From: an uncultured delta proteobacterium
GTDB lineage: Bacteria; Desulfobacterota; Desulfomonilia; UBA1062
Assembly: GCA_963798485.1 (NCBI GenBank)
Contig: CAWCTR010000008.1
Span: 1 to 64,000, forward strand
Direction of reading: 5' to 3'
DNA length: 64,000 nt
A model generated the notes under the pieces. It was not told the DNA's origin and did no database searches. It worked only from the letters and a program-made list of their open reading frames with translations. The position numbers and the translations under genes are program-made. Shown in pieces: positions 1-64,000 of this stretch. The stretch's first letter is position 1, and every line of letters starts with the position of its first letter.

Positions 1-1055
1 CTGAAGGCCTTTTCCTGCTCTTCGCTCATGGTGTAGTTCTTTGTTGTCTGGTTTATGATAGCCTGCTCCAGTACATGATCGTTTGAAGATGTCATGACTC
101 TCGCATTGTCGAGCATGGTCTTCTCGCTCATCATCATGGTGCGGGTCGAGAACAGGTCTTCCCCCTTCTCGTTTATCCCGATCTTGACAGTTTCTCATGC
201 TGTTCTCAAGGGCAGAGAAAACACGGTTGAACTGATCCGCATCAGCGCTATGCCGGAAGGCAAAATCCATGATGTCTTCCCGCTTGAACACGGCATCATA
301 ATGTCCAACGAGTTTCAAGGCTTTTGCTGGATCGTTGATAATCCGTTCTCCGTTCTCGCGGCATATCCTCTGGTACTCTTCCAGGCGATCAAGACCTCGG
401 GTTTCTTGTAGATGGAGGTAGCCTTTGGGCAGGTATTTTGCTGCGATCCCGATCTTCGATGTTGGCTCAAGGTCAATGCCTCTATCTGCAAAGCTCCTAT
501 GGTCAACCTGGATATCATGACCTGCTTCCAGTAATTTCCGGTTCTGGATATTCGCCCATTCCTCCCGCCACTTCAGGAGTTCTGCTTTATCATTCCATGC
601 AGTAACCTTTTTACCAAAGCCATCTCTGGTAACTTCCCTGGTGGTAAGCATGATATGAACATGAGGATTTTTATCGCTCTTGTGGATGCAGATGTCGGCT
701 ATCATTCCCTTGTCTACGAATTGTGTCTGTGCGTATTCTCTTACAAGCGCAACCTGTTGTTCATAGTTCAGCTCTTTAGGAAGACCTAACTCGACTTCTC
801 GGAGAGGCGAGAGTCTTTTCGTTTTTCAGCTTTTTCGACTTCATTCCACAGCGTTTGCCGGTCTTTCAATCTCTGGGGTGCGTTTTCCGGAAGGAGGATC
901 TCTGCATAGGCAAGGTCGTTTTTCTTCGAATAGTCGAACGTCATGTCCAGGCGTTCATCATAGAGTTTATCTCGCGAGCGGTATGCAGCTGCGGCAATGG
1001 CGCCTTTGCCCCCTCCCCTCCCGATTATTTTAACAGTGATATGATAACAAGCCAT
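1..1055 (-). pseudogene. traA: MOBQ (MobA/MobL) TraA-type relaxase, frameshifted, runs off the window
   Basis: N-terminus MACYH..AAAAYR; after a frameshift near 800 it continues REVELGLPKEL..ADICIH..NPHVHIMLTTR (3H motif)..VDHRS; a second shift near 195 restores GEDLFSTRTM..MSEEQEKAF. Confidence 0.85.
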
Positions 1056-1086
1056 TCAATATCCTTTTCTTTAGTTTATGCATGAG

Positions 1087-1122
1087 CACATAGGTTGCTT
1101 GCGACATGTATGTGCGCCTTTC
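1087..1122 (+). other. Putative MOBQ oriT
   Basis: Imperfect inverted repeat ACATAGGTTGC-TT-GCGACATGT followed by TATGTGCGCCTT, resembling the RSF1010/pTi nic core TAxxTG^CGCCCT; lies between divergent traA and mobS. Confidence 0.7.
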
Positions 1123-1298
1123 GTTCACTCAGTTTTAGCCCTGTGCTCATTCTCCCGTTGGTTTTAGTCCTTCCGGTTCGTTTGTAAACTTCGCGTTGTG
1201 TTGTAAAGGAGCGAGTAGCTTTTCTTATCATTGACTTCTAACCTCTCATAAGGTATTATATATCATATTGTTATGAATCTAATACTAGTGAGGGCAGA

Positions 1299-1558
1299 AT
1301 GCAACCGAAAAATCAGATTCTCTCAGTAAACTTCTGCAAAAAAAGCAAAAGCTCGAACAACAGATAGCCAGTGCAAAATCCCGCCTGAAGAAGAAGGAAC
1401 GAACGAGGATACCCGGAAAAAGATCCTCGTTGGCGCTTTCTTCCTTGAAGTTAAGTACAAGGATAAACAAGACGAACTGGCAAAGCTCATGGACGGTTTC
1501 TTGTCCGTGATAAGGACCGTGCTCTCTTCGACCTTCCTCCTAAAGGTGATGTGTCATG
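1299..1558 (+). pseudogene. MobS/TraD-like relaxosome accessory protein, frameshifted
   Basis: Read across about three frameshifts: KLLQKKQKLEQQIASAKSRLKKKER..EDTRKKILVGAFFL..LMDGFL..RDKDRALFDLP. Confidence 0.7.
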
Positions 1559-1611
1559 ACAGGATACTTGTGAGATCATAGCTCAGAGGAAAATTGAATC
1601 CCTTAGCTATA

Positions 1612-1914
1612 TCAGTATAGTCTTCTAAGTGAATAAAGTTTCCTGATAAGGCTTTTTGGGCCATCTTTGCGTTCTTTCCTCTTCTGGTTCGATTTTGGGG
1701 AGAAAGAGGTCTTTGTGAAGTCCCTTTTTTGTGTTTCTTTTTCATGTTTCCTAACGATAGAGAGAAGTTGATCAATGTAGCCTTCTATAGCCTGGCCTTC
1801 TTCTGTCGATTCATAACGATATGTCTCTAACATATCCCCTATGCAATCAGCTATTACGGCTTTGACATCGGATATAACCAGGGGTTTGCTGGCATCCTCA
1901 TTGAATTCGATCAA
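1612..1914 (-). CDS. Small hypothetical protein (element cargo)
   Basis: 100 aa ORF overlapping the upstream ORF by 4 nt; no recognised motif. Confidence 0.4.
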   Translation of the reverse strand: MIEFNEDASKPLVISDVKAVIADCIGDMLETYRYESTEEGQAIEGYIDQLLSIVRKHEKETQKRDFTKTSFSPKSNQKRKERKDGPKSLIRKLYSLRRLY

Positions 1915-2099
1915 GTAGTCGTCAAACTCCTGAGGACTAAGGTTGTAGTATAAAATATTATCATATATTCCAGAGATATCCTAGCATACTCATGTGAGTC
2001 ATCGCCCGATAAAATGTACGCATATTTCTCTTCCATCTGTCTGTAGAACTCCGCGAAAGGATCAAGAGATTTGTTTTCAGCTGTTTTCTTTGTATTCAA
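1911..2099 (-). CDS. Small hypothetical protein (element cargo)
   Basis: 62 aa ORF coupled to the next ORF. Confidence 0.3.
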   Translation of the reverse strand: MNTKKTAENKSLDPFAEFYRQMEEKYAYILSGDDSHEYARISLEYMIIFYTTTLVLRSLTTT

Positions 2100-2430
2100 G
2101 GATTGAATCGTTCATACGATAGCTCCGCATTTTAAAATCTTTCCAAAAAACATTTTTCCTGAACCCCTTCACAAAGCCCTGAGGGTTTCAGAAAAATGGA
2201 CTAAAAGTCTGCGAAGCCACCATTTGTTGGGCATTGAGAATCTTTTCATGCCTCTGTAACGCTGCAAGTGGTATGACAGACTTCGTTGGCAGAACACTTC
2301 GAAAGCAAGTGAAAGAGTAAAGATGGATATTTAGTTTTTTTTTAGTAATTCCCAGCATTAAAGCTGAAAGCACTTATAGTCAGAAATAATTTCTCTCCAT
2401 GGTAAATACCTTGTAATTAAATACAAATGG

Positions 2431-2466
2431 CCAAGCCGACGCGCCGCTTGCGGCGCGTCGGCTTGG
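2431..2466. repeat. Perfect 17-bp GC-rich inverted repeat
   Basis: CCAAGCCGACGCGCCGC-TT-GCGGCGCGTCGGCTTGG. Confidence 0.9.
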
Positions 2467-2580
2467 AAAAACTGTTAACTTATAACTACCAAAATTGTAA
2501 AATTACCCACACCTATGGGTGCGGATAATTTACTTTTCCCATAAACCGGGCGAAGCCCGGCCGCCGGAAAGGGCAGGAGG

Positions 2581-3463
2581 TTACCCCTGCCCTGTTTCAT
2601 CTTCGTGGTCTTCGTCCTCTTGCCTGCCCATGATGTAGTTGACTGCCTTCTGGGCCTGGGCTGCGGCCAGGACAACGAGCCTTGAATCATTGCTGATAGA
2701 GTCCCTCCACCCTTGGATATATGCCGCTGAGTTCTCAATGGTTGCATGAGAAATGCCGGAGATCCCGCACAGGTAAGCAGCTCCCATCTCGGCAACAAGC
2801 TCTTCTCGGGCATAATTCTTAGATCCGAAAGGTACCGGTGTGGTGAGGGTTTCCCGGTTAAGCCTTGATACTTCGCCCGATCCATGAATTTCCTCATGGA
2901 ATAGTACGCTGTAGTACCCTTCCAAGTTAACAAAGGCATCCTTGTTCGGCATCTTCACCACGTCCTCGACGGGGTTATAGCACGCCTTAGTGAATCCGTG
3001 CTTTATCTCGGGCCTTCCCTTATATCCTTCTATAATGGCCTCTGCCTCGGCTATGGGGTCCACGTGTGGCTCTTCCAGCTGGTCGGGATAGGTAATCCCT
3101 TCGCACTGCAGGACATTGAATACCCGGTAATACTTCAGGAAGGGGATATTCTTCTTTTCCGAGCTGTCCGGTGTCTTTGTTCACTTCGTCCACTTCTTTG
3201 AAGTTCCAGAAAACAACAATAGAGCTTTTTTCACCCTTCTTGATGGTCCCTCCAAGGGTCTTGGCCTGGTTGAACGTAAGCCAATAGGGGGAGGCATAGC
3301 TGGAAGCAAGGAGCAACCATATATTGATGCCCCGGTAAAACTTGCCCGTTACCAGGTTACGCGGAAACCGGATCTTGCTGGTCCATGGTTTTCTCCAGGG
3401 GATGACACCCCTATCAAGATGGTCGATGATTTGCTGCGTCACGATTTCGAATACATTTGCCAT
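2581..3463 (-). pseudogene. ardC: ArdC antirestriction / ssDNA-binding protein, one frameshift near 3150
   Basis: VTQQII..IPWRKPW..YRGIN..WLTFNQA..KKGEK, then YYRVFN..ACYNP..LFHEEIHGSG..YAREELVAEMGAA..SAAYIQGW. Confidence 0.88.
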
Positions 3464-3567
3464 TGGTGTTTCCCTCCTTCTAAAAATCAATTTTTTTCTC
3501 AACCCGTTCACCCCTGACTCACGGGTTGAGAAAAAATCGGAGAGACAAAGACCGCGGAGCCTCCTCT

Positions 3568-3800
3568 CAGGAAGGCCCTGGAGCGCTGCAAGCAGAGTGA
3601 CAACGTGTTTTAGTTGGCACGATGCTTATAAAGCGAGAGAAAGGGACGTGAAAGTTCTGAATCATAATTTTTTGGTATCCAAGTTATTTTGCGTTCTTGT
3701 TGCACTGAAAAATACAAAGAACCCCTCCGCTCGCTCAGAAAGCAGCACGCCAACATGTGACCATGTTGTCATGCTGCTTGCAGCGCTTCGGGGTTCCCTG
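3568..3800. promoter_or_regulatory. Long imperfect inverted repeat upstream of ardC (Frpo/ssi-like ssDNA structure)
   Basis: 3568-3607 caggaaggccctggagcgctgcaagcagagtgacaacgtg pairs with 3761-3800 (reverse complement cagggaaccccgaagcgctgcaagcagcatgacaacatgg). Confidence 0.55.
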
Positions 3801-3952
3801 TGGTCACATGCTGTGACCACATCCCTACATGGTGAGCCTTTCAGGCTGTTCTTTCTCCGGTCGTTCCTCCCTTCCCCTTCAGTCATTTTTGAAAGGGGGA
3901 AGGAAGGAAAAATTGGTTTTTATTAAGATTAAGAGCGGGAGAGAACAAGAGA

Positions 3953-4348
3953 ATGACGATTTTACCACGTGGCCCTATGATCGCTCCACAATATCCACTA
4001 TTGTTAACGGTTCCTGAGTTATCTGCATATCTGGGCATTAAAATCAAAACCCTCTATGCCAAGATAGAAGCAGGGGAAATCCCCCATTATCGTTTAGGTC
4101 GCCTCATCAGGTTTCGTTTGGACGAAATCAATGCCTGGCTGGAAGGCTGCAGGAAGGATATCTCTCAAGCCGCAGGGCAAAGTCAGAGTAGAAAAAGAAA
4201 AAAGCCATCTCGCAGATCAAATGACCATGTATCCGCGATTATTGCAAAGACGATTGACGGAGAGCGCGAGAAATATTACGCTTCGGAATACGGGAAATCA
4301 GACCGGATTGAGGGCCTCGGAAAGGAGGTCAACAATGGGATTATTTAA
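3953..4348 (+). CDS. Excisionase-family HTH protein
   Basis: [33 protein letters not shown]; overlaps the integrase start. Confidence 0.85.
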
Positions 4349-5381
4349 ACGCAATTCGGTCTGGTGGATGAGTTTTACTCATCAAGGCCAGCAATACAGG
4401 CGTTCAACGGAAACAGATGACAAGAAGCTGGCGCAACGGATCTTTGACAAACTAAAGGGTGAAATCGCGGAAGGGAAGCATCATTGGGTGAGTTCTGAGA
4501 ATGTTGAGTTTGAAGATCTGGTGAAGGACCTTATTAACGATTACAAGTTAAACAGCCGTAAATCCTTGGATCGTGCATCATTGAGCGTGAAACATCTTAG
4601 TTCTTTCTTTGGAGGCATGAAAGTCAAAGATATTACATCGAACTTGATCCAGAGCTATATTCTTGTCAGGAGAGAAGAGGGGGCTAGCAATGGGACTATT
4701 AATAGAGAGCTCTCTGCTTTAAATCGAATGCTCACACTGGGTGCAAGACATACACCGCCCAAGGTTATCAATCGACCGTTTGTGCCAAAGCTCAAAGAGG
4801 CACCACCCAGGGAAGGTTTTTTCGAGCATGAGGAATATATTCGCTTGCTGGATTTGTTGCCTGATTATTTAAGACCTATCCTGACTATAGCTTATTTTAC
4901 TGGCATGAGAAAACGGGAGATTCTAAGTTTGACATGGGATCATACCAACCTTATTGAAAAAAAGATCACCCTCAGAGCAGGGACTACAAAAAATGATCAG
5001 GGAAGGACAATCTTTTTATCAGGTGAACTTTATAACACTATCCTGCAACAAAAGAAGTTAAGAGATGGTGTTTATCCGGACTGTCCTTATGTTTGTTTCA
5101 GGGAAGGACATCAGATAAAATATTATAAAGATGCTTGGCACACCTCATGTAAAAAGGCTGGATTGGTCGGGAAGTTACTACATGACAACAGAAGAACTGC
5201 TGTGCGAAACATGTCAAGAGCAGGGATACCTGATACTGTTATAATGAAGATCTCGGGTCATAAAACACGGTGTGTCTTTGACAGATACAATATCACAAGC
5301 GAAGATGATCTACGTATTGCTGCCGAGAAAATTGCAAAGGTATATCAAGACAAACAGGCATCAATCGAACCATCGACTTGA
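4335..5381 (+). CDS. int: Tyrosine recombinase / integrase
   Basis: AGGAGG RBS; catalytic TGMRKRE, TKN, LHDNRRT, SGHKT, DRYN. Confidence 0.95.
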
Positions 5382-5384
5382 GGG

Positions 5385-5408
5385 TTTTATCACAATTTTA
5401 TCACAATT
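5385..5408. repeat. Tandem direct repeat, probable integrase arm-type sites
   Basis: TTTTATCACAA twice between the integrase stop and the tRNA 3' end. Confidence 0.55.
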
Positions 5409-5464
5409 GAGGCTAATATCAGTGTATCGTGATAAGTGCTAATTTAAAAAACCTAATAAAATCA

Positions 5465-5561
5465 TGGCGGAAGCGCATGGGAATCGAACCCACCAAGGAC
5501 GCTCGTCGCACCCCACACCGGATTTGAAGTCCGGGGGGCCCACCAGGACCCGTCCGCTTCC
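5465..5561 (-). tRNA. selC: tRNA-Sec (anticodon UCA)
   Basis: GGAAGCGG..GACTTCAAATCC..long variable arm..GGTTCGATTCC..CGCTTCCGCCA, 97 nt, CCA encoded. Confidence 0.97.
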
Positions 5562-5655
5562 ACAGCCACGATAACACACTCGCAAAGCTATGAGCAATGA
5601 AGGACAATCTTTATGGACATAACTTTGTATCTTGACACCCCTGATCGAAGTTGTA

Positions 5656-6204
5656 ATGGATAATAGCATGATACTCAGGCTTTTGGTCTGTTTAGCGATC
5701 TCCATCCTCCTGCACATTCTTCTTGTCATCCAGCCGTTTCATGTGCTCACGAAACAGGCAAACCCTTTGAGCCATATGGCAACCATACCTGTCGGGCTTG
5801 TAGATATCCCCCAGCAACTTGCCAAAGCAGACAATACAAAGACCCCCGCAGTAATACCTATCCCTTCAAGGGTGAAAAATGACGGGGAGGGCGTAAGCTT
5901 CGAGGCCGAAGGCGGGGTCGGGAAGGTATATCTCGACAAGTTGAAGGTGAAGATATTCAATATCTGGCAATATCCGGAGGAGGCCATCCGGAAGAGCGAA
6001 CAGGGAAAGGTGACCATCTCTTTTGTGCTCAATGACAAGGGCGAGCTCGTGGACATGGGTGTGCTGGTCAGCTCCGGTTTCCTCAGTCTCGATTCCGCCG
6101 CCATGGCCGCCGTTGAGAAGGCAAGCCCTTTCGGATCTTTTACCGGCGACATCAAAGAGAAGACACTGAAGGTCACCGGGAATTTCGGCTATGTCCTGGA
6201 TTAG
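5656..6204 (+). CDS. TonB-family energy transducer
   Basis: TM helix with SILLH; C-terminal YPEEA..GKVTISF..SSG..LDSAAM. Confidence 0.85.
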   Translation: MDNSMILRLLVCLAISILLHILLVIQPFHVLTKQANPLSHMATIPVGLVDIPQQLAKADNTKTPAVIPIPSRVKNDGEGVSFEAEGGVGKVYLDKLKVKIFNIWQYPEEAIRKSEQGKVTISFVLNDKGELVDMGVLVSSGFLSLDSAAMAAVEKASPFGSFTGDIKEKTLKVTGNFGYVLD

Positions 6205-6424
6205 ATCTCCAAGATGCTGGAGAACCTTGGCGCCGCCATCGATACCTATGTGTAGGCCAATGGCCTGCATAAAAGATCAGAGATTTCCTCCAATCTTGTA
6301 GTTTCACCTTTTTGGAAGATATGCTTTCTCGTGTCAGAATGCTTGTCATTAAAGGTGTATTGAATAGTATCCAAGGGCTCTTGGATCTTGCATAACGTAT
6401 GGCAAAGGGCTAAAGAATAGAGAT

Positions 6425-7201
6425 ATGCGATTTCTGCTTACGAACGATGACGGCATCTATGCACAGGGGCTTGCAGCCATTAAACAGGAGCTGGAAAAGA
6501 TAGGCGATTGCGTGGTGATTGCCCCGGTAACCGAGCAGTCGGCTGTGGGCCATGCCATAACCATATCCGACCCGCTGAAGGTCATTCCTATCCACCGCTC
6601 GGGCGAGTTCTATGGCTACGGCATCACCGGTTCTCCTGCCGACTGCGTGAAACTCGGCGTCTCGCACATCATGAAGCAGCCGCCCGACGTAGTGGTTTCA
6701 GGCATCAACAGGGGCGAGAATGTGGGAATAAACGTGCTGTATTCCGGCACGGTCTCGGCTGCGACAGAGGCCCTCATCCTCGGGTACACCGGGATTGCAC
6801 TGTCTGTGGACAATTACTTGAATCCGGACTATCACGCAGCTGGCATCTTTGGTGCACGTCTGGCTATGAGGTATGCCCAGCGGAACAAACCCCTGCCGTT
6901 TGCGCTGAACGTAAACTGTCCCTCATGCCCTATGGATGAAATCAAGGGGGTCAGGATTACCAGGCAGGGTGATTCCCGGATAGTGGACGAGTTCGTCCGG
7001 CGTGAGAGCCCCCGTGGAACCATCTATTATTGGCAGGCCGGTTTAACAAGGATCATTGATGAGGCGGAGGATACCGATGCCGTGTGCCTGAGGAACAAGA
7101 TGATTTCCATCACGCCGATCCACTACCGGCTTGGCGCGAATTGGATCAACTTCGATGACCTGAATCAGGATTATCTGGAGAAACTGTTCCATGGAGCTTA
7201 A
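6425..7201 (+). CDS. surE: 5'/3'-nucleotidase SurE
   Basis: LLTNDDG, GSPADCV, SGINRGEN, YSGTV. Confidence 0.97.
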   Translation: MRFLLTNDDGIYAQGLAAIKQELEKIGDCVVIAPVTEQSAVGHAITISDPLKVIPIHRSGEFYGYGITGSPADCVKLGVSHIMKQPPDVVVSGINRGENVGINVLYSGTVSAATEALILGYTGIALSVDNYLNPDYHAAGIFGARLAMRYAQRNKPLPFALNVNCPSCPMDEIKGVRITRQGDSRIVDEFVRRESPRGTIYYWQAGLTRIIDEAEDTDAVCLRNKMISITPIHYRLGANWINFDDLNQDYLEKLFHGA

Positions 7202-7880
7202 GCATATTGAGGAACGGCTGGGGTATAGTTTTTTAAACAGGGATCTCTTGCAAGAGGCCCTCACGCATACTACCTATGTCAACGAACACAAGGAACTCGG
7301 TCTGAAAGACAATCAACGTCTTGAGTTCCTGGGAGACACCGTTATCAACTCCATCATCACGGCACGGCTCTTCGGGTTGTTCCCTGATGAGAAAGAAGGG
7401 CAGCTTACCAAGAAACGGGCCGAGCTGATAAGCGAAGTGGCGCTCTCAAAAATCGCACGCCACTTGGGCATCGGCAAATTCTTAAGTCTTGGAAAGGGTG
7501 AAGAGATGGATAGCGGCCGGAAGAAGGTATCCTTGCTTGCAGATGCCTATGAGGCCCTTATTGGTGCAATCTTCCTCGACAGCTCGTATGAGAAGACCAC
7601 CCGGGTCGTCCAGAAGCACTATGATGAAGCCTTCGGCGCCTTTGATGAGATCTCCATCACCGATTACAAGAGCCTGCTTCTGGAGTTCTGCCAGTCGCAG
7701 TTCAGGGCATTACCCAGGATCATGGTGATCCATGAGCAAGGGCCGGAGCATGATAAGGAGTTTGAGGTGAATATAACGCTGCAGGATAAGATTATCGGCC
7801 ATGGAAAGGGCAAGAATAAAAAACAGGCAGCGCAATTTGCATGCAAGGAGGCGTTAAGATTGCTGGACTACCCCCTATAG
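7191..7880 (+). CDS. rnc: Ribonuclease III
   Basis: NQRLEFLGD, ADAYEALIGAIFLD, C-terminal dsRBD. Confidence 0.97.
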   Translation: MELKHIEERLGYSFLNRDLLQEALTHTTYVNEHKELGLKDNQRLEFLGDTVINSIITARLFGLFPDEKEGQLTKKRAELISEVALSKIARHLGIGKFLSLGKGEEMDSGRKKVSLLADAYEALIGAIFLDSSYEKTTRVVQKHYDEAFGAFDEISITDYKSLLLEFCQSQFRALPRIMVIHEQGPEHDKEFEVNITLQDKIIGHGKGKNKKQAAQFACKEALRLLDYPL

Positions 7881-8884
7881 TCATCCCGGTATTTGTATCG
7901 AACCTGGGATGTCCTCACCGGTGCATCTTTTGCGACCAGAGGCAGAACGCAGAACCTATGCCACCCGAGCATGTTGCCGTGCAGGTAGGTGAATTCCTCT
8001 CCCACTGCAGGTCCGCCCACAAAAGGCGGCGCGTCCTCGCCTTTTTCGGAGGGTCTTTTACCGGCATTAAACATGATCTGTTGGAGGGCTATCTGGATGT
8101 AACACGAACCCTGATGGCCCAAGGTCACATCCACTCGGCAAAGGCCTCGACCCGTCCGGATATGGTTTCAGAAGATAGATTGGACCGCTTGGTGCAAGCC
8201 GGGTTCGATGAGTTGGAGATCGGCATCCAGTCCATGGACGATGCCGTCCTTGAGGCAAGCTCCAGGGGGCATACACGAAAAGACGCTATTGATGCCTGCA
8301 ATCTTGTGAAGAGATCAAGGATGAGGCTTGGGGTCCAGATCATGCCGGGGCTTCCCGGCGAGGACTTAAAGAGCTTCAAGCAGACCGTGGATGATGTGTT
8401 GGAGCTGGGGCCGGATACGGCAAGAATTTATCCCACAGTTGTCCTTGCGGGTACCGCTCTGGAAGAGGATTTCCTCAAAGGCGGTTACCAGCCGCTCTCC
8501 CTGGATGAGGCAATAAGCCGCACCTTGTATGCGGCAATCAAGCTGGAAAATGGCGGCAGCACTATCCTGCGCATGGGCCTTCCATCATCACCGGGGTTAA
8601 AGGTAATTGCCGGGCCCTATCATGACTCTTTCGGGTTTCTTGTGCGGGCATTAGGATACCGTATCATGGCGGGGCGTATCGTATCCAAGCTTGGCAAAGG
8701 CTGTGAGATGAAGGTATCTTCAAGAGATATCCCCGAGCTTATCGGCTACCGGCGTAGCACATTAAAAGACCTCAACTTTTCGTTCAGTTTTGATGACACT
8801 TTACCGAGGGGTTATATTAGGGCACATGCTTCAAGAGAAAGTGCTTGTATACAACTACAGGATATTTTAGAGTATATTCTATGA
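7841..8884 (+). CDS. Radical SAM protein (Elp3/YhcC-like)
   Basis: CPHRCIFC, FFGGSFT, STRPD, ELEIGIQS. Confidence 0.88.
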   Translation: MQGGVKIAGLPPIVIPVFVSNLGCPHRCIFCDQRQNAEPMPPEHVAVQVGEFLSHCRSAHKRRRVLAFFGGSFTGIKHDLLEGYLDVTRTLMAQGHIHSAKASTRPDMVSEDRLDRLVQAGFDELEIGIQSMDDAVLEASSRGHTRKDAIDACNLVKRSRMRLGVQIMPGLPGEDLKSFKQTVDDVLELGPDTARIYPTVVLAGTALEEDFLKGGYQPLSLDEAISRTLYAAIKLENGGSTILRMGLPSSPGLKVIAGPYHDSFGFLVRALGYRIMAGRIVSKLGKGCEMKVSSRDIPELIGYRRSTLKDLNFSFSFDDTLPRGYIRAHASRESACIQLQDILEYIL

Positions 8885-11319
8885 AATCACTCATTGTTGA
8901 TGTGAACGCAATCCCGGTGCTGCCGGAGATTGCCGATGCCGTGATCAGGATGGCCCTTGATGAAGAGGTCCCCGCAGCGAAAATGGCGCGCCTCATTGAG
9001 AAAGACCAGGCCTTGACGGCACGAATCCTCTCCATGGCAAACTCAAGCTTCTACAAGAGGTCGCGCCAGATCTATACCGTAAAGGATTCAATAGTGACCC
9101 TCGGTTCAGAGGCTGTCCGGTCGTTGGCACTGGGCTTGTGCATACTCAACATGTTTCCGGGAAAAAAGAATTCCGCCATTGATAGCAAGGAATTCTGGAG
9201 ACACTGCATGGGCTGCGCCATATATGCCGAGGCCATGATGGAGAAGATCTCTCCCGGGCTGGGCGGGAAGGCATTCTGTACAGGGCTTCTCCATGATATC
9301 GGCAAGCTGGTCCTGGACCTTACGAACCATGAAGAATACGCCACTGTCATTGAACAGGCACGCGAGGGAACCAGGCCTTTGGATGAGATCGAAAAGGAGA
9401 TACTAGGCGTCACCCATGCGGATGTGGGCCATGATGTGCTTGCCCACTGGAAATTGCCCAGTCTCTATGAAGAGTCCATTTGGTGCCATCATGCCCCTGT
9501 GCAGGTCATCGACGATGAACAGTATAAAATATCCGGCATTGTAAATATTGCCGATACCTTAACCCACATGACCTGCATCGGCTCTTCGGGCAACCGCTAT
9601 CCCCGGCAGGTAACGCCGGCGCTCCTCAAAAAGTTTTCTCTGAATACCGATGTCTTGAACGGCCTCATGGAGAGTGTCCCGAAACAGATCGATATCATCT
9701 GTGACGAGATCGGGATCGGCAAACCCACTGAAGGCCTTTTTAGCCTGGTGAACCGTGCCAGTATGCGCCTTTCCGAGATCTCTATAAAGCTCCAGCATGA
9801 AAGTGTGCAATCGAACCTTGCTAGGAAACGCTCCGACATCCTGCTGCAGCTATTAAAAGAACTGAACAATACATCGAAGATATCCGACGCCCTTGCACGG
9901 GCGTCAGAGACACTGTTCCAGGCAGGCCTCATCAAGGGGTTCATCGGGGGCTTCAAATATGGAGAGCATAACCTGGTTTTCGAGCACAGACAGGATTGTC
10001 CCCCGCGATTTATCAAGGTGGGAGATGCCGAGGTCAAAACCATGGTGCTCGATGGCGGTTACACCGCAGGTATGAGTCTCCCCTGGGGTGTGTTCGTCCA
10101 TATGGATATCAGCGACCCTGAGATTGGTGACGACCAGGAATTCATCTCGTCTCTGGTCGGTTCAATTGCCTCTTCCCTGCGGCGGATCCATGCCGAGACA
10201 GCGCTTCAACAGGAAAAAACCCTGCTCAGGCAGGCCTTAAAGGCCACATCACACGAGAAACAGAAGTCCGAGGACCTGGCGCACTTAAACAGGGAACTCA
10301 TGGACTCTTCCACCTTTGGTCTGTGCCTTGTTGATGAGAATAACCAGGTCCGTATTGAAAATGCCATGTCATCAGAGCTGCGTGGTCTCTTGGGAATAAC
10401 GGATAAAGATATCCTCAGTGCCCTTGATGCATCCAATGGGGCCGGCTCTGCACTGCTCAAGGAAGCCCTTGTTTCAAGGACCCCCAAAGAGGTGACCTGG
10501 AACACTTTAGGCCGGTCTTTTAGGATAACCATACGGCCTATTCCGGTGAATAACTGGGCCCTTCTGGCCTTATGGGACATCACGGGCGAGCTTGAAGAGC
10601 AGAAGCACACCCTTGCCTTTGCCAAGATGTCCGTTGTAGGCTCTCTGGCCGCATCCATGGCGCATAACATGAAGAGTCCGCTGGGCGCCATACATGGATT
10701 CACCAGCATCATCCGCGATGACTTAAAGCACGAAAAGATCAGGGTGCTCAGGAACAATGAAGAAGACCAGGACCTTCCCGATATGTTGAGCAATATCAGC
10801 ACCGCATCCGAGAATCTCCTTAAGATAGTAAACCAGCTCCTCAACTTTACCAGGAAATGGGAAAGCCCGGAAGGTGAGGTGGGGCTCGAAGGGTTCGTTG
10901 AGGGGATATTCCAGCTCATCGGTGCACAGGCTAATGCCGCCGGGGTGACGCTTGTCAGAGAAATCGAGCCTATACTGGTCCGTATGAAGGCTGAGGCCAT
11001 TGAACAGGTTATCATCAACATAATGATAAATGCCATCAATGCATCTTCAAGGGGCTCTCAAATACTGGTTAAGGCACATCGGGAAGATGATTGCGTAGCG
11101 TTTAGTGTGATCGATTATGGTATCGGGATGAACAACGATCAGATAAAGAAGATATACGAACCCCTCTATACGGCATGGCCCCTGAAAACAGGTATGGGGC
11201 TCGGCCTGTCGCTGGCAAAAGAGATTGTCGAATCCTTAGGGGGTAAGATACAGGTGAGCTCGAAGCTTGCAGAAGGCTCCACTTTCACGGTATGGATTCC
11301 GGAAGGTAAGGGGTACTAA
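8881..11319 (+). CDS. HDOD-domain histidine kinase
   Basis: HDOD (DQALTARILSMANS, GLLHDIGK); H-box SMAHNMKSP; HATPase DYGIGM, GMGLGL. Confidence 0.88.
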   Translation: MKSLIVDVNAIPVLPEIADAVIRMALDEEVPAAKMARLIEKDQALTARILSMANSSFYKRSRQIYTVKDSIVTLGSEAVRSLALGLCILNMFPGKKNSAIDSKEFWRHCMGCAIYAEAMMEKISPGLGGKAFCTGLLHDIGKLVLDLTNHEEYATVIEQAREGTRPLDEIEKEILGVTHADVGHDVLAHWKLPSLYEESIWCHHAPVQVIDDEQYKISGIVNIADTLTHMTCIGSSGNRYPRQVTPALLKKFSLNTDVLNGLMESVPKQIDIICDEIGIGKPTEGLFSLVNRASMRLSEISIKLQHESVQSNLARKRSDILLQLLKELNNTSKISDALARASETLFQAGLIKGFIGGFKYGEHNLVFEHRQDCPPRFIKVGDAEVKTMVLDGGYTAGMSLPWGVFVHMDISDPEIGDDQEFISSLVGSIASSLRRIHAETALQQEKTLLRQALKATSHEKQKSEDLAHLNRELMDSSTFGLCLVDENNQVRIENAMSSELRGLLGITDKDILSALDASNGAGSALLKEALVSRTPKEVTWNTLGRSFRITIRPIPVNNWALLALWDITGELEEQKHTLAFAKMSVVGSLAASMAHNMKSPLGAIHGFTSIIRDDLKHEKIRVLRNNEEDQDLPDMLSNISTASENLLKIVNQLLNFTRKWESPEGEVGLEGFVEGIFQLIGAQANAAGVTLVREIEPILVRMKAEAIEQVIINIMINAINASSRGSQILVKAHREDDCVAFSVIDYGIGMNNDQIKKIYEPLYTAWPLKTGMGLGLSLAKEIVESLGGKIQVSSKLAEGSTFTVWIPEGKGY

Positions 11320-13709
11320 TGGAACATAAGATATTAATTGTCGAAGACGATCTTGTTTTCAGGAACTACCTTTACCAGGTCCTCAAATACGACTATGACG
11401 TAACCGCAGCACCAGGGCCGTTGGAGGCCATTGAGGCCATTAAGCAGAGCCCCTACAGCCTTATGATTACGGACCTCAGGATGCCCGATATGGAGGGAAG
11501 GGCATTGGTGGAAAAGGTGCATGGCGAGCTCGATGCATCGATGATGGTAATCGTGATCACAGCCTATGAAGACGACTGGCCCATGGATGTCGCCATGAGC
11601 TCGAACATATTCAGGTACCTTCGCAAAGGGGCCTTTATGCCGAGCGAGCTTAAACAGAATGTGGAAAAGGCCCTTGAGGTGAGGGAATCTATCGTCAGCC
11701 TCAATGAATACAAACGGAGGGCCGACATTTCGGATACCTCTCAGGAAGACACGGCTGCATTAACCGAACTGCACAAACTGATCGAGGAAAGAACCCACAC
11801 CATCCATATCCTGGAAAGCAGGCTTTCCAAGCTTACCGAGCATGCAAAGGACATGATCGTATTGCTCGATGGCTCTTGCAGGTGCGAATATATCAACGCC
11901 GAGGCGGGCAGGATGCTGGGAGGCTCTTTTGTAGCGCCGGTCGGCAAACAATTCCCATGGACGGAAATCATCCATCCGGAAGATCAGCCTCTTATCGAAA
12001 AGATCAAGACCCTTACCAAAGAAAAGGTGTACCGCGATGAGGGTGAGGTGAGGGTTTATTCCGGCAGCAGGTCCATGCTCTATCTATCTTACCGGATCTT
12101 CATGGAATATAACGATGACAACAGACTTTTGGGCATGGGCATTGTGGCAGAGGACATTACCCAGCAGAAGGTGGCCGAGCAGGCGCTTAAAAACGCAAAC
12201 TGCAAGATCTATGAGTTCAATGAACGACTTACTAATGGAGTCTCTCAGAAGATCAAGGCGCTGCGAGAGTCGGAGGAGCGCTACAAGAATATTGTTGAGG
12301 ACTCGAGCGATATTATCTTCTCACTCGATGGCGAGGCAAGGATCCTCTACATGAACAGGAAGGGTCTCCAGACATTGGGGATGAGCATTGAGGCTTTCTC
12401 AGGCATTCATTGCAGCTCTTTCATTGCGGATGAGGCATCCGAGAAGAAGCTTCGTGAGATCATCGACATGATGGGAGGCAGCGATTACCACGAACCCTTT
12501 GATCTTGCCATCGACACACCGGCAGGCCGCAAGATATACCGGGCCGATCTGGTGAAGATCGGTGATAAAAACAAGCCCGAGATAGTGTGCGTGGCTAAAG
12601 ACATAAGCGGAGATATCGTAAAGAAAAAGCGGCTCCAGCTTCTTGCCGATATCGAGCATTACAGCGCGGATGCCATAATCGGTCTTGATGGTAATGGCGG
12701 GATCATATCATGGAACCAGGGAGCGCACATAATATTCGGCTGGATGGAAGAGGAGGCGCTCGGCAGGGATCTCCTCATCATGGTGCCTGAAGACGGGGTC
12801 AAAGAGGCCGAGGCCATGCTCCATGAGGTCAGATCCAAGGGCCTTGTCAAGGATCATGAGACCAGGTTGAGGACAAAAAATGGCCTTGTCCTGGACGTGA
12901 CGCTCACCATGACCGCCCTGCGTGATGAGTTAGGAGAGATCACCGGGTTCTCGGCCATCATTATGGACCTTACCGAAAAGAAGAGGATGGAAGCCGCGCT
13001 CATTCAGACCGAGCGGCTTGCAGCCATGGGCAAGCTCTCGGCAAGCATCGCCCATGAGATCAATAACCCGCTTTATGGCATAAGGAGTTGTCTGAATCAT
13101 GTCTTGAATGCGGATAGAGGGAACATTGATCAGCAGTTTGTCAGGCTTGCCATCAAGGAAACCGACCGGATCGCAGACCTGATCCGTAATATGAAGACCT
13201 TCTACCAGCCGAACGATGGCAAGGTGCAAAGCGTGGACATCCATGAGGTGCTCCGCGAGGTATTCATCCTCAACAGGAAATACCTTGAAGAAAATATGGT
13301 TAAACTGGTCTTTAATCCGACCGGCTCATTCCATATTGAATGCATGCCTGAGCAGATCAAGCAGGTCTTTATCAACATCGTTACCAATGCGGCAGAGGCC
13401 ATGCCCGATGGCGGCGAGTTGAGTGTGGAAACACACCAGTTGGAAGAAAGCCGGGAGATCATGGTCAATTTCCGCGATAACGGTGTGGGAATTGCCCGGG
13501 ATGACCTGCCTTTGATCTTTGACATGTTCTATTCAAAGAAGCCCATGGTCAAAGGGGTAGGGCTCGGGCTCTCGGTGAGTTATGGTATTGTCAAGCGCCA
13601 TGGCGGAACAATGAATGTAACCAGCGAAGAAGGTAAATGCACCACAGTAACCGTGACGTTGCCCGTGAAACCACCTATCGCACGCCAGATGCAGCTTGAC
13701 CTGAAATAA
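11319..13709 (+). CDS. REC-PAS-PAS-PAS histidine kinase
   Basis: ILIVEDD..TDLRMP; three PAS/PAC segments; AHEINNPL; DNGVGI, GVGLGL. Confidence 0.9.
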   Translation: MEHKILIVEDDLVFRNYLYQVLKYDYDVTAAPGPLEAIEAIKQSPYSLMITDLRMPDMEGRALVEKVHGELDASMMVIVITAYEDDWPMDVAMSSNIFRYLRKGAFMPSELKQNVEKALEVRESIVSLNEYKRRADISDTSQEDTAALTELHKLIEERTHTIHILESRLSKLTEHAKDMIVLLDGSCRCEYINAEAGRMLGGSFVAPVGKQFPWTEIIHPEDQPLIEKIKTLTKEKVYRDEGEVRVYSGSRSMLYLSYRIFMEYNDDNRLLGMGIVAEDITQQKVAEQALKNANCKIYEFNERLTNGVSQKIKALRESEERYKNIVEDSSDIIFSLDGEARILYMNRKGLQTLGMSIEAFSGIHCSSFIADEASEKKLREIIDMMGGSDYHEPFDLAIDTPAGRKIYRADLVKIGDKNKPEIVCVAKDISGDIVKKKRLQLLADIEHYSADAIIGLDGNGGIISWNQGAHIIFGWMEEEALGRDLLIMVPEDGVKEAEAMLHEVRSKGLVKDHETRLRTKNGLVLDVTLTMTALRDELGEITGFSAIIMDLTEKKRMEAALIQTERLAAMGKLSASIAHEINNPLYGIRSCLNHVLNADRGNIDQQFVRLAIKETDRIADLIRNMKTFYQPNDGKVQSVDIHEVLREVFILNRKYLEENMVKLVFNPTGSFHIECMPEQIKQVFINIVTNAAEAMPDGGELSVETHQLEESREIMVNFRDNGVGIARDDLPLIFDMFYSKKPMVKGVGLGLSVSYGIVKRHGGTMNVTSEEGKCTTVTVTLPVKPPIARQMQLDLK

Positions 13710-13710
13710 C

Positions 13711-14592
13711 ATGAATCCAGGCTTTTTTTCGGGGTATGTCGCCATTGTCGGAAGGCCAAATGTCGGTAAATCCACATTTCTGAACCGGATCATGGAGACC
13801 AAGCTTTCAATAACCACGAATAAGCCACAGACAACCCGTGACCGCATTTTAGGGATATGGAACGCACCGGATGCCCAGATAATATTTCTGGATACACCGG
13901 GCATCCACCTCTCGGATAAGGCGCTGAACCGCTATATGCTTGACAAGGCCGTGGCTACCATCTCGGATGCAGACCTTGTGCTTGTCGTGGCAGACCACCT
14001 GGATACCTTAGAGAAGCTCGCAGAGGTGGTTAACTTTATTGCCCAAGCAGGTAAGGAGGCAATACTGGCGATCAACAAGGCCGATCTGTTGAGTGAGGCT
14101 GCAATTGCCGTAAAACTGAAGGAATTGGAGAAGGTATACCCATTTTGCTTTACGTGCTGCATCTCGTCGACCATTGGGACAGGTATTGAAACACTTTTAC
14201 ATGAGATAAAGAAACGTCTCCCTGAAGGCCCCCAGTACTTTCCCGACGATATGATCACCGATGCACCCGAGCGTTTTTTCTGCAAAGAGCTCATCAGGGA
14301 GAAGGTCTTCGAGCTCACACAGAAGGAATTACCGTATGCAGTGGCGGTTGAGATCGAGGAGTTCCGGGAGGCAGAGCCCATATTCATCCGCGCCGTCATC
14401 CATGTGGAGCGGCAGTCTCAAAAAGCGATCATAATCGGGTCAAATGGAAAGAAGCTCAAGGAGATCGGCACTCGCTCAAGGCTGGAAATCGAGAAGCATT
14501 TAGGGTGCAGGGTCTTTCTCGAACTCTTTGTACGGGTCACCAAGGACTGGTCAAAAGACCCCAGGAGTTTGAAAGAACTGGGATATCGATAA
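13711..14592 (+). CDS. era: GTPase Era
   Basis: GRPNVGKST, QTTR, DTPG, NKAD, KH domain. Confidence 0.97.
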   Translation: MNPGFFSGYVAIVGRPNVGKSTFLNRIMETKLSITTNKPQTTRDRILGIWNAPDAQIIFLDTPGIHLSDKALNRYMLDKAVATISDADLVLVVADHLDTLEKLAEVVNFIAQAGKEAILAINKADLLSEAAIAVKLKELEKVYPFCFTCCISSTIGTGIETLLHEIKKRLPEGPQYFPDDMITDAPERFFCKELIREKVFELTQKELPYAVAVEIEEFREAEPIFIRAVIHVERQSQKAIIIGSNGKKLKEIGTRSRLEIEKHLGCRVFLELFVRVTKDWSKDPRSLKELGYR

Positions 14593-15902
14593 TGCCGGTT
14601 GTCGCCATCGTAGGCAGGCCCAATGCGGGCAAATCAACACTGTTCAACCTCCTCATCGGGGAGCGCCGGGCCATTGTCGGTCCGCAGCGCGGCATTACCC
14701 GGGACAGGATATACGGTAGGTGGACCATAGGCGAGGCCTTAGAGGTGGACCTGGTGGATACGGGCGGGTTCGACACCATAGGCGACATGCCGTTTGCGCA
14801 GTCCGTACGTGACCAGACCGTCCTTGCCATTGAAGATGCCGACCTGATCCTATGTCTTTTTGATGCAAAGTCACCGCCCACACCCGATGACAATGAGCTG
14901 GTGAATCTCCTGCGGAGGACAGGCGCGGAGGTGATATTCATTGCAAACAAGGTCGATGATCCATCTTTCAGACACTCTGCTACTGCCCTGTGCGAGCTGG
15001 GTATTGATGAGCCTATCGAGATCTCTGCGCTCAACAAAGCGAGCATCCTTACGTTGAAGGAAGCCGTAAGTGAGCGCCTGTCACCGAACGAAATCATATC
15101 GGTAGAGAATCAGACGGATGCGGTACGGGTGAGCATCCTGGGTAGGCCCAATGTGGGTAAATCACTCCTCTTGAACAAGATCATCGGAGAGAACAGGGCC
15201 ATTGTATCACCGGTGGCCGGCACAACCCGGGATTATGTTGATATCGCCGTAGAGCGCTTCAATAAGAAATATATCTTTGTAGATACGGCGGGCATCCGGA
15301 GAAAGGCCCGCATCGATGATGAAATCGAACGGTTCAGTGTCATGCGCTCGCTGCAGAACATAAACCTGTCACATATATGCCTGATGCTCGTGGACCCCCA
15401 GGAAGGGCTCACCGACCAGGACAAGCGGTTGTGCGGACTCATCATGGAGCACGGCAGGGCCTTTGTGCTGGTGGTGAACAAGTGCGACTTGATGAGTGAT
15501 GTCGAGTTGAAAAATGTCAGAGAGAATATCAGGCATTCACTCAGGTTCATGCCCGATGCCCACCTGGCTTTCACCTCGGCCCTGACCGGCAAGAACGTGG
15601 ATAGCCTTTATCCCCTCATCGACGAGCTGTTCATAAAGACCACGTCACGCGTTTCCACCGGCATACTCAACCGCCTCATGGCCGACATTGCAGATTCCCA
15701 CACCCCGCCCATGATCAGACACAGGCCGTTGAAACTCTATTACATCACCCAGACAAGCATTGTACCACCGCACTTTCAGGTCGTGGTGAACTACCCGAAA
15801 GACGTCCCCGCAACCTATTCGCGCTTCCTGACCCACTCTGTTAAAAAGGCATGCGGCATGGAGGGGATCCCTATCATTCTTTCATTTATGGGAAAGAAAT
15901 AG
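14592..15902 (+). CDS. der: Ribosome biogenesis GTPase Der
   Basis: Two G domains: GRPNAGKS/DTGG and GRPNVGKS/DTAG. Confidence 0.97.
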   Translation: MPVVAIVGRPNAGKSTLFNLLIGERRAIVGPQRGITRDRIYGRWTIGEALEVDLVDTGGFDTIGDMPFAQSVRDQTVLAIEDADLILCLFDAKSPPTPDDNELVNLLRRTGAEVIFIANKVDDPSFRHSATALCELGIDEPIEISALNKASILTLKEAVSERLSPNEIISVENQTDAVRVSILGRPNVGKSLLLNKIIGENRAIVSPVAGTTRDYVDIAVERFNKKYIFVDTAGIRRKARIDDEIERFSVMRSLQNINLSHICLMLVDPQEGLTDQDKRLCGLIMEHGRAFVLVVNKCDLMSDVELKNVRENIRHSLRFMPDAHLAFTSALTGKNVDSLYPLIDELFIKTTSRVSTGILNRLMADIADSHTPPMIRHRPLKLYYITQTSIVPPHFQVVVNYPKDVPATYSRFLTHSVKKACGMEGIPIILSFMGKK

Positions 15903-15949
15903 ACAACGAAAGTTTCACTCAGGAATGAGAAGTTTTATTAAGGATACTA

Positions 15950-16110
15950 TGGACCTCAATGGCACCGCCAATAACCGCTTCGAGAGTTCAAAAGAATTTG
16001 ATCCTTCGTAGTGAGAAGAGAATTACTTCACAGGGAAGAATATAAAACTTGTGAAGGTACTTGCTTGGGCAAAAGCATGGATTATTCTATTATACATTAC
16101 AATCGCTTGT
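15950..16110 (+). pseudogene. Degenerate IS3-like transposase C-terminal remnant
   Basis: NNRFESS..RRELLHREEYKT..DYSIIHYNR resembles the DNAxxESF..KRE..Y.T..YI..YN.R tail. Confidence 0.35.
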
Positions 16111-16138
16111 CCGTGTTTTGAAAGGAGAGGTTCATAAT

Positions 16139-16534
16139 ATGAGAATTCTTTTTCCCCTTCATATCATCTTCATGGCCACAACGCTCATCATTGTCATCTC
16201 TGCCGCTACAATCGCCCACAGGAAGAAACAGGGCTGGTTCATGCTGCACCGCAAGGTGGCACTTACAGGGGTGGTGACGGCCCTTGTTGGTTTTGCTGCA
16301 GAGTTCCTCTTTAAGGCCCTCTTGCACTACCCGCATTTTCAATCGCCCCATGCCATCGGAGGATTGATCACTTTGGCCTTGCTGATCATTACCCTGGCAA
16401 CCGGTGTGTTGATTGCAAAGAACCCTAAAAGACTCAGGCCGATCCACATAACCCTGGGGAGGATCACCTCTGTCGCCGTCATTTTTACCGCACTCATGGG
16501 GATAGTGCGCTTTATCGAGCTCTCCAAGAAGTAG
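16139..16534 (+). CDS. 4-TM membrane protein with His residues (cytochrome b561-like)
   Basis: Four hydrophobic helices, each with a His: PLHI, LHRK, SPHA, PIHI. Confidence 0.6.
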   Translation: MRILFPLHIIFMATTLIIVISAATIAHRKKQGWFMLHRKVALTGVVTALVGFAAEFLFKALLHYPHFQSPHAIGGLITLALLIITLATGVLIAKNPKRLRPIHITLGRITSVAVIFTALMGIVRFIELSKK

Positions 16535-16700
16535 TCCCTTTCGGCACTAAGATGCAAAAGAAAGGGCGTCAAGAAGAAAACGGGCCAGAGACGAATTAAG
16601 TTAAAGACGTCCGATGCCTGTAGTACGCGCATCCGTTGTCACGGGTGCTTCAAGTTCTTTACATAACACAGCCCAGTTATCGTCCGGCTGTAATATATTC

Positions 16701-17417
16701 TTAATCGGAGTCCATCTCTTGTGCGATCATTTGCACGGCCTGGACAGGGTCCGGGGCATCACTGATGGGCCTGCCGATCACCAGGAGATTCGCCCCCGAG
16801 CGTATTGCAGCCTGCGGTGTGGCAATACGCTTCTGGTCTCCTTTCTGTGACCAGCTCGGTCTGATACCGGGGGTGATGAGTATGAGGGTTTCAGGGACCT
16901 TCGAACGGATCCGGGCGAGATCCTCTGCGGAGCAAACAAGGCCATCGGCCTTGCAGGAAGCGGCAAACTGTGCAAGGTGTGCAACGTGCTCGGATGGTGT
17001 CTTGTCTATCCCGATCTCTTTGAGATCTTCTTTGCTTAATGAGGTGAGGACGCTTACCCCCACGATCCTTGGTCTGTCGATACCAAGGATCTGGGATTCT
17101 TCCTGTGCTGCCGTCAGGGCCGCATTGATCATGGCCCTGCCGCCCGAGAGATGGATCGTCATCATGTCTGCACCGGTTTTTACTGCCGACTTGACCGCAC
17201 CGGCAACGGTGTTCGGTATGTCATGGAGCTTGAGGTCGAGGAAGCACTTGATGTCGGTATCTTTCACAAGCTTCACCACATCAGGTCCGACAGCAGTAAA
17301 AAGCTCGAGCCCCACCTTGAACCAGCCCACATGCCCTTTCAGGGTGCGGACCCATTGCCGGGCCAAGTCCATAGTGCCGACATCCAGGGCGAAAATTATA
17401 CGATTGTTCTGATCCAT
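16701..17417 (-). CDS. pyrF: Orotidine-5'-phosphate decarboxylase
   Basis: ALD, KVGLEL, DLKLHDIPNTV, TPGIR. Confidence 0.97.
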   Translation of the reverse strand: MDQNNRIIFALDVGTMDLARQWVRTLKGHVGWFKVGLELFTAVGPDVVKLVKDTDIKCFLDLKLHDIPNTVAGAVKSAVKTGADMMTIHLSGGRAMINAALTAAQEESQILGIDRPRIVGVSVLTSLSKEDLKEIGIDKTPSEHVAHLAQFAASCKADGLVCSAEDLARIRSKVPETLILITPGIRPSWSQKGDQKRIATPQAAIRSGANLLVIGRPISDAPDPVQAVQMIAQEMDSD

Positions 17418-17995
17418 GGCAGCTCTCCGATTACAACCTCTTTAGAGGATTTATATGCCTTCACTATGGAGGAGATGTCATCAATTGCCTTCTCGATGGA
17501 GTCATTTACCACAAGATAGTCATACATGCCCCAATAGGTAAGTTCTTTCCTTGCGTTTTCAAGCCGTAGTTTTATTGCTTGGGGGTCTTCCGTTCCTCGG
17601 CCGCTCAGGCGCTTGGCAAGCTCATCCATGTCGGGAGGGATAATGAATATGAAGCATCCGGGCGACGACTTTTCTTTTGCCTGAATAACGCCTTGGACAT
17701 CTATATCAAAAAGGATATGGAACCCCTCTTGTTCTTTGGATTCGATCCATTGCAAGGATGTACCGTAGAAGTGGTCATGCACACGGGCCCATTCCAGGAA
17801 TGAGCCGGATTGAATCATCTTTTCAAAAGATTCCTTTGAGACAAAGAAATAGTCGACACCGTCCCTCTCGCCTGTCCTTGAGGGACGGGTTGTATAGGAA
17901 ACTGAAAGTACTATACCAGGGTTCTTCTTAAGTATTTCTTTGATAACAGTTGATTTCCCAACGCCGGAAGGACCGGAGATGAAGATCCTCACCAC
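17396..17995 (-). CDS. gmk: Guanylate kinase
   Basis: SGPSGVGKST, TTRPSR, DIDVQG. Confidence 0.97.
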   Translation of the reverse strand: MVRIFISGPSGVGKSTVIKEILKKNPGIVLSVSYTTRPSRTGERDGVDYFFVSKESFEKMIQSGSFLEWARVHDHFYGTSLQWIESKEQEGFHILFDIDVQGVIQAKEKSSPGCFIFIIPPDMDELAKRLSGRGTEDPQAIKLRLENARKELTYWGMYDYLVVNDSIEKAIDDISSIVKAYKSSKEVVIGELPWIRTIV

Positions 17996-18279
17996 TACTC
18001 CTTCAGGGCGATATTCTCTTTCGAACCGCTGCCGTCAGTCAGGCGGTTTGAAATAGTTTCCGCCTGAATGGCACTTAAAATAATATGTGAACTATCGGTA
18101 ATGATGATGGACCTTGTCTTCCTTCCCTGGGTTGCGTCGATTAGTTGGCCTCTCTCCTTGGCCTCCTCTCTGAGGCGCTTCATCGGGGATGATGACGGAT
18201 TAACAATGGCTATGATTCTGGATGCCACGACCCCGTTGTTGAAGCCGATATTCAGTAGTCTGGTGTCAAGTTTGCCCAT
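17995..18279 (-). CDS. RemA/DUF370 family protein
   Basis: [20 protein letters not shown]; in yicC-DUF370-gmk order. Confidence 0.9.
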
Positions 18280-18305
18280 ACCTCTCTCCTTTTCATACAA
18301 TGTAG

Positions 18306-19169
18306 CTATTCAATATTCTGTATCTGTTCTCTGATTTTTTCCATTTCCGTCTTTGCATCGATCACGATACGGCTCAAGGCGTTCATCTGACTTTTGGACC
18401 CGATGGTGTTTATCTCGCGGTTGATCTCCTGAAGGATGAAATCGGTTTGTCTGCCAATAGGTCCTGTCTGATTTACTATCGTCTCCTCAAGTACACGAAT
18501 ATGGCTGTTCAGTCTCACCAATTCTTCGGTGATATCGCATTTATCCGCCAGCAGCGCCACTTCTTGCTCCAGACGACCCGCATCGATCATGTTGGACCTG
18601 TCTGTGAGAAGTGCTGTTAGATTGGCATTCAGCCTATCTCTATATACGTTTGTAATATCTGTTGCAAGTCCTTTCATGCTCTCGGCCAGGCAAAGCAGAT
18701 TCGCTACCCGTGTGTGAATATCTTTTATCAAGGTCTTTCCCTCGTTCTCTCGTGCCCTCAAGAAAACTTCAATGGCTTGACGTACTGCCTGCCGGACTTT
18801 TGGCAACTGATCTTCCATTTGAGGCGAGGCTTCGCCGAAGACACCGGGTATGAGGAGGATATCGCGGAAGGTCACCTCACCTCCAAAGGTCTTTGCCATG
18901 GAACAAAGGTCTTCGAAGTAGAGCTTTGCAAGTTCCCAATTTATAGCCATCTTCTCCTGCATGTCGGTGGTTGTGTCCCTGGTGAGAGTCACATCGACCT
19001 TTCCCCTGTTTACCTGCTCGGAAATCATGTCCCGTACAGGTATTTCAAAGGCTGACAGGTCGCGGGGCATCTTCACCCGTATGTCTTTATACCGGTGATT
19101 GACCCCCTTGATCTCCACATGATAACCATGGACATCGGCCTGGCCGAACCCGGTCATGCTTGATGGCAT
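18306..19169 (-). CDS. yicC: YicC/YloC endoribonuclease
   Basis: [40 protein letters not shown]. Confidence 0.93.
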
Positions 19170-19687
19170 CTCAGCCTCCTCTTGTATTGTTCCCTTATCC
19201 CGTTGAAGAAATCTATGAGCTCATTCGATCCATAATCAGGGTAGGTCCATTCCAATTTTTGATAAGACTCTCCCTTGTAAATCAGCGTGATCTCGGCCCA
19301 TATGCCCTTACTTAGATAGATACGATGGGTGTAGGGTTTGGTTGTGGCAAGGCAAATATTCTCCAGGGTGATAAGCCCCGGGTCGATATTGATCCTTCTC
19401 TTCCCGTGTTCGAGAAAATTGTTTTCTATAGTATTCGCTTCGGTTTTTATCCCGGATATAGAGTCCCTCTCTACGGGCTCTGAGAATACGAGGATAAGCC
19501 GATAGAGCGGAGATCCCATTTCGCGGCAGTAATAGTCCGTGTAGTCAAACACCTTTGCGTCGGTAGTCATGTAAGGCTGTCCGAACTTTTCAACCAGCAT
19601 TGAAATTGCTTGATCCACAGGCGCCTTCTCGTTATAGATCATGCTGCAAAAGAGCATGACCTTTTCGGGATAAGACACCTTACCCAC
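19154..19687 (-). CDS. DUF4416 family protein
   Basis: YTDYYCREMG, RRINIDPG, HRIYL, WTYPDY. Confidence 0.8.
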   Translation of the reverse strand: MGKVSYPEKVMLFCSMIYNEKAPVDQAISMLVEKFGQPYMTTDAKVFDYTDYYCREMGSPLYRLILVFSEPVERDSISGIKTEANTIENNFLEHGKRRINIDPGLITLENICLATTKPYTHRIYLSKGIWAEITLIYKGESYQKLEWTYPDYGSNELIDFFNGIREQYKRRLRCHQA

Positions 19688-20678
19688 CTATCTCCTCCAT
19701 GCATAACTTGTAGAGTCTTTCCCAGGGCACGCTTGCTGCCCCGACCTCTGCAACTACAAGCCCTGCTGCGATGTTGGCGATAATGGCTGCTTCTTTCGGG
19801 GTTGCCCCTGAAGCCAATGCCAGGGTGAAGCTCGCAATAACCGTGTCGCCTGCGCCGGTTACATCATAGACCGCCTTTGCCGTGGTGGGTATGTCGGTGG
19901 TGGTGTTCTCTTTGGTAAAGAGGCTCATCCCATGCTCCCCTCGGGTCACCAGAACCATATCGCAGCCGAGGATGGCCTTGACCTTCCGGGCAGCCTGGAT
20001 GATGTCTTCATAGTTCTCTATCTTTATCCCTGCACCAAAGCTCAGCTCCTTGATGTTAGGTGTGATGACGCTTACGTTCTTGTAATGCGGAAAATTTCTT
20101 TCCTTGGGATCTACGCATACGGGGATGCCGCGTGAGCGGGCAAGGGGAACAAGCTGATTTATGAGTTTTTTGCTCACAACCCCTTTCCCGTAGTCGGAAA
20201 TAATGATCGCGTCGATATTCCTAAGGCAATCCTGGTATGACGAGACGAGCTTTTTCAGCATTGCCTCCGAGATTAAGGATTTATCCTCTTTGTCGATCCT
20301 TGCAACCTGCTGGGTATGGGCAATGATCCTGGTCTTTACCGTGGTGGACCGCTTGGGGTCGGTAAAAATGGAATCTGTCGGGATGTTCATGTCTTTAAGG
20401 ATATTTATCAGGATGTCGCCATGGCGGTCATTGCCTTTTACTGCATTAATGATCACCTTTGCCCCGAGGCTCAACAGATTGTTCGCAACGTTGCCGGCCC
20501 CACCGAGCTTGAAGAGCTCGCTTTGGACCTCTACAACAGGAACCGGGGCCTCTGGAGAGATGCGATCCACCTTGCCCCAGATATATTCATCGAGCATGAG
20601 ATCGCCGATAACCATGATCGTTTTTGATTTCATGGCATCGAATATGGTCCGGAGCCTTTTTTTGTTGATATTCAGCAT
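19680..20678 (-). CDS. hldA: Heptose-7-phosphate kinase (RfaE domain I)
   Basis: GDLMLD, RISPEAPVPV, SDYGKG, DVTGAGDT. Confidence 0.93.
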   Translation of the reverse strand: MLNINKKRLRTIFDAMKSKTIMVIGDLMLDEYIWGKVDRISPEAPVPVVEVQSELFKLGGAGNVANNLLSLGAKVIINAVKGNDRHGDILINILKDMNIPTDSIFTDPKRSTTVKTRIIAHTQQVARIDKEDKSLISEAMLKKLVSSYQDCLRNIDAIIISDYGKGVVSKKLINQLVPLARSRGIPVCVDPKERNFPHYKNVSVITPNIKELSFGAGIKIENYEDIIQAARKVKAILGCDMVLVTRGEHGMSLFTKENTTTDIPTTAKAVYDVTGAGDTVIASFTLALASGATPKEAAIIANIAAGLVVAEVGAASVPWERLYKLCMEEIGG

Positions 20679-20702
20679 GGGCTAACTATCTTGGCTCTTT
20701 AT

Positions 20703-21908
20703 TTAATTGTCAAGGAAAAGGGCATTCACAAAATCTTTTGCATAGAATGGCTGGAGATCGTCCATATCTTCGCCTATACCGATGAATCTGATGGGGATCT
20801 CGAACTCGTTGGCGATCCCTACGATGACCCCTCCTTTGGATGATCCGTCAAGCTTTGTCAGAGCAATCCCGGTAATGCCCAGGGCATTGTTGAATTGCCG
20901 GGTCTGTTCTATGGCATTTTGGCCGATGGTGGCATCAAGCACGAGGAGGATCTCATGGGGGGCGCCTTCATATTTCTTCCCGAGCACCTTCTTGGTCTTT
21001 TTCAACTCTTCCATAAGGTTTTCTTTCGTATGGAGCCTTCCTGCGGTATCGATAATGAGAACGTCATGGTTCCTGGCAATAGCTGCCTGAAGTCCATCAA
21101 AGGCAACGGCTGAAGGGTCTGAGCCTTCCTGTGCCTTGACGAAGTCGGCTCCTACCTTGTTGGCCCAGTGCTCAAGCTGTTCTATGGCAGCGGCCCGGAA
21201 GGTATCTCCTGAGGCTATTATCACCGATTTCCCTTTGTTCTTCAGGTGGTAGGCGATCTTGGCAATGGTAGTGGTCTTCCCTGAGCCGTTTACCCCGGTT
21301 ACCATAATAACATAAGGTTTGACACCCTCGGGGACCTCTAGGGGCGACTCGCGTTTTTCGAGGATGGATTCGACCTCGGTTCGGATAGCTCTTAGGGCTG
21401 AATCAGGACCCTCAAGAGACGCGGCATTTTTTTTGATGGACTCGAAGAGGGCATAAGCGGTTTTCATGCCGATATCACTGCCCACGAGGGTTTCTTCAAA
21501 TTCGGTAAGCAGGCCTTGATCAATGGTGGAAGACTTCTTGAATACGGCGGATATTCTGCCAATGAACCCCTTGTGGGTCTTTGATAATCCTTTGCCGAGT
21601 TTTTCTTCCCGTGTAGGTTTAAGCGGGGCCTTTTTCCCCGGTTCAGCAGGCTTCCCCGGCAAAGCAGGGGCCTCACCCGGAGAAGGTAATGCCTCGACCT
21701 CATGCGGCTTCGGCAACCTGGGGTGGATGCCGGGCAAGGGCAGTATCCATATGTTGAGTGCAACAGCAATGACGAGATAAATCCATGAAGGGATGTCCGT
21801 AATAATAGGGATGACAAGAAGGGCCCGGGCATCAGCTATATATAGAAAGAAGAAGGCATAACTTAAGAGAAAAATGATATAATCTCTCGCCTGGAATCTG
21901 TAATTCAA
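20703..21908 (-). CDS. ftsY: SRP receptor FtsY with hydrophobic N-terminus
   Basis: GVNGSGKTTT, DTFRAAA, DTAGR, TKLDG. Confidence 0.95.
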   Translation of the reverse strand: MNYRFQARDYIIFLLSYAFFFLYIADARALLVIPIITDIPSWIYLVIAVALNIWILPLPGIHPRLPKPHEVEALPSPGEAPALPGKPAEPGKKAPLKPTREEKLGKGLSKTHKGFIGRISAVFKKSSTIDQGLLTEFEETLVGSDIGMKTAYALFESIKKNAASLEGPDSALRAIRTEVESILEKRESPLEVPEGVKPYVIMVTGVNGSGKTTTIAKIAYHLKNKGKSVIIASGDTFRAAAIEQLEHWANKVGADFVKAQEGSDPSAVAFDGLQAAIARNHDVLIIDTAGRLHTKENLMEELKKTKKVLGKKYEGAPHEILLVLDATIGQNAIEQTRQFNNALGITGIALTKLDGSSKGGVIVGIANEFEIPIRFIGIGEDMDDLQPFYAKDFVNALFLDN

Positions 21909-22002
21909 GATGTACCTCCTCTAGGGAATGTGCGGGCTATACCTACCATAGGGTTCATGAAAGAACAAGATACTGCTGTTTGCCTCCAGCTGTAGAAATA
22001 TA

Positions 22003-22056
22003 TTGACTGGAGAGGGTGATCAGTGTACTTATTGTAAAGCATAAAGTACAACTTTA
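22003..22056 (+). promoter_or_regulatory. Sigma70-like promoter plus palindromic operator
   Basis: TTGACT-17-TACTTA followed by TAAAGT-aca-ACTTTA. Confidence 0.55.
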
Positions 22057-22082
22057 ACCTACTATCTTCTTAGGGGGAAGAA

Positions 22083-23072
22083 ATGATCAAGACCGCCATT
22101 ACAGACATGTTCAACATCGAGTACCCTGTTATCTGCGGCGCCATGATGTGGCTTTGCACGCCAAAGCTGTGCGCGGCCATCTCGAATGCCGGGGGTATGG
22201 GAAACCTCACGGCCGGTAATTATGAAACCGAAGAGCAGTTCCGCTCCGCCATCAGAGAGGTGAAGAAGCTTACGGACAAGCCGTTCATGGTGGGCATCAC
22301 GATACTTCCATCGGTACGCATTACATCGGAACATCATGCCATGTATGCCAAGGTGTGTGCAGAAGAACAGGTTGCAGGCATTGAGGTCTCGGGCACACCG
22401 CTTGACAAGGCGCTGGGCAAAAAGGTCTTCGATGAGCTGAAGAATGCAGGTGTGAAACTTTTCCATAAGCTGGGCTCTGTGAGACATGCTCTCCATGCCG
22501 AAAAGGCCGGTTACGATGGTGTGTATGCCGCAGGTTTTGAGGAGGGTGGACACCCGCTGGGAGATGACGTTACTACCATGGTTCTTACCCCGAGGATTGC
22601 TGATTCCGTCAAGATCCCGGTTGTTACCGTGGGAGGCATTGCCGATGGCAGATCCCTGGCTGCAGCACTCACCCTCGGGGCACAAGGGGTCATGATGGCG
22701 AGCAGGTTCATTGCCACAAAAGAATGCGATGTTCACGAGAATATCAAGCAGGAGCTCATCAAGCGTCAGGAATACGAGACCACTATTATGTGCAAGACCA
22801 TCGGTCTCCAGGGTAGGGCGCTGAAGAACAAGATTATTTCTGAGGTGCTTGCCGCTGAAGCCGCGGGAAAGGGGATCGAGGCCCTTATACCTCTTATAGC
22901 CGGGCAGCGCATCAAAAAGGCCTGGGAGACCGGGGATGTGGAAGATGCACCCATGATGGTAGGGCAGTCCATCGGACATATCAAGGATATCATCACCTGT
23001 AAGGAACTGCTCAAGAAGATGCACGATGATGCTATTACGTGCCTCAAGAAGACATCAAGCCTGGTCCGGTGA
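22083..23072 (+). CDS. Nitronate monooxygenase / FabK-like flavoenzyme
   Basis: AAISNAGG, GFEEGGH, GGIADGR. Confidence 0.9.
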   Translation: MIKTAITDMFNIEYPVICGAMMWLCTPKLCAAISNAGGMGNLTAGNYETEEQFRSAIREVKKLTDKPFMVGITILPSVRITSEHHAMYAKVCAEEQVAGIEVSGTPLDKALGKKVFDELKNAGVKLFHKLGSVRHALHAEKAGYDGVYAAGFEEGGHPLGDDVTTMVLTPRIADSVKIPVVTVGGIADGRSLAAALTLGAQGVMMASRFIATKECDVHENIKQELIKRQEYETTIMCKTIGLQGRALKNKIISEVLAAEAAGKGIEALIPLIAGQRIKKAWETGDVEDAPMMVGQSIGHIKDIITCKELLKKMHDDAITCLKKTSSLVR

Positions 23073-23086
23073 AAGCTCATAAAAAG

Positions 23087-23130
23087 AAAGCGGTCATGCC
23101 TGATCCGAATACGGGGCGCATGACCGCTTT
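23087..23130. terminator. Bidirectional terminator
   Basis: AAAGCGGTCATGC..GCATGACCGCTTT between convergent genes. Confidence 0.75.
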
Positions 23131-23147
23131 TAGTTTTCTCAAGGTAT

Positions 23148-24287
23148 TTAAATCTCTTTAGTCTTCTTCTTTGACGCAGTCTTCCTGGGAGTCCTTGCAA
23201 CCTTAGACTTTGGTGTATCAGCCGCAAACGCCTTCACAGAGCCATTCGCCATTGCTGCGAGATTCATGGCTATCTCTTCAGCCTCTTTCACCGTCCGTTC
23301 GATGGCCTCTGTAACCGTCGGGATATCTCTCATTAATCCGGTTACCTGACCTACGGGAAGCACACCCTTGTGGATATCGCCATCCTCGGTGGCAATGCGT
23401 ATTGCATTGAAGGCATTTGCCATGAATGCAAGCTGTCTGGCGTTCTTCCATCCGGAGGCCATGACACCCAGGAAAAGTTTGAAGTAGGGGAGGTGGAGTT
23501 GATTGGCGATGGCTACGGAATTGGGCAGCGCCTCAATGAGCTTTCTTATGTTCAGGCCTTGACGGACTGCATCTCTGGCTGCCTTGGTATCAAGCACCCT
23601 GCAGCCAAGGCCATCAAACCGGGTTGAATAAACGGTATCATAAACATCCTTCTGGATGGAAAGCTGTTTGTAATTCTCATGGAGCGGGCTCTCTTTCGTG
23701 GCCATGAGCCTGGTCCCCATGGCAGCGGCATCTGCCCCGAGTGCAATGGCTGCCGCGAGTCCTCTTCCATCTGCAATACCGCCTGCTGCTATGATGGGGA
23801 TGTTGACTGCATTTGCAATGCTTGGAACAAGGCAGAAGGTGGTTGCATCTCCTCCATGGGCTGCGGCTTCATGACCGGTCACGAGCAGCGCGTCACACCC
23901 ATAGTCCTGGGCGCGTTTGGCGTGCTTATGATTGACTACCGTAGCTACAACCTTTCCGCCATATTCATGGGCGGCCTTCACGATCCAGTCGCCTTTGCCC
24001 AGTGAGAAGTTGATGACAGGAACCTTCTCTTCAAGGGCCACCCGAGCATTATCGGAGGCACCGGGAAAGAGCAATGTGGCATTAGTGCCGAAGGGCTTGT
24101 TCGTGAGCGATTTGATTTCTCTGATGGCGGCTCGTGTCTGTTCGGCATCGAACGGACCGGTAGCAAGAATGCCGAGGCCGCCTGCATTGGATACGGCAGC
24201 AACCATCTTCGGTACGCTGATCCAGCTCATGCCTGAAAGGACAATGGGATGTTTGATGCCGAAGAGCTCAGTTATGCGTGTCTTCAT
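23148..24287 (-). CDS. Nitronate monooxygenase / FabK-like flavoenzyme
   Basis: AAVSNAGGLG, GHEAAAHGG, AAGGIADGRG; Lys-rich tail. Confidence 0.9.
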   Translation of the reverse strand: MKTRITELFGIKHPIVLSGMSWISVPKMVAAVSNAGGLGILATGPFDAEQTRAAIREIKSLTNKPFGTNATLLFPGASDNARVALEEKVPVINFSLGKGDWIVKAAHEYGGKVVATVVNHKHAKRAQDYGCDALLVTGHEAAAHGGDATTFCLVPSIANAVNIPIIAAGGIADGRGLAAAIALGADAAAMGTRLMATKESPLHENYKQLSIQKDVYDTVYSTRFDGLGCRVLDTKAARDAVRQGLNIRKLIEALPNSVAIANQLHLPYFKLFLGVMASGWKNARQLAFMANAFNAIRIATEDGDIHKGVLPVGQVTGLMRDIPTVTEAIERTVKEAEEIAMNLAAMANGSVKAFAADTPKSKVARTPRKTASKKKTKEI

Positions 24288-24366
24288 ATGTGACTCCCCT
24301 AAGATTTGTTTTTAATAAAATAAAGAGGGCTACCTTTCAATAATGCCCCGGGTAAGTTGTAAAGAT

Positions 24367-24415
24367 TAAAGTTAAACTATAAGGTTTTATACTGGATAAA
24401 TCACGGCATTGTCAA
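24367..24415 (-). promoter_or_regulatory. Sigma70 promoter plus operator
   Basis: Minus strand TTGACA-18-TATAAA followed by TATAGT-tta-ACTTTA. Confidence 0.65.
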
Positions 24416-24487
24416 GATCAGTTTTCTTTACATTTTGAATATGACGTTGAAGGGCATCGGTAAGGAGATAAAGCATCACTTGTGCGC

Positions 24488-25753
24488 CTACTTAACCGTA
24501 ACCAATACACTCGCGGCAGCATCATCAGGGGTTTTACCCCCTTGCGACGTATCCTTTACCGCAAGTGTAATAGAATATATCCCAGGAGTATTCAGGGTTA
24601 TACCTTGTGTTATCATATAGGTCCGAGGAGAAAGGTAAACAACTACCTCATTCAGGGGATTATAGGAATCGCCGGCAACTCCCGCGAACCATCCATAATA
24701 GAGCGGGACATCTCCGTTGTAAATTGTTGCCTGGAAATTCACGGTGCTCCCTGCCGTAATTGTTGTCCCTCCAGGGGATGAGATGATCGAGGCTATGGGA
24801 ATGGAATCACTTGCAAAGGGACCTTCCTGGGTCTCCGGTCCTAAAACGGTAATGTGGCGTACATCCGTACTCTTATCGCCGGTGCTGTCGGATGATGTAA
24901 AGGTGAGGGAATATGAACCTTGTGTCCTAAAGGGATAGTTACCAGGACTTTGCTTTGTTGAGACCGGTTTATCGTTGATTTGCCATGAATAGGTGTAAGG
25001 AGCCTTACCGCCATAAACAGAACCTTGCAGGTTTAATGACTGTCCTTCTACCATGATTATGCTCTTAAACAGCAGATTGATAGACGCTTGAATCCTCAGG
25101 TTCTTGAGCGCATCAGCGGCCTGTTCGTCTTCTGCCGCAATCTGGTTTATGGTATTTTCCAGATGGATTTGCGCATCTTCTGCAGATACAAGGTTGGTCA
25201 CCTCTTCAGGATATATTCCAAGACCGTTCAATTTGTTGAACATCTCTTGGATGCCTGCACTGTTATCAAGATTAGGGTTAGATAAGTCCACAACTATACC
25301 GGACAGGGCATTCCGAACAGTTTCTGAAATTGTGATGCCGTTATCAGGATTCCCGTCTTGATCGAGAGACATAAGCAATCGGGCTATGTTTATCACCTTC
25401 GTACTGGAGGTTGTAGCACCAGATCCACCCAAATCCACAGGTGTTACTATGCTTTTAGCCGTAGTATTTCCAAGAATCACACTGCCGATGGAAAAGGTTA
25501 TTTGTTCTCCATCTTGATAATAAAAGGTTCCTTGTGAATCCGTTGTGCCGGACCAGGTGGTGGTTTCGTATTGAAGGCCTTCCACAGGGCTATCAATAAA
25601 GTAGCCAACATTATATGTACCTTCAGGTTTAAGTACGACTGGGCCACCCCCTCCTTTGCTGCATCCCGTTATCCCGAGTAGGAGACAGAATAGTGCACTC
25701 ATACCCATGAAAACGAGCATACGAACACGTATGACCAGGAGAAGAGGCTGCAT
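24488..25753 (-). CDS. Lipoprotein with PKD/Ig-like domains
   Basis: Lipobox ITGC; GYFIDSPVEGL; GGKAPYTYSW. Confidence 0.75.
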   Translation of the reverse strand: MQPLLLVIRVRMLVFMGMSALFCLLLGITGCSKGGGGPVVLKPEGTYNVGYFIDSPVEGLQYETTTWSGTTDSQGTFYYQDGEQITFSIGSVILGNTTAKSIVTPVDLGGSGATTSSTKVINIARLLMSLDQDGNPDNGITISETVRNALSGIVVDLSNPNLDNSAGIQEMFNKLNGLGIYPEEVTNLVSAEDAQIHLENTINQIAAEDEQAADALKNLRIQASINLLFKSIIMVEGQSLNLQGSVYGGKAPYTYSWQINDKPVSTKQSPGNYPFRTQGSYSLTFTSSDSTGDKSTDVRHITVLGPETQEGPFASDSIPIASIISSPGGTTITAGSTVNFQATIYNGDVPLYYGWFAGVAGDSYNPLNEVVVYLSPRTYMITQGITLNTPGIYSITLAVKDTSQGGKTPDDAAASVLVTVK

Positions 25754-26159
25754 CGTTGTCTGTCCTTTCGGCCTAATAACTTAATACCGCTAAATAAATA
25801 TTGGTACAGTTCTTAATACTGCTTGTCTTTATCCATATGCCCTTAACAGACAAAGACAAACCTGCATATTGTGGGATGCTGAGTGTTATAGATTTATGCC
25901 TGTCCTAAGTTTCATCCCCTCCATTAAGAGATACTACCCTAACGATAATGAAAAAAGTGACGAGACACATCACAAAAAAATGCAATTATATGCTTGTGTT
26001 GCAAGATTCATGCTCAATGAGTGGGCTTGAAAATTCGGTGCGTTATGAAGGCGCATCAATAAATTTTCAGAAATATTGGAAAAGAATTACACAATTTATG
26101 GAAAGAAAGTATCCAGTTGCATCATACGTGCCGTAACATTCCTCGTATACCGGGATTCA

Positions 26160-26855
26160 TTATTCACTAAGGCTCTTCTGGATGACAGCCTGAACCCTTC
26201 TCTGGAATAGTCTGCGGATGATATAGCCCCTCAGGAGATCCGCCATCTTTGAAATCTCCGTGGTAACACGGATATTGTCCTGTTGTGTTTTCCCTTTGAC
26301 AGCTACCTTGCGAAGGTTCATTTCGTTTTCGACAATCTGTTTTCCCAGTTCAACATAAAAGCTCAGCTCATGGAGATCCTGACCAAAGGAGATGATCTTC
26401 TTTAGGACCTCCCTGGCAAAACGGACATCTTCCTGATTATAAAGGATGCGTCCTTTTTCCTGGAGATATGGTATCATAAGCCCGATTTTAAGGGCAGTAA
26501 GGAGTTCATCATTCGTAAGCCCGGATGCTTCAAGGAATTGGGCCTTGTCCATTACATTATCGGGTGTCACGGATTGCGCCCCAAAGACAGCATCCTCGAT
26601 GGCTTCAGCCTCATCCAAGCTGAGTCCCTTCTCCATTCTCCGCAGGATGTTTTTGATCACCGACAGGGGAAAATACTTTCGTTCCTGAAGATGGCGGATG
26701 GCAAGAATATTTTCTATGCATCGCTCATCATAATAGGCCATACTCTTGTTGACCTTATCGGGCTCCGGAAGGAGTCCTTGCCGTACATAGTAACGGATTG
26801 TTGACGGGGGCACACCGCTTTTCTTGGCAATCTCTCCGATTTTCAGCCCCATCAC
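26160..26855 (-). CDS. MerR-family transcriptional regulator
   Basis: IGEIAKKSGVPPSTIRYYVRQGLLP. Confidence 0.92.
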   Translation of the reverse strand: MMGLKIGEIAKKSGVPPSTIRYYVRQGLLPEPDKVNKSMAYYDERCIENILAIRHLQERKYFPLSVIKNILRRMEKGLSLDEAEAIEDAVFGAQSVTPDNVMDKAQFLEASGLTNDELLTALKIGLMIPYLQEKGRILYNQEDVRFAREVLKKIISFGQDLHELSFYVELGKQIVENEMNLRKVAVKGKTQQDNIRVTTEISKMADLLRGYIIRRLFQRRVQAVIQKSLSE

Positions 26856-26871
26856 CTGCTCCTCTTAAGCA

Positions 26872-26918
26872 TGGAGTTAAACTATAAGATATATAAATCA
26901 TTGTGTCGAACGTGTCAA
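26872..26918 (-). promoter_or_regulatory. Sigma70 promoter plus operator of the merR-type gene
   Basis: Minus strand TTGACA-17-TATATA followed by CTTATAGTTTAACT, a 14-mer identical to the 24370 site. Confidence 0.65.
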
Positions 26919-26952
26919 AGGAGAGATTACTTATGATAATAATTCCTTATTG

Positions 26953-27642
26953 TCAGGGAATAAACCGATAGCCCTTGCCCCTTATGCTGATGATGTGCTC
27001 GGGTTTGGCGGGGTCTGTCTCCAGATATCTTCTTATCCGGGAAATGAACGTGTCCACGGTCCTGGTCTCGATATCAGGATCGAGGCCCCAGACATTCTTA
27101 AGAAGCTCGGAACGGGTCACAATACGGTCCTGGTGGAGGGTAAGATATTGGATGAGGTTTGCTTCATGGGGGGTAATGCGTGAGATTTTTCCTGTAGCAT
27201 CAATGATTTCCAGGGTGTTGAAGTCGATTTTCGTTTTGCCGAGTAACAGACTGTCCTCATTCTTGTACCATTGGTAACGGTCGAGCATCCTGTGCACCCT
27301 GAGAAGAAATTCCTCCAGGTGAAAGGGCTTGGTAAGGTAGTCATCGGCGCCGGCCTTCAGACCCTCAATCTTGTCATCCACCGAAGAACGTGCGGTGAGG
27401 ATGAGCACAGGCAGCTTAAGATTCTCGCTCCTTATACGCTCAAGCGCTTCAACACCGTCCATACCAGGCAGCATGAGATCGAGGACAACAAGATCTACAC
27501 TGGAGTTATCAAGGATGGTCAAGCCTTCTTCAGCGGTTAGTGCATGGAGGACCTCATACCCTTCCGCCTCCAGATTTATTCTGAGACCCAGTGAGAGTGC
27601 ATGATCATCTTCTACTATGAGAATGCGCCACTTGATTGTCAT
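26953..27642 (-). CDS. OmpR-family response regulator
   Basis: VEDD, LDLMLPG, GADDYLTKPF, GKGYRF. Confidence 0.95.
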   Translation of the reverse strand: MTIKWRILIVEDDHALSLGLRINLEAEGYEVLHALTAEEGLTILDNSSVDLVVLDLMLPGMDGVEALERIRSENLKLPVLILTARSSVDDKIEGLKAGADDYLTKPFHLEEFLLRVHRMLDRYQWYKNEDSLLLGKTKIDFNTLEIIDATGKISRITPHEANLIQYLTLHQDRIVTRSELLKNVWGLDPDIETRTVDTFISRIRRYLETDPAKPEHIISIRGKGYRFIP

Positions 27643-28553
27643 GAGCGTGCAAGGGGCAACCGTATTCTGAAGGAGGTGCCCTCTCCCTTATCTACAACGT
27701 TCACTCTGATATTCCCCCCATGTGCCTTTACGATACCCTTAACCACATACAGGCCAATGCCTGTTCCCGAACCCCAGAGGCTGGCCCCCTCCGGGAGCCT
27801 CTTGAACATCTTGAATATATCCCGGTGTTGTTCTTCGGGTATGCCGATCCCTCTATCAGAAAATTCGATAAATGCCCACCTGTCTTCTTTCCACATCTTG
27901 ATATCCACCTTTGGGGATGAGGGTGAATAATGGATGGCGTTTTCGATAAGGTTTGAAAAGACCATTTCAAGTGCATCGCTATCCACTAAGACGGGGATAG
28001 TATCATCGGGTGCGTGGATATGCAGCTCGACATCTTTCAGAAACACCTCGTTATTCATTATGTAGGATGACATGAGCTGAGGCAAGGAAATGGCGGAGAA
28101 TGTATAGGGTCTTTGCTTGGAGCTCAGACGGGCTCCCTCAAGGAAGTTATAGACCAAGGATTTCAATCGTTGGTTTACGGTTCGCATGCCATTAAAGAGC
28201 TCTGCCTTTGTGTTTTCCGGGAGATCCCTCTTGGCGATTGTTTCGAGGTAGAGCTGCATAGTGGCCAAAGGTGTTTTGAAGGAATGGGTGACGGACTGGA
28301 GGATATGTATTTGGGTCCTCAAAAGGGTGAGCTGCCTCTGATAGAGAATGAAGAGCGCATAGATCCCTGCAAGGATGAGGGTAAACAGGATAGAAACCTC
28401 GCTTATGATGACAACATCCCAAACACCTATGGGGCGTATGCGGATATGGCGGTAATGAATAAACCAGACCACACCTATGACCAACACGATAAGCCAGGCA
28501 ATCTGAATAATGATGAGGAGAAGGATGGTAGGCCATCGCTTGGGCTGTTCCAT
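27639..28553 (-). CDS. Sensor histidine kinase
   Basis: Two TM helices, THSFKTPL, NLIENAI, GTGIGL. Confidence 0.92.
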   Translation of the reverse strand: MEQPKRWPTILLLIIIQIAWLIVLVIGVVWFIHYRHIRIRPIGVWDVVIISEVSILFTLILAGIYALFILYQRQLTLLRTQIHILQSVTHSFKTPLATMQLYLETIAKRDLPENTKAELFNGMRTVNQRLKSLVYNFLEGARLSSKQRPYTFSAISLPQLMSSYIMNNEVFLKDVELHIHAPDDTIPVLVDSDALEMVFSNLIENAIHYSPSSPKVDIKMWKEDRWAFIEFSDRGIGIPEEQHRDIFKMFKRLPEGASLWGSGTGIGLYVVKGIVKAHGGNIRVNVVDKGEGTSFRIRLPLARS

Positions 28554-28614
28554 GACTGTACGTTAATACCACTAGAGGCCTAAGGGATCAAATATAAAAC
28601 CGGATTAACAAATA

Positions 28615-29937
28615 TCAGGCCATCTCCCCTGTTAGTGAATTTGGGTTGGCGCGTGTGATGCGAACCGGGAGTGTTTTTCCGACAAGACCTTGGTCGCCCA
28701 AGAAGTTTACAATGGCGTTTTGTGAGGTCCTTCCCTGGACCTGGAAAGGGTTCTTCGGGCTTATCCCATCGACAAGGACGGTATACATATTTCCAATGCG
28801 GTCTTGATTATTTTCAAGGGTTATCCTTTTTTGAAGGGCCTGAAGTTCTTTAAGTCTCTCGGTCTTTTCTTCATAAGAAACATTGTCATCAAGCTGGGCT
28901 GCCGCGGTACCGGGTCGTACCGAATACTTAAATGAGTAGAGCACATCAAACCGGACTGCCTTGATGACGGCAAGGGTGTCCAGGTAATCCTGCTCCGACT
29001 CATCCGGGAAACCCACCATGACGTCCGCGCTGAAGGAAATGTCAGGCCTTGCAGAGCGAAGCCGTTCGATGAGATCGAGGTATGAATGGCGGGTGTAGTG
29101 CCGGTTCATTGCCTTGAGCACACTGTCGGAGCCGGATTGGAAGGGGAGGTGTATATGGCTGCATACTTTGTCGAGGTCTTTAAAACATTCAATGAGACCA
29201 TCGCTCACATCCTTGGGGTGGGATGTGGTGAAGCGGATACGTTCGATCCCGTCAATTGCATGGATACCTCTCAATAACCCAGGGAAGGAGATACCTCCAT
29301 TATAAGAATTGACATTCTGGCCAAGCAGGAAGACCTCCTTGACCCCTCGTGAGGCATGCAGTCCAATCTCGCTGAGTACTTTTTTGTAATCCCTGCTTAT
29401 CTCATGGCCCCGCACATAGGGTACGATGCAATATGAGCAGTAGTTGTCGCATCCCTGCATGATATTGATATATGAGCGGTGGGGATGGTCTGATAAACCC
29501 TGCTCAGAGACAATATCCATGGAAGGTATGTCCTTGGAAAACCCGGTCTCCGTGATTGGATAGGCTGCATTGCGTACGTTCTCTATGAGATAGGGCAGGC
29601 GATGGAGCTGGTGGGTGCCAAGTATAATGTCCACATGGGGCATGCGCTCCCTGATGCGCTCACCCTCCTGCTGGGCCACGCAGCCTGTAACGGCGATAAT
29701 TAAAGAATGCTTCCTCGACTTATGGGTCTTCAATCTCCCTAAATTGCTCATGGCCTTTTCATAGGCCTTTTGTCTGACAGAGCAGGTGTTGAGGATGATG
29801 ATATCCGCCTCTGCCGTCTCCTGGGTGGGTGTAAACCCCATGGTGGAAAGCTCTGAGTACATCTTGAGGCTGTCAAGGTCGTTCATCTGGCAGCCATAGG
29901 TGAATATCTTGATGCGACCCTTCATAAAACCATCCAT
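28615..29937 (-). CDS. miaB: tRNA methylthiotransferase MiaB
   Basis: TYGCQMN, NTCSVR, CDNYCSYC, TRAM domain. Confidence 0.95.
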   Translation of the reverse strand: MDGFMKGRIKIFTYGCQMNDLDSLKMYSELSTMGFTPTQETAEADIIILNTCSVRQKAYEKAMSNLGRLKTHKSRKHSLIIAVTGCVAQQEGERIRERMPHVDIILGTHQLHRLPYLIENVRNAAYPITETGFSKDIPSMDIVSEQGLSDHPHRSYINIMQGCDNYCSYCIVPYVRGHEISRDYKKVLSEIGLHASRGVKEVFLLGQNVNSYNGGISFPGLLRGIHAIDGIERIRFTTSHPKDVSDGLIECFKDLDKVCSHIHLPFQSGSDSVLKAMNRHYTRHSYLDLIERLRSARPDISFSADVMVGFPDESEQDYLDTLAVIKAVRFDVLYSFKYSVRPGTAAAQLDDNVSYEEKTERLKELQALQKRITLENNQDRIGNMYTVLVDGISPKNPFQVQGRTSQNAIVNFLGDQGLVGKTLPVRITRANPNSLTGEMA

Positions 29938-30075
29938 ATATCCTTTAGGATCAAGAGAGTCAATGGTTGCCCAAAATGGATACATAGTATACGTGTTATA
30001 ATTGAAGTCCCCTATTGCAACCTTGGAAAACTGCCGATAAGTAAGGGTGAGTCTTATCCGAAAAGGAGACAGTTG

Positions 30076-30555
30076 ATGAATAAGAAGGGTTTCTCCCTCA
30101 TGGAGGTTATGATCGTCGTGGTTATTGTAGGAATCATTGCCGCCGTTGCCATTCCTGCATATACCGGATATGTGACCAGGACAAGAAGGGCTGAGGCCGT
30201 CACTGCCCTGGAGGCGGTGGCCCTGTATGAAGAGAAGTTAATGGCACTGAATAACCAATATGGCAGTGTAAATAATGTTGGGCCGGTAAATGACTTAGCC
30301 GCTGTAGGCCTTACTGATCCGAATGCCGATCCAAAGAGGAACTATAATATTGTTGCTACGCCAGGCGGGGTTAGTAACAATACCTTTATTGCTACGGCCA
30401 CACCCATAAATCAACAGGCAGGTGATACAGTAAAATTTGGCGGAGTTACTCAATTATTAATATTTGCCATCGATAATAATGGCGTTCATGGAAGAATAGA
30501 CAACGGTGGCGTGTTTGTGACCTACGAAAATCTGTGGAAGACGCTTAGGCCTTAG
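30076..30555 (+). CDS. Type IV pilin (PilE-like minor pilin)
   Basis: KKG/FSLMEVMIVV..AIPAY..RRAEA. Confidence 0.9.
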   Translation: MNKKGFSLMEVMIVVVIVGIIAAVAIPAYTGYVTRTRRAEAVTALEAVALYEEKLMALNNQYGSVNNVGPVNDLAAVGLTDPNADPKRNYNIVATPGGVSNNTFIATATPINQQAGDTVKFGGVTQLLIFAIDNNGVHGRIDNGGVFVTYENLWKTLRP

Positions 30556-30600
30556 GTTTGTTTGCCGCGCTTCATCTAATTATTATATAAAGAGTCGCCC

Positions 30601-31185
30601 ATGATGAAAAGAGAAATAAAAGGTCATTACAATTCCATGATGATGATATTATGGACCATGCCCCTCATGTTTCTTCTGGTGAGCGGCTGCGTCCTCATAA
30701 AACCCACCAGGCACTATGAAGAATCCACGCCCATAGACCAGGGCTTGGCTGGAACCCATTTAAGCACGGCAGTTGTTATGCCCCTTGAGGCAAAGGGCAA
30801 TGAAAGCTGGGGTGTGTATGCGGCACAGAGATTGACTGAATACCTGATCGAACAAAAGGCCTACCGGCAGGTTATCTATACAAAGGACAAAGTTCCAAGG
30901 GCGGATTATATCATTACCGGGACACTGGATCACCTCTTTTATGGAGGCAATGAAGATGCCACCGCGGTGTTCCTGACGATCAAGATTCAAGGCGCTACTG
31001 ATTCCCAGACACTCTTCTACCGTACGGCAAAGGCGTCTTCCAAGATGAGTACCTTTGACATGACCATGCTGGAGAGTGTGGACGTTCCATCACCCTATAT
31101 TGAAGAGGTCTTGAACGGTATGCTTGAGCGCATCGCCAAGGACATCGCCTCGCGCACAAACCTACCAGCGGTACAGAACCCCTGA
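30601..31185 (+). CDS. Lipoprotein (CsgG/LpoB-like fold possible)
   Basis: Lipobox VSGC; ADYIITGT. Confidence 0.6.
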   Translation: MMKREIKGHYNSMMMILWTMPLMFLLVSGCVLIKPTRHYEESTPIDQGLAGTHLSTAVVMPLEAKGNESWGVYAAQRLTEYLIEQKAYRQVIYTKDKVPRADYIITGTLDHLFYGGNEDATAVFLTIKIQGATDSQTLFYRTAKASSKMSTFDMTMLESVDVPSPYIEEVLNGMLERIAKDIASRTNLPAVQNP

Positions 31186-32298
31186 GTCCGAAAGCAGGTA
31201 GGTCAGGCCTTCCATGCTTGCCAGGGACTTGACAATTGTAACGGATTCAAGGCCGGGCACCTCATGCCACAAGCTGCCGTCCCACCAGTATTTCCCGCAC
31301 CAGATATTGCCCGTGACATCCTGGTCGAGGCTGCATACTACAACCGGCGGTTGAGAACTTAACTGCTTGCCGTCTATTTGTATCGTACCTTGAACTACCG
31401 ACCACACCTCTGTTGCGGCGCCATTGCTCACTGCAAGCACTGCGCAGGTATCCCCACCATAGATCGGCTCCCTTACGCCATAGTCGAGTTTGTATACCCC
31501 GGAACTCGTTGCGGCATATACATAGTCGGGTCCCTCAGACAGGTCATTCACCGCTGCATATAAATAATTGTTCCAGGTTTCGGTTTCAGGACTGTAGTAA
31601 TTAAGGCCGGAATCAGTGCCAACCCACAGCGTGGTCAGATCGTTTACATCTATTGCCAATGCCTTAATGGTGTTATTATATAAACATGTACTGCAAACGA
31701 GGGTACTTTCAGCAGAGGCTGTGAGCTCTAGAATGTTTCGCCCCCAAGTCTCGCCCCCCCAAATGGTAAAGACCTGCGTAGTGGGGTCTGTCCGGTTGAG
31801 CATAGTGAAAAAATTTTCGCCCCACACGCTCTCTGTATTGGATTGCGATGTGATGAACCTGATTTTATTATCTTTTACCGAGGCCCATATACCCCCGGTT
31901 GCATACTCGGTTTCTTTGGTGAGGGCGAGGACCTCGAGCCCCGCACCGACAAGGTTGCTCTCCAAGGACCTCGCTCGTACCTGGACATTGAAGGTATTGG
32001 TAAGATGTTTGTTTTCCTTGTCAGTCACTACGCAGGTAATGGAATAAGAGCCGGGAGTTTTCGGCGCTATCCAGTAAGTGGAATAGGGTATGGTATCGGG
32101 TACATCAAGCACCCCCCCTGTTGCCGTCCATTGGTAGGTCATAGGTGGGTTGTCGGTCAGTGAATTTGCCAGGACATAGATCCGCTGGCCTGAAACCACA
32201 TTATCATTGGATACGCTGACATCCGACGGCACAGGGTTTGATGCGGAGCATCCAAGGACCATGACCAACATTATGCATGCAAAGAGAATTATTTTCAA
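31162..32298 (-). CDS. Lipoprotein with Ig-like and beta-propeller domains
   Basis: Lipobox VLGC; YQWTATGG..APKTPGSY; LWVGTDSGL. Confidence 0.65.
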   Translation of the reverse strand: MKIILFACIMLVMVLGCSASNPVPSDVSVSNDNVVSGQRIYVLANSLTDNPPMTYQWTATGGVLDVPDTIPYSTYWIAPKTPGSYSITCVVTDKENKHLTNTFNVQVRARSLESNLVGAGLEVLALTKETEYATGGIWASVKDNKIRFITSQSNTESVWGENFFTMLNRTDPTTQVFTIWGGETWGRNILELTASAESTLVCSTCLYNNTIKALAIDVNDLTTLWVGTDSGLNYYSPETETWNNYLYAAVNDLSEGPDYVYAATSSGVYKLDYGVREPIYGGDTCAVLAVSNGAATEVWSVVQGTIQIDGKQLSSQPPVVVCSLDQDVTGNIWCGKYWWDGSLWHEVPGLESVTIVKSLASMEGLTYLLSDSGVLYRW

Positions 32299-32418
32299 AT
32301 CCGCCTCCAAGGGGTAATCACTTTTGTGATCTATCAGATCCATAAGATCAACGCAAGATTTCATGAAGGATTGTCATTTCAGGCATGAATTGGTATGGTT
32401 TGGAGTGAAGGAGTCTTT

Positions 32419-34074
32419 ATGATTTTAGGTATCGATATCGGCGGCACGCACACGGATGCAGTATGTCTGGCAGGAAGAAAAATCTTTTCTACGGTCAAAA
32501 CCGCTACAGGAGATGACCTTGTGGGCTCCATCCTGGAGGCTGTTAACAGCCTCGGTATCGATTACAAGGGCGTCAAGAGGGTGGTTCTGTCTACAACGTT
32601 ATCCACAAATGCCATCGTGGAGAAGAAATATGCAAAGACCGGCATGATCGTCTCTGCAGGGCCGGGTATAGATCCCAGCCATTATTTTCTGACTGATGCG
32701 TTCCATCTGGTCTCTGGCGCAATTGACCACCGGGGCCGTGAATATGTGCCGATTGATAAAAAAGAGGTTCTTCGTGCATCACGGAGCATGTTAGACTCCA
32801 ATGTAGCAGGTGTTGGTGTTGTCTCTAAATTCTCAGTCAGGAACACCGCCCATGAATCGATCATAGCATCATTAATAAAGGATGATTTCAACTATATTAG
32901 CCAGGGTCATACCATGAGTGGTAGTCTGAATTTCCCGAGACGTCTGAACACCACGTATCTCAATGTAGCGGTTATGCCTGTGCAGGAAGGCTTTGTTTCA
33001 GCCGTACAGAAGGCGCTGGCCAAGCTGGGGATTGATGCCCCATTGCTGTTTCTCAAGGCGGACGGCGGGACCTATGCCTCATCAGCTGCGAACAGGCTCC
33101 CGGTGGAGACCATCCTGTCCGGCCCTGCGGCAAGCATGATGGGGGCCTTAGCACTGACAAAAATGCAGGAAGGGACAGCATTGGTGCTGGATGTCGGCGG
33201 TACTACAACGGACATCGGGATCCTCCTGAATGGCAGCCCCCTCCTGGAGCCGCAAGGGGTGGACATTGGCGGTCTCAAGACACTGGTGCGCGGACTTAAT
33301 GTAATCTCTGTGGGCGTCGGCGGCGATTCATGCGTGCGGGCCGAAGACGGCGGGCTCAAGGTTGGTCCTGGAAGAAGCGGCCCGCCGGCCTGTATGGGGG
33401 GTGTTGCGCCTACGCCCATGGATGCATTCGCCGTGCTTGGCGATCACACTATAGGAGACCTTAGAAAGGCCAAAGACGCACTCTTGCCGCTTAGTGAGGC
33501 CTTGGGTATGGATTCAACCGAGCTCAGCTCCAGGGTTATTTCGGTTATGGTTGCAAATATCAAGAAGGCGACCCTGGACTTTGTAGATGAGGTGAACAGC
33601 CACCCTGTTTATACCATCTATGAGATGCTCCACCCCGACATTATCAGGCCGTCTCGGGTGATACTCATCGGAGGTCCGTCACGGTTGCTTAAGCCTTATA
33701 TCGAGGCTGCGTTCAATATGGAATGTGAGGTGCCCGAGCATGCAATGGTGGCCAATGCCCTGGGCGCCGCCCTTGCGCGAACAACGGCCCAGATAACCTT
33801 GCTTGCCGATACCCAGCTAAAGAGGATAATCTGTCCTGAACTGCACCTGGAAAAGGAGGCCGCCCAGACCCTGAGTATCGATGAGCTGAAGGCCTTTGGA
33901 TTTGACGCCATCAGGGCGAATGCCTCCCTGCTGGGGCTTAGTGATGATATGGAACTTAGCGTCATCGAGGAACATTGCTTCAACATGATAAGGGGATTTT
34001 CCACCGTGGGCAGGAACATGAGGGTCAAGATACAGACAAGGCCCGGGATCCTGCGTGAATGGAGCTCTCAATGA
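32419..34074 (+). CDS. Hydantoinase/oxoprolinase A-family protein
   Basis: GIDIGGTHTD, STTLSTNA, LSGPAAS, DVGGTTTD, ANALGAA. Confidence 0.88.
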   Translation: MILGIDIGGTHTDAVCLAGRKIFSTVKTATGDDLVGSILEAVNSLGIDYKGVKRVVLSTTLSTNAIVEKKYAKTGMIVSAGPGIDPSHYFLTDAFHLVSGAIDHRGREYVPIDKKEVLRASRSMLDSNVAGVGVVSKFSVRNTAHESIIASLIKDDFNYISQGHTMSGSLNFPRRLNTTYLNVAVMPVQEGFVSAVQKALAKLGIDAPLLFLKADGGTYASSAANRLPVETILSGPAASMMGALALTKMQEGTALVLDVGGTTTDIGILLNGSPLLEPQGVDIGGLKTLVRGLNVISVGVGGDSCVRAEDGGLKVGPGRSGPPACMGGVAPTPMDAFAVLGDHTIGDLRKAKDALLPLSEALGMDSTELSSRVISVMVANIKKATLDFVDEVNSHPVYTIYEMLHPDIIRPSRVILIGGPSRLLKPYIEAAFNMECEVPEHAMVANALGAALARTTAQITLLADTQLKRIICPELHLEKEAAQTLSIDELKAFGFDAIRANASLLGLSDDMELSVIEEHCFNMIRGFSTVGRNMRVKIQTRPGILREWSSQ

Positions 34075-35378
34075 TCAAGGCAAAAAAAAGGACAGGGCTT
34101 ATCTTTTTTCCTGCATACGATTGGGAGATCACACCCACCCATCCTGAACGCAAGGAGAGACTCCTCTATACCCAGGATCAGGTCTTGGAAGAGGGTATCC
34201 TCGATATTGAGGGCATCCGTGAGTTCAAGGCAGGTCTTGCAGATGAGCATGACATCAACCGTGCCCATTTCTGCGTCCCTGATGTCGGTTCACGGATTAC
34301 ACAATCGCACAATATCTCGGCAGGCGGCTGCATCGAGGCTGCCCGTCTTGTTCTGGAAGGCGTAGTGGACAACGCCTTTGCCCTGGTGAGGCCCCCGGGA
34401 CACCATGCCATGAGGGTGGTCCAGGGCGCCCGCGGTTTCTGCAACATCAATATCGAGGCCGTGATGGTAGAATGGGTGAGGAGCCATTACCCAAGGATTA
34501 AAAAGGTCGCAATCGTTGATACGGATTGCCACCATGGAGACGGCACCCAGGACATCTATTGGCATGACCCCGATGTATTGTATATCTCTATCCATCAAGA
34601 CGGCAGAACCTTGTATCCCGGGTCCGGGTTCCCATCCGAGTATGGCGGGCCCAATGCCTGTGGGTATACCTTGAATATCCCTTTGCCACCTAAGACCTGT
34701 GATGAGGGCATCCTCTATGCAATGGAAAACCTTGTGATGCCGGTCATCAAGGAATTCAAACCCGACCTTATCATCAACTCCGCAGGTCAGGATAATCATT
34801 ATTCCGATCCCATCACCAATATGTCGTTTACTGCCGGGGGCTATGCAAGGCTCAACGAAATTCTTAGGCCCGACATTTGCGTGCTCGAAGGCGGGTACTC
34901 CATAGAAGCGGCGCTTCCCTATGTGAATACGGGTATTATTCTTGCCCTGGCCGGGGTGGATTATTCTTACGTAAAGGAACCGGACCTCAATAGGGAAAAA
35001 TTAAAGCAAGACCCGAGAATCTCAGACTACACGAAACGGCTGTGCGATGAGATTCTGGCTATGTGGCAGGCCCGTGAGGGCTTGAGGCCGGAGAGAAGGC
35101 CTTTCGTAGAAAGGTTCAGGAACATCTTTTATGACACGGACGGCATCACGGAAAACCAGCAAGAGGTATTCCGTTATTGCGATGCCTGCCCGGGTGCATT
35201 CAAGCTCGACTCGGCTGCATCCACGGGCTATCGCATCTTGGGCATACATGTGCCGCATGGAGCCTGCAAGGCATGCCGGGATCAGGGTATGAGCTGGTAT
35301 AATAACCCTGATGAAAGCTATTATGCCGTTTATTTACAGGATATGGATCAGGACCGGTATCTCGTAAGGAAGCTTTGA
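34071..35378 (+). CDS. Histone deacetylase-family amidohydrolase
   Basis: HPE, RPPGHH, GFC, DCHHGDGT, SAGQD, LEGGY; C-terminal CDAC..CKAC. Confidence 0.92.
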   Translation: MIKAKKRTGLIFFPAYDWEITPTHPERKERLLYTQDQVLEEGILDIEGIREFKAGLADEHDINRAHFCVPDVGSRITQSHNISAGGCIEAARLVLEGVVDNAFALVRPPGHHAMRVVQGARGFCNINIEAVMVEWVRSHYPRIKKVAIVDTDCHHGDGTQDIYWHDPDVLYISIHQDGRTLYPGSGFPSEYGGPNACGYTLNIPLPPKTCDEGILYAMENLVMPVIKEFKPDLIINSAGQDNHYSDPITNMSFTAGGYARLNEILRPDICVLEGGYSIEAALPYVNTGIILALAGVDYSYVKEPDLNREKLKQDPRISDYTKRLCDEILAMWQAREGLRPERRPFVERFRNIFYDTDGITENQQEVFRYCDACPGAFKLDSAASTGYRILGIHVPHGACKACRDQGMSWYNNPDESYYAVYLQDMDQDRYLVRKL

Positions 35379-35391
35379 GGCTAAGAAAGAG

Positions 35392-35418
35392 GGAGAGGGG
35401 GTTAACAGCCCCCTCTTC
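35392..35418. terminator. Hairpin between convergent genes
   Basis: GGAGAGGGGG-ttaacag-CCCCCTCTTC. Confidence 0.65.
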
Positions 35419-35441
35419 ACAAGGGTTTATCTTGTTTATTA

Positions 35442-36227
35442 TTACTTTGCCGCCATTCCTCCGTCTAAGGGGATAATGGTCCCTGTCATGAAATCCGATG
35501 CCTTGGATGCGAGGAACACTGCAAGGCCCTTGACGTGATCCTCCTCCCCATATTTGAGCAGCGGAATCTGGGCCACGGTCAGGTCGAGGATAGGCTTCAT
35601 ATCGGGTTTGAAGATGTATTCCATCATGTCTGTCCGGAAGAATCCGGGTGCGATGCAATTGATGTAGATGTTATAGCGGGCGAGCTTCACGGCAAGGTTC
35701 TTGGTAAGTACCTCAATGGCTGCCTTGGATGAGTTGTAGGCAATGGCAGGATGCCCTTCCTCAATGGACCCGCGGGAGCCGAAGATGGACGAGATGTTTA
35801 TGATCTTACCTCCGCCCTTTTCCTTCATAATGTTGGCAACCTTCTGGGTAAGGATCCAAACGCCCCGCACATTCACCTCAAAGATCTTGTCCCATCTGTC
35901 CAGAGGAAATTCCAGGGTGGGTGCACCCCATGTGATGCCTGCATTATTCACCAGGATGTCGATTTTACCGAACGCCTTCATGGTGGCCTCAACCAGGTTT
36001 GTGATATCTTCCTCAGAGGCGGTATCACACTTCAGTGCGAGCGTCTTTATCCCGAGCTTGGCCAGTTCCTGGGCTACCTTTTCGCAGTTGGCCACTTTCC
36101 TGGAAGCGATAACTACATGAGCGCCTGCCTCTGCCATTCCGTACGCAATGAATTTGCCGATGCCCCTGCCGCCACCGGTGATAATGGCGACCTTACCCTT
36201 AAGATCAAACATCTCTTGTACGTTCAT
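35442..36227 (-). CDS. SDR family oxidoreductase
   Basis: TGGGRGIG, NNAG, YNSSK. Confidence 0.93.
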   Translation of the reverse strand: MNVQEMFDLKGKVAIITGGGRGIGKFIAYGMAEAGAHVVIASRKVANCEKVAQELAKLGIKTLALKCDTASEEDITNLVEATMKAFGKIDILVNNAGITWGAPTLEFPLDRWDKIFEVNVRGVWILTQKVANIMKEKGGGKIINISSIFGSRGSIEEGHPAIAYNSSKAAIEVLTKNLAVKLARYNIYINCIAPGFFRTDMMEYIFKPDMKPILDLTVAQIPLLKYGEEDHVKGLAVFLASKASDFMTGTIIPLDGGMAAK

Positions 36228-36267
36228 TAGACTACCTCCTGTGGTGGTTTGTTTATGTCACGTATGA

Positions 36268-36858
36268 CTATCTTTCTGTAAATGGGTGATCGTATAACGC
36301 CTTGAGCCGTTTTGATGATTCATCAAGGATATGTCCGTGAAGCGACCTGCCATGAGAGTCCATGGTCACCAGGGCCGGGAAATTGTGCACGGTAAGAACC
36401 CACATGGCCTCCGGCTGCCCGAACTCGGTAAGATATACCCCCTCTACCTGAACAATTCGTTCTGCCAAATACTGCGCGGCGCCACCGGTTGCATGGAGAT
36501 ACACGCACCCGTACGCGGACATGGCCTTCAGGGTCTTTTCCCCCATGCCGCCTTTCCCCATAATGGCGCCGGGCTTGAAGTGTGAAATAATATCCGCTTC
36601 AAAGGGTTCCTCTCGCATGGAGGTCGTGGGGCCTGCCGCCACGATCTTCCATAGGCCGCTTTCCTCTTTGACGAGAGGGCCGCAATGGTAGATCACCAGA
36701 CCTTCGAGATTGATGGGCGGCTCGCCACCCGTGAAAAGGTATTTGTGTACCTGGTCGCGGCCTGTCACGATCCGGCCGGAGATGTTCACCATGTCGCCTG
36801 CGCAAAGTCCTTTAATGACATCGGGCTTGAGTGGAGAGGTGATCTGTTTCAGATCCAT
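36268..36858 (-). CDS. Fe-S fumarate/tartrate hydro-lyase beta subunit
   Basis: GRDQVH, YHCGP, GPTTSMR, GKGGM. Confidence 0.92.
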   Translation of the reverse strand: MDLKQITSPLKPDVIKGLCAGDMVNISGRIVTGRDQVHKYLFTGGEPPINLEGLVIYHCGPLVKEESGLWKIVAAGPTTSMREEPFEADIISHFKPGAIMGKGGMGEKTLKAMSAYGCVYLHATGGAAQYLAERIVQVEGVYLTEFGQPEAMWVLTVHNFPALVTMDSHGRSLHGHILDESSKRLKALYDHPFTER

Positions 36859-37727
36859 TCCCGGATATCTCCCTCATTCGTGAGCTCAACCATGAAACGC
36901 CTGGTGGCCCAGCATGAATAGCTCACGCTCACGAAGTAGCTTGCAGGGTGCCTTCCGGCCGTGCCTATCTTCACCCCTAAAAGCGTGGTATTGCCCCCGA
37001 GGCCCATGGGCCCAATCCCTAAGGTGTTCGCCTCGGCAAGGATCGTCTGCTCCAAAGATGCCAGGACAGGCATTGTGTTCACATCCTGGAGTTTACGGAA
37101 AAGCTGTTTCTTGGCAACCAGATAACCTGACGCCCGGTCGCCTCCTATGCATACCCCGAGGATCCCGGGCGCGCAGCCCAAGCCCTGGGCCTGGAGCACA
37201 CAGTCCAGGATGCAGCGCCTTACGCCTTCCCTATCTCTGAAGGCCTGTATCCTCTGAAGGGGAAGGCTGTATTGGGTGCTCATGTTTTCAGAGCCCCCGC
37301 CCTTGAGCATAATGCCTATCCGTGTGGGTCCATCTTTGGGTTCGAAGTGGATCTGGGGGACGTATGCACCGGTATTGTCGAGGGTGTTTTCCTCGCTCAA
37401 AGGGTCTACGCAGTTCTGCCTGAGCATGCCTTCTTTGGTGAGTGCCCTTGTTGCATCTATGATGGCATCTTCTATCAGGAAGACCGATTTATCCGGGCGA
37501 CCCTCAATGATGGCCAGGAGAGCCCCGGTATCCTGACAGACAGGGAGCCTTTTCTCGCATGAAAGGGATGCGCTTTGCATGATGATGCCCAGCGTCTCAT
37601 GCGCAATAGAACTATTATCTTCATGGGCAAGGGCATTCTCAAGGGCCGAAGTGATGTCTTGGGGCAGCACGGTGCATGTCCGGTGAATGAGTTCATACAT
37701 GCTTTTCTGAACCCGTCTGTTGTCCAT
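36849..37727 (-). CDS. Fe-S fumarate/tartrate hydro-lyase alpha subunit
   Basis: PVCQDTG, KGGGSEN, GIGPMGLGG, HPAS. Confidence 0.92.
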   Translation of the reverse strand: MDNRRVQKSMYELIHRTCTVLPQDITSALENALAHEDNSSIAHETLGIIMQSASLSCEKRLPVCQDTGALLAIIEGRPDKSVFLIEDAIIDATRALTKEGMLRQNCVDPLSEENTLDNTGAYVPQIHFEPKDGPTRIGIMLKGGGSENMSTQYSLPLQRIQAFRDREGVRRCILDCVLQAQGLGCAPGILGVCIGGDRASGYLVAKKQLFRKLQDVNTMPVLASLEQTILAEANTLGIGPMGLGGNTTLLGVKIGTAGRHPASYFVSVSYSCWATRRFMVELTNEGDIREWI

Positions 37728-37808
37728 GGCACCACCTATAGCACAAGGGGGTAATGGTTATCAAAGGGTATGGGGTAGAGAAGGATTTCCTTAAGAGAAG
37801 ACGATATA

Positions 37809-38372
37809 TTAGGAAGTGATATGCCTCAGGTCGCGCTGGGTGTTGATATTCGAGAACAGAACTGCCGGGTCGCCGTACTTCCTGATGGTTTCTTCAGGGA
37901 CGAATAGGGTATCAGTCTGTTCAATGAGAGAGAAGATCTTCAGTATCTTACGGTCCAGCAATGCAGCAATAGCTGAAATAATCGACCTTCGATAGACGGC
38001 ATGGAGCGGCTCCCGGCCCTTGGACCACATGGGCATGACGATATCATGGCCATATGCCTGGGAGATCATGTGCGAAATGAGGCCGGCATTCAGGTTGGGC
38101 ATATCTGCGGCACAGACAAAGCAATATTCGGCATCAGTGGCCATAAGGCCGGTATAGATGCCCCCTAGTGGGCCGCAACCCGGCCTGATGTCTTCTACTA
38201 CCCGGAAGTTTTCCAGGTCTTTCCGTTTATGCCCAATAAGGATAATCTCATCGAAGAGAGGTTGTATGGTATCGACCACATGCCCTATAAGCGGCTTGCC
38301 CTTGAATTGCGAGAGAACCTTATCGCTGCCGTACCTCTCGGATTTACCACCAATGAGTACAACCCCGGTCAT
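37809..38372 (-). CDS. mobA: Molybdenum cofactor guanylyltransferase
   Basis: LIGGKSERYGSDK, GPLGGI, ADMP, EPLHAVY, NINT. Confidence 0.93.
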   Translation of the reverse strand: MTGVVLIGGKSERYGSDKVLSQFKGKPLIGHVVDTIQPLFDEIILIGHKRKDLENFRVVEDIRPGCGPLGGIYTGLMATDAEYCFVCAADMPNLNAGLISHMISQAYGHDIVMPMWSKGREPLHAVYRRSIISAIAALLDRKILKIFSLIEQTDTLFVPEETIRKYGDPAVLFSNINTQRDLRHITS

Positions 38373-38503
38373 GAAAGGTTTTGTAAAGTCCTGGTGTATC
38401 CACAGTCAAGTATAAAGTCTGATTCGGTTCGTTCATTTTGAATACGATGTTTCTTGCTTGACATGTTGCCTGTTCTCATAAAAAATAGGTTAAATGGGAA
38501 CCT

Positions 38504-38538
38504 AAAGGCCATGGGCGATAAAGTCCATGGCCTTTTTT
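38504..38538 (+). terminator. Intrinsic terminator in the leuA leader
   Basis: AAAGGCCATGGGC-gataaa-GTCCATGGCCTTTTTT just before the leuA RBS. Confidence 0.75.
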
Positions 38539-38556
38539 ATATGAAAGGAGAATGAA

Positions 38557-40104
38557 ATGGATGACTCTCAGAACAAGGTATTTATCTTTGACACCACCCT
38601 CAGGGATGGCGAGCAGTCTCCCGGCTGCAGCATGAACCTGGATGAAAAACTCCATCTGGCCAGAGCGCTTGAAAAGCTCGGGGTCGACATAATCGAAGCA
38701 GGTTTCCCCGTGGCATCCGAGGGTGACTTTGTTTCTGTCAGACAGATTGCCCGCGAAATAAGGGGGGTGCAGGTTGCAGGGCTTGCCAGGGCAAACCTGA
38801 AGGATATCGATCGCGCATGGGAAGCCATCAAAGATGCCGCACATCCTCGTATCCATACGTTCATTTCCTCATCCGATATCCACCTCAAGTATCAGCTCCG
38901 TAAGACAAGGGAAGAGGTCTTGAAAGAGGCGTGCGCGGCTGTTAAGCATGCCTGCGGGTATACGAAGAACGTCGAGTTTTCTCCCATGGATGCCACCAGG
39001 AGCGACAAAGGGTATCTGTGCGAGATGGTGGAGGCGGTCATTGCGTGCGGGGCCACTACGGTCAACATCCCGGACACGGTCGGTTATGCTATCCCGGAGG
39101 AATTCGGTGCATTGATCGCCCATCTGTTTGAAAAGGTGAAAAACATCTCTCAGGCTATTATCTCCGTGCACTGCCACAACGACCTCGGCCTGGCGGTTGC
39201 CAACTCTCTGGCCGCCATACGCAGCGGTGCAAGGCAGGTTGAATGCACCATAAACGGCATCGGCGAGCGGGCGGGCAATGCCGCCATGGAAGAGCTTGTC
39301 ATGGCTATTACGACACGCAAAGACCTGTTCGGACTCCATATGGGGATCAAAACGGAGAACCTCTACCAGACCTCCCGGCTGCTCACCCAGATTACCGGTG
39401 TGCGTGTCCAGCCGAACAAGGCCATTGTGGGTGCCAATGCCTTTGCCCATGAATCCGGCATTCACCAGGACGGCCTGATCAAAGAAAAGCTTACTTATGA
39501 GATCATGACGCCACAGTCAGTGGGAATACCTGACAGCCATATCGTTTTAGGAAAGCATTCCGGACGGCATGCCATTATCAATCATCTCAAGCAGCTTGGG
39601 TATGACCTGAACGATGAAGAATTGAACAGGGTCTTTGTCCGCTTCAAGGAACTGGCCGACATGAAGAAGGAAATCTTCGATGAAGACCTCGAGACCATCC
39701 TCTACGAAGAGGTTTTGAGGATTGAAGAGAAGTACAAACTTGTCTATCTCAATGTGGTGAGCGGCAATGTCGCCATCCCTACTGCGACCATGCAGATGGA
39801 GATAGACGCTAAGATCGTCCAGGATGCAGGGTTTGGCGTGGGGCCTGTGGATGCAACCTTTGCTGCCATCCGGAAGATCACCGGCACCGGCTATGACCTG
39901 ATGAAATATACGGTCAATGCCGTAACCGGCGGAACGGATGCCCAGGGCGAAGCCACGGTGCAATTGAAATACAACAACCGCTCCGTTACCGGACACGGGG
40001 CACACCCTGATGTACTGGTGGCCTCGGCCAAGGCCTATATCAATGCGCTGAACCGTATCGAGTGGCTCAAGAAAGACGAGGGTAGTAATCCGGCAGACAA
40101 ATAA
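38557..40104 (+). CDS. leuA: 2-isopropylmalate synthase
   Basis: [29 protein letters not shown], regulatory domain. Confidence 0.97.
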
Positions 40105-40110
40105 GATTTA

Positions 40111-40593
40111 TCACAGATGCTTCACGTAGATAATCTTGCTGTCGCCCGGTGAATAATAATCATGAAGCGTGGCCTCTTGGTGGTAGCCGGCATTGAGGTA
40201 GAACCCCTGGGTGCGCTTGTAGAGGTCTCTGGAGGAAGTCTCTATGTATACGCGCATGCCTTTTATGGCACGGATCTTTTTCTCAGTCCTCACTAAGAGA
40301 TCTTTACCGATGCCTGACCCCTGGTGGTCACTGTGAACAGCGATCCAATAGAGGTCGAAGCTGCCTACCGTGCAGGGGATACGGCCGTAGCAGGTATAAC
40401 CCAGGACTTTACCGCTCTTGTCTGCGCAGAAGAGAAAGAGGTAGTCGCTGATCGACCCTCCTGAGGCGCCCGCATCGACGAGCTCCACTGCTACCTCGAT
40501 CTCCTCGGCAGTGAAGAACCCGGTGGACTCCACAATCCCTTTCACGGTTTTCATGTCTGCAGGGGTAACATAATCTCGAAAGGTGTATTTCAT
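40111..40593 (-). CDS. GNAT acetyltransferase
   Basis: LYWIAV..QGSGIGK..FYLNAGY. Confidence 0.92.
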   Translation of the reverse strand: MKYTFRDYVTPADMKTVKGIVESTGFFTAEEIEVAVELVDAGASGGSISDYLFLFCADKSGKVLGYTCYGRIPCTVGSFDLYWIAVHSDHQGSGIGKDLLVRTEKKIRAIKGMRVYIETSSRDLYKRTQGFYLNAGYHQEATLHDYYSPGDSKIIYVKHL

Positions 40594-40629
40594 GTGCGGG
40601 TGTGTTTTCTTGGCGCGGATGCCCCTGGA

Positions 40630-41619
40630 TTACTGACGCAAGGCGTCCTTTACAATGCGTGCTATCATGTCATGGTAGAGGACGCCCGACTTTTCGGAAG
40701 CCGCCATGAAGCCGCCGTTGGGTGAGATGCACGGGTTGGCATTTATCTCAAGGACCCAGGGCTTGTTATCGGCGTCCACCCTGACATCTACCCGGGCATA
40801 ACCCTTAAGATCAAAGCCTTCCCAACACTTCTGCGCAAGACACCTGAGCTCTGAGAGCAGTGGTGCATCTTCGGGCGGAAAGTCAAGCACACGCGTCGTG
40901 CCTTCATATTCAGGTGAGCCCTCTATCCACTTGGCCTTATAGTCCACTATCTTGGGCATGTGCTCCGCGTAGTCAAAGGTTATCTCGGCAGGCAGCAGGA
41001 CTTGTGGGCCGTCAATGCCTGCAAGCAGTGCAAGGTTGAACTCCCGGCCGTCTATATAACGCTCTGCAAAGCACGGCTTCCCGAGTTTCAGGGTCTTCTG
41101 ATGGAGAAGGTCCATGAGCTCGTCCAGGTCACGCACATCCACTACTGATTCACTATCGAGTCCGATGGATGCCTCCTCCCACTGGGCCTTTATAATATAC
41201 CGGCAAGGGAAGGGGGGCTCACATTCGATCTGTTTACCCGGCACGACCCACTCCGGGGTAGGTATTTCGATAAGCCGCATCCATCTTTTGGTCAATACCT
41301 TGTTTGATGTGATGAACATGGCCTCAGCCCCGGCGCCGGTATAGGGAATCTTGAGATGGTCAAGGTAGGAGCAGGCCAGGTGAATGAGCTGTCCATCGCC
41401 GTTGATGCACTCCACCAAGTTAAAGACACAAAGGGGTTTTAGATTTTTCAGTCCGGATGAGAAGCCTCTTTTTCCGAGCTCAAAAGGCATGATTTGAGTA
41501 TCATAGCCCATCTTCTTCAGTTCAATGTCCACGGCCTCTACCTGGTCCAGTACATCCCAGTCATCAGGCCCTGCTTTTTTCGGGACCGGCTGATGGAGGA
41601 TAAGAATAGTCTCGCTCAT
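40630..41619 (-). CDS. Ddl-like ATP-grasp ligase (second copy)
   Basis: FNLVE, ERYIDGREF, ARVDVR, LEINANP. Confidence 0.9.
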   Translation of the reverse strand: MSETILILHQPVPKKAGPDDWDVLDQVEAVDIELKKMGYDTQIMPFELGKRGFSSGLKNLKPLCVFNLVECINGDGQLIHLACSYLDHLKIPYTGAGAEAMFITSNKVLTKRWMRLIEIPTPEWVVPGKQIECEPPFPCRYIIKAQWEEASIGLDSESVVDVRDLDELMDLLHQKTLKLGKPCFAERYIDGREFNLALLAGIDGPQVLLPAEITFDYAEHMPKIVDYKAKWIEGSPEYEGTTRVLDFPPEDAPLLSELRCLAQKCWEGFDLKGYARVDVRVDADNKPWVLEINANPCISPNGGFMAASEKSGVLYHDMIARIVKDALRQ

Positions 41620-41629
41620 AAATGCTCTT

Positions 41630-42607
41630 TTAAGAGATTCTCTTCATTGTGCTTGCCAGGATACGCTCGATGAGATCGTGGTATGAGATGTTAAGAAGCC
41701 TGCATATAATGGGCAGGTCCGAGTGGACAGGGTTGAGGCCCGCCAGGGGATTTACCTCGATGAAGTTCAGCTTACCTAGTCCGTCCATTCTGATATCAAC
41801 CCTTCCGCCATCCCTGCACCCAAGGGCTTTCCATGATTTAAGTGCAATATCGCTACATGCCCGGACAGTTTCCTGCTCGGGGATATGATAGTCGATGACC
41901 GACTCGTAATTCGACTTGTTGCTGAAAGAGTAAATCTTCTCACCCTCATGGTGTTTCCTGAACAGGACCTCCATAACGCCTACGACTTGCGCCCCCTGAC
42001 CAGTTCCTACGATTCCTGCGGTGAATTCACGGCCGGGCAGGTAAGTCTCCACAAGCACCGGCTGGTTGAACTCTTCCAACAGATGCGTACATAGTACAGA
42101 GAGTTGTTCTATTGTGTCAACCTTTGATGAATCATTAATGCCTTTTCCCGTACCTTCTGCTACGGGTTTGGCAAACAGTGGAAAGGGCAGGTGTATGGAA
42201 TCCACTTCATTAGGTGTTTCGATGACCACGAAATCTGCAGTGCGAATCCCGGCGGCACGGATGACGGCCTTGGTCATGCCCTTATGCAGGGTGAGCGTGA
42301 GCACGAATGGATCGGAGAATGTGTAGGGGATACGGTATGCGTCCAGAAGTGCCGGCACCAGTGCCTCTCGCCCTGCGCCATACATGCCCTCGGCAATGTT
42401 GAACACCAGGTCCCACCTATTGCCTGTGGAGAGTCTTTTGACGAGCTGTTTGACATTGCCGATGCGGTCCGTGGTGTGCCCGAGGGCCTGAAGGGCGTTA
42501 TCGATCCCGTCAATCGTGTCGATGCGGTCGAACTCGGCGGTCTCCTCGTAACCGTATCCCTCGTTCAGGTAGTCGTCTCTCAGGTCATACGTGATGCCGA
42601 TGTTCAT
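41630..42607 (-). CDS. Ddl-like ATP-grasp ligase (first copy)
   Basis: FNIAEG, KPVAEGTGKGI, GREF, GRVDIR, IEVNPLAGL. Confidence 0.9.
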   Translation of the reverse strand: MNIGITYDLRDDYLNEGYGYEETAEFDRIDTIDGIDNALQALGHTTDRIGNVKQLVKRLSTGNRWDLVFNIAEGMYGAGREALVPALLDAYRIPYTFSDPFVLTLTLHKGMTKAVIRAAGIRTADFVVIETPNEVDSIHLPFPLFAKPVAEGTGKGINDSSKVDTIEQLSVLCTHLLEEFNQPVLVETYLPGREFTAGIVGTGQGAQVVGVMEVLFRKHHEGEKIYSFSNKSNYESVIDYHIPEQETVRACSDIALKSWKALGCRDGGRVDIRMDGLGKLNFIEVNPLAGLNPVHSDLPIICRLLNISYHDLIERILASTMKRIS

Positions 42608-42609
42608 AT

Positions 42610-43917
42610 CTAAGGCGCCGCAGGGCACTCGGTATGTTTGTCCGGATATCTGAACGTCCTGCCCTCATAGTTCCTCAAGATAACCTCATCTTTCTGACGG
42701 CCCTGATAGTAATCGGGCAAGAGCGGGATCTTGCCGCCGCCGCCGGGTGCATCAATCACATAATGCGGCACGGCATAGCCCGAGGTATGCCCCCTCAGGC
42801 CCTCGATCATCTCGAGACCTTTCTCCACAGTGGTCCTGAAATGCGAGGAGCCGAGGATAGGGTCACACTGGTAGAGGTAGTACGGTCGTACACGGATTTT
42901 CATAAGGCCATGGAAGAGCGCCTTTAAGGTCGGGATATCGTCATTGATGCCCTTGAGCAAAACGGTCTGGCTGCCGAGCGGTATGCCGGCGTCTGCCAGG
43001 AGATTGCACGCAGCGTTTGTCTCGGGGGTCAGCTCATCTTGATGGGTAAAGTGGATGCTTATCCACAGCGGCTGGTACTTTTTCAGGATCTTCAGCAGCC
43101 GGGCCGTCAATCTCTGCGGCAACACCACGGGAACCTTGGTGCCGATCCGGATGACCTCCACGTGCGGTATGCGGGCTATGCTGGAAAGGAGATAGTCCAA
43201 GTGGCTGTCTGTCAGGGTCAGCGGATCACCACCCGAGAGGAGGACGTCGCGGATCTGCGGTGTCTTTTCGATATAGGCAATGGCTTCCTGCCACTGGGCG
43301 ATGCTGCCCTTGAACTTGCCATGGTTGCCCACCATGCGTGAACGGGTGCAATACCTGCAGTATGTGGAGCAGAAGCCTGTGGTCAGGAACAGTGCCCGGT
43401 CGGGGTAGCGATGGACCAGCCCCTGCACTGGGCTCTGGTTTTCCTCGCCCAGCGGGTCTAACGCCTCACCGGGCGATGAGAGAAATTCATCATTGACAGG
43501 GACCACGGCGCGCCTGATGGACTGTGACGGATCCCAGGCGTTTATCAGGCTGGCATAATAGGGAGTGATTCGGAGAGGCAGGCCCGATGTGTGCCTCAAG
43601 ATAGCGGTGTATTCACCGTGCGTGAGGTTAACGATTCTCTTTATCTGTTCAAGGCCGGTAATACTGTTGCGGATCTGCCAGTGCCAGTTGGACCAGTCGG
43701 CCTCAGAGACCTTGGGGTAGAACCGGTGAAGGAAATAGCGCGAATGCTGGCTGACAGGGATGCGGCCTACAATGGATAATTTCTGCGCAGGCTCGGTTTT
43801 GAACAACAGTTCTTGGACGAGAAAGCGTGATATCGATGGGGGCTCCTCGGGGGGTTCCGTACCTAAGGGGTCGGGATCATCACGGGGAACAGAAACTGCA
43901 GGGCCGTTGTTCTTCAT
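42610..43917 (-). CDS. KamA-family radical SAM amino-acid 2,3-aminomutase
   Basis: HRYPDR, CSTYCRYC, SGGDPL, PLP lysine in GGGGKIP; GGAGG RBS. Confidence 0.93.
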   Translation of the reverse strand: MKNNGPAVSVPRDDPDPLGTEPPEEPPSISRFLVQELLFKTEPAQKLSIVGRIPVSQHSRYFLHRFYPKVSEADWSNWHWQIRNSITGLEQIKRIVNLTHGEYTAILRHTSGLPLRITPYYASLINAWDPSQSIRRAVVPVNDEFLSSPGEALDPLGEENQSPVQGLVHRYPDRALFLTTGFCSTYCRYCTRSRMVGNHGKFKGSIAQWQEAIAYIEKTPQIRDVLLSGGDPLTLTDSHLDYLLSSIARIPHVEVIRIGTKVPVVLPQRLTARLLKILKKYQPLWISIHFTHQDELTPETNAACNLLADAGIPLGSQTVLLKGINDDIPTLKALFHGLMKIRVRPYYLYQCDPILGSSHFRTTVEKGLEMIEGLRGHTSGYAVPHYVIDAPGGGGKIPLLPDYYQGRQKDEVILRNYEGRTFRYPDKHTECPAAP

Positions 43918-44329
43918 TTTATAACTCCTCCTTTGGTGAAATATCGGCATGATATTTTTCGATGATGAATAATAATTGCTGAAAAAATAGGATTACACCG
44001 GGGGGGGAGGTTTGTATGCCCGAGAGCGACCATCATCTTAATGGTTGTCAATGCGGTGCGGCATCTATCCACCGTGCCGCCGGGATCTGAAATGAATGCC
44101 CATTCACTCTCATCGCTCCTAAAAACCGCCTGTCCTTCAAATGGTCTGTTTCCAGCCCTCTATGAGGTGGTGCCTCTTTTTTTTCTTTTAGACGTTCTTA
44201 TAAAAATTGCAAGCGATAAATGCAAAGTTTTGAAAATAAATTTCATCATGATCAATCACCTTTCGAGGATGGAGAATAGTATGGTATTGATGAATCGTTT
44301 CATAAAGACCACGTTAGCGAGGATATACC

Positions 44330-45547
44330 ATGCAAGGTGACAATCTCGACAAACTCGCCATCGCCAGAACCGCCAAGGATAAACGTGCACTGAGAAGGAC
44401 CAGACCGCTATACCTCGCCCTTTACGGTGCGATGGCGGTAGCAATTGTCATTCTCCTCGCATGGCTGTTTCTGTCAAAAGGACAGGAGGTCAGGGTTGCA
44501 AGCGTATCCCGTGTTTATCCGGCACAGCTGCTGGCAAAACTCAGGGCGAGCGGTTATGTGGTGGCGCAGCGCAAGGCCGATGTCGCTGCAAAGGTAACGG
44601 GCCAGCTCACTGCAATCATGGTTGAAGAAGGCAGCCTGGTGAAGAAAGGACAGTTGATTGCGCGCCTCGAGAGTGCGGATGTTTCATCCCAGGTGGACCA
44701 GGGCAGGGCAAACCTCAGCGCAGCAAAGGCCAGGGTCGAACAGATCAGCGCGGAGATGGGGGATATCGCCCTCGACTATGAACGCAAGAAAAAGCTTGTG
44801 AGCTCGGGTGCGGTTTCCAGGGCCGAATACGATACAGCCGAGTCCCGCTACCTCAGCGCCAAGGCCTCACTGGATGCGGCCCGCTCCGATGTGCAATCGA
44901 GCGCGGCAGCGCTCAGGACCGCCGAGGTGACCCTGTCGTACTACGAAATCCGCTCTCCCTTTGACGCCGTGGTATTGACCAAGAACGCGGATGTGGGAGA
45001 CATCATCACCCCTTTAGGTGCAGCGGCCAACGCCAAGGCCGCCGTCGTTTCAATTGCCGACCTCAACTCACTACAGGTCGAGGTGGACGTATCAGAGTCC
45101 AACATAGGTATGGTGCGGGTGGGCCTCCCCTGTGACATCCTGCTGGATGCCCTTCCTGACGATCGGTTCGGCGGCGTGGTGGATACCATCGTGCCCACCG
45201 TGGACAAATCCAAGGCCACTGTTCTGGTCAAGGTCCGATTCTCAAGCCGTGACCCGCGCATTCTCCCGGAGATGAGTGCCAAGGTGGGGTTCCTCTCGAA
45301 GGCGTTGAAGCCCGGCGAGCAGGGGCCCCGGACCATGGTGAGCGTATCCGCCCTCAAGGGAGGCGGCACCAGGAGATACGTATTTGTTGTTCAGGGCCAG
45401 CGCGTCCATAAGAGAGAGGTGGAAACCGGCGTGGTGATAGGGGACATGGTGGAGGTGAAAGACGGGCTCAAGCCGGCGGAAACCGTGGTTATCGATCCCC
45501 CCAAGGGTCTGAGGGACAATTCAAAGATAGGAATCATCCAGCAATGA
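44330..45547 (+). CDS. ABC-exporter periplasmic adaptor (MFP)
   Basis: TM anchor, ASGYVVA, coiled coil, PEMSAKV. Confidence 0.9.
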   Translation: MQGDNLDKLAIARTAKDKRALRRTRPLYLALYGAMAVAIVILLAWLFLSKGQEVRVASVSRVYPAQLLAKLRASGYVVAQRKADVAAKVTGQLTAIMVEEGSLVKKGQLIARLESADVSSQVDQGRANLSAAKARVEQISAEMGDIALDYERKKKLVSSGAVSRAEYDTAESRYLSAKASLDAARSDVQSSAAALRTAEVTLSYYEIRSPFDAVVLTKNADVGDIITPLGAAANAKAAVVSIADLNSLQVEVDVSESNIGMVRVGLPCDILLDALPDDRFGGVVDTIVPTVDKSKATVLVKVRFSSRDPRILPEMSAKVGFLSKALKPGEQGPRTMVSVSALKGGGTRRYVFVVQGQRVHKREVETGVVIGDMVEVKDGLKPAETVVIDPPKGLRDNSKIGIIQQ

Positions 45548-46233
45548 ACATGAATACGAATGAACCCATTGTAGAGATCCGTAACGTCTATAAATCGTAC
45601 CACCGAGGGAGCCTTCCGGTCCCGGTGCTCGAAGACATAACCTTTAGTATCGCACAAGGCGAATTCCTTGCCATCATGGGTCCGTCAGGATCGGGCAAGA
45701 GCACCCTGCTGAACCTCATTGCAGGTATCGACCGGGTGGACAGCGGATCAATCATGGTGGAGGGCGTTGAGATTACATCCTTCTCCGAGACCGAGCTTGC
45801 AAAGTGGCGTGCCGGCAATGTCGGATTCATCTTCCAGTTCTACAACCTCATCCCGGTGCTCACTGCATTCGAGAATGTGGACCTGCCGCTTCACCTTACG
45901 ACCCTGTCCAGGGCTCAAAGGCGCGAGCATGTGGAGATGGCGCTGTCGATGGTGAGCCTGACGGAGCGCATGGACCACTATCCGGGTCAGCTCTCCGGCG
46001 GTGAACAGCAGCGCGTGGCCATTGCACGGGCCATTGTCATCGACCCTGCCATCCTGGTGGCCGACGAACCCACCGGCGACCTGGACAGGAAATCTGCAGA
46101 GGACGTGCTCAACCTGATGGAGAGGCTGAACACCGAGATGGGCAAGACCATTATCGTGGTGACCCACGACCCGCATGCAGCAGGGCGGGCGCAAGTGATG
46201 AGGCACCTGGAAAAGGGCGTGTTCAATTCATGA
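45544..46233 (+). CDS. MacB/LolD-type ABC ATPase
   Basis: GPSGSGKS, LSGGEQQR, ADEPTG. Confidence 0.95.
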   Translation: MNMNTNEPIVEIRNVYKSYHRGSLPVPVLEDITFSIAQGEFLAIMGPSGSGKSTLLNLIAGIDRVDSGSIMVEGVEITSFSETELAKWRAGNVGFIFQFYNLIPVLTAFENVDLPLHLTTLSRAQRREHVEMALSMVSLTERMDHYPGQLSGGEQQRVAIARAIVIDPAILVADEPTGDLDRKSAEDVLNLMERLNTEMGKTIIVVTHDPHAAGRAQVMRHLEKGVFNS

Positions 46234-47387
46234 TTCTCCCCAAGATGATCATGAAAAACGCCTTCAGGCGCAAGGTCAGGACGGGGCTCACTATTGTTGC
46301 CATAAGCATCGCCATCCTTGCATTCGGGCTGCTGCGCACCGTGCTCTCCACCATGGATGCAGGGATAAACGCAACCTCGGCCACCAGGCTCGTGACCAGG
46401 AATTCCGTCTCGCTCGTCTTCCCGCTTCCCCTTGCATACTATGACAAAATCCGACACGTGAGCGGCGTGAAGGCGGTATCGTACGGCAACTGGTTCGGCG
46501 GGATCTATATCGATGAGAAAAATTTCTTTGCCAATTTCGCGGTAGAGCCCACAAGCTACCTGGATCTCTACCCCGAGTTCATGGTGCCCGAGGCCCAGAA
46601 GGCGGATTTTTTACGGGACAGGCAGGGTTTTGTTGCTGGAAAGAAACTGGTGGAGCGGTTCGGGTGGCGCCTGGGAGACATCGTGACGCTCAAGGGTACC
46701 ATCTACCCCGGCGACTGGCCGTTTGTGCTCAGGGGGATCTATAAGGGGCGTACCCGGACTGCAGACGAGACACAGTTCTTTTTCCACTGGGACTACCTGA
46801 ATGAGAGAATGAAGAAGATATACCCGGCCATGGCCGATCAGGTGGGGTTTTACCTGGTCGGCGTAACCGATCCCCATCTCTCGGCGGATGTTGCCACCCA
46901 GATCGATGCCATGTTCAAGAATTCGAGTGCCGAGACGCTCACAGAGACTGAAAGGGCCTTTGTCCTGGGGTTCGTCTCCATGAGCGAGGCCATTGTAAAC
47001 GTCATCAAGGTTCTCTCGATCCTGGTGATCGTCATCATCATGGCAGTGGTGGCCAACACCATGGCCATGACCACCAGGGAGCGGATCGGGGAGTATGCCG
47101 TGCTCAAGACATTGGGGTATTCAGGCCTCCAGATAGGGGCCTTGATAATGGGGGAGGCCCTGGTGATCACGCTGGCCGGCTGCGTGCTGGGAATTGCCTG
47201 GACGTATCCGGTGGCCGACTACTTCACCACGGCCCTGGCGGCCTATTTCCCCGTATTCTTCGTGGAACCCTCCACGGTCATGCTCGACTTCGGCGCAACG
47301 TTTATTGTGGGGGTGATCGCGGCAATAATCCCCATCCGGCAGGCCGCCTACATCCGCATCGCCGAAGGTCTGAGGAGGATCGGCTAG
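46230..47387 (+). CDS. FtsX/MacB-type permease
   Basis: 4-TM topology, RERIGEYAVLKTLG. Confidence 0.9.
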   Translation: MILPKMIMKNAFRRKVRTGLTIVAISIAILAFGLLRTVLSTMDAGINATSATRLVTRNSVSLVFPLPLAYYDKIRHVSGVKAVSYGNWFGGIYIDEKNFFANFAVEPTSYLDLYPEFMVPEAQKADFLRDRQGFVAGKKLVERFGWRLGDIVTLKGTIYPGDWPFVLRGIYKGRTRTADETQFFFHWDYLNERMKKIYPAMADQVGFYLVGVTDPHLSADVATQIDAMFKNSSAETLTETERAFVLGFVSMSEAIVNVIKVLSILVIVIIMAVVANTMAMTTRERIGEYAVLKTLGYSGLQIGALIMGEALVITLAGCVLGIAWTYPVADYFTTALAAYFPVFFVEPSTVMLDFGATFIVGVIAAIIPIRQAAYIRIAEGLRRIG

Positions 47388-48551
47388 ATGGCGGTGCCGT
47401 TCTCGTACAGCTTCCGCAACCTCCTGACCAGGAAGGTCACCACCTTCCTGACCGCCTCGGGCATGGCGCTGGTGGTCTTTGTCTTTGCAGCCGTCCTCAT
47501 GCTGGCCGAAGGCCTGCAGAAGACACTGGTGGCGACCGGCTCTTACGACAACGTAGTGGTGCTGCGCAAGGGCTCCACCAGCGAGGTGGACAGCGGCATT
47601 GAACGGGAAAAGGCATCCATTGTGGAGACGCTGCCGCAAATCGCCACGGACGAAAAGGGCGGTGCGCTTGCGGCAAGGGAGGTGGTCATCCTGATCACGC
47701 TGAAGAAAAAGCAGGGCGGGACATCGAATGTCACCATCCGGGGGATCGGTGAAGACTCGCTTCGGCTCAGGCCTCAGATCAGACTCGTCCAGGGACGCAT
47801 GCCCCGCTTCGGAGTCACGGAGATGGTTGCGGGCTCAAGCCTTGTCAGGAGGTTCCGCGGGCTTGAGGTGGGGGAGAGCCTGGGAGGCGGCCTGAAGGAA
47901 TGGAGGATCGTGGGCATCATGGATGCAGGCAACACCGCGTTCAACTCCGAGATATGGGCTGATGCGGACCAGGTCATGCAGTCATTCAGGAGGCCGGTCT
48001 ACTCATCGATTATCTTCAGGCTGGCCGATACTGCCGGCTTCGATGCGGCAAGGAGGCTTATTGAGAACGACCCTCGACTCAGCCTCTCAGCAAAGCGCGA
48101 GACCAGGTTCTACCTCGACCAATCCGAGATGATGGCAAGGCTCCTGAGGATACTCGGCGTCTCCCTCACCATGATCTTCTCGCTTGGTGCGATTATCGGC
48201 GCCATGATCACCATGTATGCCGCAGTTGCCAACCGTACCGCCGAGATCGGGACGCTGCGCGCCCTGGGTTTTCAGCGGCGTGCAATCCTCCTGAGCTTTC
48301 TCATGGAGTCGCTTTTCCTCGGTATGACCGGCGGATGCATGGGGCTCTTTCTCGCATCGTTCATGCAGCTTATCACCATATCCACGGTAAATTTCCAGAC
48401 CCTGTCCGAACTCGCATTCCGGTTCGCCATTACGCCTTCTATTATCATCGAGTCACTGGCATTCTCGCTCATCATGGGTCTTTTAGGCGGCGTCCTGCCT
48501 GCATACAGGGCATCGCGCATGAATATCGTGGAGTCGCTGCGGACGAGCTGA
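47388..48551 (+). CDS. FtsX/MacB-type permease
   Basis: RTAEIGTLRALGF, PAYRASR. Confidence 0.9.
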   Translation: MAVPFSYSFRNLLTRKVTTFLTASGMALVVFVFAAVLMLAEGLQKTLVATGSYDNVVVLRKGSTSEVDSGIEREKASIVETLPQIATDEKGGALAAREVVILITLKKKQGGTSNVTIRGIGEDSLRLRPQIRLVQGRMPRFGVTEMVAGSSLVRRFRGLEVGESLGGGLKEWRIVGIMDAGNTAFNSEIWADADQVMQSFRRPVYSSIIFRLADTAGFDAARRLIENDPRLSLSAKRETRFYLDQSEMMARLLRILGVSLTMIFSLGAIIGAMITMYAAVANRTAEIGTLRALGFQRRAILLSFLMESLFLGMTGGCMGLFLASFMQLITISTVNFQTLSELAFRFAITPSIIIESLAFSLIMGLLGGVLPAYRASRMNIVESLRTS

Positions 48552-49490
48552 TCACGGGGTAAAGAACCGGGAAAAGAGCATGAGCATGGCAGGCAGGCTT
48601 AACAGCGAGAACAGGAAGCTTGCCACCATGAACTGGTTCACTATATTCCTGTTGCCGCCCTCGCGCTCGGTGATCACGGGTATGGCGGTCACCGGCGGCA
48701 CCGAGGCCTGCATCATGATGAGGAACGCAATAGGGTATGGTGGTCTTACGATCATGAGCACCCCGAGGGTCACCAGGGGGAACATGAGATTCTTCATGAT
48801 CACGAACTTCAGGTTTTCCCGGTATGCGGGTCTTTCGCTTCCCTTCATGTCGATATAGACATTGCCCCCGAGTACCAGCATGAGGAGCGGCACGGACATG
48901 GAGCCCACCATCCTGACGCCATCGATCAGGAACCTCGGTATGAGGGCATCAAGTCCTGCATAGCGGACCACTACGGCCAGGATAGTGGCCACGAGCACCG
49001 GGTTGAAAACCTTGGCGGGATCCACCTTGAGACCCTTGCTGAAGAACAGGGGAGATGCATTAAAGAAGAACACCGGGTAGAACAGCGTGAAGAGGAAGAG
49101 TTCCACCAGCAGCACAGAGTTTGTTCCGTACATCTCGGCTATAATAGCCAGCGGGAAGAAGATCCCGTTCTGGAAGAGCAGGCTTACCCGGAACTCCCGG
49201 CGGTATTCGGCCCTGGCGAACGTGGAACAGATGAAGGTAAGCACTATGAACAGCGCTGTGGATGCAAACCACCACAAGGGCAGGGTCCACCAGGTGGTAT
49301 TCTTTTCGGGATGGAAGTTTGTGAGGATGCCTGCAAAGGTAAGGCAGGGGAGCGAGATGTCGATGGCGAGAGCGGACAGCGATCCAAGAACCGGACCGGC
49401 GATCACCTTTCTGCTCAGCATCCAGTACCCCAGGATGCCGATGGTAAGCAGCATGGCAACAGCGGTGAAGGTACTCAGGAAGATCTGCAT
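48552..49490 (-). CDS. AEC (auxin efflux carrier) family transporter
   Basis: About 10 TM helices; SLPCL, QNGIFFP, NPV..A, PLLMLVLG. Confidence 0.85.
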   Translation of the reverse strand: MQIFLSTFTAVAMLLTIGILGYWMLSRKVIAGPVLGSLSALAIDISLPCLTFAGILTNFHPEKNTTWWTLPLWWFASTALFIVLTFICSTFARAEYRREFRVSLLFQNGIFFPLAIIAEMYGTNSVLLVELFLFTLFYPVFFFNASPLFFSKGLKVDPAKVFNPVLVATILAVVVRYAGLDALIPRFLIDGVRMVGSMSVPLLMLVLGGNVYIDMKGSERPAYRENLKFVIMKNLMFPLVTLGVLMIVRPPYPIAFLIMMQASVPPVTAIPVITEREGGNRNIVNQFMVASFLFSLLSLPAMLMLFSRFFTP

Positions 49491-49499
49491 GGATACACC

Positions 49500-51561
49500 C
49501 TAACCATTATTTATAAGAGATTCGAGCATTTTTTCTATCTCAGTGGTCGGCTCCAGGCAGGTCGAACCAGTGCAGACATAGGCCGTTGCCCTGCCTTTAA
49601 GGGGGCGCTTACCCTGTATTAAAAGCGGCCGGTTCTTGTCCACTGTATCCGTGGCTAGCGCTATTATTGCATGGGGTAGGAAACGTCTCTGCAGCTCATC
49701 GATCATTCGCCGGGTGTCATCCTTGGACAGTTCTCCTGCGACGACAATCTCCTGGGCCGGACCTTCCATAAACCCCAGTCCGCAGAGCATGAAGGTGAAG
49801 CCGGTCGGGATATGGCTCGCCTGGCCGGAAAAGGTCTTTCCTATCATGGTGGCCCGATCTTTATAAGAGCGATCCCCGGTGAGCCCTCCAAGCCTTAAGA
49901 GGTCAAGCATGGCCACCGAATTGCCCGAAGGTATCGCATTGTCATATCCGGTCTTTGTCCGTGCAATGGGCACGGGGGTATCGTCTGCTGCAGCAAAGAA
50001 CCCGCCCTCAGTAATATCCCAGAAATGGTCGATCATGACTCCGGCGAGGTTCATGGCCGACGCCAGGTACTTCTCCTTAAAGACGGCCTCATAAAGCTCT
50101 ATAAGCCCCCAGATAAGGAAGGCATAGTCGTCGAGTCCTGCCTTACGATCGGCCTTTCCGTTCACAAAGACATGACTAAGCCTTCCTTCCGCCAGCATCT
50201 TCTCCAGGATGAAGTCAGCGGCCTTTTGAGCCGCATCGAGATACTCGGGGCTTGAAAAGGTTGCACCGGCCTTTGCAAGGGCCGCTATCATGAGCCCGTT
50301 CCAGTCGGTGAGCGCCTTGGTGTCTTTCATCGGTGGGATTCTATGTGAGCGGGCCTTTCTGAGCGTGCTCAGGATAGATTGAAGACGCACTGCAATGAAC
50401 TCGCTGTCCGTACCGTGCATCGTTGCAAGGGATGCAAGGTCCTGCCCCTGGCGGATGATGTTGGGCCCTTCCGGTGGATCGGAAGGAAAGTTCCCGGTTT
50501 CTTGCAGCCCGAAGGCTTGCGCTGCAAGGGCATAATCGGCATCGTCGAGGATGGCCTTCACCTCCGAGGTTCTCCAGAGGTAGTATTTCCCCTCCCCGCC
50601 TTCGCTGTCTGCGTCTTGTGCCCCGGCAAACAGGCCCTCGGGGGTGCGCAGGTCGCGGAGCACATAGGTGATGATCTCGCCGGCAATCCTGCGGAAGTCT
50701 ACGCGAAGAGTCACCTGAAAGGCCTCGGTATAGGCTATGGCGAGAAGGGCCTGGTCATAGAGCATCTTCTCGAAGTGGGGGACAAGCCACTTATCATCGG
50801 TCGCATACCGGTGGAACCCGAATCCGACATGGTCGTACATGCCGCCTGCATGCATGGCATGAAGGGTCTTCAGGGCCATGTCCAAAGCCTCCTCATTCTT
50901 AGTGCGGTAGTGATACCGCAGGAGGAACATGATGGTCTGGGGCATGGGGAATTTCGGTGCAGCGCCGAAACCGCCCTGTTCCCTGTCAAAACGTGACTTG
51001 AGCTCTTCATAGGCCTGGTCGAGGAGCTTCGGGTTCATGTCCGGCCCGGTCCGTACAATGCCTGAACGCCTGACCATCTGAGTAATCTCGGCAGCCTCGC
51101 TGATGACCCGGTCTCTCTTGTCTCGCCAGAGGGTTCCGAGACGCCCTTACGAGGTCCATCATCCCCATGAGGCCGGGTCTGGAGTGTTTGGGCAGGTAGG
51201 TGGCGGCGAAGAAAGGCTCTTTCTCTGGCGTCATGACGATTGTCAGCGGCCAGCCGCCGCTACCGGTAAGGACCTGGCATGTCTGCATGTAGATGTGGTC
51301 AATGTGCGGCAGCTCCTCCCTGTCAACCTTCACATTCACAAAGGTGTCGTTCATAAGGGATGCCACCTCGTTGTCCTCGAAGCACTCGTGGGCCATGACA
51401 TGGCACCAGTGGCAGGAGGAGTAACCGATGGAGAGGAATACGGGCTTGCATTCAGCCTTAGCCTTCTCGAAGGCCTCCTCGCCCCAAGGGAACCAGTCCA
51501 CCGGGTTATGGGCATGCTGGAGTAGGTAGGGACTTGACTCATTTAAGAGTCGGTTGTGCAT
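49500..51561 (-). CDS. YyaL/SSP411 thioredoxin-domain protein, one frameshift near 51145
   Basis: [22 protein letters not shown], then [19 protein letters not shown]; removing one G from a GGG run restores the frame. Confidence 0.88.
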
Positions 51562-51656
51562 GGTAAAGCCCTCCTGAACCACGGTCTGAGAATATCATAT
51601 AGCCCCTGGTTTTCCTTCAATAGGGAGGCGCTCCGTGATGATCAAGGGTTCCGGGT

Positions 51657-51752
51657 TCAGGGCACTTGGAAGAAAGGCCTCACCCATGAGTCGAGCCTGT
51701 GTATGCCGGCTGCCCGGGCAGCCTCGAGGGCCTCCTCGTACTCAGCATGGGT
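51657..51752 (-). pseudogene. C-terminal remnant resembling a PflX-like radical SAM gene
   Basis: THAEYEEALEAARAAGIHRLD resembles the PflX tail; no N-terminal part upstream. Confidence 0.45.
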
Positions 51753-51903
51753 AGTAGCATGATGGTAAAAAAGAAAGTACACTTTTCATGGCATTTGTCC
51801 CTCGTTTATTTTATACTTGTATTTATTACGAATGCAATATTTCTTATTGAGATGTGATATCTTAAGGATTGAGAAAGTCCTTAAAGATAATGTGGAGTTT
51901 GGC

Positions 51904-52218
51904 ATGAAGACAAGCAAGATCATAATGAGTCTGGTTATCATGATAAGTTTCGGACTATTCTCTGCTCATGACGCTTTTGCTGCCCATAAGCATTTATTAA
52001 ACAGTCACCGTGAGAGAATGGAATTTGCAATAGGTCTTTTGGTAACGGATATACTGATCGGTGTATATTTATATATGGCCGATTCAAAGGTCTCAAATCA
52101 TCAGTTTGAACGAGAACAATCCTTGCATTACAATAATTCATCAGGTTCGAATATCATTATGAACATATCTGAAGATCAGATTTCATCACCAGGGGAGTTT
52201 GTCATTCTTGAGTGGTGA
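51904..52218 (+). CDS. Hypothetical exported protein
   Basis: Signal peptide ending AFA plus one hydrophobic segment; AT-rich. Confidence 0.5.
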   Translation: MKTSKIIMSLVIMISFGLFSAHDAFAAHKHLLNSHRERMEFAIGLLVTDILIGVYLYMADSKVSNHQFEREQSLHYNNSSGSNIIMNISEDQISSPGEFVILEW

Positions 52219-52277
52219 AAAGGGGGTAAGAGTGACGTGGCAATCCGCATGATGACGAATTTTATACCTTCACGGGG

Positions 52278-52868
52278 CTAACCCTTGAAAGGTCCTTCAC
52301 AGACCGTTTCCGTGAGTTTTCGTCTATTGTTCGGTGATTCGCGCTCCTGAAGGTAGTCGGGCAGGCCTTCCTTGTTACCAGGCATGCCTATTGCTGCCAT
52401 GGCCTCAACCGTGAACCCGTCAGGGATGTTCAGGGAAGACCGGGCGAGATCGTAATCGAAACCCTGCATTCCGTGGACAATATAACCCCTGAGGTTCCCT
52501 TGCAGTGCCAGATTCTCCCATGCCGCACCGGCATCATAGGAGTGGGTTCGCGACGGCTGTCCGTTATCAAAGGTGTCTTTCGAAATGATGAGGATGAGTG
52601 CGGAAGAATTCTTGGCCCAAAGCTTGTTGGAATCGTTCAGCAGGTTGAAGAAGAGAGGCCAGTATCCTGTATTCCGTCTGGCATACAGGATGCGCCATGG
52701 CTGGTTGTTGTTGGATGACGGCGCCCATCTTGCCGCTTCAAACAGGGACATAAGCCCTGTTTCGGGGATTTCCTCGCCCGACATGGCGCGCGGCGACCAG
52801 CGATCAAGAAAGATAGTATCAATCGGGTGATCGGCTTTCCGTATCTCGCTTCCTTTGATCATGGGCAT
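52278..52868 (-). CDS. Nitroreductase
   Basis: RWSPR, WAPSSNNNQPW, HGMQGFD. Confidence 0.92.
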   Translation of the reverse strand: MPMIKGSEIRKADHPIDTIFLDRWSPRAMSGEEIPETGLMSLFEAARWAPSSNNNQPWRILYARRNTGYWPLFFNLLNDSNKLWAKNSSALILIISKDTFDNGQPSRTHSYDAGAAWENLALQGNLRGYIVHGMQGFDYDLARSSLNIPDGFTVEAMAAIGMPGNKEGLPDYLQERESPNNRRKLTETVCEGPFKG

Positions 52869-52895
52869 GGTCGAATCCTCCTCCCAATTGCAAGA

Positions 52896-53477
52896 TTATT
52901 TCTTCTCCGGCTTTACACCTCTCAACCCTTCTATCATCAAGTTCAGCAGTCGAATCTGTTCCTTCTGCATGTCGATCAACTCTTCCCACTGATGCTCCCG
53001 CAATGCATCCAGCTTCTGATGCAAGGCCATAATCTCGAGCTCAGCCTTCAGGTTTACCTCGTAATCATGGGTTGCATCGAGCCTGTCCTTCTGTGTCTGG
53101 CGGTTTTGACTCATCATGATTATCGGCGCCTGAATCCCGGCCATCATGGACAACACCAGATTCAGGAGTATGTAGGGAAAAGGATCGAAGACATGCCTAT
53201 TCAATTGGATCAGCAAATAAGAATTGATGACTATCCAGACGGCCATTACAGCAAAGAAAATACCAATGAACGTCCACGATCCTCCAAAAGAGGCAACCAG
53301 ATCGGCGGTTCTTTGTCCGAATGTGTAGTGCTCTTCGTGCTCTTCTATGACATTCCTGCTTATATGCTCGTTTCGAGCCATGTGGTGTAAGACATGTTGC
53401 TGCGGGGAGGGAAGGTCGTCAAAGTCCTTGTTCAACAACCTCTGCGACAATTCATGCACATCTCGTTTCATGATCAC
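52896..53477 (-). CDS. DUF1003 membrane protein
   Basis: FGGSWTFI, FDPFPYILLNL, QAPIIMMSQNRQ. Confidence 0.9.
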   Translation of the reverse strand: MIMKRDVHELSQRLLNKDFDDLPSPQQHVLHHMARNEHISRNVIEEHEEHYTFGQRTADLVASFGGSWTFIGIFFAVMAVWIVINSYLLIQLNRHVFDPFPYILLNLVLSMMAGIQAPIIMMSQNRQTQKDRLDATHDYEVNLKAELEIMALHQKLDALREHQWEELIDMQKEQIRLLNLMIEGLRGVKPEKK

Positions 53478-53492
53478 ATTATCCTTCTGAAT

Positions 53493-55925
53493 TTAATTCG
53501 GCTTCTTTTTATAGGTATTGCGGGGCCCGCCGCTGTTACCCTTGCTGCCGGAACCCTCCGGCAGGCGGTGCGCCTGGAAGGTCTCTGCACGTTGTTGCCC
53601 TATGTTGCGCGCTGTTCGCTCCTGTTCCAGGCGCGGCGTCACCCGGCCCTGTTCCTGCCCCTGAGCCGCTCTGGGGGCGCTAACGTGCTGCCAGGCTCCG
53701 GTCTGGCCTTGATGGAGGTAGACATTTCCTTCGTGTGTTGCATAGGCGTTGTTTCCCTCGGTTTCGCTCGGTTTTTCCCTGGAGGGTATGATTACCCGGG
53801 CAGGTGGGAGTTTCCCCTCGGTCAGGGCACCTTCAATCTTTTTTCCACCCTTCCCGATTACCTGCCTGGATTGTGGCGTTGCCATGCCGGCAGGCGACGG
53901 CCTGTTGTAAGCGGTTTTATTTCCTGATGGGAGTATCCCTCGAGATGGTGCGGCAAGATTGACGTTCGTACCTGAAGGATTTTTCATGCTGTACACGTTT
54001 CTTTCAGCATTACGGTGTCCTGTGATAAGCGTTCCGGTTGTGGAGTTATAGGCCATGCCGTATCTCGTGGATGAGCCACTGCCGGTGATGGGTCGATATT
54101 CGGCGGCAGGCCTTGACACCTTAGCATCTTTCCCCCACAGGCGGTATATATTGCTCGTTGTGCGTGCCCATCCGTCGGGGCCCCATGCCCTGATACGGGA
54201 TTGAGGGTGATGGCGCCAACCCCAATAGGGTCCCCACCAAGGCGCAGGCGGGTAATACCAGTATGGTCCCGAACCCCAAAACCACCCGAAGCCGAAGCTG
54301 AAACTCCAGCCCCCCCACGGGGTCCAGCTTATATCGGCCCCGTTGCAATATGTAACAGGGGGGCCATACCAGTACCTGCCGATCCAGGGCTGGTAATGAT
54401 AGCCCGTACCGTAGACCACAACATAATCAGGGCTTACCATACATCCATAATAACCAGGGGTGTAGCCGCTGTACACATAGTCAGGATCGGCATTGTAAAT
54501 CCGCACATACGTGACGAAGTGAAGGGGGGAGCCAGGTGGGATGGAATATATCACTCCCGGCACATGATCCGCCACCACCCAAGGACCGTCCAGTGAGTTT
54601 GCAAAAAACCAGACACCGTTTTCGCACGCATACCACGACCGTTCATTTTGCTTGATGATGGGGGTAGGGCTGTTGACTACATAGAAAAGCGGGGTTCCCT
54701 CGATTGGGGAAATTTGGGCCACGCCGTCTATCTGGGGTATGAAGGCGGCCTCTTTTCGGTCTATCTTTGCGGTCTGGGGAATGGAATTGGCAATAAGGGC
54801 CTCTTCTGCCTGGTCCGTTCCGGGTACTGACGCCTTCACATTCTCTTGCGGGCTCTCATCAGGAATACCGGCGAAGTCAGCAGGCAGGTGTTTACCGGGA
54901 ACATATTCCCATGGACCATTGAATGATACCGCCTTGAACCAGCGCCCACAGAGGAGGACATAGGTCTTCTGATCACCAAGATACTTGAACACATGTGCGC
55001 TCGTATTCTTCACATAGAGGAGTTTTGTCCCTTGTATGGGCACATAATTCGGTACACCGTCGGTCACGATGAGCTCTGCGGGTGTTGTAGAGACAAATAC
55101 AAGGGGCCCGACCTCTTCAAGGGTCGGATACTTGTTGGTTTGAGGATCGGCTTGACCTTCGAGCAGGTCTATCTGTTCCAGGCTGCGGGCCTCATTCATG
55201 GCTACAGAGATGTCCCTGGGTAGTTTTCTCGCAATAGTCCAGGGTCCATTCAGGCTCTGCGCCTCCATGAAGCCATTGAAAAGGTGGAAATAGTATTTCG
55301 CAGCCTTATCCTTGAGGAGGAGCACACGGGTATTTATGAGGCGCATGAGGGAACTGCCCTTGACAGGCATATAGCGGGGCTCGCCGTCGATGAACACCAG
55401 AACAGATGGCCGCTGTGAGAAGATGATGCGAGGGGGGGTGTTGTTAAGGGGTAGGGTTTTAACCTTTTTTTGTTCCTTGGTGACAGCCAGGCTCGCTTCC
55501 AGCCGGTCGAGGGACATGTTCTTCATCTGTGGCGGCCATGCCTGGCGCAATTCCGCGAGGATGGATGACTCTCTTGCCGGGTCGGATGGAAACTGTACGC
55601 TGGTAATGGCAAGGTCATTGAAATAAACCATGCGGTCGTTCTTGTCCACGATGGTATGTGCGGTGAGATAGGCCACTCCATAAAGGGATTGCTGCTTGCC
55701 GGGATTTCTCACGGCAAAGGCTGCATATGCCTTGAGCGTGAATCCGTCCCACGAGTCGAGTTGCGGCTGGAAAACCGTGTTCATGGTTCCGTCTGAGGCC
55801 TGGAATACCCTCGGCCAGCCATGATCCATGGGTTTTTCATCCTGTGCGGAAGACCTGGTTGATGGCAGGACGAGAGTAAGGATCATAACAGCCATGACGA
55901 ATGCTCGTCTTATATATATATCCAT
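53493..55925 (-). CDS. Large secreted protein with W/Y/G-rich segment and disordered tail
   Basis: GGAG RBS, signal peptide, three ..GPW repeats, aromatic low-complexity block. Confidence 0.7.
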   Translation of the reverse strand: MDIYIRRAFVMAVMILTLVLPSTRSSAQDEKPMDHGWPRVFQASDGTMNTVFQPQLDSWDGFTLKAYAAFAVRNPGKQQSLYGVAYLTAHTIVDKNDRMVYFNDLAITSVQFPSDPARESSILAELRQAWPPQMKNMSLDRLEASLAVTKEQKKVKTLPLNNTPPRIIFSQRPSVLVFIDGEPRYMPVKGSSLMRLINTRVLLLKDKAAKYYFHLFNGFMEAQSLNGPWTIARKLPRDISVAMNEARSLEQIDLLEGQADPQTNKYPTLEEVGPLVFVSTTPAELIVTDGVPNYVPIQGTKLLYVKNTSAHVFKYLGDQKTYVLLCGRWFKAVSFNGPWEYVPGKHLPADFAGIPDESPQENVKASVPGTDQAEEALIANSIPQTAKIDRKEAAFIPQIDGVAQISPIEGTPLFYVVNSPTPIIKQNERSWYACENGVWFFANSLDGPWVVADHVPGVIYSIPPGSPLHFVTYVRIYNADPDYVYSGYTPGYYGCMVSPDYVVVYGTGYHYQPWIGRYWYGPPVTYCNGADISWTPWGGWSFSFGFGWFWGSGPYWYYPPAPWWGPYWGWRHHPQSRIRAWGPDGWARTTSNIYRLWGKDAKVSRPAAEYRPITGSGSSTRYGMAYNSTTGTLITGHRNAERNVYSMKNPSGTNVNLAAPSRGILPSGNKTAYNRPSPAGMATPQSRQVIGKGGKKIEGALTEGKLPPARVIIPSREKPSETEGNNAYATHEGNVYLHQGQTGAWQHVSAPRAAQGQEQGRVTPRLEQERTARNIGQQRAETFQAHRLPEGSGSKGNSGGPRNTYKKKPN

Positions 55926-55996
55926 ACAGGAGACCTCCTTAGTTTCAGGACATTTATAATGGCTCATCGATGTGTCTTGGCCGGCACATGCCGGTG

Positions 55997-56668
55997 TTAC
56001 TCCAGCCAGCCTTTGTCCTGCCAATACCGATATTCCCAGTCCCAGCGGTCTTTGCGCTTGATCATGATGTCCCGGAAATACCCGCGCATCCCTGCAATTG
56101 TCTGGAGCTGATCGGGGAATCGGCGTTTCTCTGCGATGGCCCTGACCAGATCCCGGCCCAGTTCGCCTGAGCGTTGCATGATATCCGATCCGGCCGCCAT
56201 GGGACCATCATCCAGGATACAGGCTATCTTTCCCACATCCTGCACCCCCAAACGGTTCAGGAGCGAGTGCAAGTAATCCGAGGTTTCAACCTGCCCGGAC
56301 CCCCCCGCCGTGGCCGCCACGGCGCCGTACTTGCCGAGCAGCCGCTGGCAGTGAATGGCATTCCCGAGCCGGTCGATGAAGGCCTTTAACTGGGCCGTGA
56401 CTTGGTAGATGTACACCGGGCTGCCGAGCACGATACCGTCGCTGGCGCACATCTTCTCGAACAGACCATTGAAATCGTCCTTCTGCACGCATACGCCCAG
56501 GTGATGGCACCGATCGCACCCGATGCAGCCGCCGATGGTCAGGGTGGTGATATCGATGTATTCCGTTTGCGCCCCGGCCGCCCCCGCCCCCGCAAGGATC
56601 TCTCCTACGATCTGTCCGGTACGGCTGAGACCCTTCCTGGGACTGCCGTTTACGGCTATGATTTTCAT
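55997..56668 (-). CDS. Iron-sulfur flavoprotein (FMN reductase family)
   Basis: NGSPRK, CIGCDRC..C, GSPVY. Confidence 0.88.
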   Translation of the reverse strand: MKIIAVNGSPRKGLSRTGQIVGEILAGAGAAGAQTEYIDITTLTIGGCIGCDRCHHLGVCVQKDDFNGLFEKMCASDGIVLGSPVYIYQVTAQLKAFIDRLGNAIHCQRLLGKYGAVAATAGGSGQVETSDYLHSLLNRLGVQDVGKIACILDDGPMAAGSDIMQRSGELGRDLVRAIAEKRRFPDQLQTIAGMRGYFRDIMIKRKDRWDWEYRYWQDKGWLE

Positions 56669-56987
56669 GCGTCTGCACCTCCGTTTCTTATGACTATGTA
56701 GCACTGAATCCCAATTACATCAAACAGGAGGTTGTCTTCCACCTCTATGAGTCCGTTTTCATAGCGTTCTCTGGCGAGCCGGCTTTCCCGCTCACCTGGC
56801 ACCATGCATGTCTTAAAAAGCCAAAAACAAGACCTAACATCCTCGCTTTCCAGGACATTATAAAAGAGTCGAGAGACACAAATTTGCATCTCGTATTGTT
56901 TACTCCAAAATTTTGTTTACTGTTTATATTAACAAGTGATAGCAGTCTTCCTGGATTGGTCATATGACTGCTGATGTGGGAGGGGGC

Positions 56988-57893
56988 ATGGTACCGGTAG
57001 TCATCTTTGAGCTTTTCCTCTGGTTTGTGTTCATCCTTGCAATCGTAGACGGATTCCACAGATTCGGATTCAAGAATGGCCTTATCTTCTTTATTCCCCT
57101 GATCATCTATGGCTGGATCCTGGAAGAATCGGCCATTGCCATTTTTCACCGCTATGCATATACGCAGGGATTTCTGATCAAATTCCTGGATGCACCGTTC
57201 TGTATTGCTGCAGGCTGGGCTGCAATCCTGTATTCCGGGATCGTCATCGCAGAAGGCTTGAGGTTGAGCAGATTCAAAGCAGCTCTCTTCGTAGCCCTTT
57301 GGGGGCTGAGCATCGACTTTTCCATGGATGCACTAGCCGTGCGTTTCGGTTACTGGACCTGGTTTCCCCCTGCTGATGTAAGACTTCCGTATTTTAATGT
57401 ACCTGTGTCGAATTTCATCGGCTGGTTCATTATTCTGTCCTGCTTCACCTACTTCCACTTAATGGGCAGGAATAAACGGTACCGGAAAATTCTTATGGGT
57501 TTCGATGCCATTCTCCCGTCTTTACCCCTGTTGCTCATCGCTATCTATGTCATGCTCGAAACCGAATATGAACGTGCATTCACCAACCTGTCCTGGTGGC
57601 ACATGGTCGTTATCTTCCCCTTACCGCTGATGACCTTCTTCACGGTGTGGATAATGAAGTTATCACACTCAGGCAGGCAGTATGATCGAACGGCCTTGCT
57701 TATTACGGAAAGTTTTCACCTGTTTTTCGTCGTCTCAGCACTGTATGTTTGGCTTGTCACCGGAATATGGACCTATGCTGTTGCAGCTGCTGTTGCCCTG
57801 CTGCCCGTGGTTGCTTTCACCATTCAAAGCATGATCCATGGGCGGTCAAGTGAGGGACAATTCGAACTTCAGACTAGTGAAGATGCATTCTAA
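56988..57893 (+). CDS. CruF/DUF422-like membrane protein
   Basis: DFSMDALAV..GYWTW..VPVSNFIGW. Confidence 0.7.
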   Translation: MVPVVIFELFLWFVFILAIVDGFHRFGFKNGLIFFIPLIIYGWILEESAIAIFHRYAYTQGFLIKFLDAPFCIAAGWAAILYSGIVIAEGLRLSRFKAALFVALWGLSIDFSMDALAVRFGYWTWFPPADVRLPYFNVPVSNFIGWFIILSCFTYFHLMGRNKRYRKILMGFDAILPSLPLLLIAIYVMLETEYERAFTNLSWWHMVVIFPLPLMTFFTVWIMKLSHSGRQYDRTALLITESFHLFFVVSALYVWLVTGIWTYAVAAAVALLPVVAFTIQSMIHGRSSEGQFELQTSEDAF

Positions 57894-57906
57894 AAGGAGA
57901 TCATGC

Positions 57907-58815
57907 ATGGAAGACCTCGGAAAACCTGACATTCCAGTCTGGATTGAAGACATGCTCCCTGCAGGGGTTCACCGCAAGGTCGTGGATGTCGGCGGGCAAC
58001 TCATGCATGTCATGGAGTGGGGTGAGGGAATGCCGGTGCTCATGCTCCATGGCAACCCCACCTGGGGCTTCCTATATCGTAAAATAGTACACCTCCTGAA
58101 AGATATGCCGGTGCATTGCATTGTCCCGGATATCATCGGTCTCGGCTTTTCCAGTAAGCCGCGATCATTTAAGGATCATAGCCTTATCAACCACGCCTCA
58201 TGGTTAGGTTCATTTGTAGAATCCGAGGGACTTGAAGGTATGATCCTCGTATGCCAGGACTGGGGAGGACCCATCGGGGTAAGGACCCTTGCAGACAGGC
58301 CCCATTTATTAAAAGGTTTGGTGGTCCTGAACACCGCACTCCGACCACCCCACCAAGGATTTCGACCCACATTGTTCCACCGATTCAGTAATCTTCCCTT
58401 CATAAGCGATTTTGTTTTCAGGCTCCTGGGTTTTCCGCAGAACGTCCTATATAAGACACAGGGAGATCAATCGTCAATTCAGGGCAAGGTTGCATGGGCC
58501 TACCGATATCCCCTTCGCCATATATCCGACCGAATTGCACCCCTGGCCCTTGCACGCATGGTGCCGTCATCTCTCACACACCCAAGCGTTAAGGGGCTTA
58601 AGGTATGTGAGGAATTCATCCGGACCTTCCATGGACCTGGCGCTATTGTATGGGGAGAGAAAGACCCTATCCTGGGCAGAGTGCTCCGCAAGACAATGGA
58701 AATCATGCCCGATGCATCAGTGCAGCGCACAAAGGCCGGCCACTTTATCCAGGAAGAGGAGCCTGATGCAATAGCCCAGGCAATAAGAGAGGTTTATGAA
58801 CACTGCAAAACATGA
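57907..58815 (+). CDS. Haloalkane dehalogenase-like alpha/beta hydrolase
   Basis: HGNPTW, GLGFS, QDWGG, GHFIQE. Confidence 0.88.
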   Translation: MEDLGKPDIPVWIEDMLPAGVHRKVVDVGGQLMHVMEWGEGMPVLMLHGNPTWGFLYRKIVHLLKDMPVHCIVPDIIGLGFSSKPRSFKDHSLINHASWLGSFVESEGLEGMILVCQDWGGPIGVRTLADRPHLLKGLVVLNTALRPPHQGFRPTLFHRFSNLPFISDFVFRLLGFPQNVLYKTQGDQSSIQGKVAWAYRYPLRHISDRIAPLALARMVPSSLTHPSVKGLKVCEEFIRTFHGPGAIVWGEKDPILGRVLRKTMEIMPDASVQRTKAGHFIQEEEPDAIAQAIREVYEHCKT

Positions 58816-58904
58816 TGGAAGAAGCTATTGATTTCTCTTACGACGACTTTATTTAAAAGCTATACTCTATGGCATTGAGCTTTCCTGGAATAAAGGGTGT
58901 GTTC

Positions 58905-59041
58905 ATGAAAAGAATACTTATAGGTATCTTGATGATATTGATTCCGTGAAAGGTCGTGGAATAATGCAGCCTGTTGCCCTGAAGCCCGACGAGATCAAGG
59001 CGGTGATTGAATACATGACACACACTTTTAAAAAACAATGA
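58905..59041 (+). pseudogene. Internally deleted class I cytochrome c
   Basis: Signal MKRILIGILMILIP joined out of frame to VKGRGIMQPVALKPDEIKAVIEYMTHTFKK; paralog of 63793-64000. Confidence 0.75.
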
Positions 59042-59087
59042 ATATCACCAAACATTGTGTTCAGGCAAAATCCGAAGGAGGAAAGAG

Positions 59088-60449
59088 ATGAAGAGAATGA
59101 TATTCAAGAACTTGATTATCGTTCCGGTTTTCTTCTGTGTGTTCCTGTTCTTATTATCACTCAATGCTTATGCAATACCGAGTTATGCACGCCAGACAGG
59201 TATGTCCTGCAGTGCCTGTCACACTTCTTTCCCTGAGCTGACGCCCTTCGGCAGGCTCTTCAAACTGGGCGGTTATACCCTGAGCACGAGCGATAAACCC
59301 TATGAATTTCCTCCTCCCTTGTCGGCCCAGGCCCAGTTTTCTTATACGAATACGGGGAAAGCCCAGCCTCCGGATACAGTGGAGAGAGATTGGGCAACGA
59401 GGATGTCTTCTCAACAGAATAACTTTCTTAATGTACCGCAGAGTTTGAGCCTGTTCTATGGCGGCAAGATCTATTCCGGCATAGGCGCCTTTATCCAGGG
59501 CACGTATGATGGCGTCGATGATAGAACCGCGCTTGACACGATGGACATCCGTTTTGCCCAGAGCGTGGCCTACGGTGAAAGGAACCTCATATATGGCATT
59601 ACCATCAACAACAATCCCACAGCCCAGGATGTCTGGAACAGCACTCCCGCCTTCGGCTACCCTTACTCCGGATCGAGCGTTGCCCCGACTCCGACCGCAG
59701 CTGCGATCATCGATGGTACTCTCGGGGGGCAAGTGAGCGGCATCGGAGCTTATCTCTTCTGGGACAATATGATCTATGGTGAGGTTTCCGTATACCACTC
59801 AAACGAGAGCGGCCCCGGTCAGATCTTCAAAGGGAATAACGTGATCGATACGGTACTGGACGGCGTTGCTCCTTACTGGCGGATAGCTATTGAACATCAA
59901 TGGGATAAGCATTGCGCATCCATAGGCACGTACGGGATGGTGTCAAAGATATTTCCTGGCGGCGTAGACAGCGGACCAAGCGATAGTTTCAGGGATTTTG
60001 CCGTGGATGCACAATATCAGTATATCGGCGTCGAGCATGTCTTTTCAGCCCAGACATCATGGATTCATGAGAATCAGGACTGGGGTGCGAGTTTTGATCA
60101 GGGGGACACTGCCAATAAGACCGACCACCTTAATACATACAAGCTGAATTTGAAATATTATCACCGGGGAAGTATGGGCGACATGGGGGGTACGCTGGCC
60201 TATTTCTCAACGTGCGGTGATAAGGATACAGGGCTGTATAACCCCGACGACACCCCAGGCATCAACGGCAAACCCGATAGCAGCGGTTTCATCTACGAAC
60301 TGAATTATGTTCCCTCGAAATGGAGTAAGATAACCCTTCAATATATTTCATATAACAAATTCGACGGCGCCCGTTCAAACTATGACGGATCGGGAAGGGA
60401 TGCCTCAGACAACAACACGTTTTATTTTCTTCTCTGGCTGATTATCTGA
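59088..60449 (+). CDS. cyc2: Cyc2-type monoheme cytochrome-porin fusion
   Basis: Signal AYA then IPSYARQTGMSCSACHTSFPELTPFGRLFKLGGY; remainder is amphipathic beta-strands ending FYFLLWLII; 453 aa. Confidence 0.88.
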   Translation: MKRMIFKNLIIVPVFFCVFLFLLSLNAYAIPSYARQTGMSCSACHTSFPELTPFGRLFKLGGYTLSTSDKPYEFPPPLSAQAQFSYTNTGKAQPPDTVERDWATRMSSQQNNFLNVPQSLSLFYGGKIYSGIGAFIQGTYDGVDDRTALDTMDIRFAQSVAYGERNLIYGITINNNPTAQDVWNSTPAFGYPYSGSSVAPTPTAAAIIDGTLGGQVSGIGAYLFWDNMIYGEVSVYHSNESGPGQIFKGNNVIDTVLDGVAPYWRIAIEHQWDKHCASIGTYGMVSKIFPGGVDSGPSDSFRDFAVDAQYQYIGVEHVFSAQTSWIHENQDWGASFDQGDTANKTDHLNTYKLNLKYYHRGSMGDMGGTLAYFSTCGDKDTGLYNPDDTPGINGKPDSSGFIYELNYVPSKWSKITLQYISYNKFDGARSNYDGSGRDASDNNTFYFLLWLII

Positions 60450-60771
60450 TTGTTTAGGTGACGAGACGGTTATTCGACTGTTGACTGTACAGACATGATC
60501 CCATAGTTTTGAAGGCCGCGATGGGGTGCTCTTATCTTCATCCTACCCTTTGTGCTGTTCTGGGTCATCAGTCATATTTTCCCCATTTTTGAACAAGAAA
60601 AGGCTCACTAAATCTGCAAGAGCCTTCTCTCACGGGAGACCCGCTGTCAGCAGAGGACGCTCAAAAAATTGAATGTAATGTTGTATTCTCTTCGAAATTA
60701 TTCTACAATGTGCACCATATTTGCATTTTTCCTTGAATAACGCCGATCCAACACTGCCCCGGGGAGATGAT

Positions 60772-61287
60772 ATGGAAGAAGGAAACAATGCATCCTGGCG
60801 TTGCTGTCTCATTGCATTCCTGACAGTGGTCTTTTTCTCTGCAAATATGTATGCGGAAGAACAGGATATACCGAAAAAGTTCTTCGTCACGCCGCCCCCG
60901 TTCAGTGCAGGCATCTATCCTTGCTCAATGTGCCACAAAGGCTTGCCCGCCAACACACAACCAAGAAAACTTCAGTTCCATGGTAACATCGTTCTGAAGC
61001 ATATGCCCGGCGGCTGGTGCTTCGAATGCCATAATCCGGACAACAGGGACAAATTACGGCTCGCGAACGGCAAATTGATCAGCTTTGAGGAATCATACAA
61101 TCTCTGCGGCCAGTGCCACGGAACGATACTGCGAGAATGGAAGGCCGGCCTGCACGGGAAGAGGACCGGCATGTGGAAAGGCGATAAGCAGTACTATCTT
61201 TGCGTAAGCTGCCATTCGCCGCATGAACCGCGGTTTAAGCCGATCAAACCGTCTCCACCGCCGGTGAGTCCGATGGAGATCAAGTAA
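60772..61287 (+). CDS. Periplasmic tetraheme cytochrome c
   Basis: Signal peptide; CSMCH, CFECH, CGQCH, CVSCH. Confidence 0.88.
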   Translation: MEEGNNASWRCCLIAFLTVVFFSANMYAEEQDIPKKFFVTPPPFSAGIYPCSMCHKGLPANTQPRKLQFHGNIVLKHMPGGWCFECHNPDNRDKLRLANGKLISFEESYNLCGQCHGTILREWKAGLHGKRTGMWKGDKQYYLCVSCHSPHEPRFKPIKPSPPPVSPMEIK

Positions 61288-61311
61288 TACATAACGAGGA
61301 CGAGAAGACCG

Positions 61312-62238
61312 ATGCAAAAAACCGTGAAGAAAATGGATGTAATTCATCTTGACCGCAGGACCTTTCTCAAGGGCGTGGCCCTCGGCCTGGCGGGGACAGC
61401 GCTCCCGCTGAACAAGGCCGATGCCTCGTTCTGGGAATCGTTTTTTCAGAAGCACTTTAAGGAAATGAATGATGCCGAGATCAAGCAGGTGCTCGGCCGT
61501 CTGGAGCGGGAATACGAAGAAAAATATAAAAAAGTGATCAAGGTTGGCAATCAGAAAGCGATGCCGGGAGTTATCTTCGGTTACGGGCTCGATCTTTCCC
61601 GATGCATCGGCTGCAGGAGATGCGTTTATGCCTGCGTTGAGGAGAACAATCAATCCAGGGACCCGCAGATCCACTGGATATCGGTCCTCAGATTCAAAAA
61701 AGGGGAAAAGTGGGTCGATCTTGTGGAATCGGAGAAGTATTACAACCCGGAAAAGGTGCCTGAAGAGGGATATTTTTATATGCCGGTCCAATGCCAGCAG
61801 TGCAAGAACCCGCCCTGTGTAAGGGTCTGTCCTACGCAGGCCACCTGGAAAGAGCCGGACGGGATCGTGGTCATCGATTATAACTGGTGCATTGGCTGTC
61901 GCTACTGCATGGCCGCCTGTCCCTATGGGGCGCGCCACTTTAATTGGACCGATCCGGGCCGCAAGTCAGGCGAGATCAATCCGCAGACGCATTATCTCGG
62001 GAACCGCCCGCGCTATAAAGGAGTGGTTGAGAAGTGCACCTTTTGTATCCAGCGGACGAGGAACGGACGCTACCCGGCGTGCGTTGAGGCCTGCCCCGTA
62101 GGCGCGCGCAAATTCGGGAACCTCCTTGATCCGAACAGCGAGATCAGGTACGCCATTGAGCACAAGCGGGTGTTCCGGTTGAAAGAGGACTTGAATACGT
62201 ATCCCACGTTCTATTATTTCTTTGCGTACGGCGTGTAG
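61312..62238 (+). CDS. Tat-exported 4x[4Fe-4S] protein (NrfC/DsrO/QrcC-like)
   Basis: DRRTFLKG; CIGCRRC, CQQC..PC..CP, CIGCRYC..CP, CTFC..PAC..CP. Confidence 0.92.
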   Translation: MQKTVKKMDVIHLDRRTFLKGVALGLAGTALPLNKADASFWESFFQKHFKEMNDAEIKQVLGRLEREYEEKYKKVIKVGNQKAMPGVIFGYGLDLSRCIGCRRCVYACVEENNQSRDPQIHWISVLRFKKGEKWVDLVESEKYYNPEKVPEEGYFYMPVQCQQCKNPPCVRVCPTQATWKEPDGIVVIDYNWCIGCRYCMAACPYGARHFNWTDPGRKSGEINPQTHYLGNRPRYKGVVEKCTFCIQRTRNGRYPACVEACPVGARKFGNLLDPNSEIRYAIEHKRVFRLKEDLNTYPTFYYFFAYGV

Positions 62239-62249
62239 GAGACCCACGT

Positions 62250-63482
62250 ATGGCAAGTTTGATCAAAAATTCTTTTATCGCCTTCCGTCAGATATTCATC
62301 GGCAACCGGGCTTACTACCTCTGGGTCGGCTTCCTGACGTTTTTTATTCTCCTCGGACTGGGCGCGTATATTGATCAGTACCACCGGGGACTCATAGTAA
62401 CCGCCATGAGGGATCAGGTTTCGTGGGGGCTGTACCTCTCGAATTTCACCTTTCTTGTCGGTGTGGCTGCCGCCGCAGTGTTGCTCGTGGTTCCGGCTTA
62501 CGTGTATAACTTCAAGCCGATCAAGGAAATCGTGCTGTTCGGCGAGCTGCTCGCCATCACGGCCATAACCATGTGTATCCTCTTCATAATGATCGACATG
62601 GGGCAGCCTCTGCGGGTATGGCATATTTTGCCGTTCATCGGCGCCATGAATTTCCCTTCGTCACTGCTCACCTGGGACGTGATCGTCTTAAGCGGATATC
62701 TCGCCATCAATGTAATCATTGCATTTTACGTTCTCTCCCGGCTTTCGATCGGGAAGGAGTACAGTATGGCCGTGATTTGGCCGCTGATCATTCTGTCCAT
62801 TCCATGGGCGGTGAGCATCCACACGGTGACGGCGTTCCTCTATAACGGACTCTCGGCCAGGCCCTTCTGGAACGCCTCGATCCTGGCCCCGAGGTTTCTT
62901 GCTTCGGCGTTCTGTTCCGGACCCGCCATCATGCTGGTCCTGTTCCAGATCATCAGAAAACGTTCTGAGGTAGAGATCGATAACAAGGCGATCTTCAAAA
63001 TCGCCGAATTGATCGCCTATGCCATGGCGATCAATTTGTTCCTTCTGGGCGCAGAGGCATTCAAGGAATTTTATTCGGGCGCCGTTGACAGCTATTCCAT
63101 AGAGTATCTGTACTTCGGCCTAAAGGGGAAAGCGAGCCTGGTGCCCTGGATGTGGGCCGCATCCCTGTTCAATATCACGGCGTTCTTTCTCTTTCTCTTT
63201 CCGAGGACACGTGAGAATTTCACGACGCTAAACATCGGATGTGTGCTGATCATTATGGGCGTGTATATAGAGAAGGGGATTGGGCTTATTGTACCCGGCT
63301 TTGTTCCGGATACACTCGGGGAGATTTATGAATACTCTCCGAGCTCAACGGAGATTGTCATTACCATGGGCGTATGGGCTTTCGGTGCGCTTATCTACAC
63401 GATCCTGCTGAAAATTGCAGTGCCGATCTATACGGGAAAACTTCGGTTCGAGATAAAAGAACGGAACGTTATCACGCGGTAA
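62250..63482 (+). CDS. NrfD/PsrC-family membrane anchor
   Basis: About 10 TM helices; VSWGLYLSNF, DMGQP.R, SIHTVT, PRFLASA. Confidence 0.92.
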   Translation: MASLIKNSFIAFRQIFIGNRAYYLWVGFLTFFILLGLGAYIDQYHRGLIVTAMRDQVSWGLYLSNFTFLVGVAAAAVLLVVPAYVYNFKPIKEIVLFGELLAITAITMCILFIMIDMGQPLRVWHILPFIGAMNFPSSLLTWDVIVLSGYLAINVIIAFYVLSRLSIGKEYSMAVIWPLIILSIPWAVSIHTVTAFLYNGLSARPFWNASILAPRFLASAFCSGPAIMLVLFQIIRKRSEVEIDNKAIFKIAELIAYAMAINLFLLGAEAFKEFYSGAVDSYSIEYLYFGLKGKASLVPWMWAASLFNITAFFLFLFPRTRENFTTLNIGCVLIIMGVYIEKGIGLIVPGFVPDTLGEIYEYSPSSTEIVITMGVWAFGALIYTILLKIAVPIYTGKLRFEIKERNVITR

Positions 63483-63574
63483 TGCAGCATTCAGTGAGTT
63501 GCGTCCGGGCTCTCGGCTAGGAAGCAGGTGTTTACGAGCGGTCGACGTGATCACCTCATGGGCGCCATCTACGC

Positions 63575-63664
63575 TCCGGTGGGTCTGTACATCTACTGAT
63601 AACAGACTTAGCACACAGAAAAAACAGGAACAATAAATAGCTTGTTTAATAACATACTATTCAT
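63575..63664 (-). pseudogene. Remnant of a second cyc2 5' end
   Basis: AGGAGG then MNSMLLNKLFIVPVF[fs]CVLSLLSVDV versus cyc2 MKRMIFKNLIIVPVFFCVFLFLLSLNA. Confidence 0.6.
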
Positions 63665-63792
63665 CTTTCTCTTCCTCCTGTAATAATTGTGCTGTGTGTC
63701 CATCACAGGTGAAGGTTACTCTATAAAGACCTCCATATATCGCCATGAGGGACGTATGTCCGATGGCTACTTTATTCGATAAATATCTCTCA

Positions 63793-64000
63793 CTATTTTT
63801 TGAATGAATTTGCCATATATTCGGTTATGGCTTTGATCTCATCAGGTTTTAAGGCAATAGGCTGCATGATGCCAGATCCTTTTGTGATGGCTTTGGCAAT
63901 CTCAGTGTCGGTGTTTTTCTTCCAGAAGTTTGATTTTGTAAAATTGGTCGGCTTTGGTTTGAGCGCAGGTGCTGCCTGACCTTTCCCATCACCGTTTACG
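63793..64000 (-). CDS. Class I cytochrome c, C-terminal part (start beyond the window)
   Basis: VNGDGKG..LKPKPTNF..ITKGSGIMQP..DEIKAITEYM; CxxCH expected just outside the window. Confidence 0.75.
   Translation of the reverse strand, partial: VNGDGKGQAAPALKPKPTNFTKSNFWKKNTDTEIAKAITKGSGIMQPIALKPDEIKAITEYMANSFKK

Follow-up and report, generated by a model that had tools for sequence, protein, structure and literature searches.

Near the end of the window (the whole 64-kb stretch of DNA that was analysed), a cyc2 gene and a module of tetrahaem cytochrome, iron–sulfur protein and NrfD-type membrane subunit are probably two separate electron-transfer units of known kinds placed side by side (probability roughly 0.55). 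The neighbourhood is rare and restricted to one lineage, and from the sequence the two units appear to have become neighbours only there, after local rearrangement, without making up a conserved system. The features concerned are:

58949–59035, plus strand: relic of a class I cytochrome c gene, of which the last 29 codons (3′ end) survive and the 5′ part is gone
59088–60449, plus strand: Cyc2-family fused monohaem cytochrome-porin (ORF-A), 453 aa, apparently intact
60450–60771: spacer between the cyc2 stop and the tetrahaem ATG, 322 nt
60772–61287, plus strand: periplasmic tetrahaem cytochrome c (ORF-B), 171 aa, predicted bis-His ligation
61312–62238, plus strand: Tat-exported DsrO homologue (ORF-C) with four [4Fe-4S] motifs (NCBIfam, Cys motifs)
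62250–63482, plus strand: NrfD-family membrane subunit, DsrP homologue (ORF-D; NCBIfam, Pfam)
63498–63586: fragment of DNA that in locus L001 follows cyc2 at a distance of about 300 bp, 91% identity
about 63588–63664, minus strand: dead stub of a second cyc2 gene (blastn match to L001, tblastn pieces)
63793–64000, minus strand: class I cytochrome c, C-terminal 68 codons, continuing past the window end

The open frame of ORF-A spans 59055–60449 from a TTG; the ATG at 59088 is the likely start, since it is preceded by AGGAGG and gives a product matching its homologues in length (452–455 aa). The product has a hydrophobic leader, a single CXXCH (residues 41–45), A-x-P-x-Y-A-R-Q-T ahead of the haem motif and P-E-L starting at the fourth residue past it, and agrees with the published Cyc2 criteria, as given in the motif description of Keffer 2021 (AXPXFAR[Q/K][T/Y] plus PXL), save one F-to-Y change. 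The initial annotation had named a Cyc2 signature with a beta-barrel and proposed structure prediction of the barrel; an AlphaFold2 model (40-sequence alignment, pLDDT 73, pTM 0.77) gave a porin-like fold of 16 strands, and both parts of the claim were borne out. A Foldseek search of the model against the PDB returned 238 matches at E ≤ 0.001, and those listed were almost exclusively porins of the outer membrane, among them OprP (2o4v), with TM-scores of just 0.32–0.46. ORF-A has at least 5443 homologues and is 84% identical in amino acids to the cyc2 product of L001; by its motif and predicted fold it is a genuine Cyc2-type outer-membrane cytochrome-porin. Relatives of it occur frequently in genome bins of Thermodesulfovibrionales and 'Deltaproteobacteria', the groups named in the paper on Cluster 3-type Cyc2, of which one from a Thermodesulfovibrionia bacterium oxidised Fe(II) upon expression in E. 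coli. Cyc2 in anaerobic lineages is already in print.

ORF-B, with its likely start at the ATG at 60772, contains four CXXCH motifs and exactly four other histidines, all conserved; it matched Pfam Cytochrome_C7 and Paired_CXXCH_1, had 574 homologues and showed marginal similarity to NrfB (E = 0.0012). NCBIfam includes a DsrJ model, and a search of that collection gave no match of ORF-B to DsrJ models at E ≤ 0.01. ORF-C carries the Tat motif RRTFLK and 16 cysteines across four cluster motifs; its best family match was NCBIfam DsrO at 196 bits, just below the cut-off of 200, and its PDB relatives were ArrB, PsrB and the C-terminal part of ActB. ORF-D passed the NCBIfam DsrP cut-off (424 bits vs 350), matched Pfam NrfD at 124 bits, has at least nine hydrophobic segments and is related in the PDB to ActC/ActF-type chains. 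Scores of the module proteins against NCBIfam NrfC, NrfD, QrcC and QrcD were far under the cut-offs. The tetraheme cytochrome, Tat 4Fe-4S protein and NrfD anchor of the initial annotation are all in place on the same strand as cyc2, and its observation that molybdopterin, hydrogenase and NrfA subunits are lacking was confirmed: neither these nor DsrM or DsrK were found among the 62 ORFs scanned in the window (the 61 largest non-overlapping ORFs plus the partial cytochrome c at 63793–63999).

A module free of a catalytic subunit is not new. A 'dsrOhPh-tetrahaem' locus, with the predicted complex DsrOhPhCyt, was described in 2026 with function unknown; it combines homologues of DsrO and DsrP with an all-His-His tetrahaem cytochrome, lies away from dsrMK, and occurs in cable bacteria, some Desulfobulbales, and Gamma- and Betaproteobacteria. 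The module at 60772–63482 appears, by match to this description, to be a dsrOhPh-tetrahaem-type operon. The paper contains no occurrence of Cyc2, so that the neighbourhood of the module with a cytochrome c–cyc2 pair was not reported there.

For the linkage survey, 79 fetched loci of related cyc2-like genes were scanned starting from the cyc2 side, and the module was scored when it lay within 8 kb. It was found at two loci only, L036 and L038, which are collinear and 94.7% identical and therefore count as one lineage; in both, the module lies on the opposite strand, convergent with a cyc2 of a different clade from that of the window (quick trees), and in L036 isochorismatase and che genes follow beyond its other side. 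The same-strand order was seen in the window alone, flanked by gene remnants, and the module was in none of the Nitrospirota cyc2 loci fetched. The synteny search that the initial annotation had proposed, with absence of linkage in other genomes as a refutation, mostly went against it. The conserved partner of cyc2 is instead a small class I cytochrome c, a homologue of which was encoded directly upstream on the same strand in 51 of 79 cases (80 genes examined, 79 of them with at least 700 nt of upstream DNA).

Positions 60523–63509 of the window are 96% identical to L036 and L038, where cyc2 is not upstream (blastn); this block reaches from 249 nt before the tetrahaem ATG to 27 nt beyond the stop of the DsrP homologue, and its flanks are unrelated. 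The 249 nt at 60523–60771 are the module's own conserved upstream region (blastn), and positions 60453–60522 had no blastn match in any of the 79 fetched loci. The gap of about 320 bp noted earlier between cyc2 and the tetraheme gene is accurate, and its 322 nt gave no terminator or promoter signal above chance and no Rfam match; read-through from cyc2 into the module is possible, given that no terminator was detected.

The sequence around both units carries a local rearrangement, with the cytochrome c relic upstream of cyc2 and the dead cyc2 stub by the other cytochrome c. The relic, downstream of a hydrolase gene that ends at 58815, is 77% (nucleotides) and 79% (amino acids) identical to the end of the L001 cytochrome c and forms one arm of an inverted repeat (I1), the other arm being 63790–63882. 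The stub retains only signal-peptide codons, is frameshifted and ends ahead of the haem motif; reading from its ATG at 63664 stops after 18 codons, and it falls inside an 89% match to L001 4180–4601 (blastn). The fragment at 63498–63586 corresponds to L001 6173–6261, reversed. Neither relic nor stub was mentioned in the initial annotation; the adjacent class I cytochrome c that it listed is present at 63793–63999 on the minus strand, with weak Pfam Cytochrome_CBB3 and Cytochrom_C matches and 94% amino acid identity to the L001 cytochrome c directly preceding cyc2 there.

Unit one would be what is left of two class I cytochrome c–cyc2 pairs in inverted arrangement: in the first, cyc2 (59088–60449) survives and most of the cytochrome c has gone, and in the second the cytochrome c (63793 onward, minus strand) survives and cyc2 has gone. 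The Cyc2-family protein would sit in the outer membrane and exchange electrons between soluble extracellular species, e.g. Fe(II)/Fe(III), and a soluble periplasmic cytochrome c. Unit two (60772–63482) would be the dsrOhPh-tetrahaem-type operon, preceded by an upstream region of its own. If it works like DsrMKJOP, its DsrP homologue would bind menaquinol/menaquinone and the four [4Fe-4S] clusters of the periplasmic DsrO homologue would wire it to the four bis-His haems; with its quinol site so connected, the unit would be a menaquinol:periplasmic cytochrome c oxidoreductase. A DsrMKJOP cryo-EM preprint proposes quinol oxidation at DsrP, then transfer to DsrO and the cytochrome, and by this analogy flow from quinol to the periplasm is more likely than the reverse. 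For both units, cofactors, topology and direction of electron flow are those that we infer, and coupling of the two via periplasmic cytochrome c is possible. The context in the window offers a modest lead on the function of the module.

The initial annotation went further and proposed a Cyc2-to-quinone conduit; the identities of the parts stood and the idea is reasonable, mirroring the Cyc2–Cyc1–ACIII/bc1–quinone model published for aerobic neutrophilic iron oxidisers. It is weakened by the linkage that is mostly missing in other genomes, by the gene remnants around the window's arrangement and the module's own upstream region, and by earlier descriptions both of such a module and of Cyc2 in anaerobic lineages. 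Cooperation of the units in this lineage as a conduit between cell surface and quinone seems rather unlikely. Electrons would pass between DsrP homologue, DsrO homologue, tetrahaem cytochrome, soluble class I cytochrome c, Cyc2 and extracellular iron or another soluble redox species, most likely outward from menaquinol, the inward route from Fe(II) being a reverse one that requires energy. All redox parts would face the periplasm (Tat motif, signal peptides), and in all three genomes with the module visible (window, L036 and L038) it adjoins a cytochrome c–cyc2 pair; the pairs belong to two cyc2 clades (quick trees), and adjacency persisting through such sequence turnover hints at more than chance. 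In Sideroxydans, ACIII genes belonged to those with the strongest upregulation on Fe(II), and cytochrome b or Rieske genes stand beside cyc2-like genes at 9 of 79 loci (directly upstream on the same strand in L003 and L060), so that a link between Cyc2 and the quinone pool may recur through other quinone-reactive complexes. However, 77 of the 79 loci are without the module, and the three genomes that have it are closely related, their modules being 96% identical in nucleotides, which makes them roughly one evolutionary observation. Orientation varies among the three, the arrangement in the window includes decayed genes, an upstream region of its own comes with the module, and homologues of the module proteins occur widely across Nitrospirota and further phyla, yet no fetched Nitrospirota cyc2 locus contains it. 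Menaquinone has a potential of about −74 mV. That of Cyc2PV-1 is above it, at +208 mV, and electron uptake into the quinone pool would therefore be uphill.

A role of the Cyc2-like protein and its cytochrome c in metal handling (detoxification of Fe(II) or Cu(I) at the envelope) instead of respiration, with no functional tie to the module, is improbable. P-type ATPase genes near cyc2 at 11 of 79 loci would suit such a role, two of the three typed being copper-translocating, as would RND permeases and sensor kinases (9 of 79 each), a cupredoxin-domain protein in L046 and a downstream L001 protein with a MopE-type metal-binding motif; but the ATPase cluster is mixed (that of L037 is of the proton-pump type), each such neighbour occurs at a minority of loci and none in the window, and a related Cluster 3-type Cyc2 has been interpreted in the literature as an Fe(II) oxidase that yields energy. 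An assembly artefact, in which repeated cytochrome c–cyc2 paralogues misjoined contigs of related strains, is very improbable: the module block (2987 bp) shows a sharp change in identity to L036 and L038 at either end and several cyc2 copies per genome are common (three loci each in OY970295 and CAWAGW01, two tandem cytochrome c–cyc2 pairs in L017), but the junctions fall outside repeats, and a mis-join would not create remnants as diverged and frameshifted as relic and stub (the two cytochrome c–cyc2 copies in the window are just 72–77% identical to each other).

Among known systems, ORF-A comes closest to the Cyc2 family, one member of which is the Cluster 3-type Cyc2 of 'Ca. Mariimomonas ferrooxydans' (Thermodesulfovibrionia). 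Shared with the family are a signal peptide, one N-terminal CXXCH preceded by the motif and followed by PXL, a length near 450 aa and a porin of 16 strands; ORF-A differs by Y for F, and the likeness is one of motif and fold. Common ground with the Cyc2–Cyc1–ACIII/bc1 model lies in a Cyc2 at the outer membrane, a small cytochrome c in the periplasm and a multihaem/Fe-S quinone complex of NrfD type. The module is distinct from ACIII, having a single NrfD-type subunit and lacking a molybdopterin-like ActB domain; in addition, the host probably lives anaerobically, the vicinity contains no terminal oxidase and linkage is limited to one lineage. The NrfBCD part of NrfABCD, and QrcABCD, likewise combine an NrfD anchor with a multihaem protein in the periplasm and an Fe-S protein of the Tat type, but NrfA and QrcB are absent from the window and the resemblance to NrfB is slight. 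DsrMKJOP is approached by ORF-D, above the DsrP equivalog cut-off, and by ORF-C, slightly under that of DsrO, and differs in DsrM and DsrK, which are missing within 64 kb, and in its cytochrome, that of the module having four haems and no sign of a Cys-ligated one. Compared with the dsrOhPh-tetrahaem locus, the module is without the TMH1 gene, given there as unique to cable bacteria, and is alike in combining DsrO and DsrP homologues with a periplasmic four-haem bis-His cytochrome, free of dsrMK or a catalytic subunit.

Four plus-strand genes were located between 59 and 63.5 kb of the window and are referred to here as ORF-A (Cyc2-type gene), ORF-B (tetrahaem cytochrome), ORF-C (DsrO homologue) and ORF-D (DsrP homologue). 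ORF-B to ORF-D together are called the module (60772-63482, plus strand), and a partial class I cytochrome c gene on the minus strand completes the region:

59088-60449, plus strand: ORF-A, ATG at 59088 with AGGAGG ahead, 453 aa (homologues 452-455 aa)
from 60772, plus strand: ORF-B, 171 aa, the same length as its homologues
61312-62238, plus strand: ORF-C, 308 aa
62250-63482, plus strand: ORF-D, NrfD family
63793-63999, minus strand: class I cytochrome c, last 68 residues, the remainder lying beyond the window end

The most likely start codons, as read from the sequence, were the ATGs at 59088 (ORF-A) and 60772 (ORF-B); the spacer between the ORF-A stop and the ORF-B start is thus 322 nt, close to the gap of ~320 bp in the initial annotation. 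The same annotation had described a block free of catalytic subunits, and this stood: the 62 window ORFs scanned (the partial cytochrome c plus the 61 largest that do not overlap) contained no molybdopterin, hydrogenase, NrfA, DsrM or DsrK protein. Promoter and terminator signals in 58700-64000 did not exceed shuffled expectation, and 58500-64000 gave no match in Rfam. Housekeeping genes (Era, Der, RNase III, FtsY, LeuA, MiaB, class I fumarate hydratase, MobA) were found elsewhere in the window. A relaxase fragment (TraA/MobQ-type, 1-705, minus strand, cut by the window start) and a tyrosine recombinase (integrase, 4131-5381, plus strand) at the far end suggest an integrated mobile element with no evident tie to cyc2 or the module. 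An 843-aa ORF (53493-56024, minus strand) with a hydrophobic segment at its N-terminus and a region rich in Trp, Tyr, Gly and Pro had no Pfam or NCBIfam family; it adjoins an FMN-reductase-like gene with a Cys cluster (55997-56704).

Cyc2 proteins are characterized, in the available sections of Keffer 2021, by a signal peptide, one CXXCH and at least 365 residues, by AXPXFAR[Q/K][T/Y] ahead of CXXCH and PXL four residues past it, and by a 16-strand porin fold like OprO/OprP. By inspection, the ORF-A leader was hydrophobic, ended in A-x-A right before the motif and aligned with the leaders of 39 homologues. A single CXXCH occupied residues 41-45 of the 453, a length above the published minimum. 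The preceding motif read A-x-P-x-Y-A-R-Q-T, so that the strict pattern was broken at the F, a residue present at this position in at least 90% of 40 aligned family members; P-E-L began at the fourth residue past the haem-motif His and was invariant in the same 40-sequence alignment. An AlphaFold2 model computed from this alignment had 16 strands (pLDDT 73, pTM 0.77) and gave 238 Foldseek matches in the PDB at E<=0.001; those listed were nearly all outer-membrane porins (best porin E=2.5e-8; OprP 2o4v at rank 12), with TM-scores of only 0.32-0.46, so the porin likeness holds at fold level only. Sequence searches of Pfam, NCBIfam and the PDB yielded no useful match, and neither Pfam nor NCBIfam returned a family for ORF-A. 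At least 5443 homologues were found at E<=0.001 among 8000 candidates scored; the few with names were every one a 'hypothetical protein'. Of the two ESM Atlas neighbours, one was a Thermodesulfobacteriota cluster named 'Cytochrome C family protein' and the other a cluster with Porin_O_P in 20% of its members. Judged by sequence features and predicted fold, ORF-A is a Cyc2-family protein with all features of Keffer 2021, Y for F excepted, and a putative Fe(II) oxidase. The Cyc2 signature and beta-barrel of the initial annotation were thereby recovered, as was its trio of tetrahaem, Tat 4Fe-4S and NrfD proteins.

Within this trio, ORF-D matched the NCBI DsrP equivalog NF045798 with 424 bits (cut-off 350) over model positions 3-344 of 346 and contained at least nine hydrophobic segments; its nearest PDB chains were of the ACIII ActC/ActF type. 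ORF-C carried a Tat motif, and its four cluster motifs comprised 16 Cys. Its top NCBIfam match was DsrO at 196 bits, just under the cut-off of 200, with Qrc, Nrf, Ttr and Hmc scores far under their respective cut-offs, and its nearest PDB chains were ArrB, PsrB and the Fe-S end of ActB. In ORF-B, four CXXCH and exactly four other His were kept across 42 sequences, which points to four bis-His haems. ORF-B gave no match to DsrJ models at E<=0.01 in NCBIfam, which presumably includes one; likeness to NrfB was marginal (E=0.0012), and the AlphaFold2 model was poor (pLDDT 47, pTM 0.31). Proteins of the module occur widely and with good conservation: ORF-B had 574 homologues, and the best 120 NrfD-type matches (90%-identity clusters) were 83-97% identical to ORF-D, the few named ones among them being NrfD/PsrC, polysulfide reductase and DsrP from Nitrospirota/Nitrospirae and Betaproteobacteria bins. 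Such conservation of ORF-D is unusual; its tetrahaem partner drops to 55-78% identity. Trios of this kind appear in the accessible literature as dsrOhPh-tetrahaem or DsrOhPhCyt, formerly 'candidate alternative complex III'.

For the linkage of cyc2 and module, genomes were searched with a profile of the ORF-A alignment; the best 80 of 327 relatives were kept, giving 79 loci (numbered L001 onwards), which were searched with the window proteins by tblastn and by phmmer on all ORFs of at least 50 aa. Homologues of ORF-B and ORF-D were found in only two of these 79 loci, L036 (a Desulfomonilia bin) and L038; L012 had a weak, distant Fe-S match only. L036 and L038 are collinear with 94.7% identity over 11.4 kb and therefore count as one lineage. 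In both, the module lies on the opposite strand to the cytochrome c-cyc2 pair, and their cyc2 products, 47-48% identical to ORF-A, fell into a separate, well-supported clade in two quick, mutually consistent trees. The linkage expected in other genomes thus came down to a single lineage with another orientation. No report of cyc2 adjoining a dsrOhPh-type locus was found in the portions of the literature available; in those of a Sideroxydans study mentioning Cyc2, DsrP stood only in an operon list, and Cyc2 does not occur in the text of the cable-bacteria paper on dsrOhPh-tetrahaem. The neighbourhood is a lineage-specific lead and not a new system, both units being of kinds already known.

The more solid by-product concerns the cyc2-like genes themselves. 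Among the 80 examined, 79 had at least 700 nt of upstream DNA, and in 51 of these a class I cytochrome c gene immediately precedes cyc2 in the same orientation; the 28 others were mostly from Pseudomonadota, with some from Syntrophobacteraceae. 'Class I cytochrome c -> cyc2' is the conserved genetic unit in the large Nitrospirota/Thermodesulfobacteriota Cyc2 clade, and a DUF2231-cytochrome c membrane protein often comes next. This fusion occurred in 20 of the 79 loci, followed the cyc2-like gene in the same orientation in 17 of them, and had no copy in the window. It comprises ~235 aa with a DUF2231 membrane domain and a class I cytochrome c domain (examples: L011, 9429-10136; L028, L040, L043, L052) and, from this domain make-up, could be an inner-membrane electron acceptor. 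Among six full-length copies of the class I cytochrome c tested, four matched 'cytochrome 579' of Leptospirillum best in NCBIfam; at 35.7-44.3 bits against a cut-off of 280, this was set aside as generic class I similarity.

Cytochrome b/Rieske-type genes lay beside cyc2-like genes in nine of the 79 loci (L003, L060, L046, L049, L051, L059, L050, L057, L005); in L003 (5073-7619) and L060 (5109-7586) a single ORF of 825-848 aa directly upstream of cytochrome c-cyc2 combined cytochrome b, two cytochrome c domains and a Rieske domain. Four Syntrophobacteraceae-type loci had an octahaem cytochrome near the cyc2-like gene, and a cupredoxin-domain protein in loci of this type was confirmed by Pfam in L046 only. 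A dihaem cytochrome lay downstream in eight Pseudomonadota loci. P-type ATPases were present in 11 of the 79 loci and RND permeases in nine. Three of the ATPases lie just downstream of cyc2-like genes (L008, 9268-11409; L012, 9387-11570; L037, 9445-12054). RND permeases and sensor kinases also lie close by, and this combination hints that some members of the family belong to a metal-stress context; of three ATPases typed, two were copper-translocating and one was of proton-pump type, and with copper-type and proton-type pumps mixed in the cluster, their use as the mark of a copper system was set aside. Multiple cytochrome c-cyc2 pairs per genome were common in Thermodesulfovibrionales and 'delta proteobacterium' bins: L015, L019 and L034 (the last split or partial) share one chromosome (OY970295), L010, L041 and L065 share one bin, and L017 has two tandem pairs. 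Downstream of cyc2 in L001 (7322-9409) a 695-aa protein has PKD domains and two copies of a MopE-type putative metal-binding motif.

The history of the region was read from L001, the closest cyc2 locus (cyc2 84% and upstream cytochrome c 94% aa identity), and from L036 and L038. Window positions 60523-63509, which take in the module with 249 nt ahead of the tetrahaem ATG and 27 nt after the ORF-D stop, were 96% identical to L036 and L038, which matched nowhere else in the window. This 96% identity to a Desulfomonilia bin is the basis on which the host is called Desulfomonilia-like. In L036, isochorismatase and che genes lie at the far side of the module. L001 matched the window in four pieces, listed here with the cyc2 stub:

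58949-59035, plus strand: relic of a cytochrome c, last 29 codons, upstream of the intact cyc2 (L001 match)
59076-60452, plus strand: cyc2 (L001 match)
63498-63586: DNA that lies ~300 bp beyond cyc2 in L001 (L001 match)
63588-64000, minus strand: cytochrome c and spacer, with cyc2 reduced to its first ~84 nt (L001 match, reversed)
63588-63664, minus strand: cyc2 signal-peptide stub with a frameshift, closed after 18 codons; lies downstream of the partial cytochrome c

Gene decay was reciprocal, with a cytochrome c relic beside the intact cyc2 and a cyc2 stub beside the other cytochrome c. An independent repeat search returned an inverted repeat around the module (58949-59041 / 63790-63882, 72% complementary). 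These sequence matches are most simply read as the remains of two inverted cytochrome c-cyc2 pairs on either side of the module, each of which lost one gene. Neither a single inversion nor a recent duplication accounts for the arrangement: L001 has no module downstream of cyc2, and the two copies in the window, only 72-77% identical to each other, are old paralogues. Mis-assembly could in principle place such pieces side by side; it is an unlikely source of the arrangement, since the remnants have diverged and the junctions do not lie within repeats.

As to what the module and Cyc2 might do together, NrfD-family knowledge (Calisto and Pereira 2021, in part) and a DsrMKJOP cryo-EM preprint, whose accessible portion proposes quinol oxidation at DsrP with transfer through DsrO to the cytochrome, suggest a route. 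By analogy with DsrMKJOP and the NrfD family, ORF-D would bind menaquinol, the four clusters of ORF-C would pass electrons to the four haems of ORF-B, which would in turn hand them to soluble cytochromes in the periplasm; the connection of the periplasm to soluble iron outside the cell would run through Cyc2 and the class I cytochrome c. The hypothetical step joining the two units is electron exchange of the tetrahaem with the class I cytochrome c. Menaquinone has a potential of about -74 mV. Set against this, the +208 mV of Cyc2PV-1 (Keffer 2021) would make outward flow downhill, and flow from Fe(II) to quinone would need energy. According to the available part of the respective report, a Cluster 3-type Cyc2 from anaerobic Thermodesulfovibrionia oxidised Fe(II) in E. 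coli and had its greatest similarity to a protein from a 'Deltaproteobacteria' bin; a Cyc2 -> Cyc1 -> ACIII/bc1 -> quinone scheme is likewise already published, as far as the excerpts go. That the dsrOhPh-tetrahaem complex is the inner-membrane partner of cytochrome c/Cyc2, on a route from menaquinol to the cell surface or the reverse in this Desulfomonilia-like anaerobe, is a tentative proposal, to which we give a probability of roughly one in four.

If it is true, a neighbourhood retained through turnover of cyc2 pairs would be the first genomic clue to the job of dsrOhPh-tetrahaem complexes, which would feed periplasmic cytochromes joined to an outer-membrane conduit, as the accessible passages on cable bacteria also speculate. 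Should the two units not be coupled, what is left is the ordinary case of two known modules adjoining by rearrangement. The locus bears, without answering either question, on what the numerous Cyc2 homologues do in organisms other than classical iron oxidisers and on the role of dsrOhPh-tetrahaem, by setting module and cyc2 together in one anaerobic lineage; the class I cytochrome c -> cyc2 unit is one to study for electron hand-off in anaerobes.

Four known systems were compared with the module and ruled out. Canonical DsrMKJOP has a DsrMK core and the trihaem DsrJ, whereas the window lacks DsrM and DsrK, and ORF-B has four haems and no DsrJ match (E<=0.01). Alternative complex III has a molybdopterin-like ActB domain, two NrfD-type subunits (ActC and ActF) and the pentahaem ActA, whereas the module has one NrfD-type gene and a tetrahaem cytochrome; ORF-C (308 aa) aligned solely to the C-terminal Fe-S portion of the ~1000-aa ActB chains. 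For NrfABCD, scores were 126 for NrfC (cut-off 378) and 19 for NrfD (cut-off 348), with no NrfA in the window; for QrcABCD, they were 158 for QrcC (cut-off 400) and 47 for QrcD (cut-off 570), with no QrcB in the window. The closest counterpart comes from 2026 papers (PMC13047784; bioRxiv 2026.08.25.746951), whose available sections describe DsrO and DsrP homologues with a periplasmic tetrahaem cytochrome of all His-His ligated haems, encoded apart from dsrMK(J), in cable bacteria, some Desulfobulbales, and Gamma- and Betaproteobacteria. Among the genomes with the trio are 5 of 16 that lack sulfur metabolism, and the physiological role of the complex is stated as unknown. In the window, ORF-D is a DsrP homologue of the NrfD family (424 bits against 350), ORF-C a predicted periplasmic DsrO homologue with four [4Fe-4S] clusters and a DsrO score just under the cut-off, and ORF-B an adjacent, predicted periplasmic tetrahaem with all-His-His ligation; the module stands away from dsrMK(J), with no DsrM, DsrK or DsrJ match among the 62 scanned window ORFs. 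Matched by description, the module appears to be the published dsrOhPh-tetrahaem locus.
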